Translations under genes and position numbers: made by a program | The notes under the pieces: model-generated | Told to the model about the DNA's origin: nothing | Databases searched by the model: none | Seen by the model: only the letters and a program-made list of their open reading frames with translations | NCBI GenBank assembly: GCA_963701855.1 | Contig: CAVPBK010000006.1 | Coordinates: 704,001 to 768,000 of the forward strand | Reading direction: 5' to 3' | Source: Nitrospirota bacterium | Lineage (GTDB): Bacteria > Nitrospirota > Nitrospiria > Nitrospirales > Nitrospiraceae | DNA length: 64,000 nucleotides | Part shown: piece after piece, positions 1 to 64,000 of the stretch | Layout of the letters: each line of letters opens with the position of its first letter | Numbering within the stretch: position 1 is the stretch's first letter

Positions 1-591
1 TTGCTGCGTCATGGCGAATCGCAATGGAACTTGGAGAATCGTTTCACGGGTTGGGTGGATGTGCCCCTGTCTCCGCGCGGCATTCAGGAGGCGAAGGACG
101 CGGGCGAAAAATTGCGCGATTATACGTTTGACCGGGCCTTTACCTCCGTGTTGGCCCGTGCGAATGAGACGTTGCGGCTGGTGCTCGACACCATCGGCCA
201 GACCGGTATCCCGATCGAGAAAGACAAGGCCCTCAATGAACGGATGTACGGCGAGCTCCAAGGATTGAACAAGGACGAGACCGTGAAAAAATACGGTGAG
301 GCACAGGTGAAGATCTGGCGGCGGAGTTACGATGTACGTCCGCCGGGAGGGGAAAGCCTGAAAGACACGGCGGAGCGTGTATTACCCTACTATGAACAGA
401 CCATCAAGCCCTATGTTTTGAAAGGGGACACGATCCTCGTCGCAGCGCATGGAAACAGCTTACGAGCCTTGATCATGGAGTTGGAGCAACTCTCTCGAGA
501 GCAAGTGCTGGAGTTAAATGTCCCAACCGGTGCGCCGCTGCTCTATGAATTGGACAAGACCGGGAAGGTCGTCGATCACCGCTACCTCTGA
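1..591 (+). CDS. gpmA: 2,3-bisphosphoglycerate-dependent phosphoglycerate mutase (5'-partial)
   Basis: [20 protein letters not shown] and AHGNSLR motifs; start lies before the window. Confidence 0.95.
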
Positions 592-613
592 CAGGTCTCG
601 GTAGGTTAGGAAA

Positions 614-1108
614 TTATCCGATATTTTCCAATAACTGCCCGTAGGTGTTGACCGGCACGAAATCGATCAGCAGGGTCAATAGATTGCCCCGTTCTGCTTC
701 TCTGATTAATTGGTTCTCCTCCATCAACGTAGCGGCTTCCGCACTCACCGCAAGCGGACTTACCCCTTCTTCAATCAAGCGATTATACCGGCGGCGGCGG
801 TCCTCCCAGTCGTTGAGGTAGGCGGCCCAGGAAGCTGAGCCGACTGGAACAGTTGTACCCCATCCTGCTTTCATCGTATCCAAGATGAATTCCAACAACG
901 CGGACTGATATTTCTGAGGGATGTGCGCCTCGATGGCTGCGAAGATCCAAAACAGGTTCAGCGAGAGCACTTCTTGCGTGATCGCCTGAGCCTGCTCGGT
1001 CGTTGCCTCGATCCCATATTCCTCCAGCTGCTGAACGGATAGGCCGAGCGGCATCGCTGCAACCAGGGCCACTGCTGCTTGCTTCGGTGTCATCGAGTTG
1101 GCTGACAT
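614..1108 (-). CDS. hypothetical protein
   Basis: 164-aa ORF with a GGAG-type RBS upstream; no recognised motif. Confidence 0.7.
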   Translation of the reverse strand: MSANSMTPKQAAVALVAAMPLGLSVQQLEEYGIEATTEQAQAITQEVLSLNLFWIFAAIEAHIPQKYQSALLEFILDTMKAGWGTTVPVGSASWAAYLNDWEDRRRRYNRLIEEGVSPLAVSAEAATLMEENQLIREAERGNLLTLLIDFVPVNTYGQLLENIG

Positions 1109-1212
1109 ACCTCATCTCCTCCCTCGTCCACAATGGCAGAGAGTACTCTACTGCTGCCATTGCGCTCAAGCAGCATGTCCCAGCCTGCCTCCTGTGCTAG
1201 AGTCCGCCGCCA

Positions 1213-1445
1213 TGATTGGGCAGATTGCCACCACATTTTCACGATGGACCTGTGCCGCTAGTCTGTTGGCTCTCTTGGCCACAGGCACGGTCATGGATGC
1301 ACCTCACACCCAAGCAGGCGAACCGCGCTGGGGATTCGGGAGCGGCCTGGGATTCACATCTGGAACGGTCAATGCCACGGTGTTCACCCTGGCATTCATA
1401 GGCGCAGGCACTTCGGCGGAGCCTTGCGAGAGTCCAGCTCTCTGA
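1213..1445 (+). pseudogene. probable truncated exported/outer-membrane beta-barrel protein
   Basis: Signal-peptide-like N-terminus then alternating beta-strand pattern (RWGFGSGLGFTSG...VFTLAF), ending after about 77 aa. Confidence 0.35.
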
Positions 1446-1486
1446 TACGCGAATGAAGTATCTGAGGATGTGGTGAGAAGTGGCAG

Positions 1487-2509
1487 TTAGGCCGCTTTGG
1501 CCGGCCGCCAGCGAAGTCCGATGTTCAGCAGTTCTTGCAACAGATCTTTATAGGTATATCCAGCTTTCTCTGCCGAATCAGAAAAGTCTTCATCGTGCGC
1601 GATTTGTGGATTCGGATTGGCTTCCAGCACGTACACGTTTCCCTCCGCGTCCATTCTTACGTCGATGCGCGCATAGCCACTCAAGCCGAGTGTACGATAG
1701 ACTCGCTTCGCGAGATGTTGAATCTCCTCGGCTTTCCCTTCAGGAAGATTCCTGGCTTCCCCTGAACGAATCCCATACTTGATTTGATACGTGCGACTCC
1801 ATTTGACTCGTTCTGTCGCAATCCGGCGGGCGTCATCCGGAAGCTTATCCATAATCAACTCCCATACCGGCAAGACGTGGACATGCCCATTGCCCATCAC
1901 TCCGACATAGAATTCACGTCCTTCGATATACCGCTCGATGAGGGCGCCGGTCCCCACGTTCGTATGGATGAATTCGACTCGCTCCTTGAGTTTGTCGTCA
2001 TCCTGGACAATGGACGCCTGAGAGATCCCGAGCGATGCCTCTTCGGTCACCGATTTGACAATTAAAGGAAATGACAGCCACTTGGGCCGTTTGACCGTCC
2101 GCCCCTGCTGCACCACCATGAAATCCGGGAATGGGATTCGATGGAATGAGAACAGCTTCTTGGAGAGGACTTTGTCGCGTGCCAGCATCAACCCACGTGG
2201 GTTACAGCCGGTATAGGGCATGTGAAGCAGTTCAAGATAGGACACGACGTTCTGGTCGTACACCGCCACCCCATCAAACTCTTCGAGCAGATTGAAGGCA
2301 ATGTGCGGCTTCCAGTCTTCTATGGCGGATCGAAGCACACCGAGATCGCTCTTGACCCCCAGCGGCTTGACGTCATGTCCCAGCTTACGGAGCGTGGAGA
2401 CTACATCGTATTCCGTCTTCCACTCGGCTCCTGTCACCTCCTGCCCGTTGAGAGGGTCCGGAGGAACCAGATCTTCGTGCATCAACACGAGAATTCGGAG
2501 ACGTTTCAT
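1487..2509 (-). CDS. ATP-grasp protein, D-Ala-D-Ala ligase-like
   Basis: FPLIVKS, ERYIEGREF, GYARIDVR and LEANPNP ATP-grasp motifs; lacks the Ddl N-terminal GGxSxE motif. Confidence 0.88.
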   Translation of the reverse strand: MKRLRILVLMHEDLVPPDPLNGQEVTGAEWKTEYDVVSTLRKLGHDVKPLGVKSDLGVLRSAIEDWKPHIAFNLLEEFDGVAVYDQNVVSYLELLHMPYTGCNPRGLMLARDKVLSKKLFSFHRIPFPDFMVVQQGRTVKRPKWLSFPLIVKSVTEEASLGISQASIVQDDDKLKERVEFIHTNVGTGALIERYIEGREFYVGVMGNGHVHVLPVWELIMDKLPDDARRIATERVKWSRTYQIKYGIRSGEARNLPEGKAEEIQHLAKRVYRTLGLSGYARIDVRMDAEGNVYVLEANPNPQIAHDEDFSDSAEKAGYTYKDLLQELLNIGLRWRPAKAA

Positions 2510-3591
2510 ACCGCTACCCTATGCCGCCCGCTGCGCAGGTAGTTCATCGTGTGGACGGTCAGCAAAATGGTGAAATCCAATTTCGCCTGCTCTTCCGCGA
2601 ACGGCAGGCGCAGATGGAGCTGACGGCAGCGCTGAATCATGTCCTCCAGAACCTGATCAATTGTATACTGATATTCGCCGGTCCAGGCTGCGACTTTGCG
2701 GCGCACTTCTTTTCTAAAGCGGTTCAAGAAGGTGGCGGCGCTCATTTTATCGGCATAGGCAGGGGCATCGGAAAAAAGTCGCTTTAAGTCCGGATCGTAC
2801 AATGACGGTCGTTCAACCCCATAGTGCCTACGCTTTCGCTCATAGTGCTCGCGAAGGGTCTTCTTCAGTTCGGACAGCGGATCGATCTCCTCACTCGTGA
2901 CCACCTTGGGTGGAACAGCCGCCAGCCCTTCCATCAGCCCGTTGACATACTGCAGCTTCTTGAGTACCGGCCATCCCTTGTAGCGGTCGGTCCATATCGA
3001 ATCTGGGGTAAGCCAGACCGCGAAGGTTTCTGCAAAGTCTTCGTCCGGATGACTTTGCGCATACCACACATCGAGGTGCCGCACGAAGCTCCGACTATAG
3101 GGTCTGGGGCTGTAATATTTTGGGTAGGGATCGGACGAGCGACCAAAGACCTGTTGCCGGCGGCGGAGACGGCGGAGCCGATAGGCATTTTCCACGGCGT
3201 GGCCGGCCTCATGCCGCAAAATACGCATGCACCATTCCGAGGTCCCGCCCTCGACCTCGAGCATCTGTTCCATTTCAAGTTTCGCGAGGCGTGGATGGGC
3301 CAGATAAAACGGCACGGCAATCCCTGGCACCCCATCCGGAGTAAACCATTCGTTGGACAACCAAAAGTGAGGACGGAATACGAGCTGTCTGGCTTCGAGT
3401 TCGGCATAGAGTTGCTGGATCTGTCCTGATAGGAATGCCCCGCTGAGCGTGACTCCGAGTTGGCTCATGGGGAGGCTCAAAAGCTTCTCGTTGGACCACG
3501 AGACCCATTCCGGCTCGTGATCATGGTTGTCAGACGCTGTCACATCCTGTGCCCGTAATCGTTGCATCGATACCATGCTCCTCACGATCAA
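2506..3591 (-). CDS. putative zinc-binding metallopeptidase
   Basis: HEAGH (HExxH) plus downstream HPDEDFAETF; 4-bp overlap with the ATP-grasp gene; true start may be a few codons downstream. Confidence 0.85.
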   Translation of the reverse strand: MIVRSMVSMQRLRAQDVTASDNHDHEPEWVSWSNEKLLSLPMSQLGVTLSGAFLSGQIQQLYAELEARQLVFRPHFWLSNEWFTPDGVPGIAVPFYLAHPRLAKLEMEQMLEVEGGTSEWCMRILRHEAGHAVENAYRLRRLRRRQQVFGRSSDPYPKYYSPRPYSRSFVRHLDVWYAQSHPDEDFAETFAVWLTPDSIWTDRYKGWPVLKKLQYVNGLMEGLAAVPPKVVTSEEIDPLSELKKTLREHYERKRRHYGVERPSLYDPDLKRLFSDAPAYADKMSAATFLNRFRKEVRRKVAAWTGEYQYTIDQVLEDMIQRCRQLHLRLPFAEEQAKLDFTILLTVHTMNYLRSGRHRVAV

Positions 3592-3745
3592 CCTGTAAGA
3601 AGTACTATGGAAAATATAGCATGTGCGTTGACGTAGCCTCGATTTAGGAGGCCATTCCGTTGATTATCCCTAATTAAGTGGAGAAAAAATGTCCGATCGA
3701 GTCCAAGAATGAACCGGCAGAGGCAATAGATGCCGGAAAGCCTGG

Positions 3746-4240
3746 CTAACGGAGGCGCGAAAGAAGGGCTGGTGCTGTGACCCAGATGCTATCGATTACC
3801 GAACATACATAGGCGCGGGCCCGCTCAGGGTTAGTTTCCCAATCCGGTATCGCTTCATGCAAATCCAAAATCGGCTGGTCGTGGCCGAGACAGATCTGAT
3901 TAAACAGGGAAACGTCTCGTCTAAATTTTTCCCGAATGAAGGCTTGGTGGTTTCGCCCCATCGCAATGACGAGGTCGGCACCCTCGACCAACTCCCTGGT
4001 GAGTTGTCGTTGAACGTGTCTGGTTATATCAGCTCCTTTCTCCCGCAATCGGATCTGGACCCAGTCATGCACCGATTGAGGCTTGGCGTCGATCCCGGCC
4101 GAGCTGACGACGCAGGATGTACTGAGGCCAAGTCCCGCCTTGAGTGCGTATTCTGCCGTCATACTCCTAAAGATGTTCCCCGTACACACGAACAGGACTG
4201 ACTGAAGTTTCCCGCCGGAGCAATTCTCATCCTTCTCCAT
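3746..4240 (-). CDS. low-molecular-weight protein-tyrosine phosphatase family protein
   Basis: [14 protein letters not shown]5R loop, [11 protein letters not shown]. Confidence 0.88.
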
Positions 4241-4251
4241 GGTGCCCCCAG

Positions 4252-5169
4252 TTGAAGATCGACAGCCGCGTGGCTGACCACGTAGAATGCCAACCTATGG
4301 CACATTCGGCAAGCCCGTCACATCCTCCCGTAAAACTGAATGAAGCCACGGAACAGCTGCAAACCAGGCTACTTCGCCTTGCTGGGGAGACCATTGGCGA
4401 ATATGGTCTCATCAAAGATGGCGACAAGATCATGGTCTGCCTATCGGGCGGGAAGGACAGCTATGCACTGCTCGACTTATTGCTGGTCTTACAACGTCGT
4501 GCTCCAATTCACTTCGACCTTGTCGCGGTAAACTTGGATCAAAAACAGCCCGGGTTTCCAGCCCATGTACTTCCCGACTATCTCTCACAGATCGGGGTAC
4601 CATTCCATATCGAAGAACGAGACACCTACTCAATTGTCAAGCGACTCATCCCCGAAGGACAGACCACCTGTTCCCTCTGCTCCCGACTCCGTCGTGGCAT
4701 CCTCTATCGCGTCGCCACGGAATTGGGCGCGACCAAGATTGCATTGGGGCATCACCGCGATGACATTGTTGAAACCCTGTTTCTGAACTTGTTCTATACC
4801 GGCAAGCTTAAGACGATGCCGCCAAAACTACGCTCGAAAGATGGCCGACATGTGGTCATCCGCCCGCTGTCCGCCGTGCGGGAGAGTGATCTGGCCAGGT
4901 ATGCGGAGTTGCGCGCATTTCCCATTATTCCCTGCGATCTCTGCGGCTCACAAGAAGATCTCAAGCGAAAACAAGTGAAGGAGTTTTTACGCGAATGGGA
5001 GCAGCGGTCTCCTGGCTGTACAGACAGCATGTTCGCCGCCCTATCGAACGTGGCGCCGCCCCTGCTCCTGGACCGACGGCTGTTTGACTTCGTGGGTCTT
5101 CACGCATCCGATCAACTGGAGGGACAGGAAGACGCCTGGCTGGATCAAGTCCCTGCCTCACTCTCATGA
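4252..5169 (+). CDS. ttcA: tRNA 2-thiocytidine(32) synthetase
   Basis: SGGKDS PP-loop, CSLC and CDLC motifs, GHHRDD; ATG at 4297 is an alternative start. Confidence 0.95.
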
Positions 5170-5329
5170 GCCTTACAACTTCGAACCGAATGAAATGAGA
5201 TCGGCAACATCTGGCGAGCGCCCGGATATTGGCCACAAAATCGCGCAACTCCTGGCGAGTCCGCCATTGCGTTGAACGCCCGTAATTCGCTATACAGGAC
5301 TTCCAATTTTCGTCGGCAGGGTAAGGTTC

Positions 5330-5983
5330 ATGACACACTATCCTGATTTCAAGATGGTCGCTGAGCAACTGGTCCAAACAGCCCGCTGGGCATCTCATAT
5401 GGGCTGGGCTCCTGCTACGAGTACAAATTATAGCGTGAGGTTACCGGAAGACCACGCCCCCGCATATTGCGCGATTACAAGTTCAGGAGTGGACAAGAGC
5501 ACGATTGAAATCGAGCACATCCTCGCCGTCGACCAACAGGGCAGGCCTATTGACGCAGGCGGACTGAAACCTTCAGCCGAAACCCCTCTCCATTTGCTCC
5601 TCTATCACACGATGGGGGCCGGAGCCGTGCTTCATACGCACTCGCTCCCAGCAGCGTTGCTCTCGCAGTTGGCTCGCGACGAAGGACAGGTACTGCTCTC
5701 TGGATGGGAATTGCTGAAAGGGTTGAGCGGCATCGATACCCACGAAGTAGAAATTTCCTTGCCGATCTATCCGAACTCACAGGATATGCAGGAATTGTCG
5801 GCGCGAGTGGAACAATCCCTTTCGACGGAGCGGGCATGCTACGGATTCTTGCTGGCAGGACATGGCCTCTATGTCTGGGGCAAGGATCTGCTTGAAGCCA
5901 AACGGCATCTTGAAGTCTTGGAATATCTTCTCCAGTGCCAACGGGAGGTGACACGGCATGGCCACTCTGCGAATACCAAATAA
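5330..5983 (+). CDS. mtnB: methylthioribulose-1-phosphate dehydratase
   Basis: PATSTNYS, KPSAETPLH, HTHS and GHGLYVWG class II aldolase-fold motifs; adjacent to mtnD/mtnC. Confidence 0.93.
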   Translation: MTHYPDFKMVAEQLVQTARWASHMGWAPATSTNYSVRLPEDHAPAYCAITSSGVDKSTIEIEHILAVDQQGRPIDAGGLKPSAETPLHLLLYHTMGAGAVLHTHSLPAALLSQLARDEGQVLLSGWELLKGLSGIDTHEVEISLPIYPNSQDMQELSARVEQSLSTERACYGFLLAGHGLYVWGKDLLEAKRHLEVLEYLLQCQREVTRHGHSANTK

Positions 5984-6485
5984 GAACGTAACCCTGCGGG
6001 ATCCATCGACTGTGCGGCAATTTCTGAACGCGCGAGGCATCGTCTATGATCGATGGTCTATAGACAAAAACTTACTCTCCGGAACCACGAACGAGCAGGT
6101 TCTCGCCGCCTACGACTCCCTGCTCAAGCCTCTCATGGTAAAGGGGGGGTACCAGACGGCGGATATCGTCAATGTAGACGGGGATACGCCGAATCTGGCC
6201 GGAATCAGAGAGAAATTCCTCAGAGAACACACTCACACCGAGGATGAAGTGCGTGTCTTTGTTGAAGGCCAAGGATTTTTTTGGTTTCACAAGGAAGAAC
6301 CAGACGAGGAAGTCTTCGCCCTGTTGTGCGAGCAAGACGATCTCATTTCGGTCCCAGCCAACACAAAGCACTGGTTCGACTTAGGCGACCCTCCGAGGGT
6401 ACGTGCGATTCGCATCTTCACCGATCAAGCCGGCTGGGTACCGCACTATACGAATTCTGGAATCGATCAACGGTATCGCTGGTAG
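5958..6485 (+). CDS. mtnD: acireductone dioxygenase
   Basis: KFLREHTHTEDEVR cupin metal motif, VPANTKHWFD. Confidence 0.94.
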   Translation: MATLRIPNKNVTLRDPSTVRQFLNARGIVYDRWSIDKNLLSGTTNEQVLAAYDSLLKPLMVKGGYQTADIVNVDGDTPNLAGIREKFLREHTHTEDEVRVFVEGQGFFWFHKEEPDEEVFALLCEQDDLISVPANTKHWFDLGDPPRVRAIRIFTDQAGWVPHYTNSGIDQRYRW

Positions 6486-6492
6486 CCGCCCC

Positions 6493-7182
6493 ATGGTCCG
6501 ATACGTTCTCATGGATATCGAAGGCACTCTTATTTCGGTGGCTTTTGTCCGTGATATTCTCTTCCCGTTTGCAAAGCAACGTCTCACAAGCTTTCTCCAT
6601 GAACGTCGGCATGATCCCGATGTACTCCGATTGGCCACAGAATGCCAGAATGCCATTGAGCACGAAACAGGTACACGTCCTAGGTACGAGGAGTTGCCAG
6701 TCATGCTCGCAGGCTGGATCGATCAGGATCGAAAATTGGCCTGCCTCAAGGCGTTGCAAGGAGTGATCTGGGATGAGGGTTATCGACAGCGGGCATTTGC
6801 ACCGGAACTGTATGGTGATGTCCTGCCGGTATTAACACAATGGCGGACGAGCGGCATCCGACTCGGAATATACTCATCCGGCTCGAAACAGGCACAGCAG
6901 CTCCTCTTCACACACACCAACGCAGGAGATGTGACATCGTTGTTTGAACACTTTTTCGATACCAGTGTCGGCGAGAAGAAGACAGCATCCAGCTACCGCA
7001 CGATCAGCGAACAGATCGGTCTGCCACCCCATCACATTCTCTTTCTGTCGGACACGGAACACGAACTAGATGCCGCAGCACTGACTGGATTCAGGACCGC
7101 CCACATCGTGCGGCCTGGAACTGATGCGAGCACGCGCCATCCTATACATTCCGATCTCACGTCCATCCTCGTTGAAGGATAG
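6493..7182 (+). CDS. mtnC: enolase-phosphatase E1 (acireductone synthase)
   Basis: DIEGT HAD motif, LKALQG, YSSGS, LFLSD; ATG 7 bp after the mtnD stop. Confidence 0.93.
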   Translation: MVRYVLMDIEGTLISVAFVRDILFPFAKQRLTSFLHERRHDPDVLRLATECQNAIEHETGTRPRYEELPVMLAGWIDQDRKLACLKALQGVIWDEGYRQRAFAPELYGDVLPVLTQWRTSGIRLGIYSSGSKQAQQLLFTHTNAGDVTSLFEHFFDTSVGEKKTASSYRTISEQIGLPPHHILFLSDTEHELDAAALTGFRTAHIVRPGTDASTRHPIHSDLTSILVEG

Positions 7183-7231
7183 ACTTTCCTATCGACACAA
7201 TGTTCGGGACAGCTCGAAAGACACAAGAGGG

Positions 7232-7795
7232 TTAGGCCTTCAACTTCGAAATGAACTGTTTGCGGAACTTGACTACTTTCGGTCCGACGACGGCTGTACA
7301 GTAACCCTGAAAGGGATTCCGCACAAAATATTCCTGGTGATAAGACTCGGCTTCGTGCCAGATCCCGGCAGGAGTGATCTCCGTCACGATCGGATTGGCA
7401 TAGAGCTTCGCATTTGTCACGGCTGCGATCACCTCCTCAGCAATCTGCTTCTGCTCAGGCCCATGATAAAAAATTGCCGACCGGTATTGAGTCCCGGCAT
7501 CATGTCCCTGCCGATTGAGTGTCGTAGGATCGTGGATGACAAACAATACTTCTAGCAATTCGCGATAGCTGACGACGTTGGGGTCGAACGTGATACGTAC
7601 CGCTTCCGCGTGACCAGTCTTGCCGCTACAGACAGCTTCATACGTCGGATGATCGACCTGACCACCTATATAGCCGGATTCGACCGCTATCACACCTTTC
7701 ATCTGGTCATAGACCGCTTCAAGGCACCAAAAGCAACCGCCGGCTACGGTTGCAATGCGATATCCAGTCTGCGCTGGAGATACGGTGTGTCCCAT
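7232..7795 (-). CDS. msrA: peptide-methionine (S)-S-oxide reductase
   Basis: GGCFWC, GHAEAV, HDPTTLNRQG, AESYHQEY. Confidence 0.96.
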   Translation of the reverse strand: MGHTVSPAQTGYRIATVAGGCFWCLEAVYDQMKGVIAVESGYIGGQVDHPTYEAVCSGKTGHAEAVRITFDPNVVSYRELLEVLFVIHDPTTLNRQGHDAGTQYRSAIFYHGPEQKQIAEEVIAAVTNAKLYANPIVTEITPAGIWHEAESYHQEYFVRNPFQGYCTAVVGPKVVKFRKQFISKLKA

Positions 7796-8010
7796 CGTGT
7801 AAATCTCTGATTATATGGCTTGAAGAAGAGTCGCGAATGGTTCCACGTTCTTTCATGCCTACTGTTATCTTATACCATAGGCACCGTGAAGCCGTGAAAC
7901 AGTTCCGCGAGCAAGAAGCACAGGTTCTTCCTGCCTAAGGATTGTAGGCAAGGTGGCCAAACCGTCTGGATCTATCTGGGTTCTAAAGGAGTAACGGTGG
8001 GTGAGAAAGA

Positions 8011-8427
8011 CTACGTCTTAATTTCTTCGTTTAGACTGGCGATAACCTGCTTGAGATTTTCCTCATCATCGGGTTTAATCTTGATGAACTGGATCCCAAA
8101 TGTATTGGCTTTGACCCACCGCACTTGGGCTTCGTCGATCCGCAAAGGCCAGTCAAGCCCAGGGACATAGATACGGAACTCAAACGAAGCTCCCACGGCG
8201 ACCGGAAAATCCGCCTCTATCATACAGCCGCCAACAGAGAGATCCAGCGTCCGACCTTGGCCTTCACGTTGCCCGCCTGAAATTGTGCTCCTGAACTGTG
8301 AAGTAAAACGTGGTTGCTGGCGTTTCTCTATAGGAAACTCTTCTTTGATAGTATGAGACTGAGGATGCTTCTTACTTAAATCCTGCTTATTCTTCATAAA
8401 AATCATGCTTGCATCAGTTCCAATCAA
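8011..8427 (-). CDS. PilZ domain protein
   Basis: RQQPR (RxxxR) and DLSVGG (DxSxxG); start uncertain. Confidence 0.88.
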   Translation of the reverse strand: MIGTDASMIFMKNKQDLSKKHPQSHTIKEEFPIEKRQQPRFTSQFRSTISGGQREGQGRTLDLSVGGCMIEADFPVAVGASFEFRIYVPGLDWPLRIDEAQVRWVKANTFGIQFIKIKPDDEENLKQVIASLNEEIKT

Positions 8428-8488
8428 ACAATGAACCCCAAGCCTGTTTTAGAGGCGCAAGGGTTCTTTGGTGTCGCCGATCGTTTGA

Positions 8489-9103
8489 TTATTTCTTCAT
8501 ATTCAACAATACGTGTCCGCGGCGATTCTGCTGGTAGCAGGACTCAGTAGGATCCTCGCAGAAAGGACGCGCCTTGCCGTACGACACGATCGCTACCTGC
8601 TTGGGGGCTACGCCCGATTCGATCAGATAGCTGCGCGCAGCCTTGGCTCGCTTATCCCCCAGCACGATGTTGTAGTCGGACGTGCCCCGTTCATCGCAAT
8701 GACCCTCGACCTTCATCACTGCTCCAGGATGATCCTTCAGCCACTGTGCATCGAGGTTCAATGCCTCCATTCCGGCGTCTGAAAGAATCCACTGATCATA
8801 TCCAAAAAACACGTCCTTTAGGCCAGCCTCGATGGCCGCTTTTTCCTCTTTGGTTATTTCAGCACGCTGACGGGCGCTCATCCCAGAGGGAGAAAGTGAT
8901 ACGATATCGCCGCCCTTCCCCAGACGCTCTTCCGAGGGATTCTTAGAGAAACCACTTAGCCCTTTCCCTGAACTACCGTTTTGCGCAGACCCTGCTCCCG
9001 TCTCTCCATCGGACTGCAACCATTTCATGCTACAGCCCTGACCAACCAACAGGACAAGCCCTATCGCTGCCACAACACCTATTTTCATTGAACTTCCGAT
9101 CAT
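8489..9103 (-). CDS. OmpA-family peptidoglycan-associated lipoprotein (Pal-like)
   Basis: Lipobox-like GQGC; VEGHCDERG, YNIVLGDKRA, VSYGK, NRR. Confidence 0.9.
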   Translation of the reverse strand: MIGSSMKIGVVAAIGLVLLVGQGCSMKWLQSDGETGAGSAQNGSSGKGLSGFSKNPSEERLGKGGDIVSLSPSGMSARQRAEITKEEKAAIEAGLKDVFFGYDQWILSDAGMEALNLDAQWLKDHPGAVMKVEGHCDERGTSDYNIVLGDKRAKAARSYLIESGVAPKQVAIVSYGKARPFCEDPTESCYQQNRRGHVLLNMKK

Positions 9104-9795
9104 GATTATTCTCCCATTTTTTGAATAACAATTCGCACGTGTACATGAAATATAGCACCTGAATGAAAAGATGAGACTCTCCTGCGGCTCGTAGCCATTT
9201 CGCTTTAATTGTCAGTCTGTTGGATGTGGATCTTGAGGGTGACCGCATCAGACAAGCAAGCAGTTACGCCGCTAGATCAATCACGAAGGAGGGGACCAGT
9301 GAGAAAACAAGTTAGAATTGGGCCTCCTTTCGATCAGCCCAGCGAGCCGGACGCATCACGGTACTTAATGCCGCTACAGCACAAATGAAGGACAACATGG
9401 CCAAGCCCACCATTAGAAAGAAACCAGCTCGGACGTCGTGGAGGACTACATGATTCATGGTAAGCCCCTCCTCTTGGTGACTATGCTTTTATCCGCTCAG
9501 CCATCCACAAGAACAGACCCAGGGTGCCGTGGGATCCTGCTTCGTCAACCAGCGTCCACAACAGGGACAATGCCTCGTCCAGGCATACCGCTGACGACGC
9601 CTGAGAAACCTTTCGCTAGAAAGTCTCACGCGATCTTGCCTATAGCATAGCACCATTCAGACACCCCCTTGACCATGCTCTTTGTTGTAAGAGTACTGCG
9701 GGGGATACGAGGAATCTATGCACCTTTGGGGGGAACGACCCTCTCGAAAGGGCCAAACAGGCCAGCTGTAAGCTACTAGTACTCCAATGATTCTA

Positions 9796-9817
9796 TCCAT
9801 CGGCTTCAGCCGATGGA
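9796..9817 (-). terminator. hairpin immediately downstream of the displaced tRNA 3' end
   Basis: TCCATCGGC-TTCA-GCCGATGGA perfect 9-bp stem next to the att repeat; no strong U-tail. Confidence 0.5.
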
Positions 9818-9818
9818 G

Positions 9819-9856
9819 TGGTGCGCCCGGAGGGACTTGAACCCCCAACCCTCGGA
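9819..9856 (-). repeat. att repeat: duplicated 3' half of tRNA-Arg
   Basis: 38/38 identical to 20364-20401; extends to 9866 with 2 mismatches. Confidence 0.95.
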
Positions 9857-9978
9857 CCAGAAGTCCTACCGGCTACTCCTGAGACAGAAAGTGAACAGGA
9901 ATGACAGACAGCGACGTTACCACTATGGATACTGATGATTAGGCCATTTGGCTCGACCATCAGTAGTGATAGAGGTAC

Positions 9979-10212
9979 ATTGGCAACCACGACCGGCAAC
10001 CCCGACGCGACGAGCGCCCCGATGAGTAGCAGCTCGAGACCACCGGTCGCCTCCAAGACGATCAACGCAACCGGGAAGGTCCGCAGGCGTTCGACCACGT
10101 GGGTATGCCCGGTCTCATCATTGGGTACGACGAACTGTCCTTCGGGCCGCAGGGCAATATCCAACTGCGCCTTTGAGACATCAATACCGACAAACCATGG
10201 GGCAGGTGTCAT
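9979..10212 (-). pseudogene. IS110-family recombinase N-terminal fragment
   Basis: FVGIDVSKAQLD and IVLEATGG DEDD/RuvC-like motifs; homology stops after PVVVAN (about 78 aa). Confidence 0.9.
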
Positions 10213-10407
10213 GATCGCCTCCCTTGGTGGCCCATCCTTGCATGATGCGGGCTTGTAGCCCCGTGCAACTGTTCGGGCTCATTCAGGATAAAGGCGTGAC
10301 GACCCTGGCTACTCCTCGGTCTCAGACGACCTCGGCTGGATCGGTCTATCACGCCCTGGGTGAAATGTGTTACGCGATTACACGGAATCAGAGAGTAAAG
10401 ATATAAG
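10213..10407 (-). ncRNA. IS110 non-coding left end, putative bridge-RNA locus
   Basis: About 195 nt upstream of the recombinase ATG, with two stem/internal-loop modules (GGCGTGA...TCACGCC; GCCCGAACAGTTGC...GCATCATGCAAGGATGGGC) resembling IS621-type target- and donor-binding loops. Confidence 0.6.
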
Positions 10408-10918
10408 GTGGAGTTGAGTACACAATGAGCACAATTGGCTCACCAATTTCCACCCATTGCGAACCTGTGAACTCTGTTGGAAGGGAAGCGATCATGTAGG
10501 TTCGAACGATGAGTCAATGAGCATCCAACTATCGTTTTTAAAGAACGGGGAAAAGTCTTCTGGTTGAGCCAAAACTAAAAAGAGGGCAAAAAGTACGAAT
10601 TGACCTGTCTATGCAGAACAGCTAAACGCATCCCCTGCGCTCGGCATTGCTCCGAAGCCAACGGTTTGTTAGGCTTGCCACACCGCTCGGACCATTCTTC
10701 GAACGGATGAGAGTCTTGATCAGACGTGTGCAAGTGAACGTCACTGCGCTGGGCGCCCGCAAGGTGACCGAGACGTGGGTCGGTGAGTGAGGAGGCAATC
10801 GAAGGTACCGTTCCCGGAACGAATCAGTATCAGCATCAGCAGATAATCGCCATAATGAGATCGATCTTCCCTTAACAGGTAACAAGGTACCGGGTTCAGT
10901 CTGAGGCATGGGGGAACG

Positions 10919-11644
10919 ATGAGTTGGGAAACGTCCATGACCAATGAGTTTCCTGAGGCTATTCCACAGGACCGGTTCGTCGCCGGATCATTTGAGAAAC
11001 TGCACAGACAAGGATTTCTGGTGGAGAATACAATCGCCTTCGCGTGTGTCTGCCGCGACGAGGCCACCTTGCCCCTGGTGAAAGATATTGAGAAAACCTG
11101 GGGAGAAGTGTTCATGTTTTCCAGTCTCGGTGGAATGATCATTTTAGGCAAGACCGGATTCTTGGCCGCCCAACAGCATGCCCCTATTGATGAAGGTGGC
11201 ATAGAGCGATCTGTGTATTATGCCCTGCCGCATATTGCCATTGGGCCTCACGGGGAATTCGGCGTCTATTTTCGTCCAGGTCGCCAGAAGGCCTCCCATG
11301 CCTGCGGCGCCTTGATGGCGTTTCAACATGAACTCGAGAGTCGGTCTCTCCAATTGGCGCCCGATCCTGATGATATAGAGCAAAGTTTTCTCAAGCGACA
11401 TCTGTTGGGCAAGCTCCGGTATGGCGATGTCCCGGATTTACCGTCTTTGACCAGGATCGCTCATGCGGTCATCCTCGAAGAACTCGAACGGATGATCCGG
11501 CTGACTGTCGATCCCACGCGAAGCGATTACGGCCTGTTCACCGGGATTCAGATCCACACCCCGAACGGCGGTCACTTCGTGTGGCCTGGGGCCGCCTATG
11601 CCATGAAGAACGGGAAAACGGTGAGCCTGTCCGACGTGAAGTGA
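10919..11644 (+). CDS. LCIB/LCIC-family (theta-class) carbonic anhydrase-like protein
   Basis: CVCRDE, LGG...GKTG, PHIAI and HACGAL: the Cys/His/Cys Zn-ligand pattern of LCIB. Confidence 0.85.
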   Translation: MSWETSMTNEFPEAIPQDRFVAGSFEKLHRQGFLVENTIAFACVCRDEATLPLVKDIEKTWGEVFMFSSLGGMIILGKTGFLAAQQHAPIDEGGIERSVYYALPHIAIGPHGEFGVYFRPGRQKASHACGALMAFQHELESRSLQLAPDPDDIEQSFLKRHLLGKLRYGDVPDLPSLTRIAHAVILEELERMIRLTVDPTRSDYGLFTGIQIHTPNGGHFVWPGAAYAMKNGKTVSLSDVK

Positions 11645-12257
11645 TAAAGATCACAACATGAAAGGGAAGAGCGACGCGGAACACCTTGCAGACGGTCTTG
11701 GCCGCGAGCTGGCAGTAGTTGACCATGAAATTGTCTGAGGTAGACCAAGCAATTGCTTGAGACCGATCGGATTTCTAAAGCCGTGGATTCCAGATTCTCA
11801 ACCTCTGTCTAAGTGGAGTCCTCCTGCCCTACGGCCACACACACGTCTCCCTCCCACCAAGAAAGGAAGGGGGAGTCTTCTCAATTTCAAATCCTGCCCA
11901 AAAAGGAAACCCCTGAGTCACACAACCAAACAACCAGAGTGGGCCATGCCATGATCCCATTGCGCTATGATTTCCCGAAGCGAATCGGCCCGACGCAGAT
12001 CTGCACCCCGTCTGCTATCGCGCCTACTCGCGAGCTTAGCGCACGACGGTTCGCGTCTATCAACTGGTGCGCCGGGATTGGTTGGGAAAATTCGGAACTC
12101 TTTGGCGAAAACTTCCAGATATGAAATCCTCACTATCCTACCCCCAAGCGCACCGACTTATCAGGGTTGTAAGCGCGAGTTGAACGCCATCACTCGATGT
12201 GCCAAGCAACGGTCTGCCCGTCATCGTATCCCTGAAAGTCGGTGCCCACTGGTCTCC

Positions 12258-12662
12258 TCAGTGTTTAGCCAACCTGCTATCCTGCGTTTCCGTTTCTTTA
12301 TTGTTGATATCGTGAATGGCCAGCACGCTTGTCACACCACCGTTCGCTTTACCGAGTTTCGCCTCAATCCAATCTCCTGGCTCGAATACGTGGCCGTTTC
12401 TCAGGGCTGCGGTGACTGGCAACTGCACTTCCTGCCCATTAAATCGCTCAACGACAAGCGTATCGCCGTCCACGCGCAGGACCTCGCCCTTGATGGTTTG
12501 AATGCCCTGCCGTTCTTCTTGACTACACTGCAGGAGATTCGGGAGACCACCTTTTCGACTGGCACAAGGGTCAAGGCGAAATGCCTGCGATGCATCGGCC
12601 AGACTCAGGCACAGCACAACACCGCATGAGAGGACACCGATGATTTTTGGAAGGGATACCAT
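12258..12662 (-). CDS. small exported protein
   Basis: AAGGAGG RBS, signal peptide MVSLPKIIGVLSCG..., beta-rich C-terminus. Confidence 0.7.
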   Translation of the reverse strand: MVSLPKIIGVLSCGVVLCLSLADASQAFRLDPCASRKGGLPNLLQCSQEERQGIQTIKGEVLRVDGDTLVVERFNGQEVQLPVTAALRNGHVFEPGDWIEAKLGKANGGVTSVLAIHDINNKETETQDSRLAKH

Positions 12663-12848
12663 GACAACCTCCTTGTTAATGATTGGTAGTTCGAAACCCG
12701 TGTCTTCCAACCCCCTGAGTTCGCCAGGGAGTCATATGACCTTTCATCTATACGTTTACACAACGGGTACATGAATGAGTATCAGGGGATTTCTGAGAGT
12801 TCCTGGAAAAATACCTGAGCAGGCCTGTGGGAGAAGTGGATGCTCACG

Positions 12849-12959
12849 ATAGGCAAACGGTACAAACACCGTAAAGGACAGCGCTGAAGCTCCGACAACT
12901 AGCGCGGCGAGATGCCGCACCCCTGGAATAAAGTATGCCACCAGCAGGGAATATTTGCC
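12849..12959 (-). pseudogene. internal fragment of a DedA paralog
   Basis: 107/111 identical to 17891-18001 in inverted orientation. Confidence 0.9.
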
Positions 12960-13108
12960 GAGGCAGCATGCTTGGCCTTCTGTCCGTAGGCCTGGCCTTT
13001 CTCTGGACAGTCAATCCCGCTGAGTCGGATACGTTCAGGGTGTTGGGTGTGTAGGACTTCGATGGTGTCGCCGTCGAGGACGGAAACGACGGGGCCAGTG
13101 GGTCTCAC
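12960..13108 (-). pseudogene. thermonuclease (SNase-like) N-terminal fragment
   Basis: VVSVLDGDTIEV...RIRLSGIDCPEKGQAYG, joined directly to the DedA fragment. Confidence 0.85.
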
Positions 13109-13309
13109 GCGCTAAAACGACATGGATGCCCGCTTCGGGATTGAAACAGATCCAGTATCGCTTCGCTCCGCCTCATTCTTTGCTGTCGCATGTGTCGGCA
13201 AATTGCTTGCGCACCAGCCTGAGGTGTAGTCTATTGACCGATGCCCCCGTGTATCGACGGGGATGTGATCGAAGTACATGCCGTGTGTCCACATTACGGA
13301 AGAACCGCG

Positions 13310-13831
13310 ATGTTTCGATATGGGGCGCTGACACTGGTTGTCTTGATCTCCCTGTCCTATGGCTGTAGTCCACCAATTACACAGGAGATCGCCGTTCGGG
13401 AACTTGAGGCAATGGCGCGCAATCCCAGTATTCAGTTTAATGATGCAAGATTTTCTCATGTGAACCAAAAATCGCTGGTTTCTATCCACTATAGGAATTC
13501 TGGTGCGAGTCACGCCTATCGTGTGGTTACCGACCTTAAAGTGTTTCTGGACGCACACAAAGTGCCGATAGAGCAAGATTCTCCCGAGTTCGAGTCCACG
13601 CTGGCTCCGAATGCACCTCGAGAGTTGCGTGGTATCCTTCCAGACAAATTCATTGAGGAAGTGATGAATGGCAAGGGGAAATTAACCATGGAATTTGCAG
13701 CTTCATATCAGAATCAGCAGGGCAAACAGTTTGTGGCTTTTTCAAGCTGGCAATTCAGTCGGATTACGATGGAGCCATTTCTCCTAGAGAATCAGCTCAC
13801 TTCAACTGGTCCTCCGCCCCCCGCGCCATGA
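13310..13831 (+). CDS. putative lipoprotein
   Basis: Hydrophobic signal ending in SYGC; beta-rich body. Confidence 0.7.
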   Translation: MFRYGALTLVVLISLSYGCSPPITQEIAVRELEAMARNPSIQFNDARFSHVNQKSLVSIHYRNSGASHAYRVVTDLKVFLDAHKVPIEQDSPEFESTLAPNAPRELRGILPDKFIEEVMNGKGKLTMEFAASYQNQQGKQFVAFSSWQFSRITMEPFLLENQLTSTGPPPPAP

Positions 13832-14003
13832 TGGAGGATGAGGAACCTCACTAGGACTTGCGGGCATGACCATCCAGATTGCATCGCTGACGGTCATCCT
13901 TAGAGGAAAGGCTATTTCTACTTCGCCACAATCTTGTAGTTGATCTGCTCGTATATCGCCTCCTTGTCAGTGCATCGTCCCCTTCAGCATCCGCTGCCCC
14001 ATC

Positions 14004-14435
14004 TCAATGATTCTGTCCAGCCGCTGCAGCAGGTTCATCGACTGGCGCGAGACCTTGTCGGTTGCAGGATACGATGATGCCCCAGGTTTGACGCTGAATG
14101 CTGTAGCCGTCAAGACCTTGACGGTATTCGACGGTGGTTCGGTCGGATTGCGTCTGTTCAAACGTGACATCAAAGAGCATAGTGCGTGAATAGATTGCGT
14201 AGACGCGAATCAACGGACCTCCTTCTCGCTTCCAGCGTATGCTGGGTTCTCCTCCGAAGAGCCACAACTCCCTTTCAAGGCGTTGCTTCACACAGGTGGC
14301 CAGTATGTCATAGGGTGCCTGAAAGGTGGTGGTTCGAAGGGGTTTGGCAGCACGGGCTTCGTCTAAGTTTTCGGATGCACAGCCTACTAACGCGGCTAGT
14401 ACCAGAAGAAGGATAGAAAAGAGCGTGGCCGGCAT
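14004..14435 (-). CDS. putative lipoprotein (paralog A)
   Basis: LVGC lipobox; alignable with 14961-15392; the upstream in-frame 26 codons look like a PilZ N-terminal remnant. Confidence 0.75.
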   Translation of the reverse strand: MPATLFSILLLVLAALVGCASENLDEARAAKPLRTTTFQAPYDILATCVKQRLERELWLFGGEPSIRWKREGGPLIRVYAIYSRTMLFDVTFEQTQSDRTTVEYRQGLDGYSIQRQTWGIIVSCNRQGLAPVDEPAAAAGQNH

Positions 14436-14654
14436 CTTTCCAAATGGACCTTCGTTGTCGGTACCGGAACATTGCACAGGGAAACGACGGTAGGGACCAA
14501 TCCAGAAGGACATGGAGGCCTCGCAGGGAGGCGTATTCTAGGAGGGATGCCTAGGGTGCGCAAGAGGCGAACAGGCCGCCGATGGGAGCGGATGCCGAAG
14601 ACGTGGGAGGCGTGAGGCGAATACGCGAAACGTCGACGAAGGCAGAGGGGGGGG

Positions 14655-14861
14655 TTAGGCGGGCGCCAATATTTTGTAGTACACAACCCGGCCCTGCTTT
14701 CTGCAAGTGAAGCAGATCCCTTCTTCTCCTAAGACCAGTTCATTCCTGTGTGAAGGACGGCTAGCATCAATAAATTTCTTGGATTCGGGTAAGCCGTCTT
14801 TCACGGAGACCTTACAGAGGCATCGAATGCAGAAAGACTCTGTCTGATCCATGAGATACAA
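14655..14861 (-). CDS. small CxxC...CxxC (zinc-binding-like) protein
   Basis: CIRC and CFTC in 68 aa. Confidence 0.5.
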   Translation of the reverse strand: MYLMDQTESFCIRCLCKVSVKDGLPESKKFIDASRPSHRNELVLGEEGICFTCRKQGRVVYYKILAPA

Positions 14862-14960
14862 TGCCAGATCTAGAACATGCGGGGACTAGGAATCTCCCTA
14901 GTCGTGCTGCCGACGTGCGTCGGCGTGGGTACGTCCCGGACTTTTCGCGGCGGTGCGGGC

Positions 14961-15392
14961 TTATTTTGGCGAAACGCCTGGTGGGAACGGTGCTGTGGTG
15001 GCGGGCGGCGCTTGAAGCTGCTGGGCGCAGCGGGCAAGGAGGGCCCAGGTTTGCTGGGCAAGCGCATGACCGTCGCGATGGCCTTTTCGCAGTTCTACTT
15101 TGGTGAGCTCAGTCTGCGCAACAAAATGCAACTCAAACCCCACGATCCGTTGAGCTAGAAGCGATTGTCGTGTGACGGTGAGAAAAAACTCCCGCTGCTC
15201 AGGCCCCCCGCTGAGGTGTGCCTCATAGGCAGAGTCGATGGCTTCGATCCCACGCAAGACACAGTAGGAGAGGGCAGACGCCGGGGCCGAAAAATTACCT
15301 ACCTGGTCCGGAGGCGCCTGCCGAACCTCGGCCAGACTCGCGACGCAGCCTGAGAGCAGCAGGGCCAGACCGAAGAGTGAGAGACGACGCAT
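14961..15392 (-). CDS. putative lipoprotein (paralog B)
   Basis: LSGC lipobox; alignable with 14004-14435. Confidence 0.75.
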   Translation of the reverse strand: MRRLSLFGLALLLSGCVASLAEVRQAPPDQVGNFSAPASALSYCVLRGIEAIDSAYEAHLSGGPEQREFFLTVTRQSLLAQRIVGFELHFVAQTELTKVELRKGHRDGHALAQQTWALLARCAQQLQAPPATTAPFPPGVSPK

Positions 15393-15546
15393 GCACGGAA
15401 TCCTAGCACAGCTCATGGCCGGGAACCATCGTACTTATCGAAACATCACCCCGAGCATGGTGTTGCCGACGATGGAGAGGAGAGAGATGGCTCCGCTTGA
15501 TTGGACAGGTTCTGCCGGTTCATAAGTGGCGCCCGGCGGTTAGGGC

Positions 15547-16377
15547 CTACGCAGCGGAAGGCTGTGCGGGCCGGTTCTCCCAGTACACGCGATCGGGCGT
15601 GCGTCCGTCAAGCGCGCGATGCGGCCTGACTTGATTATAGAATTGGACGTAACGGTCGAGCCCCTGCTGCGCGTCACGAACCGTCTCGTACGCGTGGAGA
15701 TAGACCTCCTCATACTTGAGGCTCCGCCAGAGGCGTTCCACATATACGTTATCCCGCCAACAGCCGCGGGCATCCATACTGATCTGGATGCCCTGGTCAT
15801 TCAGCAAACCCGTGAACTCCAGACTGGTAAACTGACAGCCTTGATCGGTGTTGAAGATCTCCGGATGGCCATACTGCGTGATCGCCTCCCGCACCGCGTC
15901 GAGGCAGAAGTCCGTGGTCAACGTATTGGAGAGCCGCCACGCCAACACTCGGCGACTCGCCCAGTCCAGGACGGCGAAGAGAGACACGAAGCCCCGACGC
16001 ATGGGAATGTAGGTGAGGTCCGCCGCCCAGACGTGGTTCGGGCGAACGATCTCCAGACCGCGCAGACGATAGGGGTAGATCCGATGGGCAGGATGCCGCT
16101 GAGTGGTGCAGGGCTTGCGATACACGGCGGTGATCCCCATGCGCCGCATGAGGCTGGCCACACGCCGCCGCCCAATGGCCTGGCCGTCCTGTCGGAGGAG
16201 AGCGCGCAGCATCCGAGCCCCGGCAAAGGGATACTGGAGATGCAACTCGTCAATCCGGCGCATCAGGGCCAGTTCGCTATCGGCCACGGGCGTCGGTTGA
16301 TAGTAGGCCGTCGAGCGTGCCACGCCGAGCAGCTGGCATTGCCGAACGACAGGCAGGGGATGAGTTCGGTCGATCAT
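15547..16377 (-). CDS. IS3 transposase OrfB (DDE integrase core)
   Basis: WAADLTYI, FNTDQGCQF, DNVYVERLWRSLKYE. Confidence 0.92.
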   Translation of the reverse strand: MIDRTHPLPVVRQCQLLGVARSTAYYQPTPVADSELALMRRIDELHLQYPFAGARMLRALLRQDGQAIGRRRVASLMRRMGITAVYRKPCTTQRHPAHRIYPYRLRGLEIVRPNHVWAADLTYIPMRRGFVSLFAVLDWASRRVLAWRLSNTLTTDFCLDAVREAITQYGHPEIFNTDQGCQFTSLEFTGLLNDQGIQISMDARGCWRDNVYVERLWRSLKYEEVYLHAYETVRDAQQGLDRYVQFYNQVRPHRALDGRTPDRVYWENRPAQPSAA

Positions 16378-16417
16378 CGCGTTGCGCTCAGCACGCCGGC
16401 CTTGATGAGCGCCCCTT

Positions 16418-16672
16418 CTAAAAATCGTTCTCCAGCGCCAGTTGCCCGATCTTCGCGTGACGCGTCTTGAGATCCGGCGTCTCTGATGGAGCCCTCGTCC
16501 CGCCAAACACGTCCGCGGCTCGCGCCAGCAACTGTTGTTTCCATTCGGTGATCTGGGTGGGGTGGACGCTGAATTGCTCGGCCAATTCGGCTCGCGTCTT
16601 GTCGCCTTTGACGGCCGTCAAGGCCACCTGCGCCTTGACGCTCGCTCCGTGATTCCGTCTCGTTCGTTTCAT
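16418..16672 (-). CDS. IS3 transposase OrfA (premature stop at the slippery site)
   Basis: MKRTRRNH...AELAEQFSVHPTQITEWK...LENDF*; the expected tail LEGALIKAG continues in another frame. Confidence 0.85.
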   Translation of the reverse strand: MKRTRRNHGASVKAQVALTAVKGDKTRAELAEQFSVHPTQITEWKQQLLARAADVFGGTRAPSETPDLKTRHAKIGQLALENDF

Positions 16673-17101
16673 CGCCTCGCTCCTGTGGTTCGCCACCCCT
16701 CGGTGGCGTTGGTGAAGCCAGGCTACCACTTACCATACTGTCCGAATTTCCGGGCCCCCCTCTCTGTCCCTGCGAAATTGCGAGCGCACGCTGACCCGCA
16801 TGCGCGGCATGCCGAGAAGGACCCGTGAGAATGGCGGGCTTACTCACTAAGATGCTAGCAGACGCTGAAGCCGGGCCCGAGAACAGCTGACGGCGCTGCG
16901 TCAAATACGCAGAATCGTGTCGTGCTTCTAGGACAAACCCTCGGCCTGAGTTCAGCTCCTCGTCCCTGCCCTCACCTTGCGGTTTCCTTAGCTCCCTCCT
17001 AGAATGGGCCACCCTGCGAGGCCGCTATGCCCTCTCAAGCGACAAGTACCACAAGGACGGAATCAGATCGGGTGTTCACTTTTAATTGGAGGAGGACTGC
17101 C

Positions 17102-17407
17102 ATGCGTCCATCATTCATCGTTGCGGTTGTGATCGCCACTGCGGTCGGTATCAGTATGACCCCGATTCTTCATTCGCCCGCGTGGGCGCAAGGGATGCCC
17201 CCAGGTGGCCAAGGGGCTACGCCCGGTGCACAGCCGTCCATCAAAGAGGCCGCGGGACAACTCAAAACGGACACCGGCAAGGCCAAGGATGACCTCAAGG
17301 CCATGGACGTGAACAAGGGCAAACAGGACGCGGGTCAGGTGAATAAAGATGTTCAGGGCCTCAAGGAAAGCGTCAAGGAGATGCCGGCGAATCCGTTCGG
17401 CAAATAA
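17102..17407 (+). CDS. small exported helical protein
   Basis: GGAGGAGG RBS, signal peptide ending AWA, Lys/Asp-rich body. Confidence 0.7.
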   Translation: MRPSFIVAVVIATAVGISMTPILHSPAWAQGMPPGGQGATPGAQPSIKEAAGQLKTDTGKAKDDLKAMDVNKGKQDAGQVNKDVQGLKESVKEMPANPFGK

Positions 17408-17581
17408 TTCTGCGGGGTGGGTCAACTCGCCGTGAAGTGATTTGAACGGGTAGTCTTGCGGCGCAGCGGCAAGCGCAGAAGTTGAACTCCCAAAAGGAAT
17501 GAGCTACCAACGCCCCAAACGCGATAGCATGTCCCTCGAAGCGACCGTCTCCAACATATTCTTGATGGGGATCATGTCAAG

Positions 17582-18175
17582 ATGGAAACTGGCATCGATT
17601 GGATTGCGCAATATGGCTATGGGATGCTCTTTGTCTTACTGGTGCTGGGCATTGTGGGACTCCCAGTACCCGACGAAACGCTACTGACGTTTGTCGGCTA
17701 TCTGTGTTTCAAAGAAAAACTGCACATCGTGCCCGCGCTAGCCACAGCCTTCCTGGGGAGTGCCAGCGGGATTACGTTGAGCTATGTCATCGGACGTGTT
17801 GTTGGGGTACAAGTTGTCTCGAAGTGGGGACCCTACCTTCATCTTCGCCCTGATCACCTCGCCCAGGCACAGCGCTGGGTTCTCCATTGGGGCAAGTATT
17901 CCCTGCTGGTGGCATACTTTATTCCAGGGGTGCGGCATCTCGCCGCGCTGGTTGTCGGAGCTTCGGCGCTGTCCTTCACGGTGTTTGTACCGTTTGCCTA
18001 TACCGGCGCGTTACTCTGGTCTGCCACGTTTATTGGGCTTGGCTATGTGGCGGGCGAAGAATGGAGTCAGCTCTCCTCCGTCCTGCATCCCTCCTTGATC
18101 ATTGGGGCAATCGTGGTAATGCTGGTGCTCGCAGGTGTGTTGCTGGTCTTGCGGCGACGGGGCAGGCTGAGCTAG
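17582..18175 (+). CDS. DedA-family membrane protein
   Basis: GLPVPDETLL, YFIPGVRH, multiple TM helices. Confidence 0.93.
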   Translation: METGIDWIAQYGYGMLFVLLVLGIVGLPVPDETLLTFVGYLCFKEKLHIVPALATAFLGSASGITLSYVIGRVVGVQVVSKWGPYLHLRPDHLAQAQRWVLHWGKYSLLVAYFIPGVRHLAALVVGASALSFTVFVPFAYTGALLWSATFIGLGYVAGEEWSQLSSVLHPSLIIGAIVVMLVLAGVLLVLRRRGRLS

Positions 18176-18363
18176 CAGACAGAACTTCTTACAGGGTTAT
18201 GATCCCATCCGCAGTCGGTGTCGCCGTGGGAGTGGAGGAAGCAAATGTAATCGGCGGATCGCGGTGGGAAGTGGACCGCTCAATCGTTGCCTTGACAGCG
18301 AACGTGTCCAGCTCAACGCCAGAAACCGCCCGAAATAACGTGTTGTGAATCTCGTTGTGTTGT

Positions 18364-18852
18364 TCACATGATAGTGTCCAGTTCCATGCCAGCTGCTCTG
18401 AGTGCTTTCGCCAGATTGTTTTGCCAGCGCCCGGTGCTGTCCATGGTCGTACAGGGAACGTCAGCGATCTCGGGTGGGATCTCGGCGCGATCTTTCAGGA
18501 GCGCATACACTCTGGTGTGTCCCAATTTCCCAAGGAAGTAATATAGATCAAGCACGACATTCCGACGCGTGCGAGGTGGGGGTTGCGGTCGGGTGTTTTT
18601 CGAAGAGCCCACATCGTCGGGTGTCAGGATCACGACCGCGAATCCCACGTCGGCGTTGCGTTCAACCTTCTCAATGAGCGTTTTGCCTGTGTCCGCTTGC
18701 TCGTGCAGGATGATGGCACGCAGCCCAAGCCGCTCGATGACGAGCCTGACCTCCTCCTCCGTCCCGGTATCATGACCATGAACGATGAAAATATCTCGCA
18801 TCGGTGCACAGTCTGCCATAGCTAGCTGACCTTTCGGCGGGACCGCCTCCAT
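18364..18852 (-). CDS. TIR-like nucleotide-binding protein (Cap12/Pycsar TIR-like family), degenerate
   Basis: IFIVHGHD, ILHEQ, TLIEK, FAVVILTPDD; NVVLDL in place of the usual NVxxEL. Confidence 0.85.
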   Translation of the reverse strand: MEAVPPKGQLAMADCAPMRDIFIVHGHDTGTEEEVRLVIERLGLRAIILHEQADTGKTLIEKVERNADVGFAVVILTPDDVGSSKNTRPQPPPRTRRNVVLDLYYFLGKLGHTRVYALLKDRAEIPPEIADVPCTTMDSTGRWQNNLAKALRAAGMELDTIM

Positions 18853-18989
18853 TTGGCTTTCAGGGAAGACTTCCCAGAAACTGGTGACAAACTCTTGAGG
18901 AAAAAGGTGTTGTGAAAAGCGTTGTGAAATGAATGGGGAAACGGGAGGAATTCTGAGGAAACTTGGGGAATGACTGAAACGCTGTTCCC

Positions 18990-19406
18990 TCAGTGTTCAT
19001 GGGGTGTTCCTCGTGTTGTCGAGATGTTGGGAGCGAAGCTTTGAAGGGTTAACATGTCCAGTGCGGCCGTGAAAACTACGAGGGCTGTCACCGTTTCTTC
19101 TTTTGCGATTATATGGACCTTGGCGAGAGAGGGAGCTTTGTCGAGATACCCCTCGATGAGCTTTTCGTGAGGAGTTTCTGGGTTGGCGAATCGATTGACA
19201 GCGAGCAGCCCTGCCTGCACCGCCTCAGCAGCCTCAAGGTAGATGTCCTTTCGTAATGACATCTCACGTTCACGGTCCTTCATCTCCCGCTCGTGGGCGA
19301 GCTGCGCCTGCAATCTCTTATTCTGGAAATAATTTTCGACGAAGACACCGCTGAGCGTCGCTAAGAGCGTGACGCCGCCGGTGATAAGGTAGCTGCCAAT
19401 GTCCAT
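18990..19406 (-). CDS. membrane-anchored hypothetical protein, possibly truncated
   Basis: N-terminal TM helix followed by coiled coil; GGAG RBS. Confidence 0.6.
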   Translation of the reverse strand: MDIGSYLITGGVTLLATLSGVFVENYFQNKRLQAQLAHEREMKDREREMSLRKDIYLEAAEAVQAGLLAVNRFANPETPHEKLIEGYLDKAPSLAKVHIIAKEETVTALVVFTAALDMLTLQSFAPNISTTRGTPHEH

Positions 19407-19462
19407 CTCAACTCCAAAACGGGAAACTCTGGGGTGGGGAAACCCCGCCTCCTACTCAGTCC

Positions 19463-20265
19463 TTATGGCCGGGATTCAATAGCTGCTTGCTTCGTCAGTG
19501 CAATCAATTCACTCACACGCTTCGCCATCTCTGCCTTGGTGCTGTCGATATTCACGCCTGCCCGCGCGTGAGCCAGTTCGTGTCGGAGTCGCGTGTAAAC
19601 CGTTTCCCCCATACTGCGTTCGGATTGCGCGGGTCTGGTGTAACTGGGACGGCAGGATCTTTGCTGAGGATAAAAGTATCGACCTGAAGGAAACTGTTTT
19701 CACAGAGCATCAGGAGCATGTTGTAGACGTGTACGAACTCCTCCACCTGGCTCATGGATTGCCGAGCCGAGCGAAGGAGGCCATAGTACTGCTCTCCAGG
19801 CGATGATTTCTTCTCAAGCTCCGCCTTGATGCCTTCGCCGGAAATACCGTCAACGAGCCCGACTGGCTGTCCGATGGTGGCGCAGCACCCAGCCTCGGCA
19901 TATATAGCACCGGGAGTATCGTTGAGCGGGGAGAATTGCATGCCGCTGATTTTTTCATTCTCGATGGCCTTGCTGAACAAAAATGAAATCCGGTTCAAGA
20001 CCGCTGTGCTTACCTTCATCGCTAAAGCTGTTCCAGCTTCACGGGTTGCCACGGAAGGCAGATGTACAGTGCACTCGATTACATTTATGCTCTCGGCTCC
20101 GTTCTCTGGTTTGATCTCTGCTTTAATCTCGACCTTGTCAACGCCTGGCTCGCTGGGGTTGAACTCAACCAAAGGGAACGTGAGGCCGTTGCCTCTAATC
20201 CGTGCCTGACAGATGACAGTTCCCTTAAAAATCCGTAATCTCCTCTCGGTCGATCTTCCCAGCAC
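19463..20265 (-). pseudogene. HEPN-motif protein, frameshifted
   Basis: ORF 19552-20265 continues after a shift at the G-run near 19606-19610 as ETVYTRLRHELAH...AAIESRP* (R-x4-H). Confidence 0.7.
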
Positions 20266-20363
20266 AGCGGCCAGGGCTGGCCTTTCTTCTTGTGCCGATT
20301 TTCTACACTTCCTCTACATTCATATTTTTCTTACAAGACATAACTCATAGACTATTGATTTAT

Positions 20364-20439
20364 TGGTGCGCCCGGAGGGACTTGAACCCCCAACCCTCGG
20401 ATCCGAAGTCCGGTACTCTATCCATTGAGCTACGGGCGC
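20364..20439 (-). tRNA. tRNA-Arg(TCG)
   Basis: 76-nt cloverleaf GCGCCCG...CGGGCGC-A-CCA, anticodon loop CT-TCG-GA, T-loop TTCAAGT. Confidence 0.95.
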
Positions 20440-20527
20440 TCTCAGCTATTTCAAACACCTCGAAGAAGGCTTTGTCAAATATGGGACAGGCTCATCCTAA
20501 CGTGACAGGGGCAATGATCGAGCATGC

Positions 20528-21028
20528 TCACACCAACGTGAGTATGGCCTCAACCAATTGAATAATTGATCGACTGTCGGTCGTGATGATATGATTTGCG
20601 GCCGCTTGATATTTCGGCGTTCGCTCCTGCAATACATCCTCGATTTCATCGATGAACGACTTGCTCCCCATCAGCGAGGGGCGCTGATTATCCCCACCGA
20701 TTCGTTTCTTGATGGTCCCGACGGAAGCCTCCAGCCAAAACAATGTGCCATTCTTGTTCAATGCTTCGACATTCTGCGCACGAAGTATAGCCCCGCCGCC
20801 AGTATCGATCACGAGCTGATCACGGCTGGCAAGTTCCCTGCAGATATCGGACTCTAGGTTGCGAAAATATTCCCATCCCTCTTGGGCGACAATCTCCGGA
20901 ATCGTACGATGAGCACGCTTGACGATTTCTGCATCGGTTGACACGAGCTCTCGCCCCAATCGCGCCGCAAGCAGCCTGCCTACCGAACTCTTGCCAGTCC
21001 CCCGATAGCCAATCAGCACGATGTTCAT
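20528..21028 (-). CDS. aroK: shikimate kinase
   Basis: IVLIGYRGTGKS P-loop, TGGG, RPSL. Confidence 0.95.
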   Translation of the reverse strand: MNIVLIGYRGTGKSSVGRLLAARLGRELVSTDAEIVKRAHRTIPEIVAQEGWEYFRNLESDICRELASRDQLVIDTGGGAILRAQNVEALNKNGTLFWLEASVGTIKKRIGGDNQRPSLMGSKSFIDEIEDVLQERTPKYQAAANHIITTDSRSIIQLVEAILTLV

Positions 21029-21879
21029 GAGAGGCGGGACTCCAGGACGGCGCGCATGACGTCGGTTGGAGCAGCCTGATTGGTCCAAAGCTCGAACTGT
21101 GCTGAGGCTTGATGAAGAAACATCTCGATCCCTGGAATGACACGACAACCTGCCACCTTGGCATCCTTCAGCAACCGGGTATCCCGAGGGTTGTAGACGA
21201 TGTCCATGACCGTCAGTCCCGTATGGAGCAGCGTCGCAGGTACAGAGGTCTCGTGTACTTTTGGCGACATACCTATCGGTGTGCAATGGATCAACACATG
21301 AGCATCCGGAAGAACCTTTTGCAACATACCATCATCAAGAGGCGATTCCTCTACGGTCATCCCTGTCTTTGACCGAAGATCCTGGGCTAAGGCTGCGCGT
21401 TCCTGCTCATCGATTCCTAGTATAGTCAAGTGCTCGACCTCAGGCTCTGTCCCTAGCGCAAAAGCAATTGCGCGGGCGGCGCCTCCGGATCCGAGCATGA
21501 CCACTCGTTGTCCTTTCAAGGCCACGCCACCCTCACGAAACGCTCGTAAAGCACCGATCGCGTCGGTGTTATACCCTATGAGGGTCCCACCCACAGCCAC
21601 AATAGTGTTGATCGCGCCGATATGACGTGCGGTCGGTTCGATAGAGTCAAGAAACGGAACAGCCGCCACCTTGTGGGGAATGGTCACACTAGCACCACGA
21701 AAGTTTCCAAGGACGCGAAAACCCTTGATCGCATCGCCAATCACTTCCACGCGGAACGCCAGATACACGAAGTTCAGCCCGAGTTTCTGAAACGCGGCAT
21801 TGTGAATCGCGGGTGAGAGCGAGTGCTCGACAGGATTGCCGATGACGCCGCAGAACTGAGTATGTGCATTGATGTCCAT
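21025..21879 (-). CDS. aroE: shikimate dehydrogenase
   Basis: GNPVEHSLSP, SVTIPHK, GYNTD, GSGGAARA. Confidence 0.96.
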   Translation of the reverse strand: MDINAHTQFCGVIGNPVEHSLSPAIHNAAFQKLGLNFVYLAFRVEVIGDAIKGFRVLGNFRGASVTIPHKVAAVPFLDSIEPTARHIGAINTIVAVGGTLIGYNTDAIGALRAFREGGVALKGQRVVMLGSGGAARAIAFALGTEPEVEHLTILGIDEQERAALAQDLRSKTGMTVEESPLDDGMLQKVLPDAHVLIHCTPIGMSPKVHETSVPATLLHTGLTVMDIVYNPRDTRLLKDAKVAGCRVIPGIEMFLHQASAQFELWTNQAAPTDVMRAVLESRLS

Positions 21880-21976
21880 AGATTCGTGAAATCGTGATTG
21901 CTGTTGGCCTTCGGACCAACTGACAGGCACCCATCACCGCAACGGTGCCCCCCCACCATTCGCAGGGAACACCCGC

Positions 21977-22732
21977 TCACGAGATGGTCATCCCTCCATC
22001 GATAGGAAAAGTCCCGCCCGTGACCCAGGCCGCTTCATCGGAGGCTAGATAGAGAACCATATTGGCCACTTCTTCTGGTTTCCCGGCTCGGCGGATAGGA
22101 TAGTGCGAGAGAATAGGGTCCAGTTGTTCGGGGTTGCTCATCAGCGGAGCCGCCATTGGCGTATCAATGAGTCCAGGATTCACTACGTTGCAGCGAATGC
22201 CTTCTTTGGCGTAGTCGATCGCGAGGGCTCTGGTCAAGGCATCGAGTGCCCCCTTGGAGGCTGCATAGGCAGGCAATGTGGGAAGCCCGACCAGGCTCGC
22301 GATGGAAGAGATATTGACGATCGCTCCCTTCCCCTGCTTTAACATCTGCGGCAAGACGGCTCGCGTCATGCGGAACACCCCGGTCAAGTTGACATCAAAG
22401 ATCTGCGCCCAAGTTGCATCATCGATCTCATGCAGGCGCTTCCCAAAGTCCCCTACTCCGGCATTATTGACGAGGATATCGAGTTGTCCGAACTGCTGTA
22501 TAGCCCGACGCACCGTCTCCTGGACATGGGGTTCATCTGTGACAGATCCGGCGACTGCAAAGGCCTTGCCCTGCGCCTTCACGATATCATTCACGACTCG
22601 GTCCAGTTCCCCTTGCCGTCTTCCCGTAATCACGACCGATGCCCCTTCGCGCACAAAGGCTTTCGCAATCGCTTCACCAATACCCGCGTTGCCTCCTGTG
22701 ATGACCGCGACCTTCCCACTCAACCGATTCAT
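21977..22732 (-). CDS. short-chain dehydrogenase/reductase
   Basis: TGGNAGIG, NNAG, YAASK. Confidence 0.95.
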   Translation of the reverse strand: MNRLSGKVAVITGGNAGIGEAIAKAFVREGASVVITGRRQGELDRVVNDIVKAQGKAFAVAGSVTDEPHVQETVRRAIQQFGQLDILVNNAGVGDFGKRLHEIDDATWAQIFDVNLTGVFRMTRAVLPQMLKQGKGAIVNISSIASLVGLPTLPAYAASKGALDALTRALAIDYAKEGIRCNVVNPGLIDTPMAAPLMSNPEQLDPILSHYPIRRAGKPEEVANMVLYLASDEAAWVTGGTFPIDGGMTIS

Positions 22733-23598
22733 CGCGCGTGATCCTCTCGTTCTTCGTGAACATCAGCGGCCTCACCGACAGACTCAGCAGCGTGAGATGC
22801 GGGCCACAAGCCAGATTCAATTTTCCTGGCCACCGTAATGAAACCTGAATGGGCAATCATTCGATGATCCGGCCGTACGCTCCGGCCCCGAATCGACCAG
22901 GTCCTCAACAACGTTTCAAATGTTTCGACCATACCAAAAACCATCGCTCGCTCAAGGGCCTCAACCGTCTGCACCACTTGGGGGACGGTCGGAACAAAGC
23001 TCAAATAGATGCCGCCAGAACGAAGCACCTGTGCGGCATGCGGCACTACCTGCCAGGGCTCAGGAAGATCGAGGACGAGACGATCGAAGGGCAAACCATC
23101 TTCAAGCAGGCTGACACCCTCGTACGCGTTCCGACGAAGCGGGATGAGATTTGGCACCGGACCCATATACCGTTCAATGTTCGTCATTGCCGTTCGCGAG
23201 AAATCCTCACGAGCTTCGTATGTCACCACCAACCCTCGCGGGCCCACGGCACGCAAAAGGGCCATCGTCAATGCTCCAGAGCCAGTCCCCGCTTCGAACA
23301 CGCGCGCGCCAGGGTAGACATCCGCCCACATGGGAATGAGCGCAAGATCCTTCGGATACAACACCTGCGCACCACGCGGCATCTTCAACACATAGTCGCC
23401 GAACGTGGGTCGAAGCGCCAACATCGTTTTGTTTCCGGAAAGCATGGCTAACGATCCATCAGGCTTTCCGATGAGGTCGTCGTGGGCAATTTTATGACCG
23501 CTCAATTGGTAAAAATCTCCTGCTTTCAAGGTCAGGGCATACTGCCGCCATTTTTTGTCGACGAGATGGATACGCTCGCCTGATTGAAAGTATGACAT
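22729..23598 (-). CDS. trmI: tRNA (adenine(58)-N1)-methyltransferase
   Basis: MPRGAQVLYPKD, EAGTGSG, LDLPEPW, HSGF. Confidence 0.92.
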   Translation of the reverse strand: MSYFQSGERIHLVDKKWRQYALTLKAGDFYQLSGHKIAHDDLIGKPDGSLAMLSGNKTMLALRPTFGDYVLKMPRGAQVLYPKDLALIPMWADVYPGARVFEAGTGSGALTMALLRAVGPRGLVVTYEAREDFSRTAMTNIERYMGPVPNLIPLRRNAYEGVSLLEDGLPFDRLVLDLPEPWQVVPHAAQVLRSGGIYLSFVPTVPQVVQTVEALERAMVFGMVETFETLLRTWSIRGRSVRPDHRMIAHSGFITVARKIESGLWPASHAAESVGEAADVHEEREDHAR

Positions 23599-24062
23599 CG
23601 GAATCCATTCTAGAAGTGCCGTGCCAAGTTTTCAACAAGACAACAACCGCGAGACGGATTTCTTGACTTCTCCCACAGATCTTCTTGGAGAGCCGATTCC
23701 TTCGATACGATCATCCATTGTAAAAAACTAGCCTAGAGAATAGATGTGGCAATTAAGTCTATTGCTCTAGGCCCCCCCTGCACACCTGCAGCAAGGTTGC
23801 CTCACACTCTCTCAACCCCCTTCATTAGATCACGCTAATAGTGCTGTCTTTTCGCAGTGATCACGATCCGCCGTTCTCATAAACGATCCAGCACAGGATT
23901 TGCTGCGTAGAGAGATAGTGGAACAACTTGGCAGTACAGAGCCCAGCATGAATCGTTTAGCAAATAGCTGTCTCTCACAGACTAGAGCAAAAAAACTTAA
24001 GTGTGTTGAGAGCACGACCATGAGAAGTACAACATCTGGTACGCAGAAGGAGGGGCGACAAC

Positions 24063-25319
24063 ATGAAAAAGAGCCTATTCCCAACCCCTGAACCGGAAGA
24101 GCTTGTCACAATTACAAAGGACGTTGATGAGGACGATTCCGAGGCGAGCGGCCTCTTAGATGTGATCGGCCGAGATACATCCGAAGAGGAACAACCTGAG
24201 GAGCCGACAAAGTCGGTGACTCGTACCGCCGTGAGCGGCGGCCCATTCATGTTGGAATCACTCTACTTTCGCTCCTTCGGCGAACGCGCCCTATTGACCA
24301 GGGAAGAAGAAGTCAATTTGGCGAAGAAGATCGATGACGGAACAAGCACCATTCGGAAGGCCTTACGCGACGCCATACGAGTCTTCCCTCGGCTCAAGCG
24401 TACGGACTCGGTGCTCGAGGCACAACACACACTCCAGGTGGTCAGAGGTTTGAGTGGACTCTCAGCCACTGCGATCGATAAGGCCGAGCAGAGTCTCACC
24501 GAGATAATCGAGCAGGGAACGGGGCAGCAGAAGCTTCCGATTGCCATTGCTAAGCAGCTCAAGGAAGGGTTGACCACCCTCCGTTCCGCTCGGATCGTGC
24601 TTGAACGGGCAAAGGACGAATTGGTTCGCTGTAACTTGCGGCTTGTTGTGGATGTCGCAAAACATTACACGGGCCGTGGCCTAACTTTGCTGGATCTCGT
24701 GCAAGAAGGAAATATCGGGTTGATGAAAGCAGCCGAGCGCTATCAATACCGCAAAGGATTCAAGTTCAGCACCTATGCAACCTGGTGGATTCGTCAAGGC
24801 ATCACGCGAGCGCTGGCGGATCAATCAAGGACCATTCGCATTCCAGTTCACCAAACTGAAGCTTCGCACCGCATCCTCCGCGTGACCAAACGGCTCGGGC
24901 AACAGCTGGGCCGTCCGGCTCGACTCGAAGAAGTGGCTCAGGTGCTACGAATGAGATCGGAGCGACTCCACGAAACCGTGCAGGCCTTTCAAGAGCCGGT
25001 CGCCTTGGAGAAGCCAGTGGGTGATGGAAGCACAGAACTCGGGGAGCTGCTCCCCGATCTGCAAGCCGTCCCACCCGATGCCCATGTGCACCGGATGGAA
25101 ATGTCGCACCAACTGGAACGCATTCTCTGCACACTCACGCCCCGAGAGCAAACCGTTATCCGACTGCGCTTCGGTATCGGCCACGATCAGGCCTGCACGC
25201 TGGAACAGGTAGGACAGAGCCTCTCGGTGACAAGGGAACGGATTCGCCAGATCGAAGCAAAAGCGCTCAAGAAGTTGAAGACCCCCCAGATTAAGGAAAT
25301 GTTTGCCGCTATCCAGTAA
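24063..25319 (+). CDS. sigma-70 family (RpoD/RpoS-like) sigma factor
   Basis: NLRLVV, DLVQEGNIGLMKA, FSTYATWWIRQ, TRERIRQIE; no region 1.1. Confidence 0.95.
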   Translation: MKKSLFPTPEPEELVTITKDVDEDDSEASGLLDVIGRDTSEEEQPEEPTKSVTRTAVSGGPFMLESLYFRSFGERALLTREEEVNLAKKIDDGTSTIRKALRDAIRVFPRLKRTDSVLEAQHTLQVVRGLSGLSATAIDKAEQSLTEIIEQGTGQQKLPIAIAKQLKEGLTTLRSARIVLERAKDELVRCNLRLVVDVAKHYTGRGLTLLDLVQEGNIGLMKAAERYQYRKGFKFSTYATWWIRQGITRALADQSRTIRIPVHQTEASHRILRVTKRLGQQLGRPARLEEVAQVLRMRSERLHETVQAFQEPVALEKPVGDGSTELGELLPDLQAVPPDAHVHRMEMSHQLERILCTLTPREQTVIRLRFGIGHDQACTLEQVGQSLSVTRERIRQIEAKALKKLKTPQIKEMFAAIQ

Positions 25320-25436
25320 GTCATAGACTCGTGGAACAGAAAAGGTCGAGGCCGAACCTTGCATCTTTTCTTTCTACGGCTTTTACCCTGAGAGCACTTG
25401 TGCGACAATGAGGCCAAATCGAGTAGACGAGGCCCC

Positions 25437-25853
25437 ATGACGAGTGTGCGTACAACACAGAAGAGCTCTCTCAGCTTTCGCTTCTTCACTATTCCATTCC
25501 TTCTCATCATCACCCTGGCACTGAATACTACGACGATCGCCCATGCTGAATCGACGTTTGGATCGGCCCCCTCTGACGAAAAATCTCTGCCGGCATACTC
25601 GGTGGTCACCATTCTCATGCGCGACATGACGACAACTCCTGCGCAAGCCCCATCGAGGTCAGTGGCCGGTGTCGGAGGCGCCTTGCAGCAGTATCACCCC
25701 GTCGGCCAATGTCAGATTGACGATCCTGGAGACCGTTGGCACTCCCTCTTCCCTTCCGGAAACCAGCTAACACTGCAACTGACCATTCAGAGAAAGAACG
25801 CCCAGTCCACGATCTCGCTTCAAAATCCGCTGCTGCTAAAGGCTGTCCTGTGA
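25437..25853 (+). CDS. putative exported protein
   Basis: Signal peptide ending AHA; stop overlaps the lipB GTG. Confidence 0.55.
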   Translation: MTSVRTTQKSSLSFRFFTIPFLLIITLALNTTTIAHAESTFGSAPSDEKSLPAYSVVTILMRDMTTTPAQAPSRSVAGVGGALQQYHPVGQCQIDDPGDRWHSLFPSGNQLTLQLTIQRKNAQSTISLQNPLLLKAVL

Positions 25854-26656
25854 ATTACGACGATGGGTCACACCTAGACCATGATTTCCTCGGGCAGGGA
25901 AGTGGACCTCTCCCGACGCTTACCTCGCATGCTGGTACGCTCGTCCGGTTTTCGCAACCTGTTCCCTATGTCGAAGCCTGGGCGCTTCAGAAACAGCTAC
26001 AGGAAGAACGAATTGCAGGGAGGCAAGGGGATACGTTGTTGCTCCTTGAGCACTCGCCAGTCTATACCCTGGGCCGTACCACCCAACCATCACATTGGGG
26101 CTGCGGGGAAGAGGTTCTCCGCCGAACAGGCGCCAGCCTCCAATCCGTAGATCGTGGCGGCTCGATTACCTACCATGGACCTGGACAAGTCGTGGGTTAT
26201 CCCATCCTCAAGCTGTCACAGTATTGCTCAGGACCGAAACAGTATGTACGGAAATTAGAGGAGGTTTTGATCCTTACACTCTTGCGATGGGGAATTGAAG
26301 GCTATCGCATTGAGAGGAAACCTGGCGTCTGGGTACACTGGAGTAATGTTGATGCGAAGATTGCTGCGATCGGAGTCCGGATCGATCATGGGGTCACGAT
26401 TCATGGATTTGCGCTCAACGTCGATATGGATCTCTTCCCTTTTTCCCACATCCTGCCCTGTGGCCTGATCCAGTGCCAAATTACATCCATGGCGGAGATC
26501 CTGCAGTCAGCCCTGTCGCCCTCAGTGGTCGCGCAACAGGTAGCGAAGGAGTTCGAACGAACGTTTAATATTCAATGGATGAGCTTCCCTCCCGACAACA
26601 TTGGGCAGAGACACCATGATCATCCCCTCACATCGACATCTCCGCTTCACACCTGA
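25850..26656 (+). CDS. lipB: lipoyl(octanoyl) transferase
   Basis: LEHSPVYTLG, RGGSITYHGPGQ, KIAAIG, HGFALN, PCG. Confidence 0.95.
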   Translation: MNYDDGSHLDHDFLGQGSGPLPTLTSHAGTLVRFSQPVPYVEAWALQKQLQEERIAGRQGDTLLLLEHSPVYTLGRTTQPSHWGCGEEVLRRTGASLQSVDRGGSITYHGPGQVVGYPILKLSQYCSGPKQYVRKLEEVLILTLLRWGIEGYRIERKPGVWVHWSNVDAKIAAIGVRIDHGVTIHGFALNVDMDLFPFSHILPCGLIQCQITSMAEILQSALSPSVVAQQVAKEFERTFNIQWMSFPPDNIGQRHHDHPLTSTSPLHT

Positions 26657-26671
26657 CCAAGGGAACACACA

Positions 26672-27928
26672 ATGCACGAACTCGACACACCGACTTTTCG
26701 ACTAGCCGTTGCACAGTTTGATCAAGCGGCTGAAGCCATGGAGCTTGATCATAATTTACGCGAGCGGCTCAAACTTCCACAGCGGTCGCTGATAGTCAGC
26801 CTGCCTGTCAGGATGGATGACGGTCGGGTCGAAGTTTATACCGGCTATCGTGTGCAACACGATTCTTCCCGCGGCCCCACGAAAGGCGGCATTCGCTATC
26901 ATCCGGACGTGAATCTTGGGGAGGTTGCAGCCCTGGCCATGTGGATGACCTGGAAATGCGCCTTAGCCGACCTACCCTACGGCGGAGCCAAGGGCGGAGT
27001 GGCAATCGCCCCCAAACAGTTTTCGCAGCCGGAGTTACAACGATTGACCAGGCGCTATGCAGCGGAAATATTCCCGCTAATCGGGCCAGACAAAGACGTG
27101 CCGGCCCCAGACGTCGGTACCGACGCCCAAGTGATGGCCTGGATTATGGATACATACAGTCAACAGATGGGATATTCGGTACCTGGCGTCGTCACAGGCA
27201 AGCCCTTATCGATTGGAGGAAGTCTCGGGCGTGAGGAAGCTACAGGCCGCGGAGTGGTCTATGTCACCATAGAAGCGTTTCGCCACCTCAAGCTCGACAT
27301 TCGAAACGCAACCGTGGCCATACAGGGGTTCGGTAACGTCGGGGCCCATACCGCCCGCATCATGCGAGAATGTGGCGCACGCGTTATCGCAGTGAGCGAC
27401 GTGCAGGGGGGCATTCACAATTCGAACGGTTTGGACATTCCTGAACTCCTTACTCGCTATAAGACCACGGGCCAATCCCTCCGCGACACCAAGCTAGGAG
27501 ACTGGCTCTCCAACGACGAATTACTGCAACTCGACTGCACCGTCCTGGTCCCCGCTGCGCTATCCGAACAGATCACCGAACGCAATGCTGCCAAACTGCG
27601 CTGCCGGATTCTCGCCGAAGGCGCGAACGGTCCGACAACCCTGGAGGCCGACCGTATCCTGCAGGACCAAGGAGTCTTTATTATTCCAGACATCCTGGCC
27701 AACTCCGGTGGCGTCATCGTGTCCTACTTCGAGTGGGTGCAGGATGTACAACGATTTTTTTGGAAAGCCACTGACATTCAAGAGCGATTACAAGATATTC
27801 TGATCTCCGCTTTCAATCGAACATTAGAGTTTTCCGTTTCCAAAAAGACTTCTATGCGGATGGCCGCCTTGATGAGCGGGATCGATAAAGTGGCTCAAGC
27901 ACATCTCCATCGCGGGCTCTACCCGTGA
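26672..27928 (+). CDS. gdhA: Glu/Leu/Phe/Val dehydrogenase (glutamate dehydrogenase)
   Basis: KGGIRYHP, MTWK, GGAKGG, QGFGNVG, EGANGP. Confidence 0.93.
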   Translation: MHELDTPTFRLAVAQFDQAAEAMELDHNLRERLKLPQRSLIVSLPVRMDDGRVEVYTGYRVQHDSSRGPTKGGIRYHPDVNLGEVAALAMWMTWKCALADLPYGGAKGGVAIAPKQFSQPELQRLTRRYAAEIFPLIGPDKDVPAPDVGTDAQVMAWIMDTYSQQMGYSVPGVVTGKPLSIGGSLGREEATGRGVVYVTIEAFRHLKLDIRNATVAIQGFGNVGAHTARIMRECGARVIAVSDVQGGIHNSNGLDIPELLTRYKTTGQSLRDTKLGDWLSNDELLQLDCTVLVPAALSEQITERNAAKLRCRILAEGANGPTTLEADRILQDQGVFIIPDILANSGGVIVSYFEWVQDVQRFFWKATDIQERLQDILISAFNRTLEFSVSKKTSMRMAALMSGIDKVAQAHLHRGLYP

Positions 27929-28255
27929 GTTCCTAATGTCATGATGACGGGGGCGTACTCTCGAACTTTCTTGTTGAAGAACTATACGGTAGCCGTACTC
28001 ATAGGGGTTTGGCTGACAGACTCCATACCCATCCTCCAGGCCCCCTGCTACTTCATCGCGCAGGTTCGCAGGTTGATCACCGCAATCCCCTGCAGGAATT
28101 GCGGTGAGAACTTCTCGCAATCATCGAAGGCGTCTTCGTGCTCCTCGATTTCTACGAACTACCCGACCAATGACTCAGGAAAAAGGCTGCGGGCGGCATG
28201 AGCGCAACGGGGACTTTTTGTTAATCGAATTGCACACATGGCATGGGTCGATCAT
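27920..28255 (-). pseudogene. possible decayed small Cys-containing gene
   Basis: MIDPCHVCNSIN then, after a frameshift, a protein-like frame broken by three TAG codons. Confidence 0.3.
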
Positions 28256-28378
28256 TGATTGGTATGTCGGATGAAAAGACATCGACTACAGACTCTGGTG
28301 GCTTAATCTTCGCGCCCTTGCGGTTCTGTTGCTCCATGCGCTAGGGTGGATTGACTGGAGCTGAATCAGTCTGGATCG

Positions 28379-28687
28379 TTGGAGATCTGCGATATGGAGC
28401 GGGATGCCGTGCTGTCTCTCTGGGGAACCCACAAGGAGGAGCAATGGCCTCAAGTAGGAAACCACCACGAGGGGCCGTTGATGACACTGGATACGGTAAT
28501 CAGCGGATGCGTCGTGTATTTCCTTGATAGTCCTGAGGGGCTCGATGCCCAGCGGGTCAGGATCGTCGAAGATTGTGTTGCTGACCTGGATAACCTGACC
28601 AACGAGCTTGACGAAGACTGCCGGCCTTATTTTCAACGGCTCCGACACCTCGGAGCCCTCCTCATCGCCACCCATCACACTACCTAA
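28379..28687 (+). CDS. hypothetical protein
   Basis: 102-aa ORF with globular composition; start uncertain. Confidence 0.6.
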   Translation: MEICDMERDAVLSLWGTHKEEQWPQVGNHHEGPLMTLDTVISGCVVYFLDSPEGLDAQRVRIVEDCVADLDNLTNELDEDCRPYFQRLRHLGALLIATHHTT

Positions 28688-28849
28688 CCTATTCCATGTA
28701 AAAGCTGCTGATAATGGATTGGTCCGCCCCCATCACACGCATTCAACCGTTCTTGCAAGTTCTCAGGCCGTTCGATAAAATGTACCTGCACTGCATGAGC
28801 CCCACCAATTTCGCCAATAAATTTCACTGTCATACATCGTTCGGAACCC

Positions 28850-29401
28850 ATGGGTAAGGAAGAGTCGATGAAGTATGTACTGCGAGTCTTCACGCTAGCC
28901 TGCATGGTGACGGCCAGTGCCGCCGTATGGGTATCCTCTGGCTATAGCGAGCCCTACGAATTGAGCAGGAACGACGTGATGGACCCCAAAGCCTTGAAGA
29001 GTGTTGAGATTTCATTGTTTGGAGTCAAATTGGGAGACCCCGAAGCCAAAGCCCTGGACTCTCTTGTAAATGAGAAGATTCCTGGAGTAAAAGTGGAACA
29101 AGAAGCCTCGTTTATCTTCTTGCTTGACCAACGCAAGCCGACCGGTCCTATGGCTGGCGTCCGAATTCAGGACGGCAAGATCGACCTGATCTTTATCAAT
29201 AATCGATTCTCCTATAAAACGCGCGGCATCTTTCGCAACGTGTTGAATAGCGAAAGCCCCGATGACGTGCGAAAAATATTGGGGCAGGAAGAGTACGGGG
29301 ACGAAAACGTGATGGGCGCCATACTCGCGTACGACAAGCAGGGATTCGTCATCAACTATCTGGGGAAAGATGTCAATGTGGAATTTTCCCCAGCTCGGTA
29401 G
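28850..29401 (+). CDS. exported hypothetical protein
   Basis: Signal-peptide-like N-terminus, mixed alpha/beta body. Confidence 0.75.
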   Translation: MGKEESMKYVLRVFTLACMVTASAAVWVSSGYSEPYELSRNDVMDPKALKSVEISLFGVKLGDPEAKALDSLVNEKIPGVKVEQEASFIFLLDQRKPTGPMAGVRIQDGKIDLIFINNRFSYKTRGIFRNVLNSESPDDVRKILGQEEYGDENVMGAILAYDKQGFVINYLGKDVNVEFSPAR

Positions 29402-29664
29402 CGATACAAGTCTGATGTTCGCCCTCCACGCGTACTTGCCGGCCTCGATACTTCCCATTCTTCTTCCCGATTGCCGATGCAAATTCTTTCCCCTCCGTAT
29501 CTCCTCCTCTGTTTCCACATACCCTTACAAGGTCTATAGGTCTTCGCCATAGCTCACGAGAGGACCCGAACGGGCAGATCGCGGGTAGAGCCCTCAGGCT
29601 GAGACGCCCTTCTCGCCTCTGATTACATGCGTATCGACTTGATGAAAGCAGGGGAGAGTTAAAT

Positions 29665-30609
29665 TCAATGCGATGTTTCGGCTGCCTGTAGCCCGTAGGC
29701 AATAAGATTCGTCGCGGTGTTCCAGCGGCGCTTAGAGTTAAGGATTACGAGGAGAAGGTCGCTCCCGTTTTGGGAGACTTTGGCAATGAGACACCGGCCG
29801 GCCTTGGAGGTAAATCCAGTCTTGATTCCTTCAACGCCAGGGATACGCCCCAACAATCTGTTCGTATTGTGCAACACATACGCACGATGACCGTTGATAG
29901 GCGCAATGATCGCGCGCTCCTCACGGACCAATTGCCGAAAGATCGGCTGATCGAGGGCTATAACACTCAACGCGGCGAGATCTTCGGCCGTCGAGTAATG
30001 GTCCGGGTTGTCGAACCCGCAGCCATTACTGAAATGCGTATCAGACAAGCCGAGCGCCTCAGCCTTGGCATTCATGAGAGTCACGAACTGTGCTTCATCG
30101 CCACCCACATGCTCTACCGCTGCAAGACAGGCATCGTTCGCGGACACGATTAGCATGGCCTTCAGCAGATCTTCCAGTCTAAAAACCTGCCCTGCCTTCA
30201 CGCGCAAGTGCGTCTTGTGCGCCCGTGCGGCATTGGGACTGATCGTGACAAAGTCATCCAACTGACCCCTTTCAAGAATGACTAAGGCCGACATGATTTT
30301 TGTGAGACTAGCAGGGGACATTCGCTTCCCTGCATCGTGTTCATACAGCACCCGCCCACTATTGAGTTCCTTGAGAAGAATGCCATGGGCTGGAGAGACT
30401 CGCCACGGAGGGAACTGGCGTGAAGCAATCGCGGTCCGAACAGGAACAGATTGAACCGCGACCCCTTTCGCAAGGACCTTGGATGGCGTGAGGGACTCGG
30501 CGGCGATCAACAAGAGACCAATGAACACCCCGGCTGCGCAAGCAAGAAATGACGGACGACCTAATCTCCCGCCACCTCTTGTCATCATGAGGGCATCGCT
30601 CCTACTCAT
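29665..30609 (-). CDS. D-alanyl-D-alanine carboxypeptidase (peptidase S11)
   Basis: PASLTK (SxxK), SAN (SxN), KTG. Confidence 0.95.
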   Translation of the reverse strand: MSRSDALMMTRGGGRLGRPSFLACAAGVFIGLLLIAAESLTPSKVLAKGVAVQSVPVRTAIASRQFPPWRVSPAHGILLKELNSGRVLYEHDAGKRMSPASLTKIMSALVILERGQLDDFVTISPNAARAHKTHLRVKAGQVFRLEDLLKAMLIVSANDACLAAVEHVGGDEAQFVTLMNAKAEALGLSDTHFSNGCGFDNPDHYSTAEDLAALSVIALDQPIFRQLVREERAIIAPINGHRAYVLHNTNRLLGRIPGVEGIKTGFTSKAGRCLIAKVSQNGSDLLLVILNSKRRWNTATNLIAYGLQAAETSH

Positions 30610-30794
30610 AGTGTATACGATTCCCGCACCTTCCCTCCACGAAACCCGCTGTCAATCACTTTGTGGAAAAAACGGAGCAGATCGGCAAGATCGATCCAAA
30701 ACCCGCAATTCAAACAGCGGGCATAGAGCCGCCGATTCACCAGCGTATAGTGACGTTCAACCATCATGAAACCGTTACATCTCAAACAGTGCAT
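30606..30794 (-). CDS. small zinc-ribbon-like protein
   Basis: CLRC...CLNCG; 4-bp overlap with the downstream peptidase gene. Confidence 0.65.
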   Translation of the reverse strand: MHCLRCNGFMMVERHYTLVNRRLYARCLNCGFWIDLADLLRFFHKVIDSGFRGGKVRESYTL

Positions 30795-30827
30795 TGACGC
30801 GTCTATCTTCAGTTTCTGTGTCTGTGC

Positions 30828-31130
30828 CTATCGAAGTCGATTCATCACCAATGCCAAGCAACCTGCCAACAATCCTCCGCCGAAAATTGTGGTGCCAAAT
30901 GAGAGGTATGCGCCGGCCCCACTGCCGGGGGAGGCTCCGTCGAGCAGGTCTCGCACACCCCCCTGTACCATCAGCACGGAGAGAGTGAGCAATGCTCCAA
31001 TAGCAAACCACCATCTAAAGGATCTCACTGGTGTCCCCGAAACAGAATGCCTAGAGGCCTGGAAACCGCACTTGTCGGTCACTGTAGCCGAGGGTCGGTA
31101 GGTAGTCAAGAAGACTGCCCTTTGATTCAC
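30828..31130 (-). CDS. small two-TM membrane protein
   Basis: Two hydrophobic segments; GAGG upstream of the GTG. Confidence 0.45.
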   Translation of the reverse strand: MNQRAVFLTTYRPSATVTDKCGFQASRHSVSGTPVRSFRWWFAIGALLTLSVLMVQGGVRDLLDGASPGSGAGAYLSFGTTIFGGGLLAGCLALVMNRLR

Positions 31131-31158
31131 TCCGCCTCTCGACTGACGCCGACGGACC

Positions 31159-32397
31159 TCACGGGGAAGGCGCAGCGGGGATGGACACCGCTTTCAATCC
31201 TCGATGAAGAAAAACTGAAACGCTTCCATTGCCGTTGTCCGCCGTCACGAGTCCTGGCTCTTCAACCTCCTTCGTGGTGACGCGAAACGTCGCGAGGGCG
31301 AAGGGGCCTGATTTTGTCCGATAGTTTCTCGGCGGATATTCGAAGGTTCCATCGCCACGGCCGTAGAGAATGGAGAGATCGCTCGACTGAAGATTGACGA
31401 TAGCGACGTCTATGCGACTGTCGCCGTTGAAGTCTCGCGCAAGCCCGAAATTCGGCCCTGCATCAGCGCCGGAATCGTGCCCTGCCATGAAAGTCCCATT
31501 GCCTTTTCCAAGAAAAGTAGTGAAGCTATCCTGCACCCCGTTGATCACAAGTAGGTCGCGGATCCGGTCACGATTGAAGTCGGTAAAACTCACCCCAAGT
31601 GGACGCTTCCCAGTCCGATAGTCGGTGGGAGGGCGAAATGTGCCGTCGCCATTCCCCATCCAGATGGAAACAGCGTTCGACATCGGCCCCCCGTTCGTCA
31701 CAGCCATATCGATCTTCCCGTCGCCATCCAAGTCGGCCAACGCCACCGACGTGGGCGTATCGCCATATTCGTACTGCACCCCATGGGTGAATTCACCGGT
31801 GCCGGATCCCAGGAAGACTTTAATCTTGTCGTTCCGCAATGCGACAACGAGGTCAGGCACCTGGTCGCCGTTCAGATCGTCACTGGCGATGGCAATGGGA
31901 GTCCGATGGACGGGATAGCGCGGCCCCTCTTCAAATTTTCCGTCGGCCCGGCCGAAGAATACAGCTACTTCGTCGCCCCCGGAACAGGCCAAGACCACAT
32001 CGGGATACAGATCGCGGTTGAACATCCCTGGGGCAAGCGAACGAGGCTCTTTACAGACATTTAGTTGGACTTGATCATGAAAAGTGCCGTCACCGTTGCC
32101 TAGGAGAATCGAAAGAGTATTGCTGCCGATATTGGTTGTGATCAGATCGGTAAAACCATCTTGATTGACATCAGTGGGGGTGACAGTCGTCGGGTTCTTA
32201 CCGACTTTGTAACTGGCAAAATAGTAGAAGAGGTCTGGTGGGGCGTAGGGATCTTGCTTGGTACAGCCGCTTGCCATAAGCAGGAAGACACTTGTCGCCA
32301 CGACCACAAGGTTCCTGGCCCTATGCCTGTTGTGGCCTTCAGCGCTTATGCTCACGCACTCCTCCTCACGTGAGGGACCAGAGACGTGGTGATTCAT
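31159..32397 (-). CDS. FG-GAP/VCBS repeat beta-propeller lipoprotein
   Basis: Repeated DxNxDGxxD...LGNGDGTF units; ASGC lipobox; start approximate. Confidence 0.9.
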   Translation of the reverse strand: MNHHVSGPSREEECVSISAEGHNRHRARNLVVVATSVFLLMASGCTKQDPYAPPDLFYYFASYKVGKNPTTVTPTDVNQDGFTDLITTNIGSNTLSILLGNGDGTFHDQVQLNVCKEPRSLAPGMFNRDLYPDVVLACSGGDEVAVFFGRADGKFEEGPRYPVHRTPIAIASDDLNGDQVPDLVVALRNDKIKVFLGSGTGEFTHGVQYEYGDTPTSVALADLDGDGKIDMAVTNGGPMSNAVSIWMGNGDGTFRPPTDYRTGKRPLGVSFTDFNRDRIRDLLVINGVQDSFTTFLGKGNGTFMAGHDSGADAGPNFGLARDFNGDSRIDVAIVNLQSSDLSILYGRGDGTFEYPPRNYRTKSGPFALATFRVTTKEVEEPGLVTADNGNGSVSVFLHRGLKAVSIPAAPSP

Positions 32398-32603
32398 CCG
32401 TATGCGCACACGCCCCTCAACCAGGCCTTCCCGCCAAAATGAGCGTGGCCAGTATACAGACCACTGCTTTCTCCTGGCAATCGATCCAGTTGCGCAACAA
32501 TCCCCGCCAAACGCGGTTTCCCAAAATCTAAGCCCATTCAGCGAAGGCTTTGAAAACGGGACAGGGTTTGAGGTACACTGCCAGTCTTGGTAAGGAGGAC
32601 TCC

Positions 32604-32924
32604 ATGAGCAAGATGATGAAGATTGAGTTGTCGATGTACGGAATCGCCGAGATACTACATTGGTGTCACGACCGCAATAAAGGCCGCGTTCCCGGGGTGG
32701 ATACGGCAGGCTTCGATACAATGAAGGCGCTCTTGGCTGAGAAGCCGCAGTCAGGTGATTATTTTACCCTCGATCAGTTTTGGAAGAAGCGGGTAACCTT
32801 GGACCTGACCGAAGATGAAGTGGCAACGATTGATCGCTGTCTCTACGATATCCCAAATTTCGATAGCGAGCCTCTCCCGCAAATCCGGCATAAGTTTTGG
32901 CCGCAACAGACGGCTGCCCACTGA
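32604..32924 (+). CDS. hypothetical protein
   Basis: TAAGGAGG RBS then MSKMMKIELS; 106 aa. Confidence 0.75.
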   Translation: MSKMMKIELSMYGIAEILHWCHDRNKGRVPGVDTAGFDTMKALLAEKPQSGDYFTLDQFWKKRVTLDLTEDEVATIDRCLYDIPNFDSEPLPQIRHKFWPQQTAAH

Positions 32925-33078
32925 ACACAGGGGCCGCCCTCAAGTGGCCCCTGCTCTGCCTCATACCGACTCGTCCGGCCTGCTCTGGGCCTAGACAGGG
33001 TCGAGAGCAGCGTGAGGAACTCGTTGCGTTTTTGTGCAAGCTCGCAAGGAGAACTATCTGGCGGAATCAGCAGCCTTC

Positions 33079-33255
33079 CGACTACGGAAAAACTGTTTCG
33101 GCGCAACAAAACTTCGATGGTCCACACATCTGAGACAAGCTCGGTCTGGATGGTCCATCTGGTGTTTTGTTCATCTAGCTGGTCTTGTATAACCAAACAA
33201 ACGAGACAAACCAAATAACCGTCTTCTTCTGCTGTCGAACTGTTTCAGCATCCTG
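33079..33255. repeat. composite MITE/REP-like repeat with 9-bp periodic AACCARAYA units
   Basis: Right part homologous to the reverse complement of 60784-60840; left part homologous to 52827-52874; ends in TTTCAGCATCCTG followed by CTAG. Confidence 0.75.
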
Positions 33256-34266
33256 CTAGAGCGTCCCTTCTCCTTTAAGATAGCGGCGAAAGCGGTCCAT
33301 CAAGTCTGTGCCCAATGTCCCACCTTCCGGTTTCTTGAGATCCGGATCAGCAAAATGCCCGCGAATTTCCTGGAGGCGTTTTTCCGCCTGCTCATTTCCC
33401 TGCAACCGCTTAGTCTTCTCCAGCGCCGTATCGAACGCTTCAAACGTCAGCTCGTTGTACCCAAACGAGCGAATCCGTTTAACGGCTTTCATCATGGCCT
33501 GATTTCGGAAAGTCGTCAGGTGTTCCGAATCGATCTCTGCGAGCCCGAGCTTCCGCGCCCTGCGCTCAGCGGCCTTACGGATTCCGCTACGCACAAAATC
33601 TGGGGACGTTTGCAGCCGTTTCCATGCTTCATCGGTCCACACAACTCGTTCCTGGGGTGCATCCCACAATTGAAGCAGTGTCGACTCGTCGATCCGCGTC
33701 ACACCTCTCTCTCTCGCTAAATCTTCGGTGTCTCGCCTCAACATGTCGGTCACGAATTCTACGGCGATCGGCGGTGACTGTTTTAATTTCTCGTGAAGGT
33801 GGGCCAACGCCCCCTCGCTCCACTTCAACGGAGGGCCTGAGGCCTCGCGGAGATCGCCCAGTGCCTCCACCTTTTCGAAGAGTTCGACATTCACCTCGAG
33901 ATGGCCCCGCTCCCTGGCGATCTCTTCGGCAATCTGCTTGATCATGTGGCGCATGAATTCCGGAACTGTGTTCAGGCGTTCCTTGGCAGAGGCAGTCCAG
34001 GGGAGATGGCCTTGCGCTATTTGCTCCGCCGCATCGGCCATGCCGGATTCGCCCCCCATACCACCCATCATTTGATTCTTGAATTGATCCAGAAGGTCCC
34101 CCGTAATCTCCGCGCAGCCAAGTTCCCGAGCTTTTTTCTCAGCCAAACGGCGAACCATGCCGCGTAGAAATAGCGGTGCCCGCTCTAAACGTTTGGAGGC
34201 CTCGTCCGTCCAACGGACATCTATCCCGACCGCCTCGTGAGAGTCTGGTGCATTCATGATAAACAC
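33256..34266 (-). CDS. protein of four tandem PCP_red-like domains
   Basis: Four W[TS]xxA...L..xPxF[LMV]R...AE..AR..G...I repeats. Confidence 0.82.
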   Translation of the reverse strand: MFIMNAPDSHEAVGIDVRWTDEASKRLERAPLFLRGMVRRLAEKKARELGCAEITGDLLDQFKNQMMGGMGGESGMADAAEQIAQGHLPWTASAKERLNTVPEFMRHMIKQIAEEIARERGHLEVNVELFEKVEALGDLREASGPPLKWSEGALAHLHEKLKQSPPIAVEFVTDMLRRDTEDLARERGVTRIDESTLLQLWDAPQERVVWTDEAWKRLQTSPDFVRSGIRKAAERRARKLGLAEIDSEHLTTFRNQAMMKAVKRIRSFGYNELTFEAFDTALEKTKRLQGNEQAEKRLQEIRGHFADPDLKKPEGGTLGTDLMDRFRRYLKGEGTL

Positions 34267-34270
34267 CCTG

Positions 34271-34552
34271 TTATGACTGGTTCAGGAGTTCCTTCAATTC
34301 CTTGCCGGCTTTGAAAAACGGGACCTTCTTGGCAGGGACCTCCACGGTCGCGCCGGTCTTGGGGTTCCGCCCTTCTTTCATCCGACGTGCCCGCAGCCGA
34401 AAACTGCCGAATCCTCGGATCTCCGTCTTATCGCCATTTTTCAATGAATCGCGCACACAGTCGAAAATCGTATTGACGACGACTTCCGCCTGCCGCTTGG
34501 TCAAGGTTGTGACCTGTTCGGATACACGCTCGATAATTTGTGCCTTCGTCAT
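34271..34552 (-). CDS. ihfB: integration host factor subunit beta
   Basis: EIRGFGSF, GRNPKTG, FKAGKEL; rpsA-sppA-ihfB synteny. Confidence 0.9.
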   Translation of the reverse strand: MTKAQIIERVSEQVTTLTKRQAEVVVNTIFDCVRDSLKNGDKTEIRGFGSFRLRARRMKEGRNPKTGATVEVPAKKVPFFKAGKELKELLNQS

Positions 34553-34605
34553 ATTGGGCTCCCCTTTCGTGATGATGAATCGATCTCTGGGCCGATCTAA
34601 CCGTG

Positions 34606-35502
34606 CTAGTACGCCATGAGATACTTGAGTCCAACCCCGGAGTGGAAATCCAACTTGGGGAAGAGCCCCGATATTCGCGATTCAATCAATTCTCTGATCG
34701 AAAACCGTCGGCGAGGCTCAATGACTTTCGGCTCGCCCTCGATGCCTGCCACATCCGCGGCAAGCTGAATGGCAGCTTCGAGATCGCCGAGTTCATCTAC
34801 AAGCTTTGATGCTTTGGCTTGACGGCCCGTGAAGATTCGACCGTCCGCCAAGGCCTGCACAGCCGCCACGTCGAGCCCGCGCCCTTCCGCCACAGCCTCG
34901 ATAAATTGTTGATGGACATCGTCCATAACGGATTGGAGCAACGCCTGTTCTTCATCGCTCATCTTCCGTAGAGGCGATCCCACATCTTTAAATCGTCCAC
35001 TTTTGATCACGACACCTTCGACCCCGATCTTCTTGAGCAGCCCTTCGACATTAGCCATCTCCATGATGACCCCAATGCTCCCCGTCAACGTCCCTGAATT
35101 GGCCATGATCCGATCGGTCGCCACCGCAATATAGTAACCTCCTGATGCTGCCACCGTGCCCATCGAAGCAATCACCGTCTTGTTGCTCTTGTTACGAATC
35201 CGCTGGACCGCATCATGGATTTCTTGCGACGGCACAACCCCACCGCCAGGGCTGTCGATTCGCAGCACGATCGCTTTCACGGAGGGGTTGTCGGCAAAAC
35301 GCTTCAATTCGACGATCGTGGATTGCGCATCTACAATGACCCCTTCAATACGAATTAATCCAACCCGATCCTCCATCGAAAAGTCGAAGTCGGGGAAAAA
35401 CAGGTTCATCAGAAAGAGCAGACCCAGTCCGATGCCGAGCGCCCAGAGCGCTCGGCGCACTATTCCTCGCTTGGCCGGCCTTTCTGCTATTTCATCACTC
35501 AT
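34606..35502 (-). CDS. sppA: signal peptide peptidase SppA
   Basis: LRIDSPGG, AASGGYY, TGSIGV. Confidence 0.95.
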   Translation of the reverse strand: MSDEIAERPAKRGIVRRALWALGIGLGLLFLMNLFFPDFDFSMEDRVGLIRIEGVIVDAQSTIVELKRFADNPSVKAIVLRIDSPGGGVVPSQEIHDAVQRIRNKSNKTVIASMGTVAASGGYYIAVATDRIMANSGTLTGSIGVIMEMANVEGLLKKIGVEGVVIKSGRFKDVGSPLRKMSDEEQALLQSVMDDVHQQFIEAVAEGRGLDVAAVQALADGRIFTGRQAKASKLVDELGDLEAAIQLAADVAGIEGEPKVIEPRRRFSIRELIESRISGLFPKLDFHSGVGLKYLMAY

Positions 35503-35572
35503 CGTTCTGTTCGCTCACAGCACCGGAGGACACGAAGACCTCCCGATTCACACTGAAATCTGCGCATCAGAC

Positions 35573-37288
35573 CTACTTATCGTCCTCGGCTTGCTCTCGC
35601 TTCCGGTTCTGCTTCGCCGCACGGCCCAAGCTTTGGTCCAGTGCGCCTTGCGTGGCATGGTATTCATCGACCGTTCGGCGATCGGAATCCATTTGATGGT
35701 CGCGCAGACTGAGCGCGATCTTCCGTTCTTCACGATCGACCTTGATGATCTTAGCCGTCACTTCATCCTGCAGCTTGAATTTCTCTTCGAGCTTGGCCTG
35801 CGGGTCGAGCCCAGCCTCGCTGATGTGAATCAACCCTTCAACTCCTCCGTCCAATTCGACAAAGATGCCGAAGTCGGCGACCTTGCTGACCTTCCCGACC
35901 GCCACATCCCCGACTGCGTACCGGCTTGGAATCTCGTCGTCCCAGGGATCGCTCTTGAGCTGCTTATACCCGAGTGACAACCGCTCCTTTTCCTTGTCGA
36001 TCCGCAAGACCACGGCCTCGACCTTCTGTCCCTTCTTGAAAAGCTCAGAGGGATGCTTGATATGTTTCGTCCAAGACATATCAGAAATATGGATCAATCC
36101 ATCAATGCCCTCTTCGAGTCCAATGAACGCGCCAAAGTCGGTGAGACTCTTCACCTTCCCTTCGATGCGTGTGCCGATAGCGTACTTCCCTTCCACCATA
36201 TCCCAAGGGTTCGGCGCAGTCTGCTTCATGCCGAGCGAAATCTTCCTGCTGGCCGGATCCACATTCAACACCGCCGCTTCAACCTGATCCCCGATGGACA
36301 CGACGCGTGATGGATGCCGCACCTCGTGCGTCCATGACATCACGGAGACATGCACCAGTCCCTCGACGCCAGGCTCGAGCTCGATGAACGCCCCGTAGTC
36401 GGTCAAGCTCACGACACGGCCCCGGACGCGGGTACCGATCGCGTACTTACTAGCCACGCCGGACCAGGGATCGGCGCTTTTCTGTTTCAAGCCGAGTGAA
36501 ATGCGCCCAGTCTCTCGATCGTACTTGAGGACACTCACCTCCACCTTGTCTCCGATGTTGAACATTTCAGACGGATGGCCGACACGCCCCCAGGACATGT
36601 CCGTGATGTGGAGCAGCCCGTCGATGCCACCGAGATCGATGAATGCCCCGTAATCCGTGATGTTCTTCACTACACCTTGAATCAATTGCCCTTCTTTCAG
36701 TGTGGAAAGAGTCGTCTTCCGTTTCGAATCCCTCGTCTCTTCCAAGAGCACACGCCTGGATACAACAACGTTGCCGCGCCGATGATTGATCTTGATAATC
36801 TTGAGAGGAAATGTGCGTCCAACCAACCCGTCAAGATCCCGCACCGGATGAAGGTCGATCTGCGAGCCCGGCAGAAACGCTTTCACGCCGATATCGACCA
36901 TCATGCCGCCCTTGATCCGCGCCACAATCTTGCCGTCGATGCTTTTGCCGTCATTGAAGAGCTTTTCCAGCTCTTCCCAAATCTTCATCTTGTCGGCTTT
37001 TTCTTTGGAGAGAACCAGATTGCCGTCGTCGTCTTCGCACTCCTCGATGTAGACTTGAATCCGATCGCCCACCTTGATGTTCTGCAGTTCCTCTGTGGAG
37101 AACTGATCGTTCGGAATCATCCCTTCGGACTTGTAGCCGATATCCACAACCACTTTGTCTTTGGTCACAGCGACAATCCGGCCCTCCGTAATGGTGCCCT
37201 CTTCGAGGTTTTTGAATGTCTCCTCGTATAAGGCCGCTAAAGCCGTTCGGTCTAACTGTTGGTCACTTGATGGCGAAACCGTACTCAT
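35573..37288 (-). CDS. rpsA: 30S ribosomal protein S1
   Basis: Six S1 domains (DYGAFIDLGGIDGLLHITDMSW etc.). Confidence 0.98.
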   Translation of the reverse strand: MSTVSPSSDQQLDRTALAALYEETFKNLEEGTITEGRIVAVTKDKVVVDIGYKSEGMIPNDQFSTEELQNIKVGDRIQVYIEECEDDDGNLVLSKEKADKMKIWEELEKLFNDGKSIDGKIVARIKGGMMVDIGVKAFLPGSQIDLHPVRDLDGLVGRTFPLKIIKINHRRGNVVVSRRVLLEETRDSKRKTTLSTLKEGQLIQGVVKNITDYGAFIDLGGIDGLLHITDMSWGRVGHPSEMFNIGDKVEVSVLKYDRETGRISLGLKQKSADPWSGVASKYAIGTRVRGRVVSLTDYGAFIELEPGVEGLVHVSVMSWTHEVRHPSRVVSIGDQVEAAVLNVDPASRKISLGMKQTAPNPWDMVEGKYAIGTRIEGKVKSLTDFGAFIGLEEGIDGLIHISDMSWTKHIKHPSELFKKGQKVEAVVLRIDKEKERLSLGYKQLKSDPWDDEIPSRYAVGDVAVGKVSKVADFGIFVELDGGVEGLIHISEAGLDPQAKLEEKFKLQDEVTAKIIKVDREERKIALSLRDHQMDSDRRTVDEYHATQGALDQSLGRAAKQNRKREQAEDDK

Positions 37289-37344
37289 AGTATGAATCCT
37301 ACTCTTCCGACTGGAGTCGGGTGCTGATGGTTATACACCGACAT

Positions 37345-38001
37345 TCACTCAGCGTTGCGAATGCCGGCACTGGACTGCTGGGTCGGAGACTCCACTACAC
37401 CTAGTGCAGCGATATGATCCATCACGCTGCAGCTCACCTCCTGATAATATTGCTTGGCATCTCCGCTCTCCCCACTCCAGGGAAACGTGAGCGCCTCTCC
37501 ATAGTAAACGGTCACGGGACGGAAGCGCGGCCATATGGTTCCAGACGGCAACACGTCATGCGTCCCTTTCAAATAGACTGGCACTACGGGACAGCCGGTT
37601 TGTGCCACAATCACACCAATCCCTGGTTTGGGGGACTGCAGCCGGCCGTCCAAACTGCGGCGGCCCTCCGGAAAGATCACCACAACCTTTCCTTCCTTGA
37701 TCAGAGCAACAGCCTTACTAAATGCGTCCCGGTCCAACCGACCGATCCGCAAGGGGATCCATCCCAACCATTGACAGATCGCCTTAAGACCCGGAACCGG
37801 AAAGAGATCGCTGCGCCCCAAAAACCAAGCCCGTCGCCGCATCCCACACCCCAGGAGGGGAATATCCAGATAACTGGCATGGTTCGCCGCAACAATGAAT
37901 CCACCGGTCTGCGGAACTGCCCCAACGACCCGATAGTGAAAACAGAGCCGTCCAATGGTCCGGGCAAGAATCCACAGTATACCGTAGAAAACCGAACTCA
38001 C
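37345..38001 (-). CDS. plsC: 1-acyl-sn-glycerol-3-phosphate acyltransferase
   Basis: NHASYLD, FPEGRRS. Confidence 0.9.
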   Translation of the reverse strand: MSSVFYGILWILARTIGRLCFHYRVVGAVPQTGGFIVAANHASYLDIPLLGCGMRRRAWFLGRSDLFPVPGLKAICQWLGWIPLRIGRLDRDAFSKAVALIKEGKVVVIFPEGRRSLDGRLQSPKPGIGVIVAQTGCPVVPVYLKGTHDVLPSGTIWPRFRPVTVYYGEALTFPWSGESGDAKQYYQEVSCSVMDHIAALGVVESPTQQSSAGIRNAE

Positions 38002-38693
38002 AATTTGGCCGCAACCGCAGCCATCATCAGGTCCACCACCTCCGCGATGGACAACGTTGAGGTATCAATGAACTGGGCATCTTCAGCGGGTACCAGCGGG
38101 GCGATCGAACGAGAACGATCTCGCATATCGCGTCCTGCCAGGTCAGTTGTCGTCTCTTCAAGCACTCCTGAATGTCCCGCCGCAACAAGTTCACGATGTC
38201 GGCGTTGCGCCCTGACCGTCGAGTCTGCTTCGAGAAAAAATTTCACGTCTGCCGAAGGGAATACCTTCGTTCCCATATCCCGCCCCTCAGCCACCACCGC
38301 TCCACCTTGTCCGACTTGCCGTTGGATAGGCAGCAACCAGGCCCGGACTGCTGGAATTGCGGAGACCACCGAGGCCGCAGACGAAACTGTAGGCGTCCGG
38401 AGTTCGCCGCTCACGTCTTTGCCATTGACGATCACTCTCGCAGCCCCGTGATGGAATTGCATCTGAAGCGTGAGGGTGGGCAACAGCACGGTAACCGCCT
38501 CGGCATCTGCCGGATCCAGGCCAGACTCAATGACTGCCCAAGCCGTCGCACGATAGAGTGCTCCTGTGTCGAGATACAGATAGCCCAATCGAGAGGCCAA
38601 TAACTTCGCCACTGTGCTTTTGCCGACACCAGCTGGACCATCGATCGCAACAATCAGCCGGCTTGCTTGCTTTTCTTTCGCAACAGATCCCAC
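37998..38693 (-). CDS. cmk: cytidylate kinase
   Basis: AIDGPAGVGKST, DTGALYR, EGRDMGT. Confidence 0.96.
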   Translation of the reverse strand: MGSVAKEKQASRLIVAIDGPAGVGKSTVAKLLASRLGYLYLDTGALYRATAWAVIESGLDPADAEAVTVLLPTLTLQMQFHHGAARVIVNGKDVSGELRTPTVSSAASVVSAIPAVRAWLLPIQRQVGQGGAVVAEGRDMGTKVFPSADVKFFLEADSTVRAQRRHRELVAAGHSGVLEETTTDLAGRDMRDRSRSIAPLVPAEDAQFIDTSTLSIAEVVDLMMAAVAAKL

Positions 38694-38716
38694 GTCGTGG
38701 CCTCACGTAATAGCTG

Positions 38717-40039
38717 TCACCGGCGCTCGCCCAATAATTCCAAGAGTGTGCGATGAAAGTCCGGGAATGATGTCTCAATACAAGCCGACTCGTCAATCAC
38801 AGTTGGAGCCGGAGCGGTCAAGCCCGCGATGGCCAAAGACATCGCCACCCGATGATCTCCATGGCTGCGGCCATGGGCAGCCTGCAATCGACCGTTGTCT
38901 TCTGCTGTGCCAAGTCCCCGCACAACCATCCCGTCAGGCTTCTCAGTGATCTGAGCACCCATCGCGCGCAACTCTGCCGACACCGTCGCAATTCGATCGC
39001 TCTCTTTGACCCGCAATTCTTCGGCCCCGGAGATAATCGTCTCACCCTCTGCAACTGCAGCTGCGACGCATAGAACGGGAAATTCATCGATCGTCTGTGG
39101 GATTAAATCTGGTCCGATCGCCACTCCATGCAGCCTGGCCGACTTCACCCGGATATCCGCAACCGGCTCTCCCGCTTCTTCCCGCCGATTGAGCAATTGA
39201 ATATTTGCGCCCATCCTCATCATCACGTCCAACAAACCTATCCTCGTAGGGTTGATCCCTACTTGTCGAATTGTCACATCCGAACCAGGGACAATGGTCG
39301 CCCCCACAATGAAAAATGCAGCAGCCGAGAGGTCGCCAGGAACAACCAATCGAGACGCCGCATTCCACCCGACCGAGGGTCGTCCATCGATCAGCAGGGT
39401 GGTCCCTTCCCGTCGAAACGCAATATTAAAAAACAGGAATAACCGTTCCGTGTGGTCCCGTGAAAGACGCGGCTCTGTGATGCGGGTCGTCCCTTCAGCA
39501 AACAAGGCTGCGAGCAACAACGCCGACTTGATTTGCGCACTCGCCACCGGAGAGGTGTAGGTGATCGCGTGGAGGCGGCTACCCATCACGGCTAAGGGCG
39601 CAAGTTCACCGCCCTTGCGTCCGGCGATAGCCGCCCCCATTTCCCGCAACGGCTTGACGATCCGCCCCATGGGACGGCGACGAATCGATTCATCGCCGGT
39701 CAGTACCGTAAAAAAATCCTGTCCCGCCAGCAGGCCGGTCAGGAGACGAATACCCGTCCCGGAATTCCCGCAATCAATCGGTCCGCTCGGCTCGGTCAGC
39801 CCCCAAAGTCCCTTGCCATGCACACATAGCTCATCGACCGATTCATCGATGCGCACGCCGAGAGCCTTGAGCGCACGTACCGTATTCAGACAGTCTTCTC
39901 CCCGGCAATAGCTCGCAACCCTGCTGACCCCGTTCGCCAAGGCTGTCAGAATGATGGCGCGATGGGTGATCGACTTATCGCCAGGGACGGAAATCGTTCC
40001 CTGTAACGGACGGCCTGGTGTGATAGTCAAAGACGCCAT
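38717..40039 (-). CDS. aroA: 3-phosphoshikimate 1-carboxyvinyltransferase
   Basis: PGDKSITHR, GNSGT, SAQIKS, KESDR, DHRVAM. Confidence 0.97.
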   Translation of the reverse strand: MASLTITPGRPLQGTISVPGDKSITHRAIILTALANGVSRVASYCRGEDCLNTVRALKALGVRIDESVDELCVHGKGLWGLTEPSGPIDCGNSGTGIRLLTGLLAGQDFFTVLTGDESIRRRPMGRIVKPLREMGAAIAGRKGGELAPLAVMGSRLHAITYTSPVASAQIKSALLLAALFAEGTTRITEPRLSRDHTERLFLFFNIAFRREGTTLLIDGRPSVGWNAASRLVVPGDLSAAAFFIVGATIVPGSDVTIRQVGINPTRIGLLDVMMRMGANIQLLNRREEAGEPVADIRVKSARLHGVAIGPDLIPQTIDEFPVLCVAAAVAEGETIISGAEELRVKESDRIATVSAELRAMGAQITEKPDGMVVRGLGTAEDNGRLQAAHGRSHGDHRVAMSLAIAGLTAPAPTVIDESACIETSFPDFHRTLLELLGERR

Positions 40040-40046
40040 ACGTGTG

Positions 40047-40937
40047 CTACGTAGACACCGCTGATTGCGTGGAGAGCTTCTCTCGTTCCTGCCTTGCTCG
40101 TTCGAGTTCCTTCTCGATGCCTGCGGCATCGCCCACTCGAATGAGCTGCTTCAGTTGGCTCAGCGAACGCTCATAAGTCTCAATGAACGTGACCACATTG
40201 TCGCGGTTCCAGAGAAAAATATCGCGCCACATTTCAGATGAACTGGCCGCAATCCTGGTCGTATCCCGCAACCCGCCACCCGAGTGGCTTGCCAGATCGA
40301 GGGAGGGAATCTGTTGACTGCGTATCTCAGTGAGAGCATTCATCAAAGCAAAGGCTGCCACATGAGGCAAATGGCTCACCGCCCCAAGAATCTTGTCATG
40401 CAGATGGGCATCCATCGTGAGCACCACCGAACCGGTTTCTTCCCACATCGTTCGGATCTGCTCAAGTGACTGTAGGTCCGTCGTTTTTGTTGGAGTGATG
40501 ATGCAGCGCGCCCCCATAAAAAGCTGATCCGATCCGGCAGCCACACCAGTCTTTTCCTTGCCGGCGATGGGATGAGCCCCGACAAAATGAACACCGGCAG
40601 GCATGGCTCGTTCAGCCTGTTCCACCAGCAAACCCTTCACACTTCCGACATCGGTCACAATCGCGCCTTTTTTCAAGCAGGAGGCCCACTCCGTCAGATG
40701 CCGGTCATAGGTGTCGACGGGAGTGGCCAGCACGACCAAGTCGGCATCCCTCACTCCGTCTTTGGGATCCACAACATAGCGGTCAATCGCGCCCAGTTCG
40801 ACCGCAGTTTTCAAGTTTTCTACACGTCTCCCAACCCCGACGACCTTTGCCGCCAACCCCTTTCGGCGGAGAATCATGCCGAGCGAGCCGCCGATCAGCC
40901 CGACTCCAATAATCGTGACCTGGGTAAAATGCAGCAT
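40047..40937 (-). CDS. tyrA: prephenate/arogenate dehydrogenase
   Basis: GVGLIGGS, DVGSVK, HPIAG, SHLPH, RDTTRIA. Confidence 0.94.
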   Translation of the reverse strand: MLHFTQVTIIGVGLIGGSLGMILRRKGLAAKVVGVGRRVENLKTAVELGAIDRYVVDPKDGVRDADLVVLATPVDTYDRHLTEWASCLKKGAIVTDVGSVKGLLVEQAERAMPAGVHFVGAHPIAGKEKTGVAAGSDQLFMGARCIITPTKTTDLQSLEQIRTMWEETGSVVLTMDAHLHDKILGAVSHLPHVAAFALMNALTEIRSQQIPSLDLASHSGGGLRDTTRIAASSSEMWRDIFLWNRDNVVTFIETYERSLSQLKQLIRVGDAAGIEKELERARQEREKLSTQSAVST

Positions 40938-41001
40938 CAGTCCTCAATCTGAACCGAAACCGTGTCTAAACAATGAGTCCGTAAACGCATGATCTCTTTG
41001 A

Positions 41002-42015
41002 TTACAGTTCTCGACCAACCGCCACCGCAATCTTTCGCATGTCCTGCATCAGTTCTTTGAATTGGCTCGGCTTAATGGATTCCTCACCGTCGCACAGCGC
41101 ACATTCAGGATTCGAGTGGACTTCGATCAAAAGACCATCCGCTCCTGCAGCCACTGCCGCTTTCGACATCGGCGCCACCAGATTCCACTTGCCTGTGGCA
41201 TGGCTAGGATCGACGATGACGGGCAAATGCGAAAGTTCTTTCAACGTCGGGACTGCAGCCAGATCGAGCGTATTGCGATATTGCGTTTCGAAGGTTCGGA
41301 TCCCCCGCTCGCACAACATGACGTTCTGATTCCCGCGGGACATGATGTATTCTGCCGACAAAAGGAATTCCTTGATCGTAGCCGAAAGTCCCCGCTTCAA
41401 CAACACCGGCTTGTCGTACGCCCCAACCTCCTTGAGGAGTTCAAAGTTCTGCATGTTGCGGGCGCCAATCTGGATGATGTCGGCTTTTTCAAGAAATAAT
41501 TCGATGTCACGGGTATCGAGTATTTCGCTGACCACCGGCAACCCGGTTTGTTTCTTCGCCGCAATCAGATAATCCAACCCTTCACGCCCCAACCCCTGAA
41601 AAGAATAGGGCGAGGTCCGTGGCTTGTAGGCGCCACCGCGCAAAATGCTCGCTCCAGCTGCCTTGACCTCATGGGCAATGCCGACCGTGATTTCAAGCCG
41701 CTCCACTGCGCAGGGTCCTGCCATGATGACCAGCTTGTTACCGCCGATTTTCACGCCGCCCACATCGATGGTCGTGCCTTCCCGCTTAAACTCCCGGCTG
41801 ACAAGCTTCCAGGGTGCGAGAATCGGCAACACGCTTTCAACGCCCGGCAAGGCCGTGAGCGGTTGATTGTGCAGAACCCGATCGTCGCCGATCACTCCAA
41901 TAATCGTCCGTTCCTGGCCGGTCGAGAGTTGTGATTTCAGTCCCAACTCGCGAAGCCGATCGATAATGTGGTCGACTTCCCGTTCGCTTGCCTCTGGTTT
42001 TAATACAATAATCAT
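41002..42015 (-). CDS. aroF: DAHP synthase (type I-beta, N-terminal regulatory domain)
   Basis: AGPCAVE, KPRTSPY, GARNMQN, DPSH. Confidence 0.95.
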
Positions 42016-42033
42016 GTTGCCCTCACCATGCGC

Positions 42034-43116
42034 TCAGTGCGGATAGATTACCCGCTTGAGCGCAGCCAAGAATTCCCTGATTTCTTCTTCCGTGCCGATG
42101 GTCACTCGAACCATCGGCCCCTCAATGTGACGAACAATAATGCCCTCCCTCAGCAGGGCCTCAAACACCGCGCGGCCATCCCGCCTGACATCGACATACA
42201 CAAAATTTGCTTCGCTTGGGATCGGCTCAAACCCGAGCGATGTCAATCCCTTGACCATCTCCTCCATCCCTGCTGCATTCATCGCCCGACTCTGCGCCAC
42301 ATGTTCGTCGTCACCAAGAGCGGCAAGCGCGGCGCGTTGCGCAAGACTATTGGCGTTAAAGGGAGGACGGATTCGGTTCAAAAAATTGGTGATCTCTGGC
42401 GTCGCCACGCCGTACCCAACTCGCAATCCTGCGAGGCCATAGATTTTCGAAAACGTCCGCAGCACGATCACATTCCGCCCCTGATTCACATAAGACATGG
42501 AATCCGGAAACTGCTCGCTCCTGACATACTCGAAATAGGCTTCATCGAACACGACAACGACATGCGCGGGCACGAGTGAGAGCAGACGTTCGACCTCAGC
42601 GGCTGACACCATCGTTCCGGTCGGATTATTGGGGTTACAGAGGAACAGGAGCCTGGTCCGGTCGGTAATGGCATCCGCCATTGCCTGAAGATCGTGCCGC
42701 CACTGCTTCAGGGGAACGATGATAGGTTTTCCGTGGGCTGCCGTCACCTCCATTTTATAGATGACGAAAGTCTGATCGGCCATGACCGCTTCATCTCCCG
42801 GAGCTAAAAACGTCCGGGCGAGCAGGCCCAAGATTTCGTCCGATCCGTTTCCAAGAATAACCTGATCGGGAGTCACCTTCCAACGATCTGCCAGAGCTTC
42901 GCGCAGGCGAAACGCGCCGCCATCAGGATAGCGATGCAGGGTCGAGGTTCCCTCCCTCAACGCGTCGAGCGCCTTCGGGGAGGAGCCTAACGGATTCTCG
43001 TTGGATGCCAGTTTAATGACGCGTGTAAGACCCAATTCCCGTTGGAGTTCTTCAATCGGCTTCCCGGGAACATAGGGACTCAGCGAGGCGATATCTGGAT
43101 GGACCTTCAACGACAT
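42034..43116 (-). CDS. hisC: histidinol-phosphate aminotransferase
   Basis: KLASNENP, NPNNPTG, DEAY, RTFSKIYGLAGLRVG. Confidence 0.95.
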   Translation of the reverse strand: MSLKVHPDIASLSPYVPGKPIEELQRELGLTRVIKLASNENPLGSSPKALDALREGTSTLHRYPDGGAFRLREALADRWKVTPDQVILGNGSDEILGLLARTFLAPGDEAVMADQTFVIYKMEVTAAHGKPIIVPLKQWRHDLQAMADAITDRTRLLFLCNPNNPTGTMVSAAEVERLLSLVPAHVVVVFDEAYFEYVRSEQFPDSMSYVNQGRNVIVLRTFSKIYGLAGLRVGYGVATPEITNFLNRIRPPFNANSLAQRAALAALGDDEHVAQSRAMNAAGMEEMVKGLTSLGFEPIPSEANFVYVDVRRDGRAVFEALLREGIIVRHIEGPMVRVTIGTEEEIREFLAALKRVIYPH

Positions 43117-43120
43117 GGCG

Positions 43121-44197
43121 TCAACTGTGAGCTGGATAGGAGCCCAGCACTTTCATGAAGAGACAGCGGCCGGTGATTTCTTCAATGGCTTTCTTCACCC
43201 GCTCTTCCTCCATATGCCCTTCGATATCAACAAAAAAAATGTACTCCCAAGCTTTTCGCCTGGAAGGGCGCGACTCAATCTTGGTCATGCTCAAGCCATG
43301 AGAGGCAAACGGACGGAGAAGATCGTACAGAGCGCCGACTTTGTCTTTTACTGAGAGCATTAATGAAGTCTTGTCTTTTCCCGTACGCTCGGGCGGCTTC
43401 TGAGACAACACGAGAAAGCGAGTCACGTTGTTGATATTGTCTTCAATGCGGGCCTTGATGACCTTCAAGCCGTACAGCTGGGCCGACAACTCCGATGCAA
43501 TAGCTGCAAAAGAGGAGTTTTCCACGCACAGTTCCGCTGCCCGTGCCGTGCTCGCCGCCTCCGATACAGGCACATCAGGCAAGTTAGTTTCCAACCAGTT
43601 TCGGCACTGAGCAATGGCATGGGGATGAGAGTGGATCTGTTTCACCTCTTCCATCACGCCGGACTTTGACATCAAATGATGGGACACCTCCTGGAACACT
43701 TCCCCATAGATCAAGAGGTTCGAATCAATGAACATGTCGAGCGTGTGGTTGACCACACCTTCAGTCGTGTTTTCGATTGGGACTACGCCAAAATTGGCTC
43801 GCGCCCGCTCGACTTCACTGAACACATCCTTGATGCTATTGACCGGAATATATTGGGCGGACGACCCGAATTTCTGCATGCAGGCCATGTGGGTAAACGT
43901 TGCTCTGGGGCCGAGATAGGCCACCTTCTGAGGCCCCTCGAGAGAGAGGGAGGCGGACATGATTTCTCGATAGACTGGCCGAATCCCCTCGGATGGAAAT
44001 GGCCCGGTGTTCTGCTGTATGAGGCGCTCGATTATCGCCGCCTCCCGCGCCGCGGTATGGAGATTGGCATCCGTGTCCCGCTGTTTCTTGAGCTTGCCGA
44101 TCTCAATGACGCTTTTGGACCGTTCATTCAGCAGGCGCAAAATCTCGTCATCGATGCGATCGATCACTTTCCGATACTCGGAAAAGTCTCCGGACAT
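43121..44197 (-). CDS. pheA: chorismate mutase/prephenate dehydratase
   Basis: N-terminal CM (RKVIDRID), VPIENTTEG, TRF, ACT-domain IESRP. Confidence 0.96.
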   Translation of the reverse strand: MSGDFSEYRKVIDRIDDEILRLLNERSKSVIEIGKLKKQRDTDANLHTAAREAAIIERLIQQNTGPFPSEGIRPVYREIMSASLSLEGPQKVAYLGPRATFTHMACMQKFGSSAQYIPVNSIKDVFSEVERARANFGVVPIENTTEGVVNHTLDMFIDSNLLIYGEVFQEVSHHLMSKSGVMEEVKQIHSHPHAIAQCRNWLETNLPDVPVSEAASTARAAELCVENSSFAAIASELSAQLYGLKVIKARIEDNINNVTRFLVLSQKPPERTGKDKTSLMLSVKDKVGALYDLLRPFASHGLSMTKIESRPSRRKAWEYIFFVDIEGHMEEERVKKAIEEITGRCLFMKVLGSYPAHS

Positions 44198-44378
44198 AGC
44201 TAACCCCCTCTTCCCAGCCCAGTGAGGCGGGCACCCGTCCGTCGGCTGGAATGGCACAAGCTAAGTGGGAAATGATACAGGAACTATTCCTGGCAATGCA
44301 AGGAGACCCCCGACGTTTCAAGAGCTTGAGTGAAGATCCCCATCCCCTTGCGCTACCATCAGACCGGGGCCAGTTGTA

Positions 44379-45386
44379 TCACGAAAAAAGGAGGGAGGTC
44401 GGCCTCTTGAAATGATCAAAAGCCAGCTTCGTAACTTGGCGGCCACGGCCAGTTCGTTCGAGGAAGCCGGCCTGAATCAGATAGGGCTCATGAACATCTT
44501 CGAGGGTGCCTCTATCTTCCTGGACTGCGGCCGCCAAGGACTCCACCCCGACCGGCCCTCCAGCGAACTTGTCGATGATAGTCAGAAGAATCTGACGATC
44601 CATCTCATCAAACCCCGCCGTATCGACACCCAGCCATGCAAGCGCATCCTGGGCTACAACCTGGCTGACTCGCCCCTCCGCCTTCACTTGGGCATAGTCG
44701 CGCACCCGTTTGATAAGCCGGTTGACGATGCGAGGGGTTCCTCTAGCGCGACCGGCAATTTCTTTGGCTCCCTCGGAGTCAATCGGGATCCCAAGCACAC
44801 CCGCCGAGCGTGTCACGATGGTCTGCAGATCTGCTGGAGAATAGAACTCCAAGCGGTGAACGAGGCCAAATCGGTCCCGAAGTGGGGAGGTCAGAGCTCC
44901 GGCCCTGGTCGTGGCCCCGACCAACGTAAACCGAGGAAGATCCAATTTCACCGTTCTCGCTGCAGGCCCCTGGCCGATCACGAGATCGAGCTGGTAGTCC
45001 TCCATCGCTGGATAGAGCGCCTCTTCGACAGAAGCAGGGAGTCGGTGAATCTCATCGATAAATAAGACGTCGTGTTCTTGAAGGTTGGTCAGAATAGCGG
45101 CTAAATCGCCCGCATGGGCCAATACGAGACCGGAGGTCGAGCGGAGCGCAGCCCCCATCTCACGAGCAATGATATGAGCAATGGTGGTCTTTCCCAACCC
45201 GGGAGGGCCATAAAAGATCGTGTGATCGAGCGCTTCGTTCCGCTGCTTCGCAGCCTCGATACAGATCCGCAGGGACTCCTTCATCCGCTCCTGGCCGACG
45301 TACTCCTCCAAGGTCTGCGGACGTAGCACCGTCTCGATACTTCGCTCTTCGTCCGTAATCTGCGTGCTGATAACTCGCTCGGCCAT
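44379..45386 (-). CDS. ruvB: Holliday junction branch migration helicase
   Basis: [21 protein letters not shown]. Confidence 0.98.
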
Positions 45387-45408
45387 CGTGAGGGAACCTC
45401 TCTCGCTT

Positions 45409-45595
45409 TAGGAGCCTGTCCGACATTGACCGTTCTACTGCGGCGAACGATCCGCAACCTCCTGCATCGTTCTCGGTCAGAAAAATCCTCAATGTATTCC
45501 AGCGAATACACCTCCGGTTTTTTTCTGGCCTGCGGCCTTGCATCTGGCCGCGCCTCCTTCGCCTCGTCACGAAGGCAATATCGGACAGGCTCCTA
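45409..45595. mobile_element. MITE-like element, 187 bp
   Basis: 19/20 terminal inverted repeat TAGGAGCCTGTCCGAYATTG; internal core is the reverse complement of the 120-bp palindromic repeat family. Confidence 0.8.
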
Positions 45596-45596
45596 C

Positions 45597-46085
45597 TTAT
45601 TTCTTCTCCGGCGTTGGGAGGTACTTGGGTGGAGGCGGCAAAGCACCCTGCCCAGGCGTTGCTGTGCTCCCGCAATCCGGCGGGCAAGTCTTACCGCCTT
45701 GGGTTGGATCGGGAAGGTTCAGCTCCATCTTCTCCAGCTGACATTGCGTGACCCGCCCTCCATCTTTATTTCCGCAGCGAGACGGCACAGAAGAGTTGCC
45801 GATTTCACGATAGCCCTCGGGGCAGGAACCGCAGACGGACAGCAGATTCGCCCCCAGAGGGACACACTGAACGAGCGTGGGATCGCCGTCCTTGCACATC
45901 TCTTTGGACTCAGTCACGTTCGTGGTCGCATAGCCTTCAGGACATTGACCGCACATCTTGCGAATGCTTTTTGGCTCGCTCGAGTCTTCGGCTTGTACGG
46001 GCATAGCCCCTAGCGCCAATAGGAGCATCACAAGTCCGATGGACCATTGAGTCTGGACCATTCGTTGAATCTGTCTCGTCATCAT
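45597..46085 (-). CDS. cysteine-rich exported protein
   Basis: Signal peptide (VQA), 10 Cys, two CGxCPEGY repeats, Pro-rich tail. Confidence 0.8.
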   Translation of the reverse strand: MMTRQIQRMVQTQWSIGLVMLLLALGAMPVQAEDSSEPKSIRKMCGQCPEGYATTNVTESKEMCKDGDPTLVQCVPLGANLLSVCGSCPEGYREIGNSSVPSRCGNKDGGRVTQCQLEKMELNLPDPTQGGKTCPPDCGSTATPGQGALPPPPKYLPTPEKK

Positions 46086-46087
46086 CC

Positions 46088-46696
46088 TTACCCCCTTGCA
46101 AGTTCCTTTAGCGATTCACGAATCATATCTTTGAGTACGATGGGCTCGGCATTGGACCTCTTCACTTGTTTCAACGCGTCTTTGGCATCTTGCGGACGAT
46201 AACCCAAATTCACGAGTGCTGACAGCGCATCGTCGAAGACCGCATCTTGCCCCTGCCTGGGTAAATCCCTTGCCTGCGCGAGGCCAGGATTGAGTTTTCC
46301 AACTTTATCCTTGAGTTCCAACACGAGACGGCTGGCCGACTTGTTACCAATTCCTGGAACCGTCGTCAGCTTCTCGACATCTCCCGACTGAATTGCTGAA
46401 ACCAGGTTGGACACCGGAAGAGCCGACAGCACACTCAGCGCCAGCTTTGGTCCGACGCCGGATACGCTCGTCAGCAATACGAATGCTTCTTTTTCCTGCG
46501 ACGTCAGAAAACCGAAGAGCTGAATCGCGTCTTCGCGAACGTGGGTATGCACACTCAGCGAGGTGCTTTCACTGAGATTGGGCAACCCGTAATAGGTGCT
46601 GAGGGGAATACACACTTCGTATCCGACCCCATGCACGTCGAGGATCAGATAGGTCGGCGCCTTGAAGGCCAATCGGCCTGTCAATGAGGCGATCAT
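46088..46696 (-). CDS. ruvA: Holliday junction branch migration protein
   Basis: GVGYEV, HVREDA, SGVGPKLA, VPGIG, ALVNLGY. Confidence 0.97.
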   Translation of the reverse strand: MIASLTGRLAFKAPTYLILDVHGVGYEVCIPLSTYYGLPNLSESTSLSVHTHVREDAIQLFGFLTSQEKEAFVLLTSVSGVGPKLALSVLSALPVSNLVSAIQSGDVEKLTTVPGIGNKSASRLVLELKDKVGKLNPGLAQARDLPRQGQDAVFDDALSALVNLGYRPQDAKDALKQVKRSNAEPIVLKDMIRESLKELARG

Positions 46697-46754
46697 GCGG
46701 TCTCATGCCATCAGCTGGCGACGTAACGTGCAGACAGCGCTGCTGCTGCACACT

Positions 46755-47513
46755 TCATCCAGCGGCGGCCACTTTCTCCATCACCTCGTCGGAAATATCG
46801 AAATTCGCGTGAATCTTCTGCACATCGTCATGCTCGTCCAACACTTCCATCAACTTGAGCATTTGTTCGGCTGCCTTTTCCTCTAGCCTGATCGTGTTCT
46901 GCGGAACAGCTGTGACCTCCGCAAGTACCGTGTCGATCTTCGCATCGGCGAGGGCTTTCTTCACAGCTTCAAACTGGTGCGGGTCCGTGATGACCTCAAA
47001 ACTTTTCTCCCCCACCTTCACGTCCTCCGCTCCTGCATCCAGCGCGAGGGACAGCAGCGTATCTTCGTCAACTCTACCCTTCTCAATCGTCAGCAATCCC
47101 TTCTTGTGAAACTGCCAGGAGACAGCGCCGGCTTCCGCCATGTTGCCGTGATTCTTCGTGAGGAGATTTCGTAGCTCGGCAACAGTGCGGTTGCGGTTAT
47201 CGCTCGTGATTTCCATCAAGATGCCGGTCCCGCCGGGCCCGTACGCTTCCAAACTGAACTCCTCATACACCAAGCCGGGCAATTCTCCCGTGCCGCGCTG
47301 AATGGCTTTTTTCAGCGTATCGCCAGGCATGTTGGCCTCTTTGGCCTTCAAGATGGCCAGCCGGAGCCGTGGATTACCGTCTGGATCTGCGCCTGAGCGA
47401 GCCGCAATCGCTACTTCACGGATAATTCTGGTAAAAATCTTCCCGCGCTTGACGTCCTGAGCGCCTTTATGCCGCTTAACTGTTGCCCAATGGCTATGCC
47501 CACCCATGCTCAC
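46755..47513 (-). CDS. yebC: YebC/PmpR family protein
   Basis: GHSHWATVK, NPRLR, TSDNRNRT, DDVQ. Confidence 0.95.
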   Translation of the reverse strand: MSMGGHSHWATVKRHKGAQDVKRGKIFTRIIREVAIAARSGADPDGNPRLRLAILKAKEANMPGDTLKKAIQRGTGELPGLVYEEFSLEAYGPGGTGILMEITSDNRNRTVAELRNLLTKNHGNMAEAGAVSWQFHKKGLLTIEKGRVDEDTLLSLALDAGAEDVKVGEKSFEVITDPHQFEAVKKALADAKIDTVLAEVTAVPQNTIRLEEKAAEQMLKLMEVLDEHDDVQKIHANFDISDEVMEKVAAAG

Positions 47514-47638
47514 CCCATGCAGCCGAACTCAGGACAACCGACTGCGCAAAAACATATTGTCGATCGAAAAGAGTTCGTACTCGTAGCACAGGGTTTGGAA
47601 AGGTGTCAATTACACTGGGGAGCATTCTGCAGGCACAG

Positions 47639-48484
47639 TTACTCTGAATATATCAGCAACTGTATCCCGATGAGCAGAATCAAGCCGGCCCAGGGCAATT
47701 CCCACTTGGAAGACCCTATGTTCGACGGGGAACGGAACCAATCAGCCAGCAGTTTGGACGAACCAGCTGTCACCGCCATGGTGCCCATAATCGCGTGGTC
47801 CATTGCAATCTGATGGGCTGAAGGATGGTCGCCGTGGGAATGGGCAAACAACATCAGCCCCCCGATGATGGCAAACAGAGGTAACGGTGCGGCCCAAACC
47901 GCATGACGGATCTGTCCAAACCTGCGGAGCAGTTCGGTGATACCAACCGTCAACGACAAGAGCCCGTAACTCTTATGTTGAATGATCTCCGAGTCGCTAC
48001 CGAAGAAGGTCTGCACAAAGCTGAGCGATCCGATCGGCCACGCATTATGGTCGCTCCAGACAAGTAGGAAAGAGCCCGCTGCGAGCAAGGCTCCGGGCAG
48101 AAAAAACCTGGTCCAAGCCCAGTATGGGATGGCCAGTGCCTGGCGCAGTTCACTGAGTCCAATGATGAGTATCAAGATGCCGCTGAGGTGATGATTGAAT
48201 TCAGAATAGGCAATGCCTGCGATGGACCCTTCCCAGCCGGCTGGGGAATCAACAACACCATGATGTCCGTGGTCAGTTATGACCTCTTCATCCACCGATC
48301 TCTGATCATGTCCACTATGCTGCGCCCATAGTGGCAGGCCTGACAAGAGCAGGCTGAGCAGAATGACGAACCCCACCCAGCAACTCCGGTGCGATCCGTG
48401 CCATATAATACCGCCATCACGACTGTTGCGTAATAGAAGAAAGGCCCGTCCAGCTAACTGGACAGGCCTCTGTACCATCCTCAT
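47639..48484 (-). CDS. His-rich multi-TM membrane protein (possible metal/heme binding)
   Basis: DHGHH, EFNHH, IQHK, HSHGDH; about 6-7 TM segments; start uncertain. Confidence 0.7.
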   Translation of the reverse strand: MRMVQRPVQLAGRAFLLLRNSRDGGIIWHGSHRSCWVGFVILLSLLLSGLPLWAQHSGHDQRSVDEEVITDHGHHGVVDSPAGWEGSIAGIAYSEFNHHLSGILILIIGLSELRQALAIPYWAWTRFFLPGALLAAGSFLLVWSDHNAWPIGSLSFVQTFFGSDSEIIQHKSYGLLSLTVGITELLRRFGQIRHAVWAAPLPLFAIIGGLMLFAHSHGDHPSAHQIAMDHAIMGTMAVTAGSSKLLADWFRSPSNIGSSKWELPWAGLILLIGIQLLIYSE

Positions 48485-48508
48485 TATGTATATTTTCGCC
48501 TTACCCGC

Positions 48509-49268
48509 TTACATGAACTTCATAAACTTATCTTTTGTCTCGTCCATCACTTGAGCCGTAATGGTCGCCAGTCCACGTTCCTTCGCCACCCGCTCAACTT
48601 CTTTTCGAGCCATGGGACGGATAAAGTCCGGGATATTTTCAAGCCGCTTTTCAGCTTCCGGCGTCCAGGCGATCCCATTGCTCGAATCGTTCTTGGAATC
48701 GTCCATCACTTGCAGGGTGATCGTCTTGTAGCCCTGCTTGCGAGCAAAGGCCTCCACACTGCTCTGCACCATCGGCTTCACGAACGAGGGAAGGCGGTCG
48801 AGTTTTTCCTTCGCATCGGCCGACCAGGCAAACTCTGAGATCGTCGGTCCAGCATCGCCGGGCTTACCGCCTGAGCGTGAATCCCATTTCAGCCACCATC
48901 GCAGAGAAGGGGCAGCCGCCGCCGGACTTCTCTCCAGGCTTGGCTGCCGGTGCAGCCGTCGCTGCGGCGACCGCCGGCTGACCACCTTGGATCTTCTCGT
49001 TCAAATACGCCGCCATCTGACCAGCGCCTGCGGCTGCTTCGTCTTTCAGCGTACCCCGCGTCATCTCAAAAGGCTCGGCCTCAACAGTACGCCCACCCAG
49101 CTTCACCCCGAGAGAACTGACCATCTGGGTTTCACCTGGATTCGTCACCATCGAGAACTTGGCATTGCAAGACGGACAGCCGAAGAACACGCCGAGCGTG
49201 CCCTCCCCTGGCTTCTCCACCTTCTCAAAGTTCATGTAGGTTTCACAGTTGAGGCACACAAATTTCAT
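48509..49268 (-). CDS. zinc-ribbon plus two PCP_red-like domains (apparent +1 frameshift near 48875)
   Basis: CLNC/CPSC N-terminus and GGCPF in ORF 48864-49313; two W[ST]xxA...PxF repeats in ORF 48509-48985; one extra base joins them. Confidence 0.8.
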
Positions 49269-49360
49269 GGCGTCTCCTCTTTGCTGGCTACGGAAAAACT
49301 CGTTTATACACAATACATCTTTGGAATCTTACATTATGGTGATGATGCCAGAATACCCTG

Positions 49361-49480
49361 AGGATGCTCAAAAAGTCCGTCCAGCAAGGCCGCAGCGAGC
49401 GAAGAGGCGAGGCGTACGCTTCGGTACGTTGAGCCTCTGAGCGATGCGAGAACGATGCTGGTGGACTTTTTCAGCATCCT
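49361..49480. repeat. palindromic MITE/REP-like repeat, copy 1
   Basis: AGGATGCTCAAAAAG...CTTTTTCAGCATCCT termini; core GCAAGGCCGCAGCGAG...GAGGCGTAC..GTACGTTGAG...GCGAGAACG. Confidence 0.9.
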
Positions 49481-49495
49481 GTTAGGTACGTGACA

Positions 49496-50418
49496 TCATA
49501 GCTTGTCGGCCAGCACCTTCTTGTAATCGATGAGCGTCCTGATGCGCCCGGCAATTTCCTGGTACCGTTGAATCGTCGGGTACGTGTCGTCGAGCAATGG
49601 CTCTCCCTTGTCGAACGTGCGCGCGAGTTTCCGGTCGAATGGAATCCGTCCGAGCAACGGCAAGTCCAGCATCTCGCACATCGCCTCGGTGTTGCCTTCG
49701 AATAACTCGTTCACTTCACCACAAGAAGGACAGCGATACTCGCTCATATTTTCGACCATGCCCATGACCTTGATACCTATATCGCGGGCATAGGTGACCG
49801 ACTTCTGCACCACATCCGATGCCACCTCTGATGGCGTCGTGACGACAATCGCTCCTGCCAGGTCAGGAATAAACCCGGCAATGACCGGCGGCTTGTCCGC
49901 CGCGGCCCCCGGAGGGAGATCGACCAGCAGATAATCGAGCTCACCCCAGACGACATCGGCCAAGAACTCTCGAATGACATTCATTTCCATCAGCCCCAAC
50001 CACACCGGGCTGACATCCATCGGCCCTTTCCAGCGAACCGGCGACGCATCGTCCAGGAAGAAATCCATCGACGCGACTTTCACCCCGAGCGGTCCGACCG
50101 GAGGGAATCGCCCCCTCAGGCCTCATCGTCAACGACTGGCCGTGCATGCCCAACATGCGAGGCACGCAAGGTCCGTTCAGGTCCACGTCCAAGAGTCCGA
50201 CCTTCGCGCCCTGCCGAGCAAAGGCCAACGCCAAGTTGACCGTGGTCATGCTCTTACCCACGCCGCCTTTTCCGCTCATGACCACCAGCTTGTGCTTGAT
50301 GCCGGCCATGCGAGCATGAACCAGTTTGGTATTTTCCGAGATCTGTGCGAGCACTTTGGCGTCGTCTGAGTACTTCAAATTTGCCAAGAATGGCCTTCAG
50401 ATCTTTTTCAACCGCCAT
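49496..50418 (-). CDS. Mrp/NBP35 (ApbC) family P-loop ATPase (two apparent +1 frameshifts)
   Basis: [31 protein letters not shown]; extra bases near 50389 and 50104; GAGG RBS before ATG 50418. Confidence 0.9.
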
Positions 50419-50529
50419 AACGGAAACCTCTCGCTAACTATACGAATACACAGAGGATGACCGTAACACAGGGATTTCCGGGGAGTCAAACTCCATACAT
50501 CCAGTCCGCCAGATGGCGCATATTCCGAT

Positions 50530-50596
50530 GCCTAACGTTTGAGGTGAGCCGCAGCGCCACCCTGACGGCGACGTCGACTGGAGCGATTTGTTATGT
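50530..50596 (-). mobile_element. attC site 2 (slightly degenerate)
   Basis: ACATAAC-AAATC-GCTCCAG...CTCACC-TCAAAC-GTTAGGC, 67 bp, 24 bp after the cassette gene stop. Confidence 0.82.
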
Positions 50597-50620
50597 TCAC
50601 ACATGAAATTCACTCCTTCC

Positions 50621-51499
50621 TTACACCCGAAGTGGTATCTCAGATGTAAGCACTTCAATATCTCCATATCCATGCTCGGAGAGCATAAGCTCAAGTGATC
50701 GAGTCTCAGAATCGGGATCTCTACATGGACCGATCATGATTGATTGTATGGGAAGCTTTCCTTTCTGAAGGAATCCGATCTCGACGTATGGAGTCAGACC
50801 AAATCGTCCCATTCGGTACTTTGCGTCCAGCGAGAGAGTTGAAGTGGCAGGCTGGTAGATCTGTCGGTATTCGTTCTCCTCTTCAAAGGCGGAATGCTTG
50901 ATGATACAGGCTACGTTGTTGAAGATGCCCTCCAACATCCCCATGAGATAACCAACCTCAACTTCCCCAAAGTCCTGGTCGCCAAGATATTTGTTAACGC
51001 GTGCTAACAACAGTGAAAGAACCGATTCGGCAGTAGTCTTGGAGTAGATAACCTTCTCTAGCAGAGGCATTCGACCATCTATCGTGGCCATCTCGCTTGT
51101 CTTGAGCCCAATACAGTAGCCAGTTCCTGTCCCGGAGTACGCGCGCCATTGGCTAAGCACATCTGCGGTGGCAGAGTAGCATGCGATAAAGGTATCGACA
51201 GATCGGAGCTGAGAGATTGCTTTGTTGATAATTGCTTTAGATGCTCGTTGAAGGTTAGCTCCAATAAAGTTTGTGACAAAAGATACGCCTATTTCGTACT
51301 CCATTGCGTCGTTTAGACGAGACACATGCGTCGCCCAAATTCGCCCGGAGGCAATCATGCCGATTAGTGCGCGTACATCCGTGTAATGATATATGACCTT
51401 CGGTGGGTTCTCAGAAATCAACTTGGCGAGCTCTTGTCGGACCGATTCCGACCATTCATTCATGATCGCAATTCGGCCTTCGTACTCAGCGTGATCCAT
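50621..51499 (-). CDS. DUF2971-like protein (integron cassette gene)
   Basis: IYHYT, LNDAME, LSQWRAY, KHSAFEEENEYR, IMIGP. Confidence 0.85.
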   Translation of the reverse strand: MDHAEYEGRIAIMNEWSESVRQELAKLISENPPKVIYHYTDVRALIGMIASGRIWATHVSRLNDAMEYEIGVSFVTNFIGANLQRASKAIINKAISQLRSVDTFIACYSATADVLSQWRAYSGTGTGYCIGLKTSEMATIDGRMPLLEKVIYSKTTAESVLSLLLARVNKYLGDQDFGEVEVGYLMGMLEGIFNNVACIIKHSAFEEENEYRQIYQPATSTLSLDAKYRMGRFGLTPYVEIGFLQKGKLPIQSIMIGPCRDPDSETRSLELMLSEHGYGDIEVLTSEIPLRV

Positions 51500-51523
51500 C
51501 GCTACGTAGCTCGCCCAAAGTGA

Positions 51524-51595
51524 ACATAACGTCGTCGCTCACCGGCGCCGAGGCGCGCTAGCGCCGAAGGCGTCCGGTGCAGCGGCTGGTTAGCT
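51524..51595 (-). mobile_element. attC site 1
   Basis: AGCTAAC-CAGCC-GCT(G)CACCGG(A)CGCC...GGCGCCGGTGAGC-GACGAC-GTTATGT, 72 bp, 5/6-nt spacers and two extrahelical bases. Confidence 0.93.
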
Positions 51596-52523
51596 GCCAT
51601 AGTTTGCGATCCCAAACGGCACATGGACACATGGGGTTGAAGCGGATGCGGGCTTGAGGTGACCAATCTGGTCATCGAAGAAAAATGTGTGGCTTGAGTA
51701 CGTCAAGCACCAGTTTCTTTTCAATCCCACCAAGCAAAAACAGCTCATCCGCATCGATACCAGCACTTGAGAGGGTTTTGATGAGCCGTTCATGCGCTGG
51801 GGCATTTCTGGCAGTAACAATCGCGATTCGCAGCATTTGCGTGTACTGGGCCATGTTCTGAGCTTTCTGCCTTTCGAGCTTCTGAAACTCAGAGATCTTT
51901 AGTAGCAGAGGCATGAGCGGACCGGCTTGCAAGGGCTTGTCCTTGAACTTCTTCTCGTGTTCGTGAAAAAGGTCCAGGTTCCCTGTGTCTTTATAAACTA
52001 CTTCAGCCTCGTCACCTGCAATAACTCCATCGAAGTCGAACGCTATTCGCAGTTGCTTGTCTTCATCGGTCGGAATTGTTTCGCAGGGAAGCACATAGCC
52101 CGCGGGAAAGCCGCTCTGGACGGCTGTGGCAACTTCATCCTTGTTTGTGCTGAGGTAAAGAACCGCACCGACCGATTGCATGTATGGATACGGAACCTGA
52201 CCTGCGAGAAAGAACGATCGAGAAATCTCGAGTTCGTAGTGAGCAACTGCATCCATTACGCGAAGCCCAGCATCGGCATGATTTCTGGACAGAATGACGA
52301 CTTCGATTGGATGTTCGTCTTTATAAATTCTGTTGAGGTGAAGTAACCGCTGAATGAACGGGAACGCAGCGCCGCGTTTCGGAACATCTTTTCTGTGTTC
52401 TCGTTGATACGCGCGAAAATCGTCCACTCCAAGCTTCAAGTAGAGATCGTGTTCAGCCGCCAAATCGAAAAGCGCTGTTGATGAGACAGCGACGACCAGC
52501 TTCCTTTCGATTGGGAATGGCAC
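51590..52523 (-). CDS. 5'-nucleotidase (cN-I-like HAD family), integron cassette gene, apparent +1 frameshift near 51683
   Basis: LVVAVSSTALFDL, IAFDFDGV, IVTARNAPAHER, PHIF/FDDQ; corrected stop is the TAA inside the attC inverse core. Confidence 0.88.
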
Positions 52524-52533
52524 GTGCTATGGC

Positions 52534-52563
52534 AGCTAACAATGATTAGGCGGACCTGCATAA
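52534..52563 (-). mobile_element. attI-like site (junction with the first cassette)
   Basis: TTATGCAGGTCCGCCTAATCATT-GTTAGCT: core site with no attC hairpin upstream. Confidence 0.65.
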
Positions 52564-52717
52564 GCTGCAGATGTCCGATTTCCTATCCGTCTAACACGCT
52601 ATCGATTCTCTTGAAAAGTACGCGATAATCCCTGCGATCTCGGTCAGTTACTGACCATGTTGCGGTTTATCACGGCATCTTATGCGGATCGGCATAATAC
52701 ACCCTTCTTGGATGAGT

Positions 52718-52828
52718 TAACAGCCGGTCCAGCAGACTACGAACGCCCGCCGGTACACGGTTGAGCACATAGGTATAGATCTTCGTCGTCCTCACGTCAC
52801 TGCACCCGAGCAACTCCTAGATCGTGCG
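52718..52828 (-). pseudogene. intI: integron integrase C-terminal remnant
   Basis: Translates RTI*ELLGCSDVRTTKIYTYVLNRVPAGVRSLLDRL, matching the IntI-type RTxQELLGHxDVxTTMIYTHVLNRGxxGVRSPLD. Confidence 0.88.
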
Positions 52829-52902
52829 GCTGAGGAAAACCTGTTTCGTGCAGGAGTGCTTCGATGGCCTGCACGTATGGAACAAGAGGAAAACACCCCC
52901 CG

Positions 52903-53026
52903 CAGGATGCTCAAAAAGTTCGTCCAGCAAGGCCGCAGCGAGTGAAGACCGGAGGCGTACCCTCTGGGGTACGTTGAGGGTCTGAACGATGCGAGAACGC
53001 CGCTGGCGGGCTTTTTCAGCATCCTG
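52903..53026. repeat. palindromic MITE/REP-like repeat, copy 2
   Basis: CAGGATGCTCAAAAAG...CTTTTTCAGCATCCTG, same core as 49361-49480; abuts the cysN stop. Confidence 0.9.
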
Positions 53027-54877
53027 TCAGATCGAATACTGAAAGGTCGGCTTCGCCCCAATCGCCTGAGCCAGAACTCCACGGCGCTTGAGCTCCTCAA
53101 GAATCCGACGAGTGGCCGCATCAAAGTCTGCTGGGCCTGACAGGACGATATCCGTATTGGGAGGGACTTCTTCGGGCGCTTTGCTCATGTGAATGGCGAT
53201 GACTGGGACCGGATGGACGAGCGTCCTGATGGCCTGTGCCGCTTCCGCATAGGCCATGCCGAAGGGATTGGTTGTCGAAACGACGATCAACCCGGTATCG
53301 ACCAGCAGCCGCGCCACTTCGCCATAGCGGCGAGCCATCTCGGTCGCCTGCCCCCGTTCATCCTCCGAAAGGTCTGCATCGAGGCCGCGGCGGAGATTCT
53401 CTCCATCGAGCAGGTACGCATGCCGGCCATCAGCTACTAGCCTCGCCTCGATGGTCCTGGCAAGGAAGGATTTCCCCGTATGCCGCCCGCCGGTCACCAA
53501 TACAATGGCGGCTCGATGACCATATTGCTGCGCGCGATCCTCGACGCCGACTTGACCCTTCACCCAGGCAAAGTCTCGCTGCCGCGCTTCTTCGCGGAGA
53601 AACTCCTGATCGTCATGGACCAGTTCTGTCACGATGCCGCCACCGGCAATGTCATATTCATCCACGAGGACGAACCGGCCGGTCGACTCAAACGAGGCCG
53701 AGAGGTCGAAGGCAACCGGCGTTTTGGCCCGAATCGTCAATTCAGCGACTTGATTCTTATTGACCACGCTACTGCCTTGTTGCTGAGCCAGATCCATCGT
53801 ATCGATGATCCGATGAATGGTCGCCACCTCACAATCGACTTCCCTCGTCGCCACTCTGAGTTGATAGCGCCGCCCCCGTTCCAACGGCTTCCGGCCCAGC
53901 CAGAACACATTGGCTCGAAAGGCCGTCGACACCAGCGGGAGTTGTTCTTGATGCGAGGCTACCTCTCCTCGTTCGACAAAGATCTGCTCATCGAGCGTGA
54001 CGCCGACTGATTGGCCTGCATGACCCTCTACTGGCGGAGGATCGATATTGAACGCTTCAACGGACTTGACCGTCGCCCGTTTGTTCGACGGCGAAAAAAC
54101 CAGGGAGTCGCCGACCTTCACACGCCCGGCTGTGACGCGCCCTGCAATGATGCGGCGGGCGTCGAATTTATACACATCCTGAACCGGCAGACGAAGCGGT
54201 TGTTCGAATCGTCCCGGTTCCTTCCGAAAGGCGCTGAGCGCGTCCAATACCGTCGGACCGCTGTACCAGGGCATCTGCTCGCTCCGGTTGGCAATATTAT
54301 CTCCAAGCTTGGCGCTGACCGGAATGATCTGCTGTGGTACCGCCTTGAACTGTCCGAGGAACTCTCGATATTCCTTTTCGATCCCATCGAACACATCCTG
54401 TCGGTAGCCGACCAGATCCATCTTATTCACCACGACGGCAAACTGGCGTACGCCCAGGAGCGATAAGAGATAACCATGTTTTTTGGACTGTTCCTTCACG
54501 CCCTCCAAGGCATCGATCAGCAGCAACGCCCCTTCAGCCCGGGCTGCTCCGGAGATCATGTTCTTGAGAAACTCCTTATGACCCGGCGCATCGATGATGA
54601 TGTAGTGCCGGCCCTTCCAGCCGAAAAACGTCCGCGCCGTATCGATGGTGATTCCTTGCTCCTGCTCCTCAAGAAAGGCGTCGAACAGAAATGCGTACTC
54701 AAATTCCTTGCCCTGCTGGCGGCAGATCGCTTGAACTTTTTCAAGTTTGCCGTCTGGCAACGATCCTGTATCGGCATAGAGACGCCCCAGCAAGGTGGAC
54801 TTCCCATGGTCCACATGCCCGACAATGACGATATTCAAATTGTCTGATGGTTTCATAGTCGTTGTTGTCATTCGCAT
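53027..54877 (-). CDS. cysN: sulfate adenylyltransferase subunit 1 with degenerate APS-kinase-like C-terminal domain
   Basis: [25 protein letters not shown]-terminal GGRHTGKS and [10 protein letters not shown]. Confidence 0.92.
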
Positions 54878-54880
54878 GCT

Positions 54881-55008
54881 CCAGAATGCTCAAACGAGCA
54901 GGCCAGCGAGGCCGCAGGGAGCGAGCTAAGTGAGGCGTACCCTCTGGGGTACGTCGCAGCGAAGGTCGCGACTGAGAACGAAGCTGGATGCTCGTTTCAG
55001 CATTCTGG
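54881..55008. repeat. palindromic MITE/REP-like repeat, copy 3
   Basis: CCAGAATGCTCAAACGAGCA...TGCTCGTTTCAGCATTCTGG; shares GAGGCGTACCCTCTGGGGTACGT with copy 2. Confidence 0.85.
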
Positions 55009-55010
55009 GC

Positions 55011-55808
55011 CTACATGTAGCCGTCTTTGCGGAGTAGCTCCATCCCGCGCCCTTCATCCTGCGCACGGCCTGATCGCTCTGCCACCGTGGTGTGCCGCAA
55101 CTCGTCAATGATGTCGTCCACGGATTTTGCCGTCGATTTGATCGGAGTCGTACAGGGCGCACAGCCGAGACTGCGATAGCGGGTCCCCTCCCCCTTGTCG
55201 AGATAAAGATCGATGAAGGGAATGTTCTCGAACTTGATGTATTCCCAAATATTGATTTCTGTCCAATCCAGCAGCGGATGGATCCGGATATGTGTTCCCG
55301 GAGGAAACGTCGTTTTGAATTGATCCCAAAGCTCCGGCGGCTGATCGCGAAAATCCCAATCGCCATGTTTGTCACGAGGCGAGAAATAGCGTTCCTTGGC
55401 TCTCGTCCCTTCTTCGTCTGCGCGCACACCGAGAATGATGCCCGTATAGCCCTTTTGCTCGATCAATTGCTTGAGGCCATTGGTTTTCAGAGCCGTACAA
55501 CAGTTGACGCGGCCCAGCGTATGATTCATCCCGGCCGCGAGCGCTTCCTTGTTTTGCCCTACGACCAACTTGAGGCCCCACTCACGGGCCACTCGATCTC
55601 GATATTCGATCATGGCGGGAATTTTGTAACTCGTGTCGACGTGCAGCAGAGGGAAGGGAACATGGCCGAAAAAGGCCTTTCTGGCCAACCATAATAAAAC
55701 AGTCGAATCCTTCCCCATCGACCACAGCATAGCCAGGTTGTCGAAATGCTTATAGGCTTCCCGGAGAATGTAGACGCTCTGGTCTTCTAATTGACGAAGA
55801 TGTTGCAC
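55011..55808 (-). CDS. cysD: sulfate adenylyltransferase subunit 2
   Basis: [35 protein letters not shown]. Confidence 0.96.
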
Positions 55809-55829
55809 GGACTCGATTCCCTCGTATGG

Positions 55830-56891
55830 TCAATATATTCGGCCGGTCACACCGATACCCACCGGCTCTTGAGTCAACTCCTCCAGCTTTTTGGCCGCCG
55901 CCCCCTCTTCGAGCGCTCGACGCGCCAGCGGAAGGCACGACGCCCATGTCGCCCCTTTGCCTGCGGCGTACAGAATCAATGCCGCATTCATCAAGACCCA
56001 GTTGCAAGAACCACCAGGCACTTGATTATGGAGAATCCGTCGGAGCAGATCCGCCTCCTTGTCTCGCTGGTTCGATGGGAAGCCCGCCATGTCTCGTGGC
56101 GTACCCAGGGGCAATCCGACATCTTTCGATGCAAACGAGAGGGGTGTAATCCGCTCATCTCGCAATTCCAGCACCCTTGTGAGCCCGGCAACCGATAGCT
56201 CCGGATCGCCTTCAACGCCACTGACCACCAGCGCCCGCGGGGAAGCCAGCATCCGCAACACTTCAGCCGTCTTTTCAAAATGAGGAGGATGGGATAGGCC
56301 GACGACCTGCGACAAGGCGCGAGCCGGATTCAGGAGCCTTGCAATCGGATGAAAGATATTCCGCGCTCCCAGCTCCTGGCGCATCTCTAGAAAGCGATAG
56401 ACCGGAGGGTGGTAGAGGGCAATATCGAGATAGGCGAATCCGTGCCGCGTCACGGACTCTGCCGCCGCTTTTGGTTCCATCTCGACCGGCAGGCCCAAGG
56501 CCTTGAGCACCCCGGCATTCCCTGCACGGCCGGGAATTCCATCATACCCATGCATCAAGACCGACGCGCCTGCCGATGCAGCCACAATGGCGGCAGCCGC
56601 AAGGGCATGGAAGGTGTCCTGTTTCCCCGCGTAGCTCGGCAGATCGACAACGCCAAGCTCTCGCGGGATAGGCACAGGCGCCACATAGGAGCGCGCGGTC
56701 GCGGTCATCGACGCCAGTTCGGTGACGGATTCCATCTTGATCCGCATGGCCATGAGAAAGGCCCCCACCTGCGCTTGCGTGGCCTCTCCTTCAATGAGGG
56801 CCTTCATCGCCCGCTTCGCTTCGTCCCAGGTGAGATCCTTGGCAGCTCGTGGCCCCTTGGCAATTTTTGCGATAAGTTCCTGCATCGACAT
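55830..56891 (-). CDS. anthranilate phosphoribosyltransferase-like (TrpD2/YbiB-like) protein
   Basis: QVGAFLMAMRIKMES, RQELGARNIF, LLNP; SYAGK replaces the TrpD GTGGD loop; TGATG overlap with cysH. Confidence 0.82.
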   Translation of the reverse strand: MSMQELIAKIAKGPRAAKDLTWDEAKRAMKALIEGEATQAQVGAFLMAMRIKMESVTELASMTATARSYVAPVPIPRELGVVDLPSYAGKQDTFHALAAAAIVAASAGASVLMHGYDGIPGRAGNAGVLKALGLPVEMEPKAAAESVTRHGFAYLDIALYHPPVYRFLEMRQELGARNIFHPIARLLNPARALSQVVGLSHPPHFEKTAEVLRMLASPRALVVSGVEGDPELSVAGLTRVLELRDERITPLSFASKDVGLPLGTPRDMAGFPSNQRDKEADLLRRILHNQVPGGSCNWVLMNAALILYAAGKGATWASCLPLARRALEEGAAAKKLEELTQEPVGIGVTGRIY

Positions 56892-57623
56892 CACGAGGCC
56901 TTGTGTAACCCGCACTCAGTCTTAGTAAAGTTCTTCCACCGTCCCGCACGAGTGTCTTCGCCGGGCATCACCGGGCTTGTGCAATAGGTGCAGCCGATAC
57001 TGGGATAGTTGCGGTCATGCAATTCGTTGTAGGGAACTTCATAGACACGAATGTAGGTCCAGACATCCTCCCAGCTCCACTTCGCAAGCGGATTGACCTT
57101 CGCCAACTGAAATTTCTGGTCCCACTCGATCAACTTGGCATTGGCTCTCGTGGGAGACTGATCTCGTCTGATCCCGGTGATCCATGCGTCGAATCCCTTG
57201 AGTACTCGGGTGAGCGGCTCCACCTTGCGCAACTCACAACATTGATCAGGCTGGCGTGCCCAGAGGGCCTCACCATGCTGGTCCGCTTGTTGTTCCGGCG
57301 TGAGCAACGACTTCACCTGAATGACCTGCTGCGGTTGCAACCCATAGCGTTCGATCGACGCGATCGCGCGTGGCATAAGTCTCAGGAAAAAGAAACTCCG
57401 TGTCGAGATAGAAGAGCGGCACAGAGGGATCGATGCGGTGGACCATATCCAGGAGCACGACGTCCTCCGCTCCGAAACTGCAGGCCAGCACGATCTTCGA
57501 CGGGTACCGCTCAATCGCGGCAGCCAGGATCTCTTGCGGCTGCTTCGCTTCGAACGACTCGCCCCAGGCCTTCAATTCTTCTGATGAGAGATTTGCCATT
57601 GGGCTCTTTCTACTTTCACTCAC
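56891..57623 (-). CDS. cysH: APS/PAPS reductase (apparent +1 frameshift near 57357)
   Basis: SFGAED, LDT, CCELRKVEPL, YPSIGCTYCT, ECGLH. Confidence 0.93.
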
Positions 57624-57630
57624 ACTTCAA

Positions 57631-57721
57631 GCGGCGAGAGGGATGATTTCCAACTGCGCGCGTCCAACGAGGGCCTTCTGAGGCCGCGCGTTGCGCGAGC
57701 AAGGAAACATCCCTTCGCCGC
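57631..57721. repeat. long imperfect palindrome (REP-like)
   Basis: GCGGCGAGAGGGATG...CATCCCTTCGCCGC termini between the sulfite reductase gene and cysH. Confidence 0.7.
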
Positions 57722-57722
57722 A

Positions 57723-60218
57723 TCATTCCACTTTTTCGACCAAAATCCGATAATGATCCGCGGCGGCTTCGAGTGGTTCCTGCAGCAACAACAAATGCCC
57801 ATCGTTTTTCAAACTTAGGGGCACGTTCTTGATGGGTTCGCCCGCATCGAGCCAGACTTCCAAACGTTCACCCGCATCCATCATCTCCAGCTTCAGCTTG
57901 GTCTTCACATAATTCATGGGACAGGCAACCCCGCGCAAATCGTAGACCGGCGCGGTGGATGCAGCAGGCGCGGTCACAGAGACGACAGCCGGCTTGACCT
58001 CGGATGGCGCATTGGTCGTGACCACCTCTGCCTTGTCCGCCGGCGCCAATTTGAGATCTTTACCCATCTGCTCAGTGGCTGCACGACAGGCGTCGACGAA
58101 TCCCTTGGCAAAGGCCATCTTGTCGCGGGCCGATTCACCCGTCGTGTCCTTGGGCCCTAAATCGCCGACCCGCTTCCTCAGTTCCCGATACATTGTTGGA
58201 ACGATGCCTTTCTGCGCAATCCGACTGTCGAATTCGATAAAAGTTTCCGCATCCGTCGAAGGCTCAAGTCCTTCCGTGACGAGTAACGCCTTGGCAGCAG
58301 CCAATATGGCGCGATAAGACTTGTTCACCGAGACGGAATATTGATGATTATCGACAAGCAGTTTTGCCTGATACAGCTCTTGGTCAGCTTCAAGAATTCC
58401 GTTTTCGATCATTTCAAGCGCGCCACCCGCACATTCTCCAGGCCCAAGATCCTCCAAGACAAACTCTGCTTCTCCTTCCCAATCGTAGTAAAATGTCGCG
58501 TCGTCTTGAAAGGACGGAACGATGGTGTAAGGAATCAATTCGTCCTTGAGTTTGACCTTGCCGACACGATCGATGAAGGCCGGCAGCCCTTCCCCGGAGA
58601 GACGATCCCGCCGATATACGTCAATCAAGTGCGTGATCGCAGCCGACACACTCTTGGCCGGCAACTTGACCACCATCTGTCCGATCTTCGCTGTCCCGTT
58701 GACCTTCCCGCCCAAATGCAATTCATAGAAGGGCGCGACATGCTCGCCAATACGTTTCCCCACTCCATGCAAACCGATCGTGGCGATATGGTGCTGGGCG
58801 CAGGAGTTGTGGCACCCGCTGATCTTGACCGTCACATCCTTCAGATCCTCGGGGACCCGGCCGGCCGGAAATACCTCAGCCAAGGCTCGCGCGAGACCCT
58901 TTGAGGACGTGATCCCTAATCCGCACGTGTCGGTGCCGGGACAGGCGATAATATCTTCGACCAACTCGGCGCCGGGATCGGCCAAGCCCTGTGAGGCCAA
59001 GTCGGCATAGAGGTCGGCGATGCGCGACTCCGGTATCCATCGAATGATCATGTTTTGATTGATCGTCGTCCGAATGTTGCCATTGGAGTAACGATCCGCA
59101 AGGTCAGCGATGAGCAGCATCTGCTCTGCCGTAAGATCGCCCATGAATAATTTAGTCACTGCGGCGACGTAGCCCTCTTGCTTCTGGCGCACCACATTGG
59201 TCCGCCGCCACATCTCAAATGGCGTCTCCGTCGGCGCCCCGTTTACATGCCCGTTGGCCTGCATCGCTGTCTGCTTCGACCCATTCGACATCGGCATGAT
59301 GAGAGGAACTGGTTCATCCGGATACGACAGTAACTTGATGGGCTCATGGGTGGGACGGGCATGCCCCATCGACATGTAGGCCTCCTCCCATCGACGTTTG
59401 AACTCCGCAAAGCCCAGCTTTTCGATCACAAACTTCATCCGGGCCTTTGTGCGATTTTTTCGATTGCCCAGGGTGTCGAACACCCGAATCACGGCTTCCA
59501 CACTTGGGATGAGCTCATCCATCGGGGTAAACTCCCGAAGGACCTGCGCGAGCCGAGGGGCCGAACCGAGTCCGCCGCCTGCGACCATGCGAAAACCGAC
59601 GACTCCATCCGCGCGCTTGGCTGCGAGAAGCCCGATATCGTGAATCGGTGTGAGCGCACAGTCCTGCTTACAGCCGGAGAAGGCAATTTTGAATTTACGC
59701 GGAAGGCTCTGATTGAGCGGATTCCGCAAAAGATGGAGCGCGACAGTTTTCGCATAGGGCGTCACGTCGAACACTTCCCCCTGGCAGATCCCGGCAAGAT
59801 GACAAGCCGTCACGTTACGAACCGTATTGGCGCAAGCTTCTCTGGTGGTCAAACCGACCTCAGCAAGCCCGCGCATGATCGTCGGCACATCCTTTAATTC
59901 AACAAAATGCAACTGGATATCCTGGCGCGTGGTGACATGCCCGACGCCGGTGGCATATTGCTCGGTCAGTTCTGCAACCCGACGCAATTGATTGGCCGTG
60001 ACCCCGCCGAAGGGAATCTTGATACGGATCATCTGGACACCGGCTTGCCGTTGGCCATAAATGCCGTACTGGAGACGAAAGGGCCTGAATAGATCGGCTG
60101 AGACGTCGCCCGAAACCATGCGCATTGCCTCAGCCTCGAATGTCTCGATCTCCTCGACAACAGCAGGAGGAATGGGCTCTGTTTTGATGGGAACCGTACT
60201 GAGTGGTGTGCGATTCAT
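57723..60218 (-). CDS. siroheme sulfite/nitrite reductase fused to HEPN-like and TusA/SirA domains
   Basis: TTRQDIQ, LPRKFK, ACPGTDTC, SGCHNSC; helical HEPN-like segment; C-terminal DLRGVACPMNYVK. Confidence 0.92.
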   Translation of the reverse strand: MNRTPLSTVPIKTEPIPPAVVEEIETFEAEAMRMVSGDVSADLFRPFRLQYGIYGQRQAGVQMIRIKIPFGGVTANQLRRVAELTEQYATGVGHVTTRQDIQLHFVELKDVPTIMRGLAEVGLTTREACANTVRNVTACHLAGICQGEVFDVTPYAKTVALHLLRNPLNQSLPRKFKIAFSGCKQDCALTPIHDIGLLAAKRADGVVGFRMVAGGGLGSAPRLAQVLREFTPMDELIPSVEAVIRVFDTLGNRKNRTKARMKFVIEKLGFAEFKRRWEEAYMSMGHARPTHEPIKLLSYPDEPVPLIMPMSNGSKQTAMQANGHVNGAPTETPFEMWRRTNVVRQKQEGYVAAVTKLFMGDLTAEQMLLIADLADRYSNGNIRTTINQNMIIRWIPESRIADLYADLASQGLADPGAELVEDIIACPGTDTCGLGITSSKGLARALAEVFPAGRVPEDLKDVTVKISGCHNSCAQHHIATIGLHGVGKRIGEHVAPFYELHLGGKVNGTAKIGQMVVKLPAKSVSAAITHLIDVYRRDRLSGEGLPAFIDRVGKVKLKDELIPYTIVPSFQDDATFYYDWEGEAEFVLEDLGPGECAGGALEMIENGILEADQELYQAKLLVDNHQYSVSVNKSYRAILAAAKALLVTEGLEPSTDAETFIEFDSRIAQKGIVPTMYRELRKRVGDLGPKDTTGESARDKMAFAKGFVDACRAATEQMGKDLKLAPADKAEVVTTNAPSEVKPAVVSVTAPAASTAPVYDLRGVACPMNYVKTKLKLEMMDAGERLEVWLDAGEPIKNVPLSLKNDGHLLLLQEPLEAAADHYRILVEKVE

Positions 60219-60226
60219 AGGTAACC

Positions 60227-60676
60227 TCAAATGTGGTACATCAACGACCGCTCTTCTTCAAGCACTCGTTGCTGTCCGGCTAATTCTTCCACGCTGATGG
60301 CTTCAAGTACATGGCGTTCTGCTTGATAAACCTGCTCCCAAACCCTCCCAAGCAGAAGTTCCGGTTTGCTGAGTCGTCGCCCCTGTGTACGGCCAGCTCC
60401 GCCACTCGGGAGTGAAAGCGGACCATCAAGTGCCTCGATGATTTCGACAACCGATAGCTCGGACGGTTTCTTCGAAAGCACATACCCTCCCTGCGCTCCT
60501 CGAAGGCTCGATACAAGACCGGCCTTCTTCATCCCATAAAGAACTTGCTCGAGAAATCGAGCAGGGATGGCCTGTCGACGCGCAATTGATTTTGCTTGAA
60601 CTGGCGCTGTTCCGAGATGCATCGCTAGATCGACAGCTGCCATGATTCCATAGGTAGCTCTGAGGGACACCTTCAT
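60227..60676 (-). CDS. Rrf2-family regulator, Cys-free (CymR-like)
   Basis: IARRQAIPARFLEQ, SLRGAQGGY; no cysteines; heads the sulfate-assimilation operon. Confidence 0.92.
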   Translation of the reverse strand: MKVSLRATYGIMAAVDLAMHLGTAPVQAKSIARRQAIPARFLEQVLYGMKKAGLVSSLRGAQGGYVLSKKPSELSVVEIIEALDGPLSLPSGGAGRTQGRRLSKPELLLGRVWEQVYQAERHVLEAISVEELAGQQRVLEEERSLMYHI

Positions 60677-60701
60677 ACATGAGTATTCCGGTAGGAATTA
60701 A
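60675..60701. promoter_or_regulatory. putative Rrf2/CymR-type operator
   Basis: ATACATGAGTATTCCGGTAGGAATTAA directly at the start codon; ends in GGAATT like CymR boxes. Confidence 0.45.
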
Positions 60702-60783
60702 AACACATGTCGTGTCTTATACTCCCTGAAAGACTCTACTGTCAAGCGACCTCTCGCTGAAAGTCCCGAGTGCGCAGTCTTGG

Positions 60784-60917
60784 CAGAATGCTGAAACGGT
60801 TCGCCGACGGAAGAGGATTGTTATTTGGTTTGTCTGGTTTTGTTCGTTGAACGAAACTAACCAGATGAACCAACCGTCCAGATAAACAAAACAAACCAGA
60901 TCAACCAGACAAACCAG
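60784..60917. repeat. MITE/REP-like repeat with 9-bp periodic AACCAGAYA units
   Basis: Starts CAGAATGCTGAAAC; homologous to 33199-33255 (inverted). Confidence 0.75.
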
Positions 60918-61273
60918 GCCTGTCCCACATAAGTGGACCCTCTATGTTCTCGCCTGCCAAAGGAGTATCCCGGCAGCCTGATCGAGAGCAGCCTGCGTTA
61001 GCCAGGAATGAATTTGTCGAGAGGATTACTGCACGTACATGCTAGTCGAATGAAATGGGCACGGCACAGAAACAGTCGGACCAGTGAAGCGTTTCTCCCA
61101 AAACATCGATCCTCATTCGCTAAGACAAGACCGCCCACCCGGCGAGAAAAAACCATTCAGTTTTCCGTGCTCAGTTCAGCAAGAACCGCTCTCTCTATAT
61201 TTTCCCGGTTGACATCAAATTGGCTCTGGGCAATAATCACCCCGCTTCACCGATTTTTTCTCCAGGAATCTTC

Positions 61274-61864
61274 ATGTCGTCTACGTCATCTGGCTTCAGC
61301 ATTTTGTTGCTCAGTGGTGACCCGGATATCCAGAGTCAGTTTAAGCACGCGTTCAAAGATGCTTCCGTGACTGTTGCGAAATACTCGTCCACGCTACCGA
61401 AGGACGTGACCCGACGCACGTTTGATGCGGTCATCATCGAATTGAAACCCGGCTCATCCAGTGGAACCTCCATCATACCTGCCAACATTGATCTCACGCA
61501 CACCTTGGTGATCGTCGGTTCTCGAACTGTGCTGAAACGAGCCTCCAAGTTCATGCTAGCGACGGCGCAACGGAAAATTGCGGAAGCCAATGGGAAAGAA
61601 GCCTTATCTCTTGAGGACTATCTCGAATGGAAGATGGGGGACTTTGTAAAAGGGATGAGAAACGGTTCCGGGCAGAACCTACATCCCATGTTGATCAGTG
61701 CCATTGAACGTCCCTTGATCACCAAAGCACTTCAGGAAACCAGGGGCAACCAGATTCAGGCAGCAGAACTGTTGGGCTTGAATCGCAATACCCTCAGGAA
61801 GAAAATCCATGACTTGCACATTCCCATGAAACGGAATAGGACCACGCAGATGCGAGAGGCCTGA
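61274..61864 (+). CDS. Fis-type HTH regulator with degenerate receiver-like N-terminus
   Basis: ALQETRGNQIQAAELLGLNRNTLRKKI. Confidence 0.85.
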   Translation: MSSTSSGFSILLLSGDPDIQSQFKHAFKDASVTVAKYSSTLPKDVTRRTFDAVIIELKPGSSSGTSIIPANIDLTHTLVIVGSRTVLKRASKFMLATAQRKIAEANGKEALSLEDYLEWKMGDFVKGMRNGSGQNLHPMLISAIERPLITKALQETRGNQIQAAELLGLNRNTLRKKIHDLHIPMKRNRTTQMREA

Positions 61865-61968
61865 TATGTCTGCGCACGTTCCCGAAATGCCGGACTCATA
61901 TAGATGCGGTAACAGCAAACGTCGGTGACAAGGAATCGCGTAGTTCAACTCAAAATAGGAGGGGCACG

Positions 61969-62241
61969 ATGACAAAAGAAGAGCTGATCGCAAAGATGGC
62001 GGCATCCGCCGGCATCACGAAAGTTGCGGCAGGCACTGCATTACAGGCCTTCACCGGAGCGGTGACCACGTCCCTGAAGAAAGGGCAGCGCGTCTCCCTA
62101 GTGAATTTTGGTACCTTTACGGTAGCTAAGCGGAAGGCTCGTCTCGGGCGGAATCCAAGAACCGGTGAGGCGTTGCGGATTCCCGCAGCCAAAGTCCCGA
62201 AGTTTTCGGCAGGGAAAATCTTGAAGTCAGCCGTCAGGTAA
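61969..62241 (+). CDS. hup: DNA-binding protein HU
   Basis: MTKEELI, FGTF, GRNPRTG, PKFSAGK; AGGAGG RBS. Confidence 0.95.
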   Translation: MTKEELIAKMAASAGITKVAAGTALQAFTGAVTTSLKKGQRVSLVNFGTFTVAKRKARLGRNPRTGEALRIPAAKVPKFSAGKILKSAVR

Positions 62242-62282
62242 CGTCGTGCGATCATCAGATCGCGCATCTGGCAAGCAAGAGA

Positions 62283-62320
62283 GAAGGCGGCGTACTCCAC
62301 CAAAGGAGTACGCCGCCTTC
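62283..62320 (+). terminator. hairpin terminator after hup
   Basis: Perfect 16-bp stem GAAGGCGGCGTACTCC/GGAGTACGCCGCCTTC. Confidence 0.75.
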
Positions 62321-62349
62321 ACATTTGCGTTTCAGTATGACATCTCCTT

Positions 62350-62462
62350 GACCGGTGCGGTAACCTGAGCAGTGGCTGTAAAACGAAAACGATCGGCCAC
62401 ACATGTAGATCTGCTGTGCGGACGGTCTTCGAACCCGGGTTCAACTCCCGGCGCCTCCACCA
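62350..62462 (+). pseudogene. ssrA: 3' fragment of tmRNA
   Basis: Ends CCGGG-TTCAACT-CCCGG-CGCCTCC-A-CCA (T-arm and Ala-type acceptor strand) after ACACATGTAGA; no 5' half in the window; left boundary approximate. Confidence 0.75.
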
Positions 62463-62736
62463 AAAACAACTCGCGAGGGAATGGGAGAGGGCAACCCGTC
62501 CCCCGCTCGGTCATGGCGGGCCCCAGACAGTCATGCGGGCTTCGCCGGTAAGTCGAAGGGGGCTCCAACCCTCGTCGCGGAACTTACGCTCGCGAGTCCC
62601 GTCCCCTCTTGTTTGTGCCCGAGTGTTCCTATGTTCACCCTAGATTTGTCCGCCTCTTTTCGTTACTCTGACGGGCATGCCTTGCGCCGTCGTGAAATTG
62701 AATTCCGTTGCGTGTTGAATCTGGAGTGACAGGAGC

Positions 62737-63702
62737 ATGTGGGCTCAACGGATGGTTCCCGTCGTGGTGATCAGTCTGTGGGTGGCGGGGTGGTTCCTCG
62801 GCCTCGCCCTTGCCAACGAGCCGGTCCCTGCCAAACCAGAATCAACCCCAGTCAAGCCTGAATCGGGTCCGGCAAAGTTGGAGTCTTCGCCGGTCAAACC
62901 ACGCTCAGCAGGGAGTGACACAAAGCCGGCGGAGAAGACGCAACATCCGACCAACGGAAGCCCCGCCTCGAAAGCCACTGTCCTCCCAGCGACGATCCTC
63001 GGCAAGGATGGGGCACCCATGGTGCTGGTGCCGGCCGGGGAGTTTCCGATGGGGAGCGAGCAGGGCGATGACGACGAGCAGCCCGTCCACCGCGTCTTTC
63101 TCGACAGTTTTTATCTGGACACGTTCGAAGTGACGAACGGGCAGTTTGCGAAGTTTGTCGTCGCGATTCAGAGTGAACCACCGTGGGGGTTTGCGGACCA
63201 GGAGACGCCGGTGCTCCATGCCGAGCGGCCGGTGCGCTGGGTGAACTGGCTGGAGGCCACGGGCTATTGTCTCTGGGCGGGGAAGCGCTTGCCGACCGAA
63301 GCCGAGTGGGAGAAGGCGGCCCGGGGCCCGGAGGGCCGCCTCTATCCGTGGGGGAGCGATCCCCCGACGCCCCTGCATGCGGTCTTTGGGTTGAAGGAAG
63401 GGACGGAGACGGTCTCGCCCATTGGGGATCGGAACAAGGGCACCAGCCCCTATGGGGTCCATGATCTGGCCGGCAATCTCTATGAATGGGTCGCCGACTG
63501 GTACGACGATGCGTTCTACACGCCGCTGCCTGCGCTCAATCCCCGGGGCCCGATGGAGGGCACGACGAAGGTACAGCGCGGCGGCTCGTACATCAATGGG
63601 CCGTATCGGCTCCGGGCCGCCTTTCGGACAAAAAGCGACCCCACCGAGCATGACCCCCACGTCGGCTTTCGCTGTGTGCAAGACGTGCCGCCCCTGCCGT
63701 AG
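62737..63702 (+). CDS. formylglycine-generating enzyme (SUMF1) family exported protein
   Basis: FPMGS, EVTN, RLPTEAEWEKAARG, DLAGNLYEW, RGGSY, VGFRC; signal peptide. Confidence 0.93.
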   Translation: MWAQRMVPVVVISLWVAGWFLGLALANEPVPAKPESTPVKPESGPAKLESSPVKPRSAGSDTKPAEKTQHPTNGSPASKATVLPATILGKDGAPMVLVPAGEFPMGSEQGDDDEQPVHRVFLDSFYLDTFEVTNGQFAKFVVAIQSEPPWGFADQETPVLHAERPVRWVNWLEATGYCLWAGKRLPTEAEWEKAARGPEGRLYPWGSDPPTPLHAVFGLKEGTETVSPIGDRNKGTSPYGVHDLAGNLYEWVADWYDDAFYTPLPALNPRGPMEGTTKVQRGGSYINGPYRLRAAFRTKSDPTEHDPHVGFRCVQDVPPLP

Positions 63703-63712
63703 GCCGCGCGGC

Positions 63713-64000
63713 CTAGCGTGCCGCCTTGGCCTCGCGTTTCGTCGGGCTGCCGGCGGGCGGACCGGCAAGGAAGGGATAGACCACGCCTGCAAGGGCGCCG
63801 CCCAGGATCGGCGCGACCCAGAAGAGCCAGAGTTGTTGCAGGGCCCAGCCGTCGGCAAAGACGGCCGTGGCGGTGCTGCGCGCCGGGTTGAGGGAGAGAT
63901 TGGTGACCGGAATCCCGGCCCAATTGATCAGGGCCACGGCGAGGCCGATGGCCAAGGGGGCGAAGCCCTGGGGGGCCCGGCTGTCCGTCGAGCCCAGAAT
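63713..64000 (-). CDS. aquaporin (AqpZ-like), C-terminal part
   Basis: [25 protein letters not shown]; start lies beyond the window. Confidence 0.9.

Follow-up and report, generated by a model that had tools for sequence, protein, structure and literature searches.

Genes and features between cysN and mrp

The window, i.e. the whole 64-kb stretch of DNA analysed here, carries a short cassette array between two housekeeping genes. Read along the minus strand, the order of features is cysN, a palindromic repeat, the stump of an integron integrase gene (intI), attI, two cassettes and mrp. The upstream flank is cysN/cysC (53027..54877, minus strand), encoding sulfate adenylyltransferase subunit 1 together with an APS kinase domain; its product matched TIGR02034 over the cut-off and PRK05506 with E 1.6e-135, and showed 94–98% identity to genus relatives. 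The downstream flank is mrp/apbC (49496..50387, minus strand), the gene for an Fe-S carrier ATPase, where PF10609 matched in two frames; compared with seven relatives, the gene has one extra base near 50101. The DNA at the distal end of the array (50490..50535, minus strand) has similar counterparts in integron-bearing relatives and was unseen in short empty intervals; we infer that it was once the right-hand half of an attI still without cassettes.

A MITE/REP-like palindromic repeat with an extension fills the space between cysN and the stump (52829..53026, core 52903–53026), its right end abutting the intI truncation. The repeat has 16-nt inverted arms and occurs at ~190 loci of the same genome; its right end is similar at 13 other places. 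Here it is found upstream only: the next copy (49360–49483) lies beyond mrp and none was seen where the array ends. The locus does not show the pair of flanking MITEs with target duplication that marks a MITE-mobilised integron, and Rfam gave no match in 49000–54000. An autonomous partner of the repeat was not found, two 1.25-kb candidates holding ordinary genes. The genome also has four Y1 transposase genes, for which no link to the repeat was made.

The remnant of intI

All that is present of an intI-family tyrosine recombinase gene at the locus is a C-terminal stump of 37 codons (52718..52828, minus strand), translated as RTI*ELLGCSDVRTTKIYTYVLNRVPAGVRSLLDRLL. In the profile search the best model for the stump was TIGR02249, matched at positions 280–315 with E 2.6e-10 and 40.2 bits; XerD (E 0.002) and XerC (E 0.0029) also matched, but weakly (17.5 bits versus the 40.2 bits of the IntI model). 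The stump thus corresponds to the last 36 of 315 profile positions, with an internal TAG. Compared with the C-terminal end of an intact integrase from the genus, it is identical at 24 of 34 residues; the changes include Q to TAG, LGH to LGC, THV to TYV and the former stop codon to TTA, and the tyrosine of the IY motif is retained. The first-pass annotation, made from the letters of the window, had placed an IntI C-terminus with a TAG and two replaced histidines at exactly these positions, and the translation bears out each of these points. At the DNA level, the window is 71% identical over 290 bp to the end of intI plus attI of an intact integron. In the 97%-complete assembly of the genome no IntI scored over the cut-off, and nothing matched the IntI-specific insert convincingly.

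The attI site and the inverted layout

Next to the stump we identified attI, of the type that we call type A of the genus, as a region of ~165 bp (52534..52700, minus strand) homologous to the element behind intact intI. Its parts are a left palindromic box (~52679–52698), an L box (~52545–52551) and an R box (52534–52540), with the crossover G|TT at 52540|52539. The same element starts ~20 bp past the stop codon of intact intI at three loci of relatives (L059, L060 and L061), ends there at GTT with unrelated DNA beyond, and is followed by co-oriented attC sites. Among relatives, sequence similarity breaks off at the GTT of attI. What had been proposed as an attI-like site is, by this homology and by the loss of similarity at the GTT, an attI. 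The core of the window attI has several differences from the common form. No sigma-70 promoter consensus was evident in the attI region (one site in 2.8 kb versus 2.4 expected).

The stump lies upstream of attI and the cassettes and is co-oriented with them. This inverted layout, in which IntI reads toward the array on the cassette strand as the first-pass annotation had it, was seen in the window and in intact relatives alike; it is real, since this attI also sits directly behind the stop codon of intact integrase genes in the genus. Among 80 loci related to the genus's intact IntI, 35 had attC matches (22 inverted and 13 canonical), and among the 39 top-ranked relatives all 20 loci with an attC match were inverted. 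The nearest named relative of the genus's intact IntI comes from a Nitrospira (89%); the best matches include relatives from Treponema, a Spirochaete, a Planctomycete and Synechococcus, and such loci are inverted. No close phage-borne relative was found, the best reaching 51%. A search of the literature, mainly of openly accessible papers, gave no account of the cysN–mrp locus or of a Nitrospira attI.

attC sites, cassettes and their genes

Since a stricter rule-based attC finder missed the second attC site, we used a covariance model of our own, R1, built from 21 attC sites of relatives with the window's own sites excluded; six of 27 candidates from relatives had been dropped from the seed (four implausible, two duplicates). 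In the R1 alignment 90.5% of cells pair, and the covariation was reached by 0 of 500 shuffles. Over the 64-kb window R1 produced two strong matches, attC1 (51524..51595, minus strand; 45.1 bits, E 5.8e-8) and attC2 (50530..50596, minus strand; 31.7 bits, E 5.2e-5), with the third-best match at 12.7 bits; both sites expected from the first-pass annotation were thereby recovered by a model. Under R1 the sites have R'', L'', L' and R' boxes and a bottom-strand hairpin.

Cassette 1 (51530..52539, minus strand) has 1010 bp and cassette 2 (50536..51529, minus strand) 994 bp, and each consists of one ORF and an attC, co-oriented and with complementary ends. The start of cassette 1 is exactly complementary to R'' over 14 nt and that of cassette 2 over 11 nt, both counts taking in the G left of the crossover; the chance of the 11 and 8 further matches beyond the invariant GTT is ~2e-7 and ~2e-5, respectively. 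The lengths and complementarities given earlier proved exact on recount. Among 84 relatives we found no copy of cassette 1 as such (one homologue at 44%), and the DNA of cassette 2 was not found in any of them.

The gene of cassette 1 (51590..52523, minus strand) encodes a 5'-nucleotidase-like protein matching PF06189 (E 9e-100) and the PADLOC entry PDC-S08 (E 1.6e-107) over its length. Owing to a single additional base in a stretch of Ts near 51685, the ORF reads 283 aa; homologues with 85–95% identity have 310 aa and a stop inside attC, and one of these is followed by an attC. Solved structures gave no match to a homologue of the cassette 1 protein. As extra bases occur in the cassette 1 gene and in mrp alike, the frameshifts near 51685 and 50101, both called by comparison with relatives, may be assembly errors; no public sequencing run contained more than one third of the words of the stretch. 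The gene of cassette 2 (50621..51499, minus strand) encodes a 292-aa DUF2971 protein (PF11185, E 1.7e-9, over the cut-off; PDC-S31, E 1.8e-8; Atlas score 0.98). DUF2971 has been described as a predicted ADP-ribosyltransferase family (PMC12522546), and it includes Aristaios, a tested single-gene anti-phage system of lactococci (PMC11381338), to which cassette 2 is likewise related by a family-level match. PDC entries of PADLOC, including PDC-S08 matched in full length by cassette 1, are candidates. Both cassettes are thus predicted to carry candidate anti-phage genes; defence cargo in chromosomal integrons has been reported (10.1101/2024.07.02.601686). Our guess would be that transcription of the cys operon, which has the same orientation, may run on into the cassettes.

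The cysN–mrp interval across the genus

We analysed 68 of 75 cysN-anchored intervals (67 genomes), the other seven matches being located at contig ends; the genomes are mostly fragmented MAGs. The interval, whose invariance in relatives would have spoken against the first-pass reading, varies from 181 to 11,439 bp among the 52 closed intervals. In 37 of the 68 (30 of the 52 closed) there was an attI, belonging either to type A or to another type that we call B; five closed intervals had attC only and 17 had neither attI nor attC. The first-pass annotation had suggested looking in this interval for variable cassettes and for full-length intI. The former were found among relatives; the latter was not, as intact intI was absent from all 68 intervals and the longest IntI match covered aa 368–411. 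IntI over the family cut-off was detected in six of 85 genomes, always at other loci and in one case split over two frames. One of the relatives, G004, combines an intact type-A intI elsewhere with an orphan type-A attI at cysN.

As expected of a sedentary chromosomal integron, the platform occupies a fixed chromosomal locus, with attI at cysN in 37 of 68 intervals, although the window has only two cassettes rather than a large array. The claim of an inverted chromosomal integron between cysN and mrp stands, with its dead IntI, its attI and two cassettes that proved genuine. The platform starts directly behind the repeat and is eroded to aa 376 (in the window), to aa 387 or to a point inside attI; we infer from these boundaries that deletions were triggered at repeat ends. 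Near-full-length chromosomal copies of attI also lie inside arrays of G004, G047, G060, G065, G069 and G078, several of them ~130 bp after an attC and behind a recurrent linker; in G069 the internal attI is preceded by 41 nt that duplicate the 3' end of cysN. Decay is also under way, as seen from the altered core of the window attI, the mutated attI crossover of G070 and the 17 empty intervals among the 52 closed.

Probable change of the array after loss of the integrase

The aa-376 junction was detected as a pattern in five of 85 genomes, in all of them at cysN; alignment added G042 and G015, so that the window's remnant has the same junction in six other genomes. The seven genomes with the common junction have seven different first cassettes. 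The histidine of LGH is replaced in five junction genomes and kept in G042, whose stump is 57–68% like the others, and G015 switches to attI-B; for these reasons G042 and G015 are best seen as recombinants or separate alleles. Among four stumps, 22 of 36 differences fall at codon positions 1–2, compared with four of 29 among four intact genes (three of them close kin), which indicates that the stumps diverged without protein constraint.

First cassettes are precisely joined, with complementarity of 14 nt in G000, 12 nt in G089, 11 nt in G092 and 9 nt in G064. The same junction with different, precisely joined first cassettes means that the locus changed after the death of the integrase; and since related species with the same stump hold different captured genes, the site has likely been in use via a borrowed enzyme. 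G089 and G092 have cassette 2 in common at 99%, but not cassette 1; their flanks are 98.0% and 96.9% identical, versus 82% in the stump region. In three genomes (G072, G084 and G007) a common, deeper junction leaves nothing of intI, and their attI is the allele of G000 (86–92%); these three and G000 carry four different first cassettes. Altogether, we counted 30 different first cassettes on 35 type-A platforms. Of the 39 (non-independent) pairs of platforms that reach at least 85% identity in the last 110 bp ahead of the crossover, 36 have unlike first cassettes.

Homologous recombination acts on the locus, as seen for instance in the conflict between the trees of cysN and mrp. The cysN tree rejected a monophyletic origin of the genomes with the common junction (AU p 1.8e-76); a junction group that is not a clade fits an ancestral lesion, and also lateral spread of the junction. 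Identity amounts to 89% in the attI core, 77% in the stump and 70% at four-fold sites of cysN, the excess in the attI core being biased because cores were picked by similarity. At the cysN locus, cassettes are shared across species at 90–99% identity. We did not clearly find any whole cassette at more than one chromosomal locus, and many unanchored contigs may belong to the cysN locus; the closest similarity of a cassette to an intact-intI array extended over 340 bp at ~78%.

The genome under study has four type-A-like attI sites (C6:756535, C6:634624, C14:90689 and, weakly, C6:861497), a second IntI stump of another class (C6:178097-177961) and at least 10 attC sites (150 of 1486 candidates scored). 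Because the 97%-complete assembly has no intact intI, the array would be static now unless an integrase arrives or lies in an assembly gap. The word ‘frozen’ in the first-pass annotation is therefore apt for this genome today; for the lineage, with its differing first cassettes, it does not hold. The gene comEC was not found in this genome and dprA is present; comEC occurs in 11 of 12 genus relatives.

How the locus may have evolved

We consider it probable that the locus is the remnant of an inverted chromosomal integron, the array of which kept changing through IntI acting in trans together with homologous exchange. An intI–attI platform would first have settled in the space from cysN to the promoter of mrp, where it assembled an array. 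A single early deletion at the end of the resident MITE-like repeat would then have removed ~90% of intI, and more repeat-bounded deletions would have eroded the platform to a depth differing by lineage. Cognate IntI, from other loci or by transient arrival, would insert and excise cassettes at the orphan attI, and homologous recombination would exchange blocks of the locus between species. Supply in trans seems feasible, given that G004 has both an intact type-A intI at another locus and an orphan type-A attI at cysN. The locus is likely an inherited integrase-less attI platform of what is likely a Nitrospira soil bacterium, with recombination alone as the rival.

Under that rival the locus has been catalytically frozen since the intI deletion, and diversity that arose earlier or in unsampled lineages was spread by homologous recombination and deletion; such a scenario amounts to a replacement island of integron origin. 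It draws on the block by which G089 and G092 differ between 97–98% identical flanks, on the sharing of cassettes at 90–99% across species at the cysN locus, on the duplicated 41 nt from the 3' end of cysN that precede the internal attI of G069, on comEC in 11 of 12 relatives and on the description of dead-intI arrays in Xanthomonas as more stable (10.1101/2025.06.18.660453). As homologous recombination acts here, first cassettes could arrive as attI-plus-cassette blocks from unsampled intI-positive lineages. None of the 68 intervals, however, had an intact intI, and in 36 of 39 close pairs the attI allele persists as far as the GTT, where the cassettes switch. IntI is the agent of precise gain or loss of a first cassette. 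Recombination alone seems to us unlikely, though it deserves serious weight.

We find it improbable that the repeat–stump–attI unit is itself mobile, by way of MITE-like repeats or as an attI-bearing cassette, and has seeded docking sites. Matches to stump/attI DNA occur in 66 of 85 genomes, often in several places, the second junction (aa 387) was met at a non-cysN locus in G062, and attI copies lie within arrays, several ~130 bp after attC. The window's own junction, on the other hand, is confined to cysN; with ~190 copies of the repeat in the genome its adjacency to the stump says little, and the repeat has neither a copy at the distal end of the array nor an autonomous partner that we could find. 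Several other platform loci are syntenic across genomes, some with intact intI, which fits several old integrons decaying in place. Hardly credible, finally, is a remnant of XerC/D or of a phage integrase accompanied by hairpins that are chance or REP structures. The stump peptide is short and has weak XerC/D matches as well, and the genome is full of palindromic repeats, yet the IntI model scores 40.2 bits versus 17.5, the 71% DNA identity extends over 290 bp from the end of intI through attI of an intact integron, and the two attC matches have nothing comparable elsewhere in the 64 kb. By the profile score, the identity to an intact integron and the attC matches a XerC/D origin of the stump is ruled out; the remnant groups with IntI (2.6e-10 versus 0.002), as the first-pass annotation had supposed.

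One may speculate further, with considerable reserve, that Nitrospira as a genus maintains a network of attI docking sites that lack an integrase, at several fixed loci. These would have persisted while dozens of species radiated; a rare integrase shared in trans would fill them, mostly with defence cassettes, and gene-less cassettes that bear attI would reseed docking sites inside arrays. Such a network would be a distributed integron, with platform and enzyme uncoupled.

Comparison with known systems

Integrase-less arrays outnumber complete integrons, and the locus bears on whether cassettes can still be added to them or they have reached a dead end. In-trans mobilisation has been proposed in the papers cited here without a natural series to show it, and the locus supplies one: a dated lesion, a traceable attI, 30 first cassettes behind 35 platforms and a cognate intact integrase in the same genus. 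It also defines an inverted-layout attI in nitrifiers, for which our literature search gave only two CALINs from one genome. By itself, the single locus is ordinary.

The integron beside ilvD in Xanthomonas has a layout that we take to be canonical, whereas that of the window is inverted. The two are otherwise alike in that an ancestral locus by a housekeeping gene has lost or inactivated most of its intI genes and carries species-specific arrays, and in that CALINs lie at few conserved loci with cassettes shared among species. In Xanthomonas, according to a report quoting Gillings et al. 2005, arrays usually do not differ between strains that have an intI lesion in common (10.1101/2025.06.18.660453); here the same junction is followed by different first cassettes, albeit in different species and on a longer time scale. 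A further difference is that no intact intI was found at the cysN locus.

The inverted layout is known from Treponema (PMC3607928, PMC4889954), where intI of the T. denticola type points to attI and is transcribed the same way as the cassettes, as here. T. phagedenis, too, has kept attC without intI (PMC3607928, PMC4889954); that remnant is described as static, in work that did not extend to attI, whereas here attI could be traced in 37 intervals and at several loci per genome.

CALINs are defined as two or more attC without usable intI (PMC4889954, PMC9024848, PMC9668308), and two of them have been reported in Ca. Nitrospira inopinata (PMC9024848). The window, with two attC and a stump under the profile cut-off, is a CALIN in this sense; it differs in keeping a recognisable attI and a stump too short to pass the pseudogene test from the literature, which asks for over 50% of the profile. 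An IntI from elsewhere has been proposed to mobilise the cassettes of CALINs (PMC4889954, PMC9668308), and the comparison made here argues for gain at attI, beyond cassette donation. Copies of attI inside arrays are known from integrons of classes 1 and 2 as Delta-attI-type cassettes (PMC12901181); the internal attI of relatives are like these, though near full-length and chromosomal, and the window has none. Dead intI genes are common, making up nearly a third (PMC2426708), and the Vibrio IntI recruits cassettes from transformed DNA (PMC12614218). All parts of the system, i.e. inverted integrons, dead intI and CALINs, are known; what the locus adds is comparative evidence against the freezing of a headless platform.

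attI types and internal attI copies in the genus

Behind IntI ends, the genus carries at least five distinct attI types (loci L040, L043, L209, L228, L237 and L246; L062, L063 and L065). Type B, the second type, was found at cysN in six intervals and next to none of the six full-length intI genes.

Copies of attI also occur within the arrays of three relatives (G065, G060 and G047), where a recurrent linker of ∼120–130 bp, longer in G047, begins at an attC crossover, with an almost full-length attI behind it (L281:5807-6092, L281:7323-7619, L282:2853-3159 and L278:11059-10707). The same linker is present at the ends of arrays without attI. The unit of linker plus attI may be a gene-less cassette bearing attI or the border of tandem blocks.

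In two further loci, L244 (genome G069) and L265 (G081), a repeat and then an additional attI or integrase stump lie behind a displaced duplicate of the cysN 3′ end (interval position 2954-2994 in L244), an arrangement that looks as though a block had been inserted ahead of the old platform.

Repeats and palindromes

A short palindrome of the GGGGTCAGACCCC type was observed in the cysN–mrp intervals of 17 relatives; none is present in the corresponding interval of the window. It has 21 copies in 196 kb of intervals versus 30 in the entire 4.3-Mb genome to which the window belongs, and it frequently lies at block junctions or interrupts an attC. The window itself contains two copies (52903-53026 and 49360-49483) of a MITE/REP-like repeat family with ∼190 members, whose ends are most often preceded by CTAG-like bases. 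A search for the enzyme mobilising this family did not identify one.

mrp, its neighbours, dprA and comEC

Comparison with homologues indicates that a single extra base at ∼50101 disrupts mrp and another at ∼51685 disrupts the gene of cassette 1; both are possibly assembly errors. Downstream of mrp (48509-49313), and conserved along with it across the genus, are genes for a small Zn-ribbon protein and for a second protein that carries two PCP_red domains. The dprA gene was found in the window's genome; comEC (PF03772) was not found anywhere in it, and 11 of 12 genus relatives were positive.

Other integron traces and the intact inverted integrase

Additional attC sites of the same genome are located at C13:80065-81557, C14:43157-43253 and C6:1270795-1270852; the C13 cluster occupies the locus that holds an intact intI in G047 and G052. 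A second IntI C-terminal stump, of a class other than that in the window, was observed at C6:178097-177961 (L313), with a gene downstream in the same orientation; no clear crossover was seen at this stump.

The intact inverted IntI of the genus, P0001 (L059:1501-2733), has an N-terminal extension of ∼95 aa. This extension gives a weak match to the HARP domain (E 0.16) and has counterparts in Treponema relatives.
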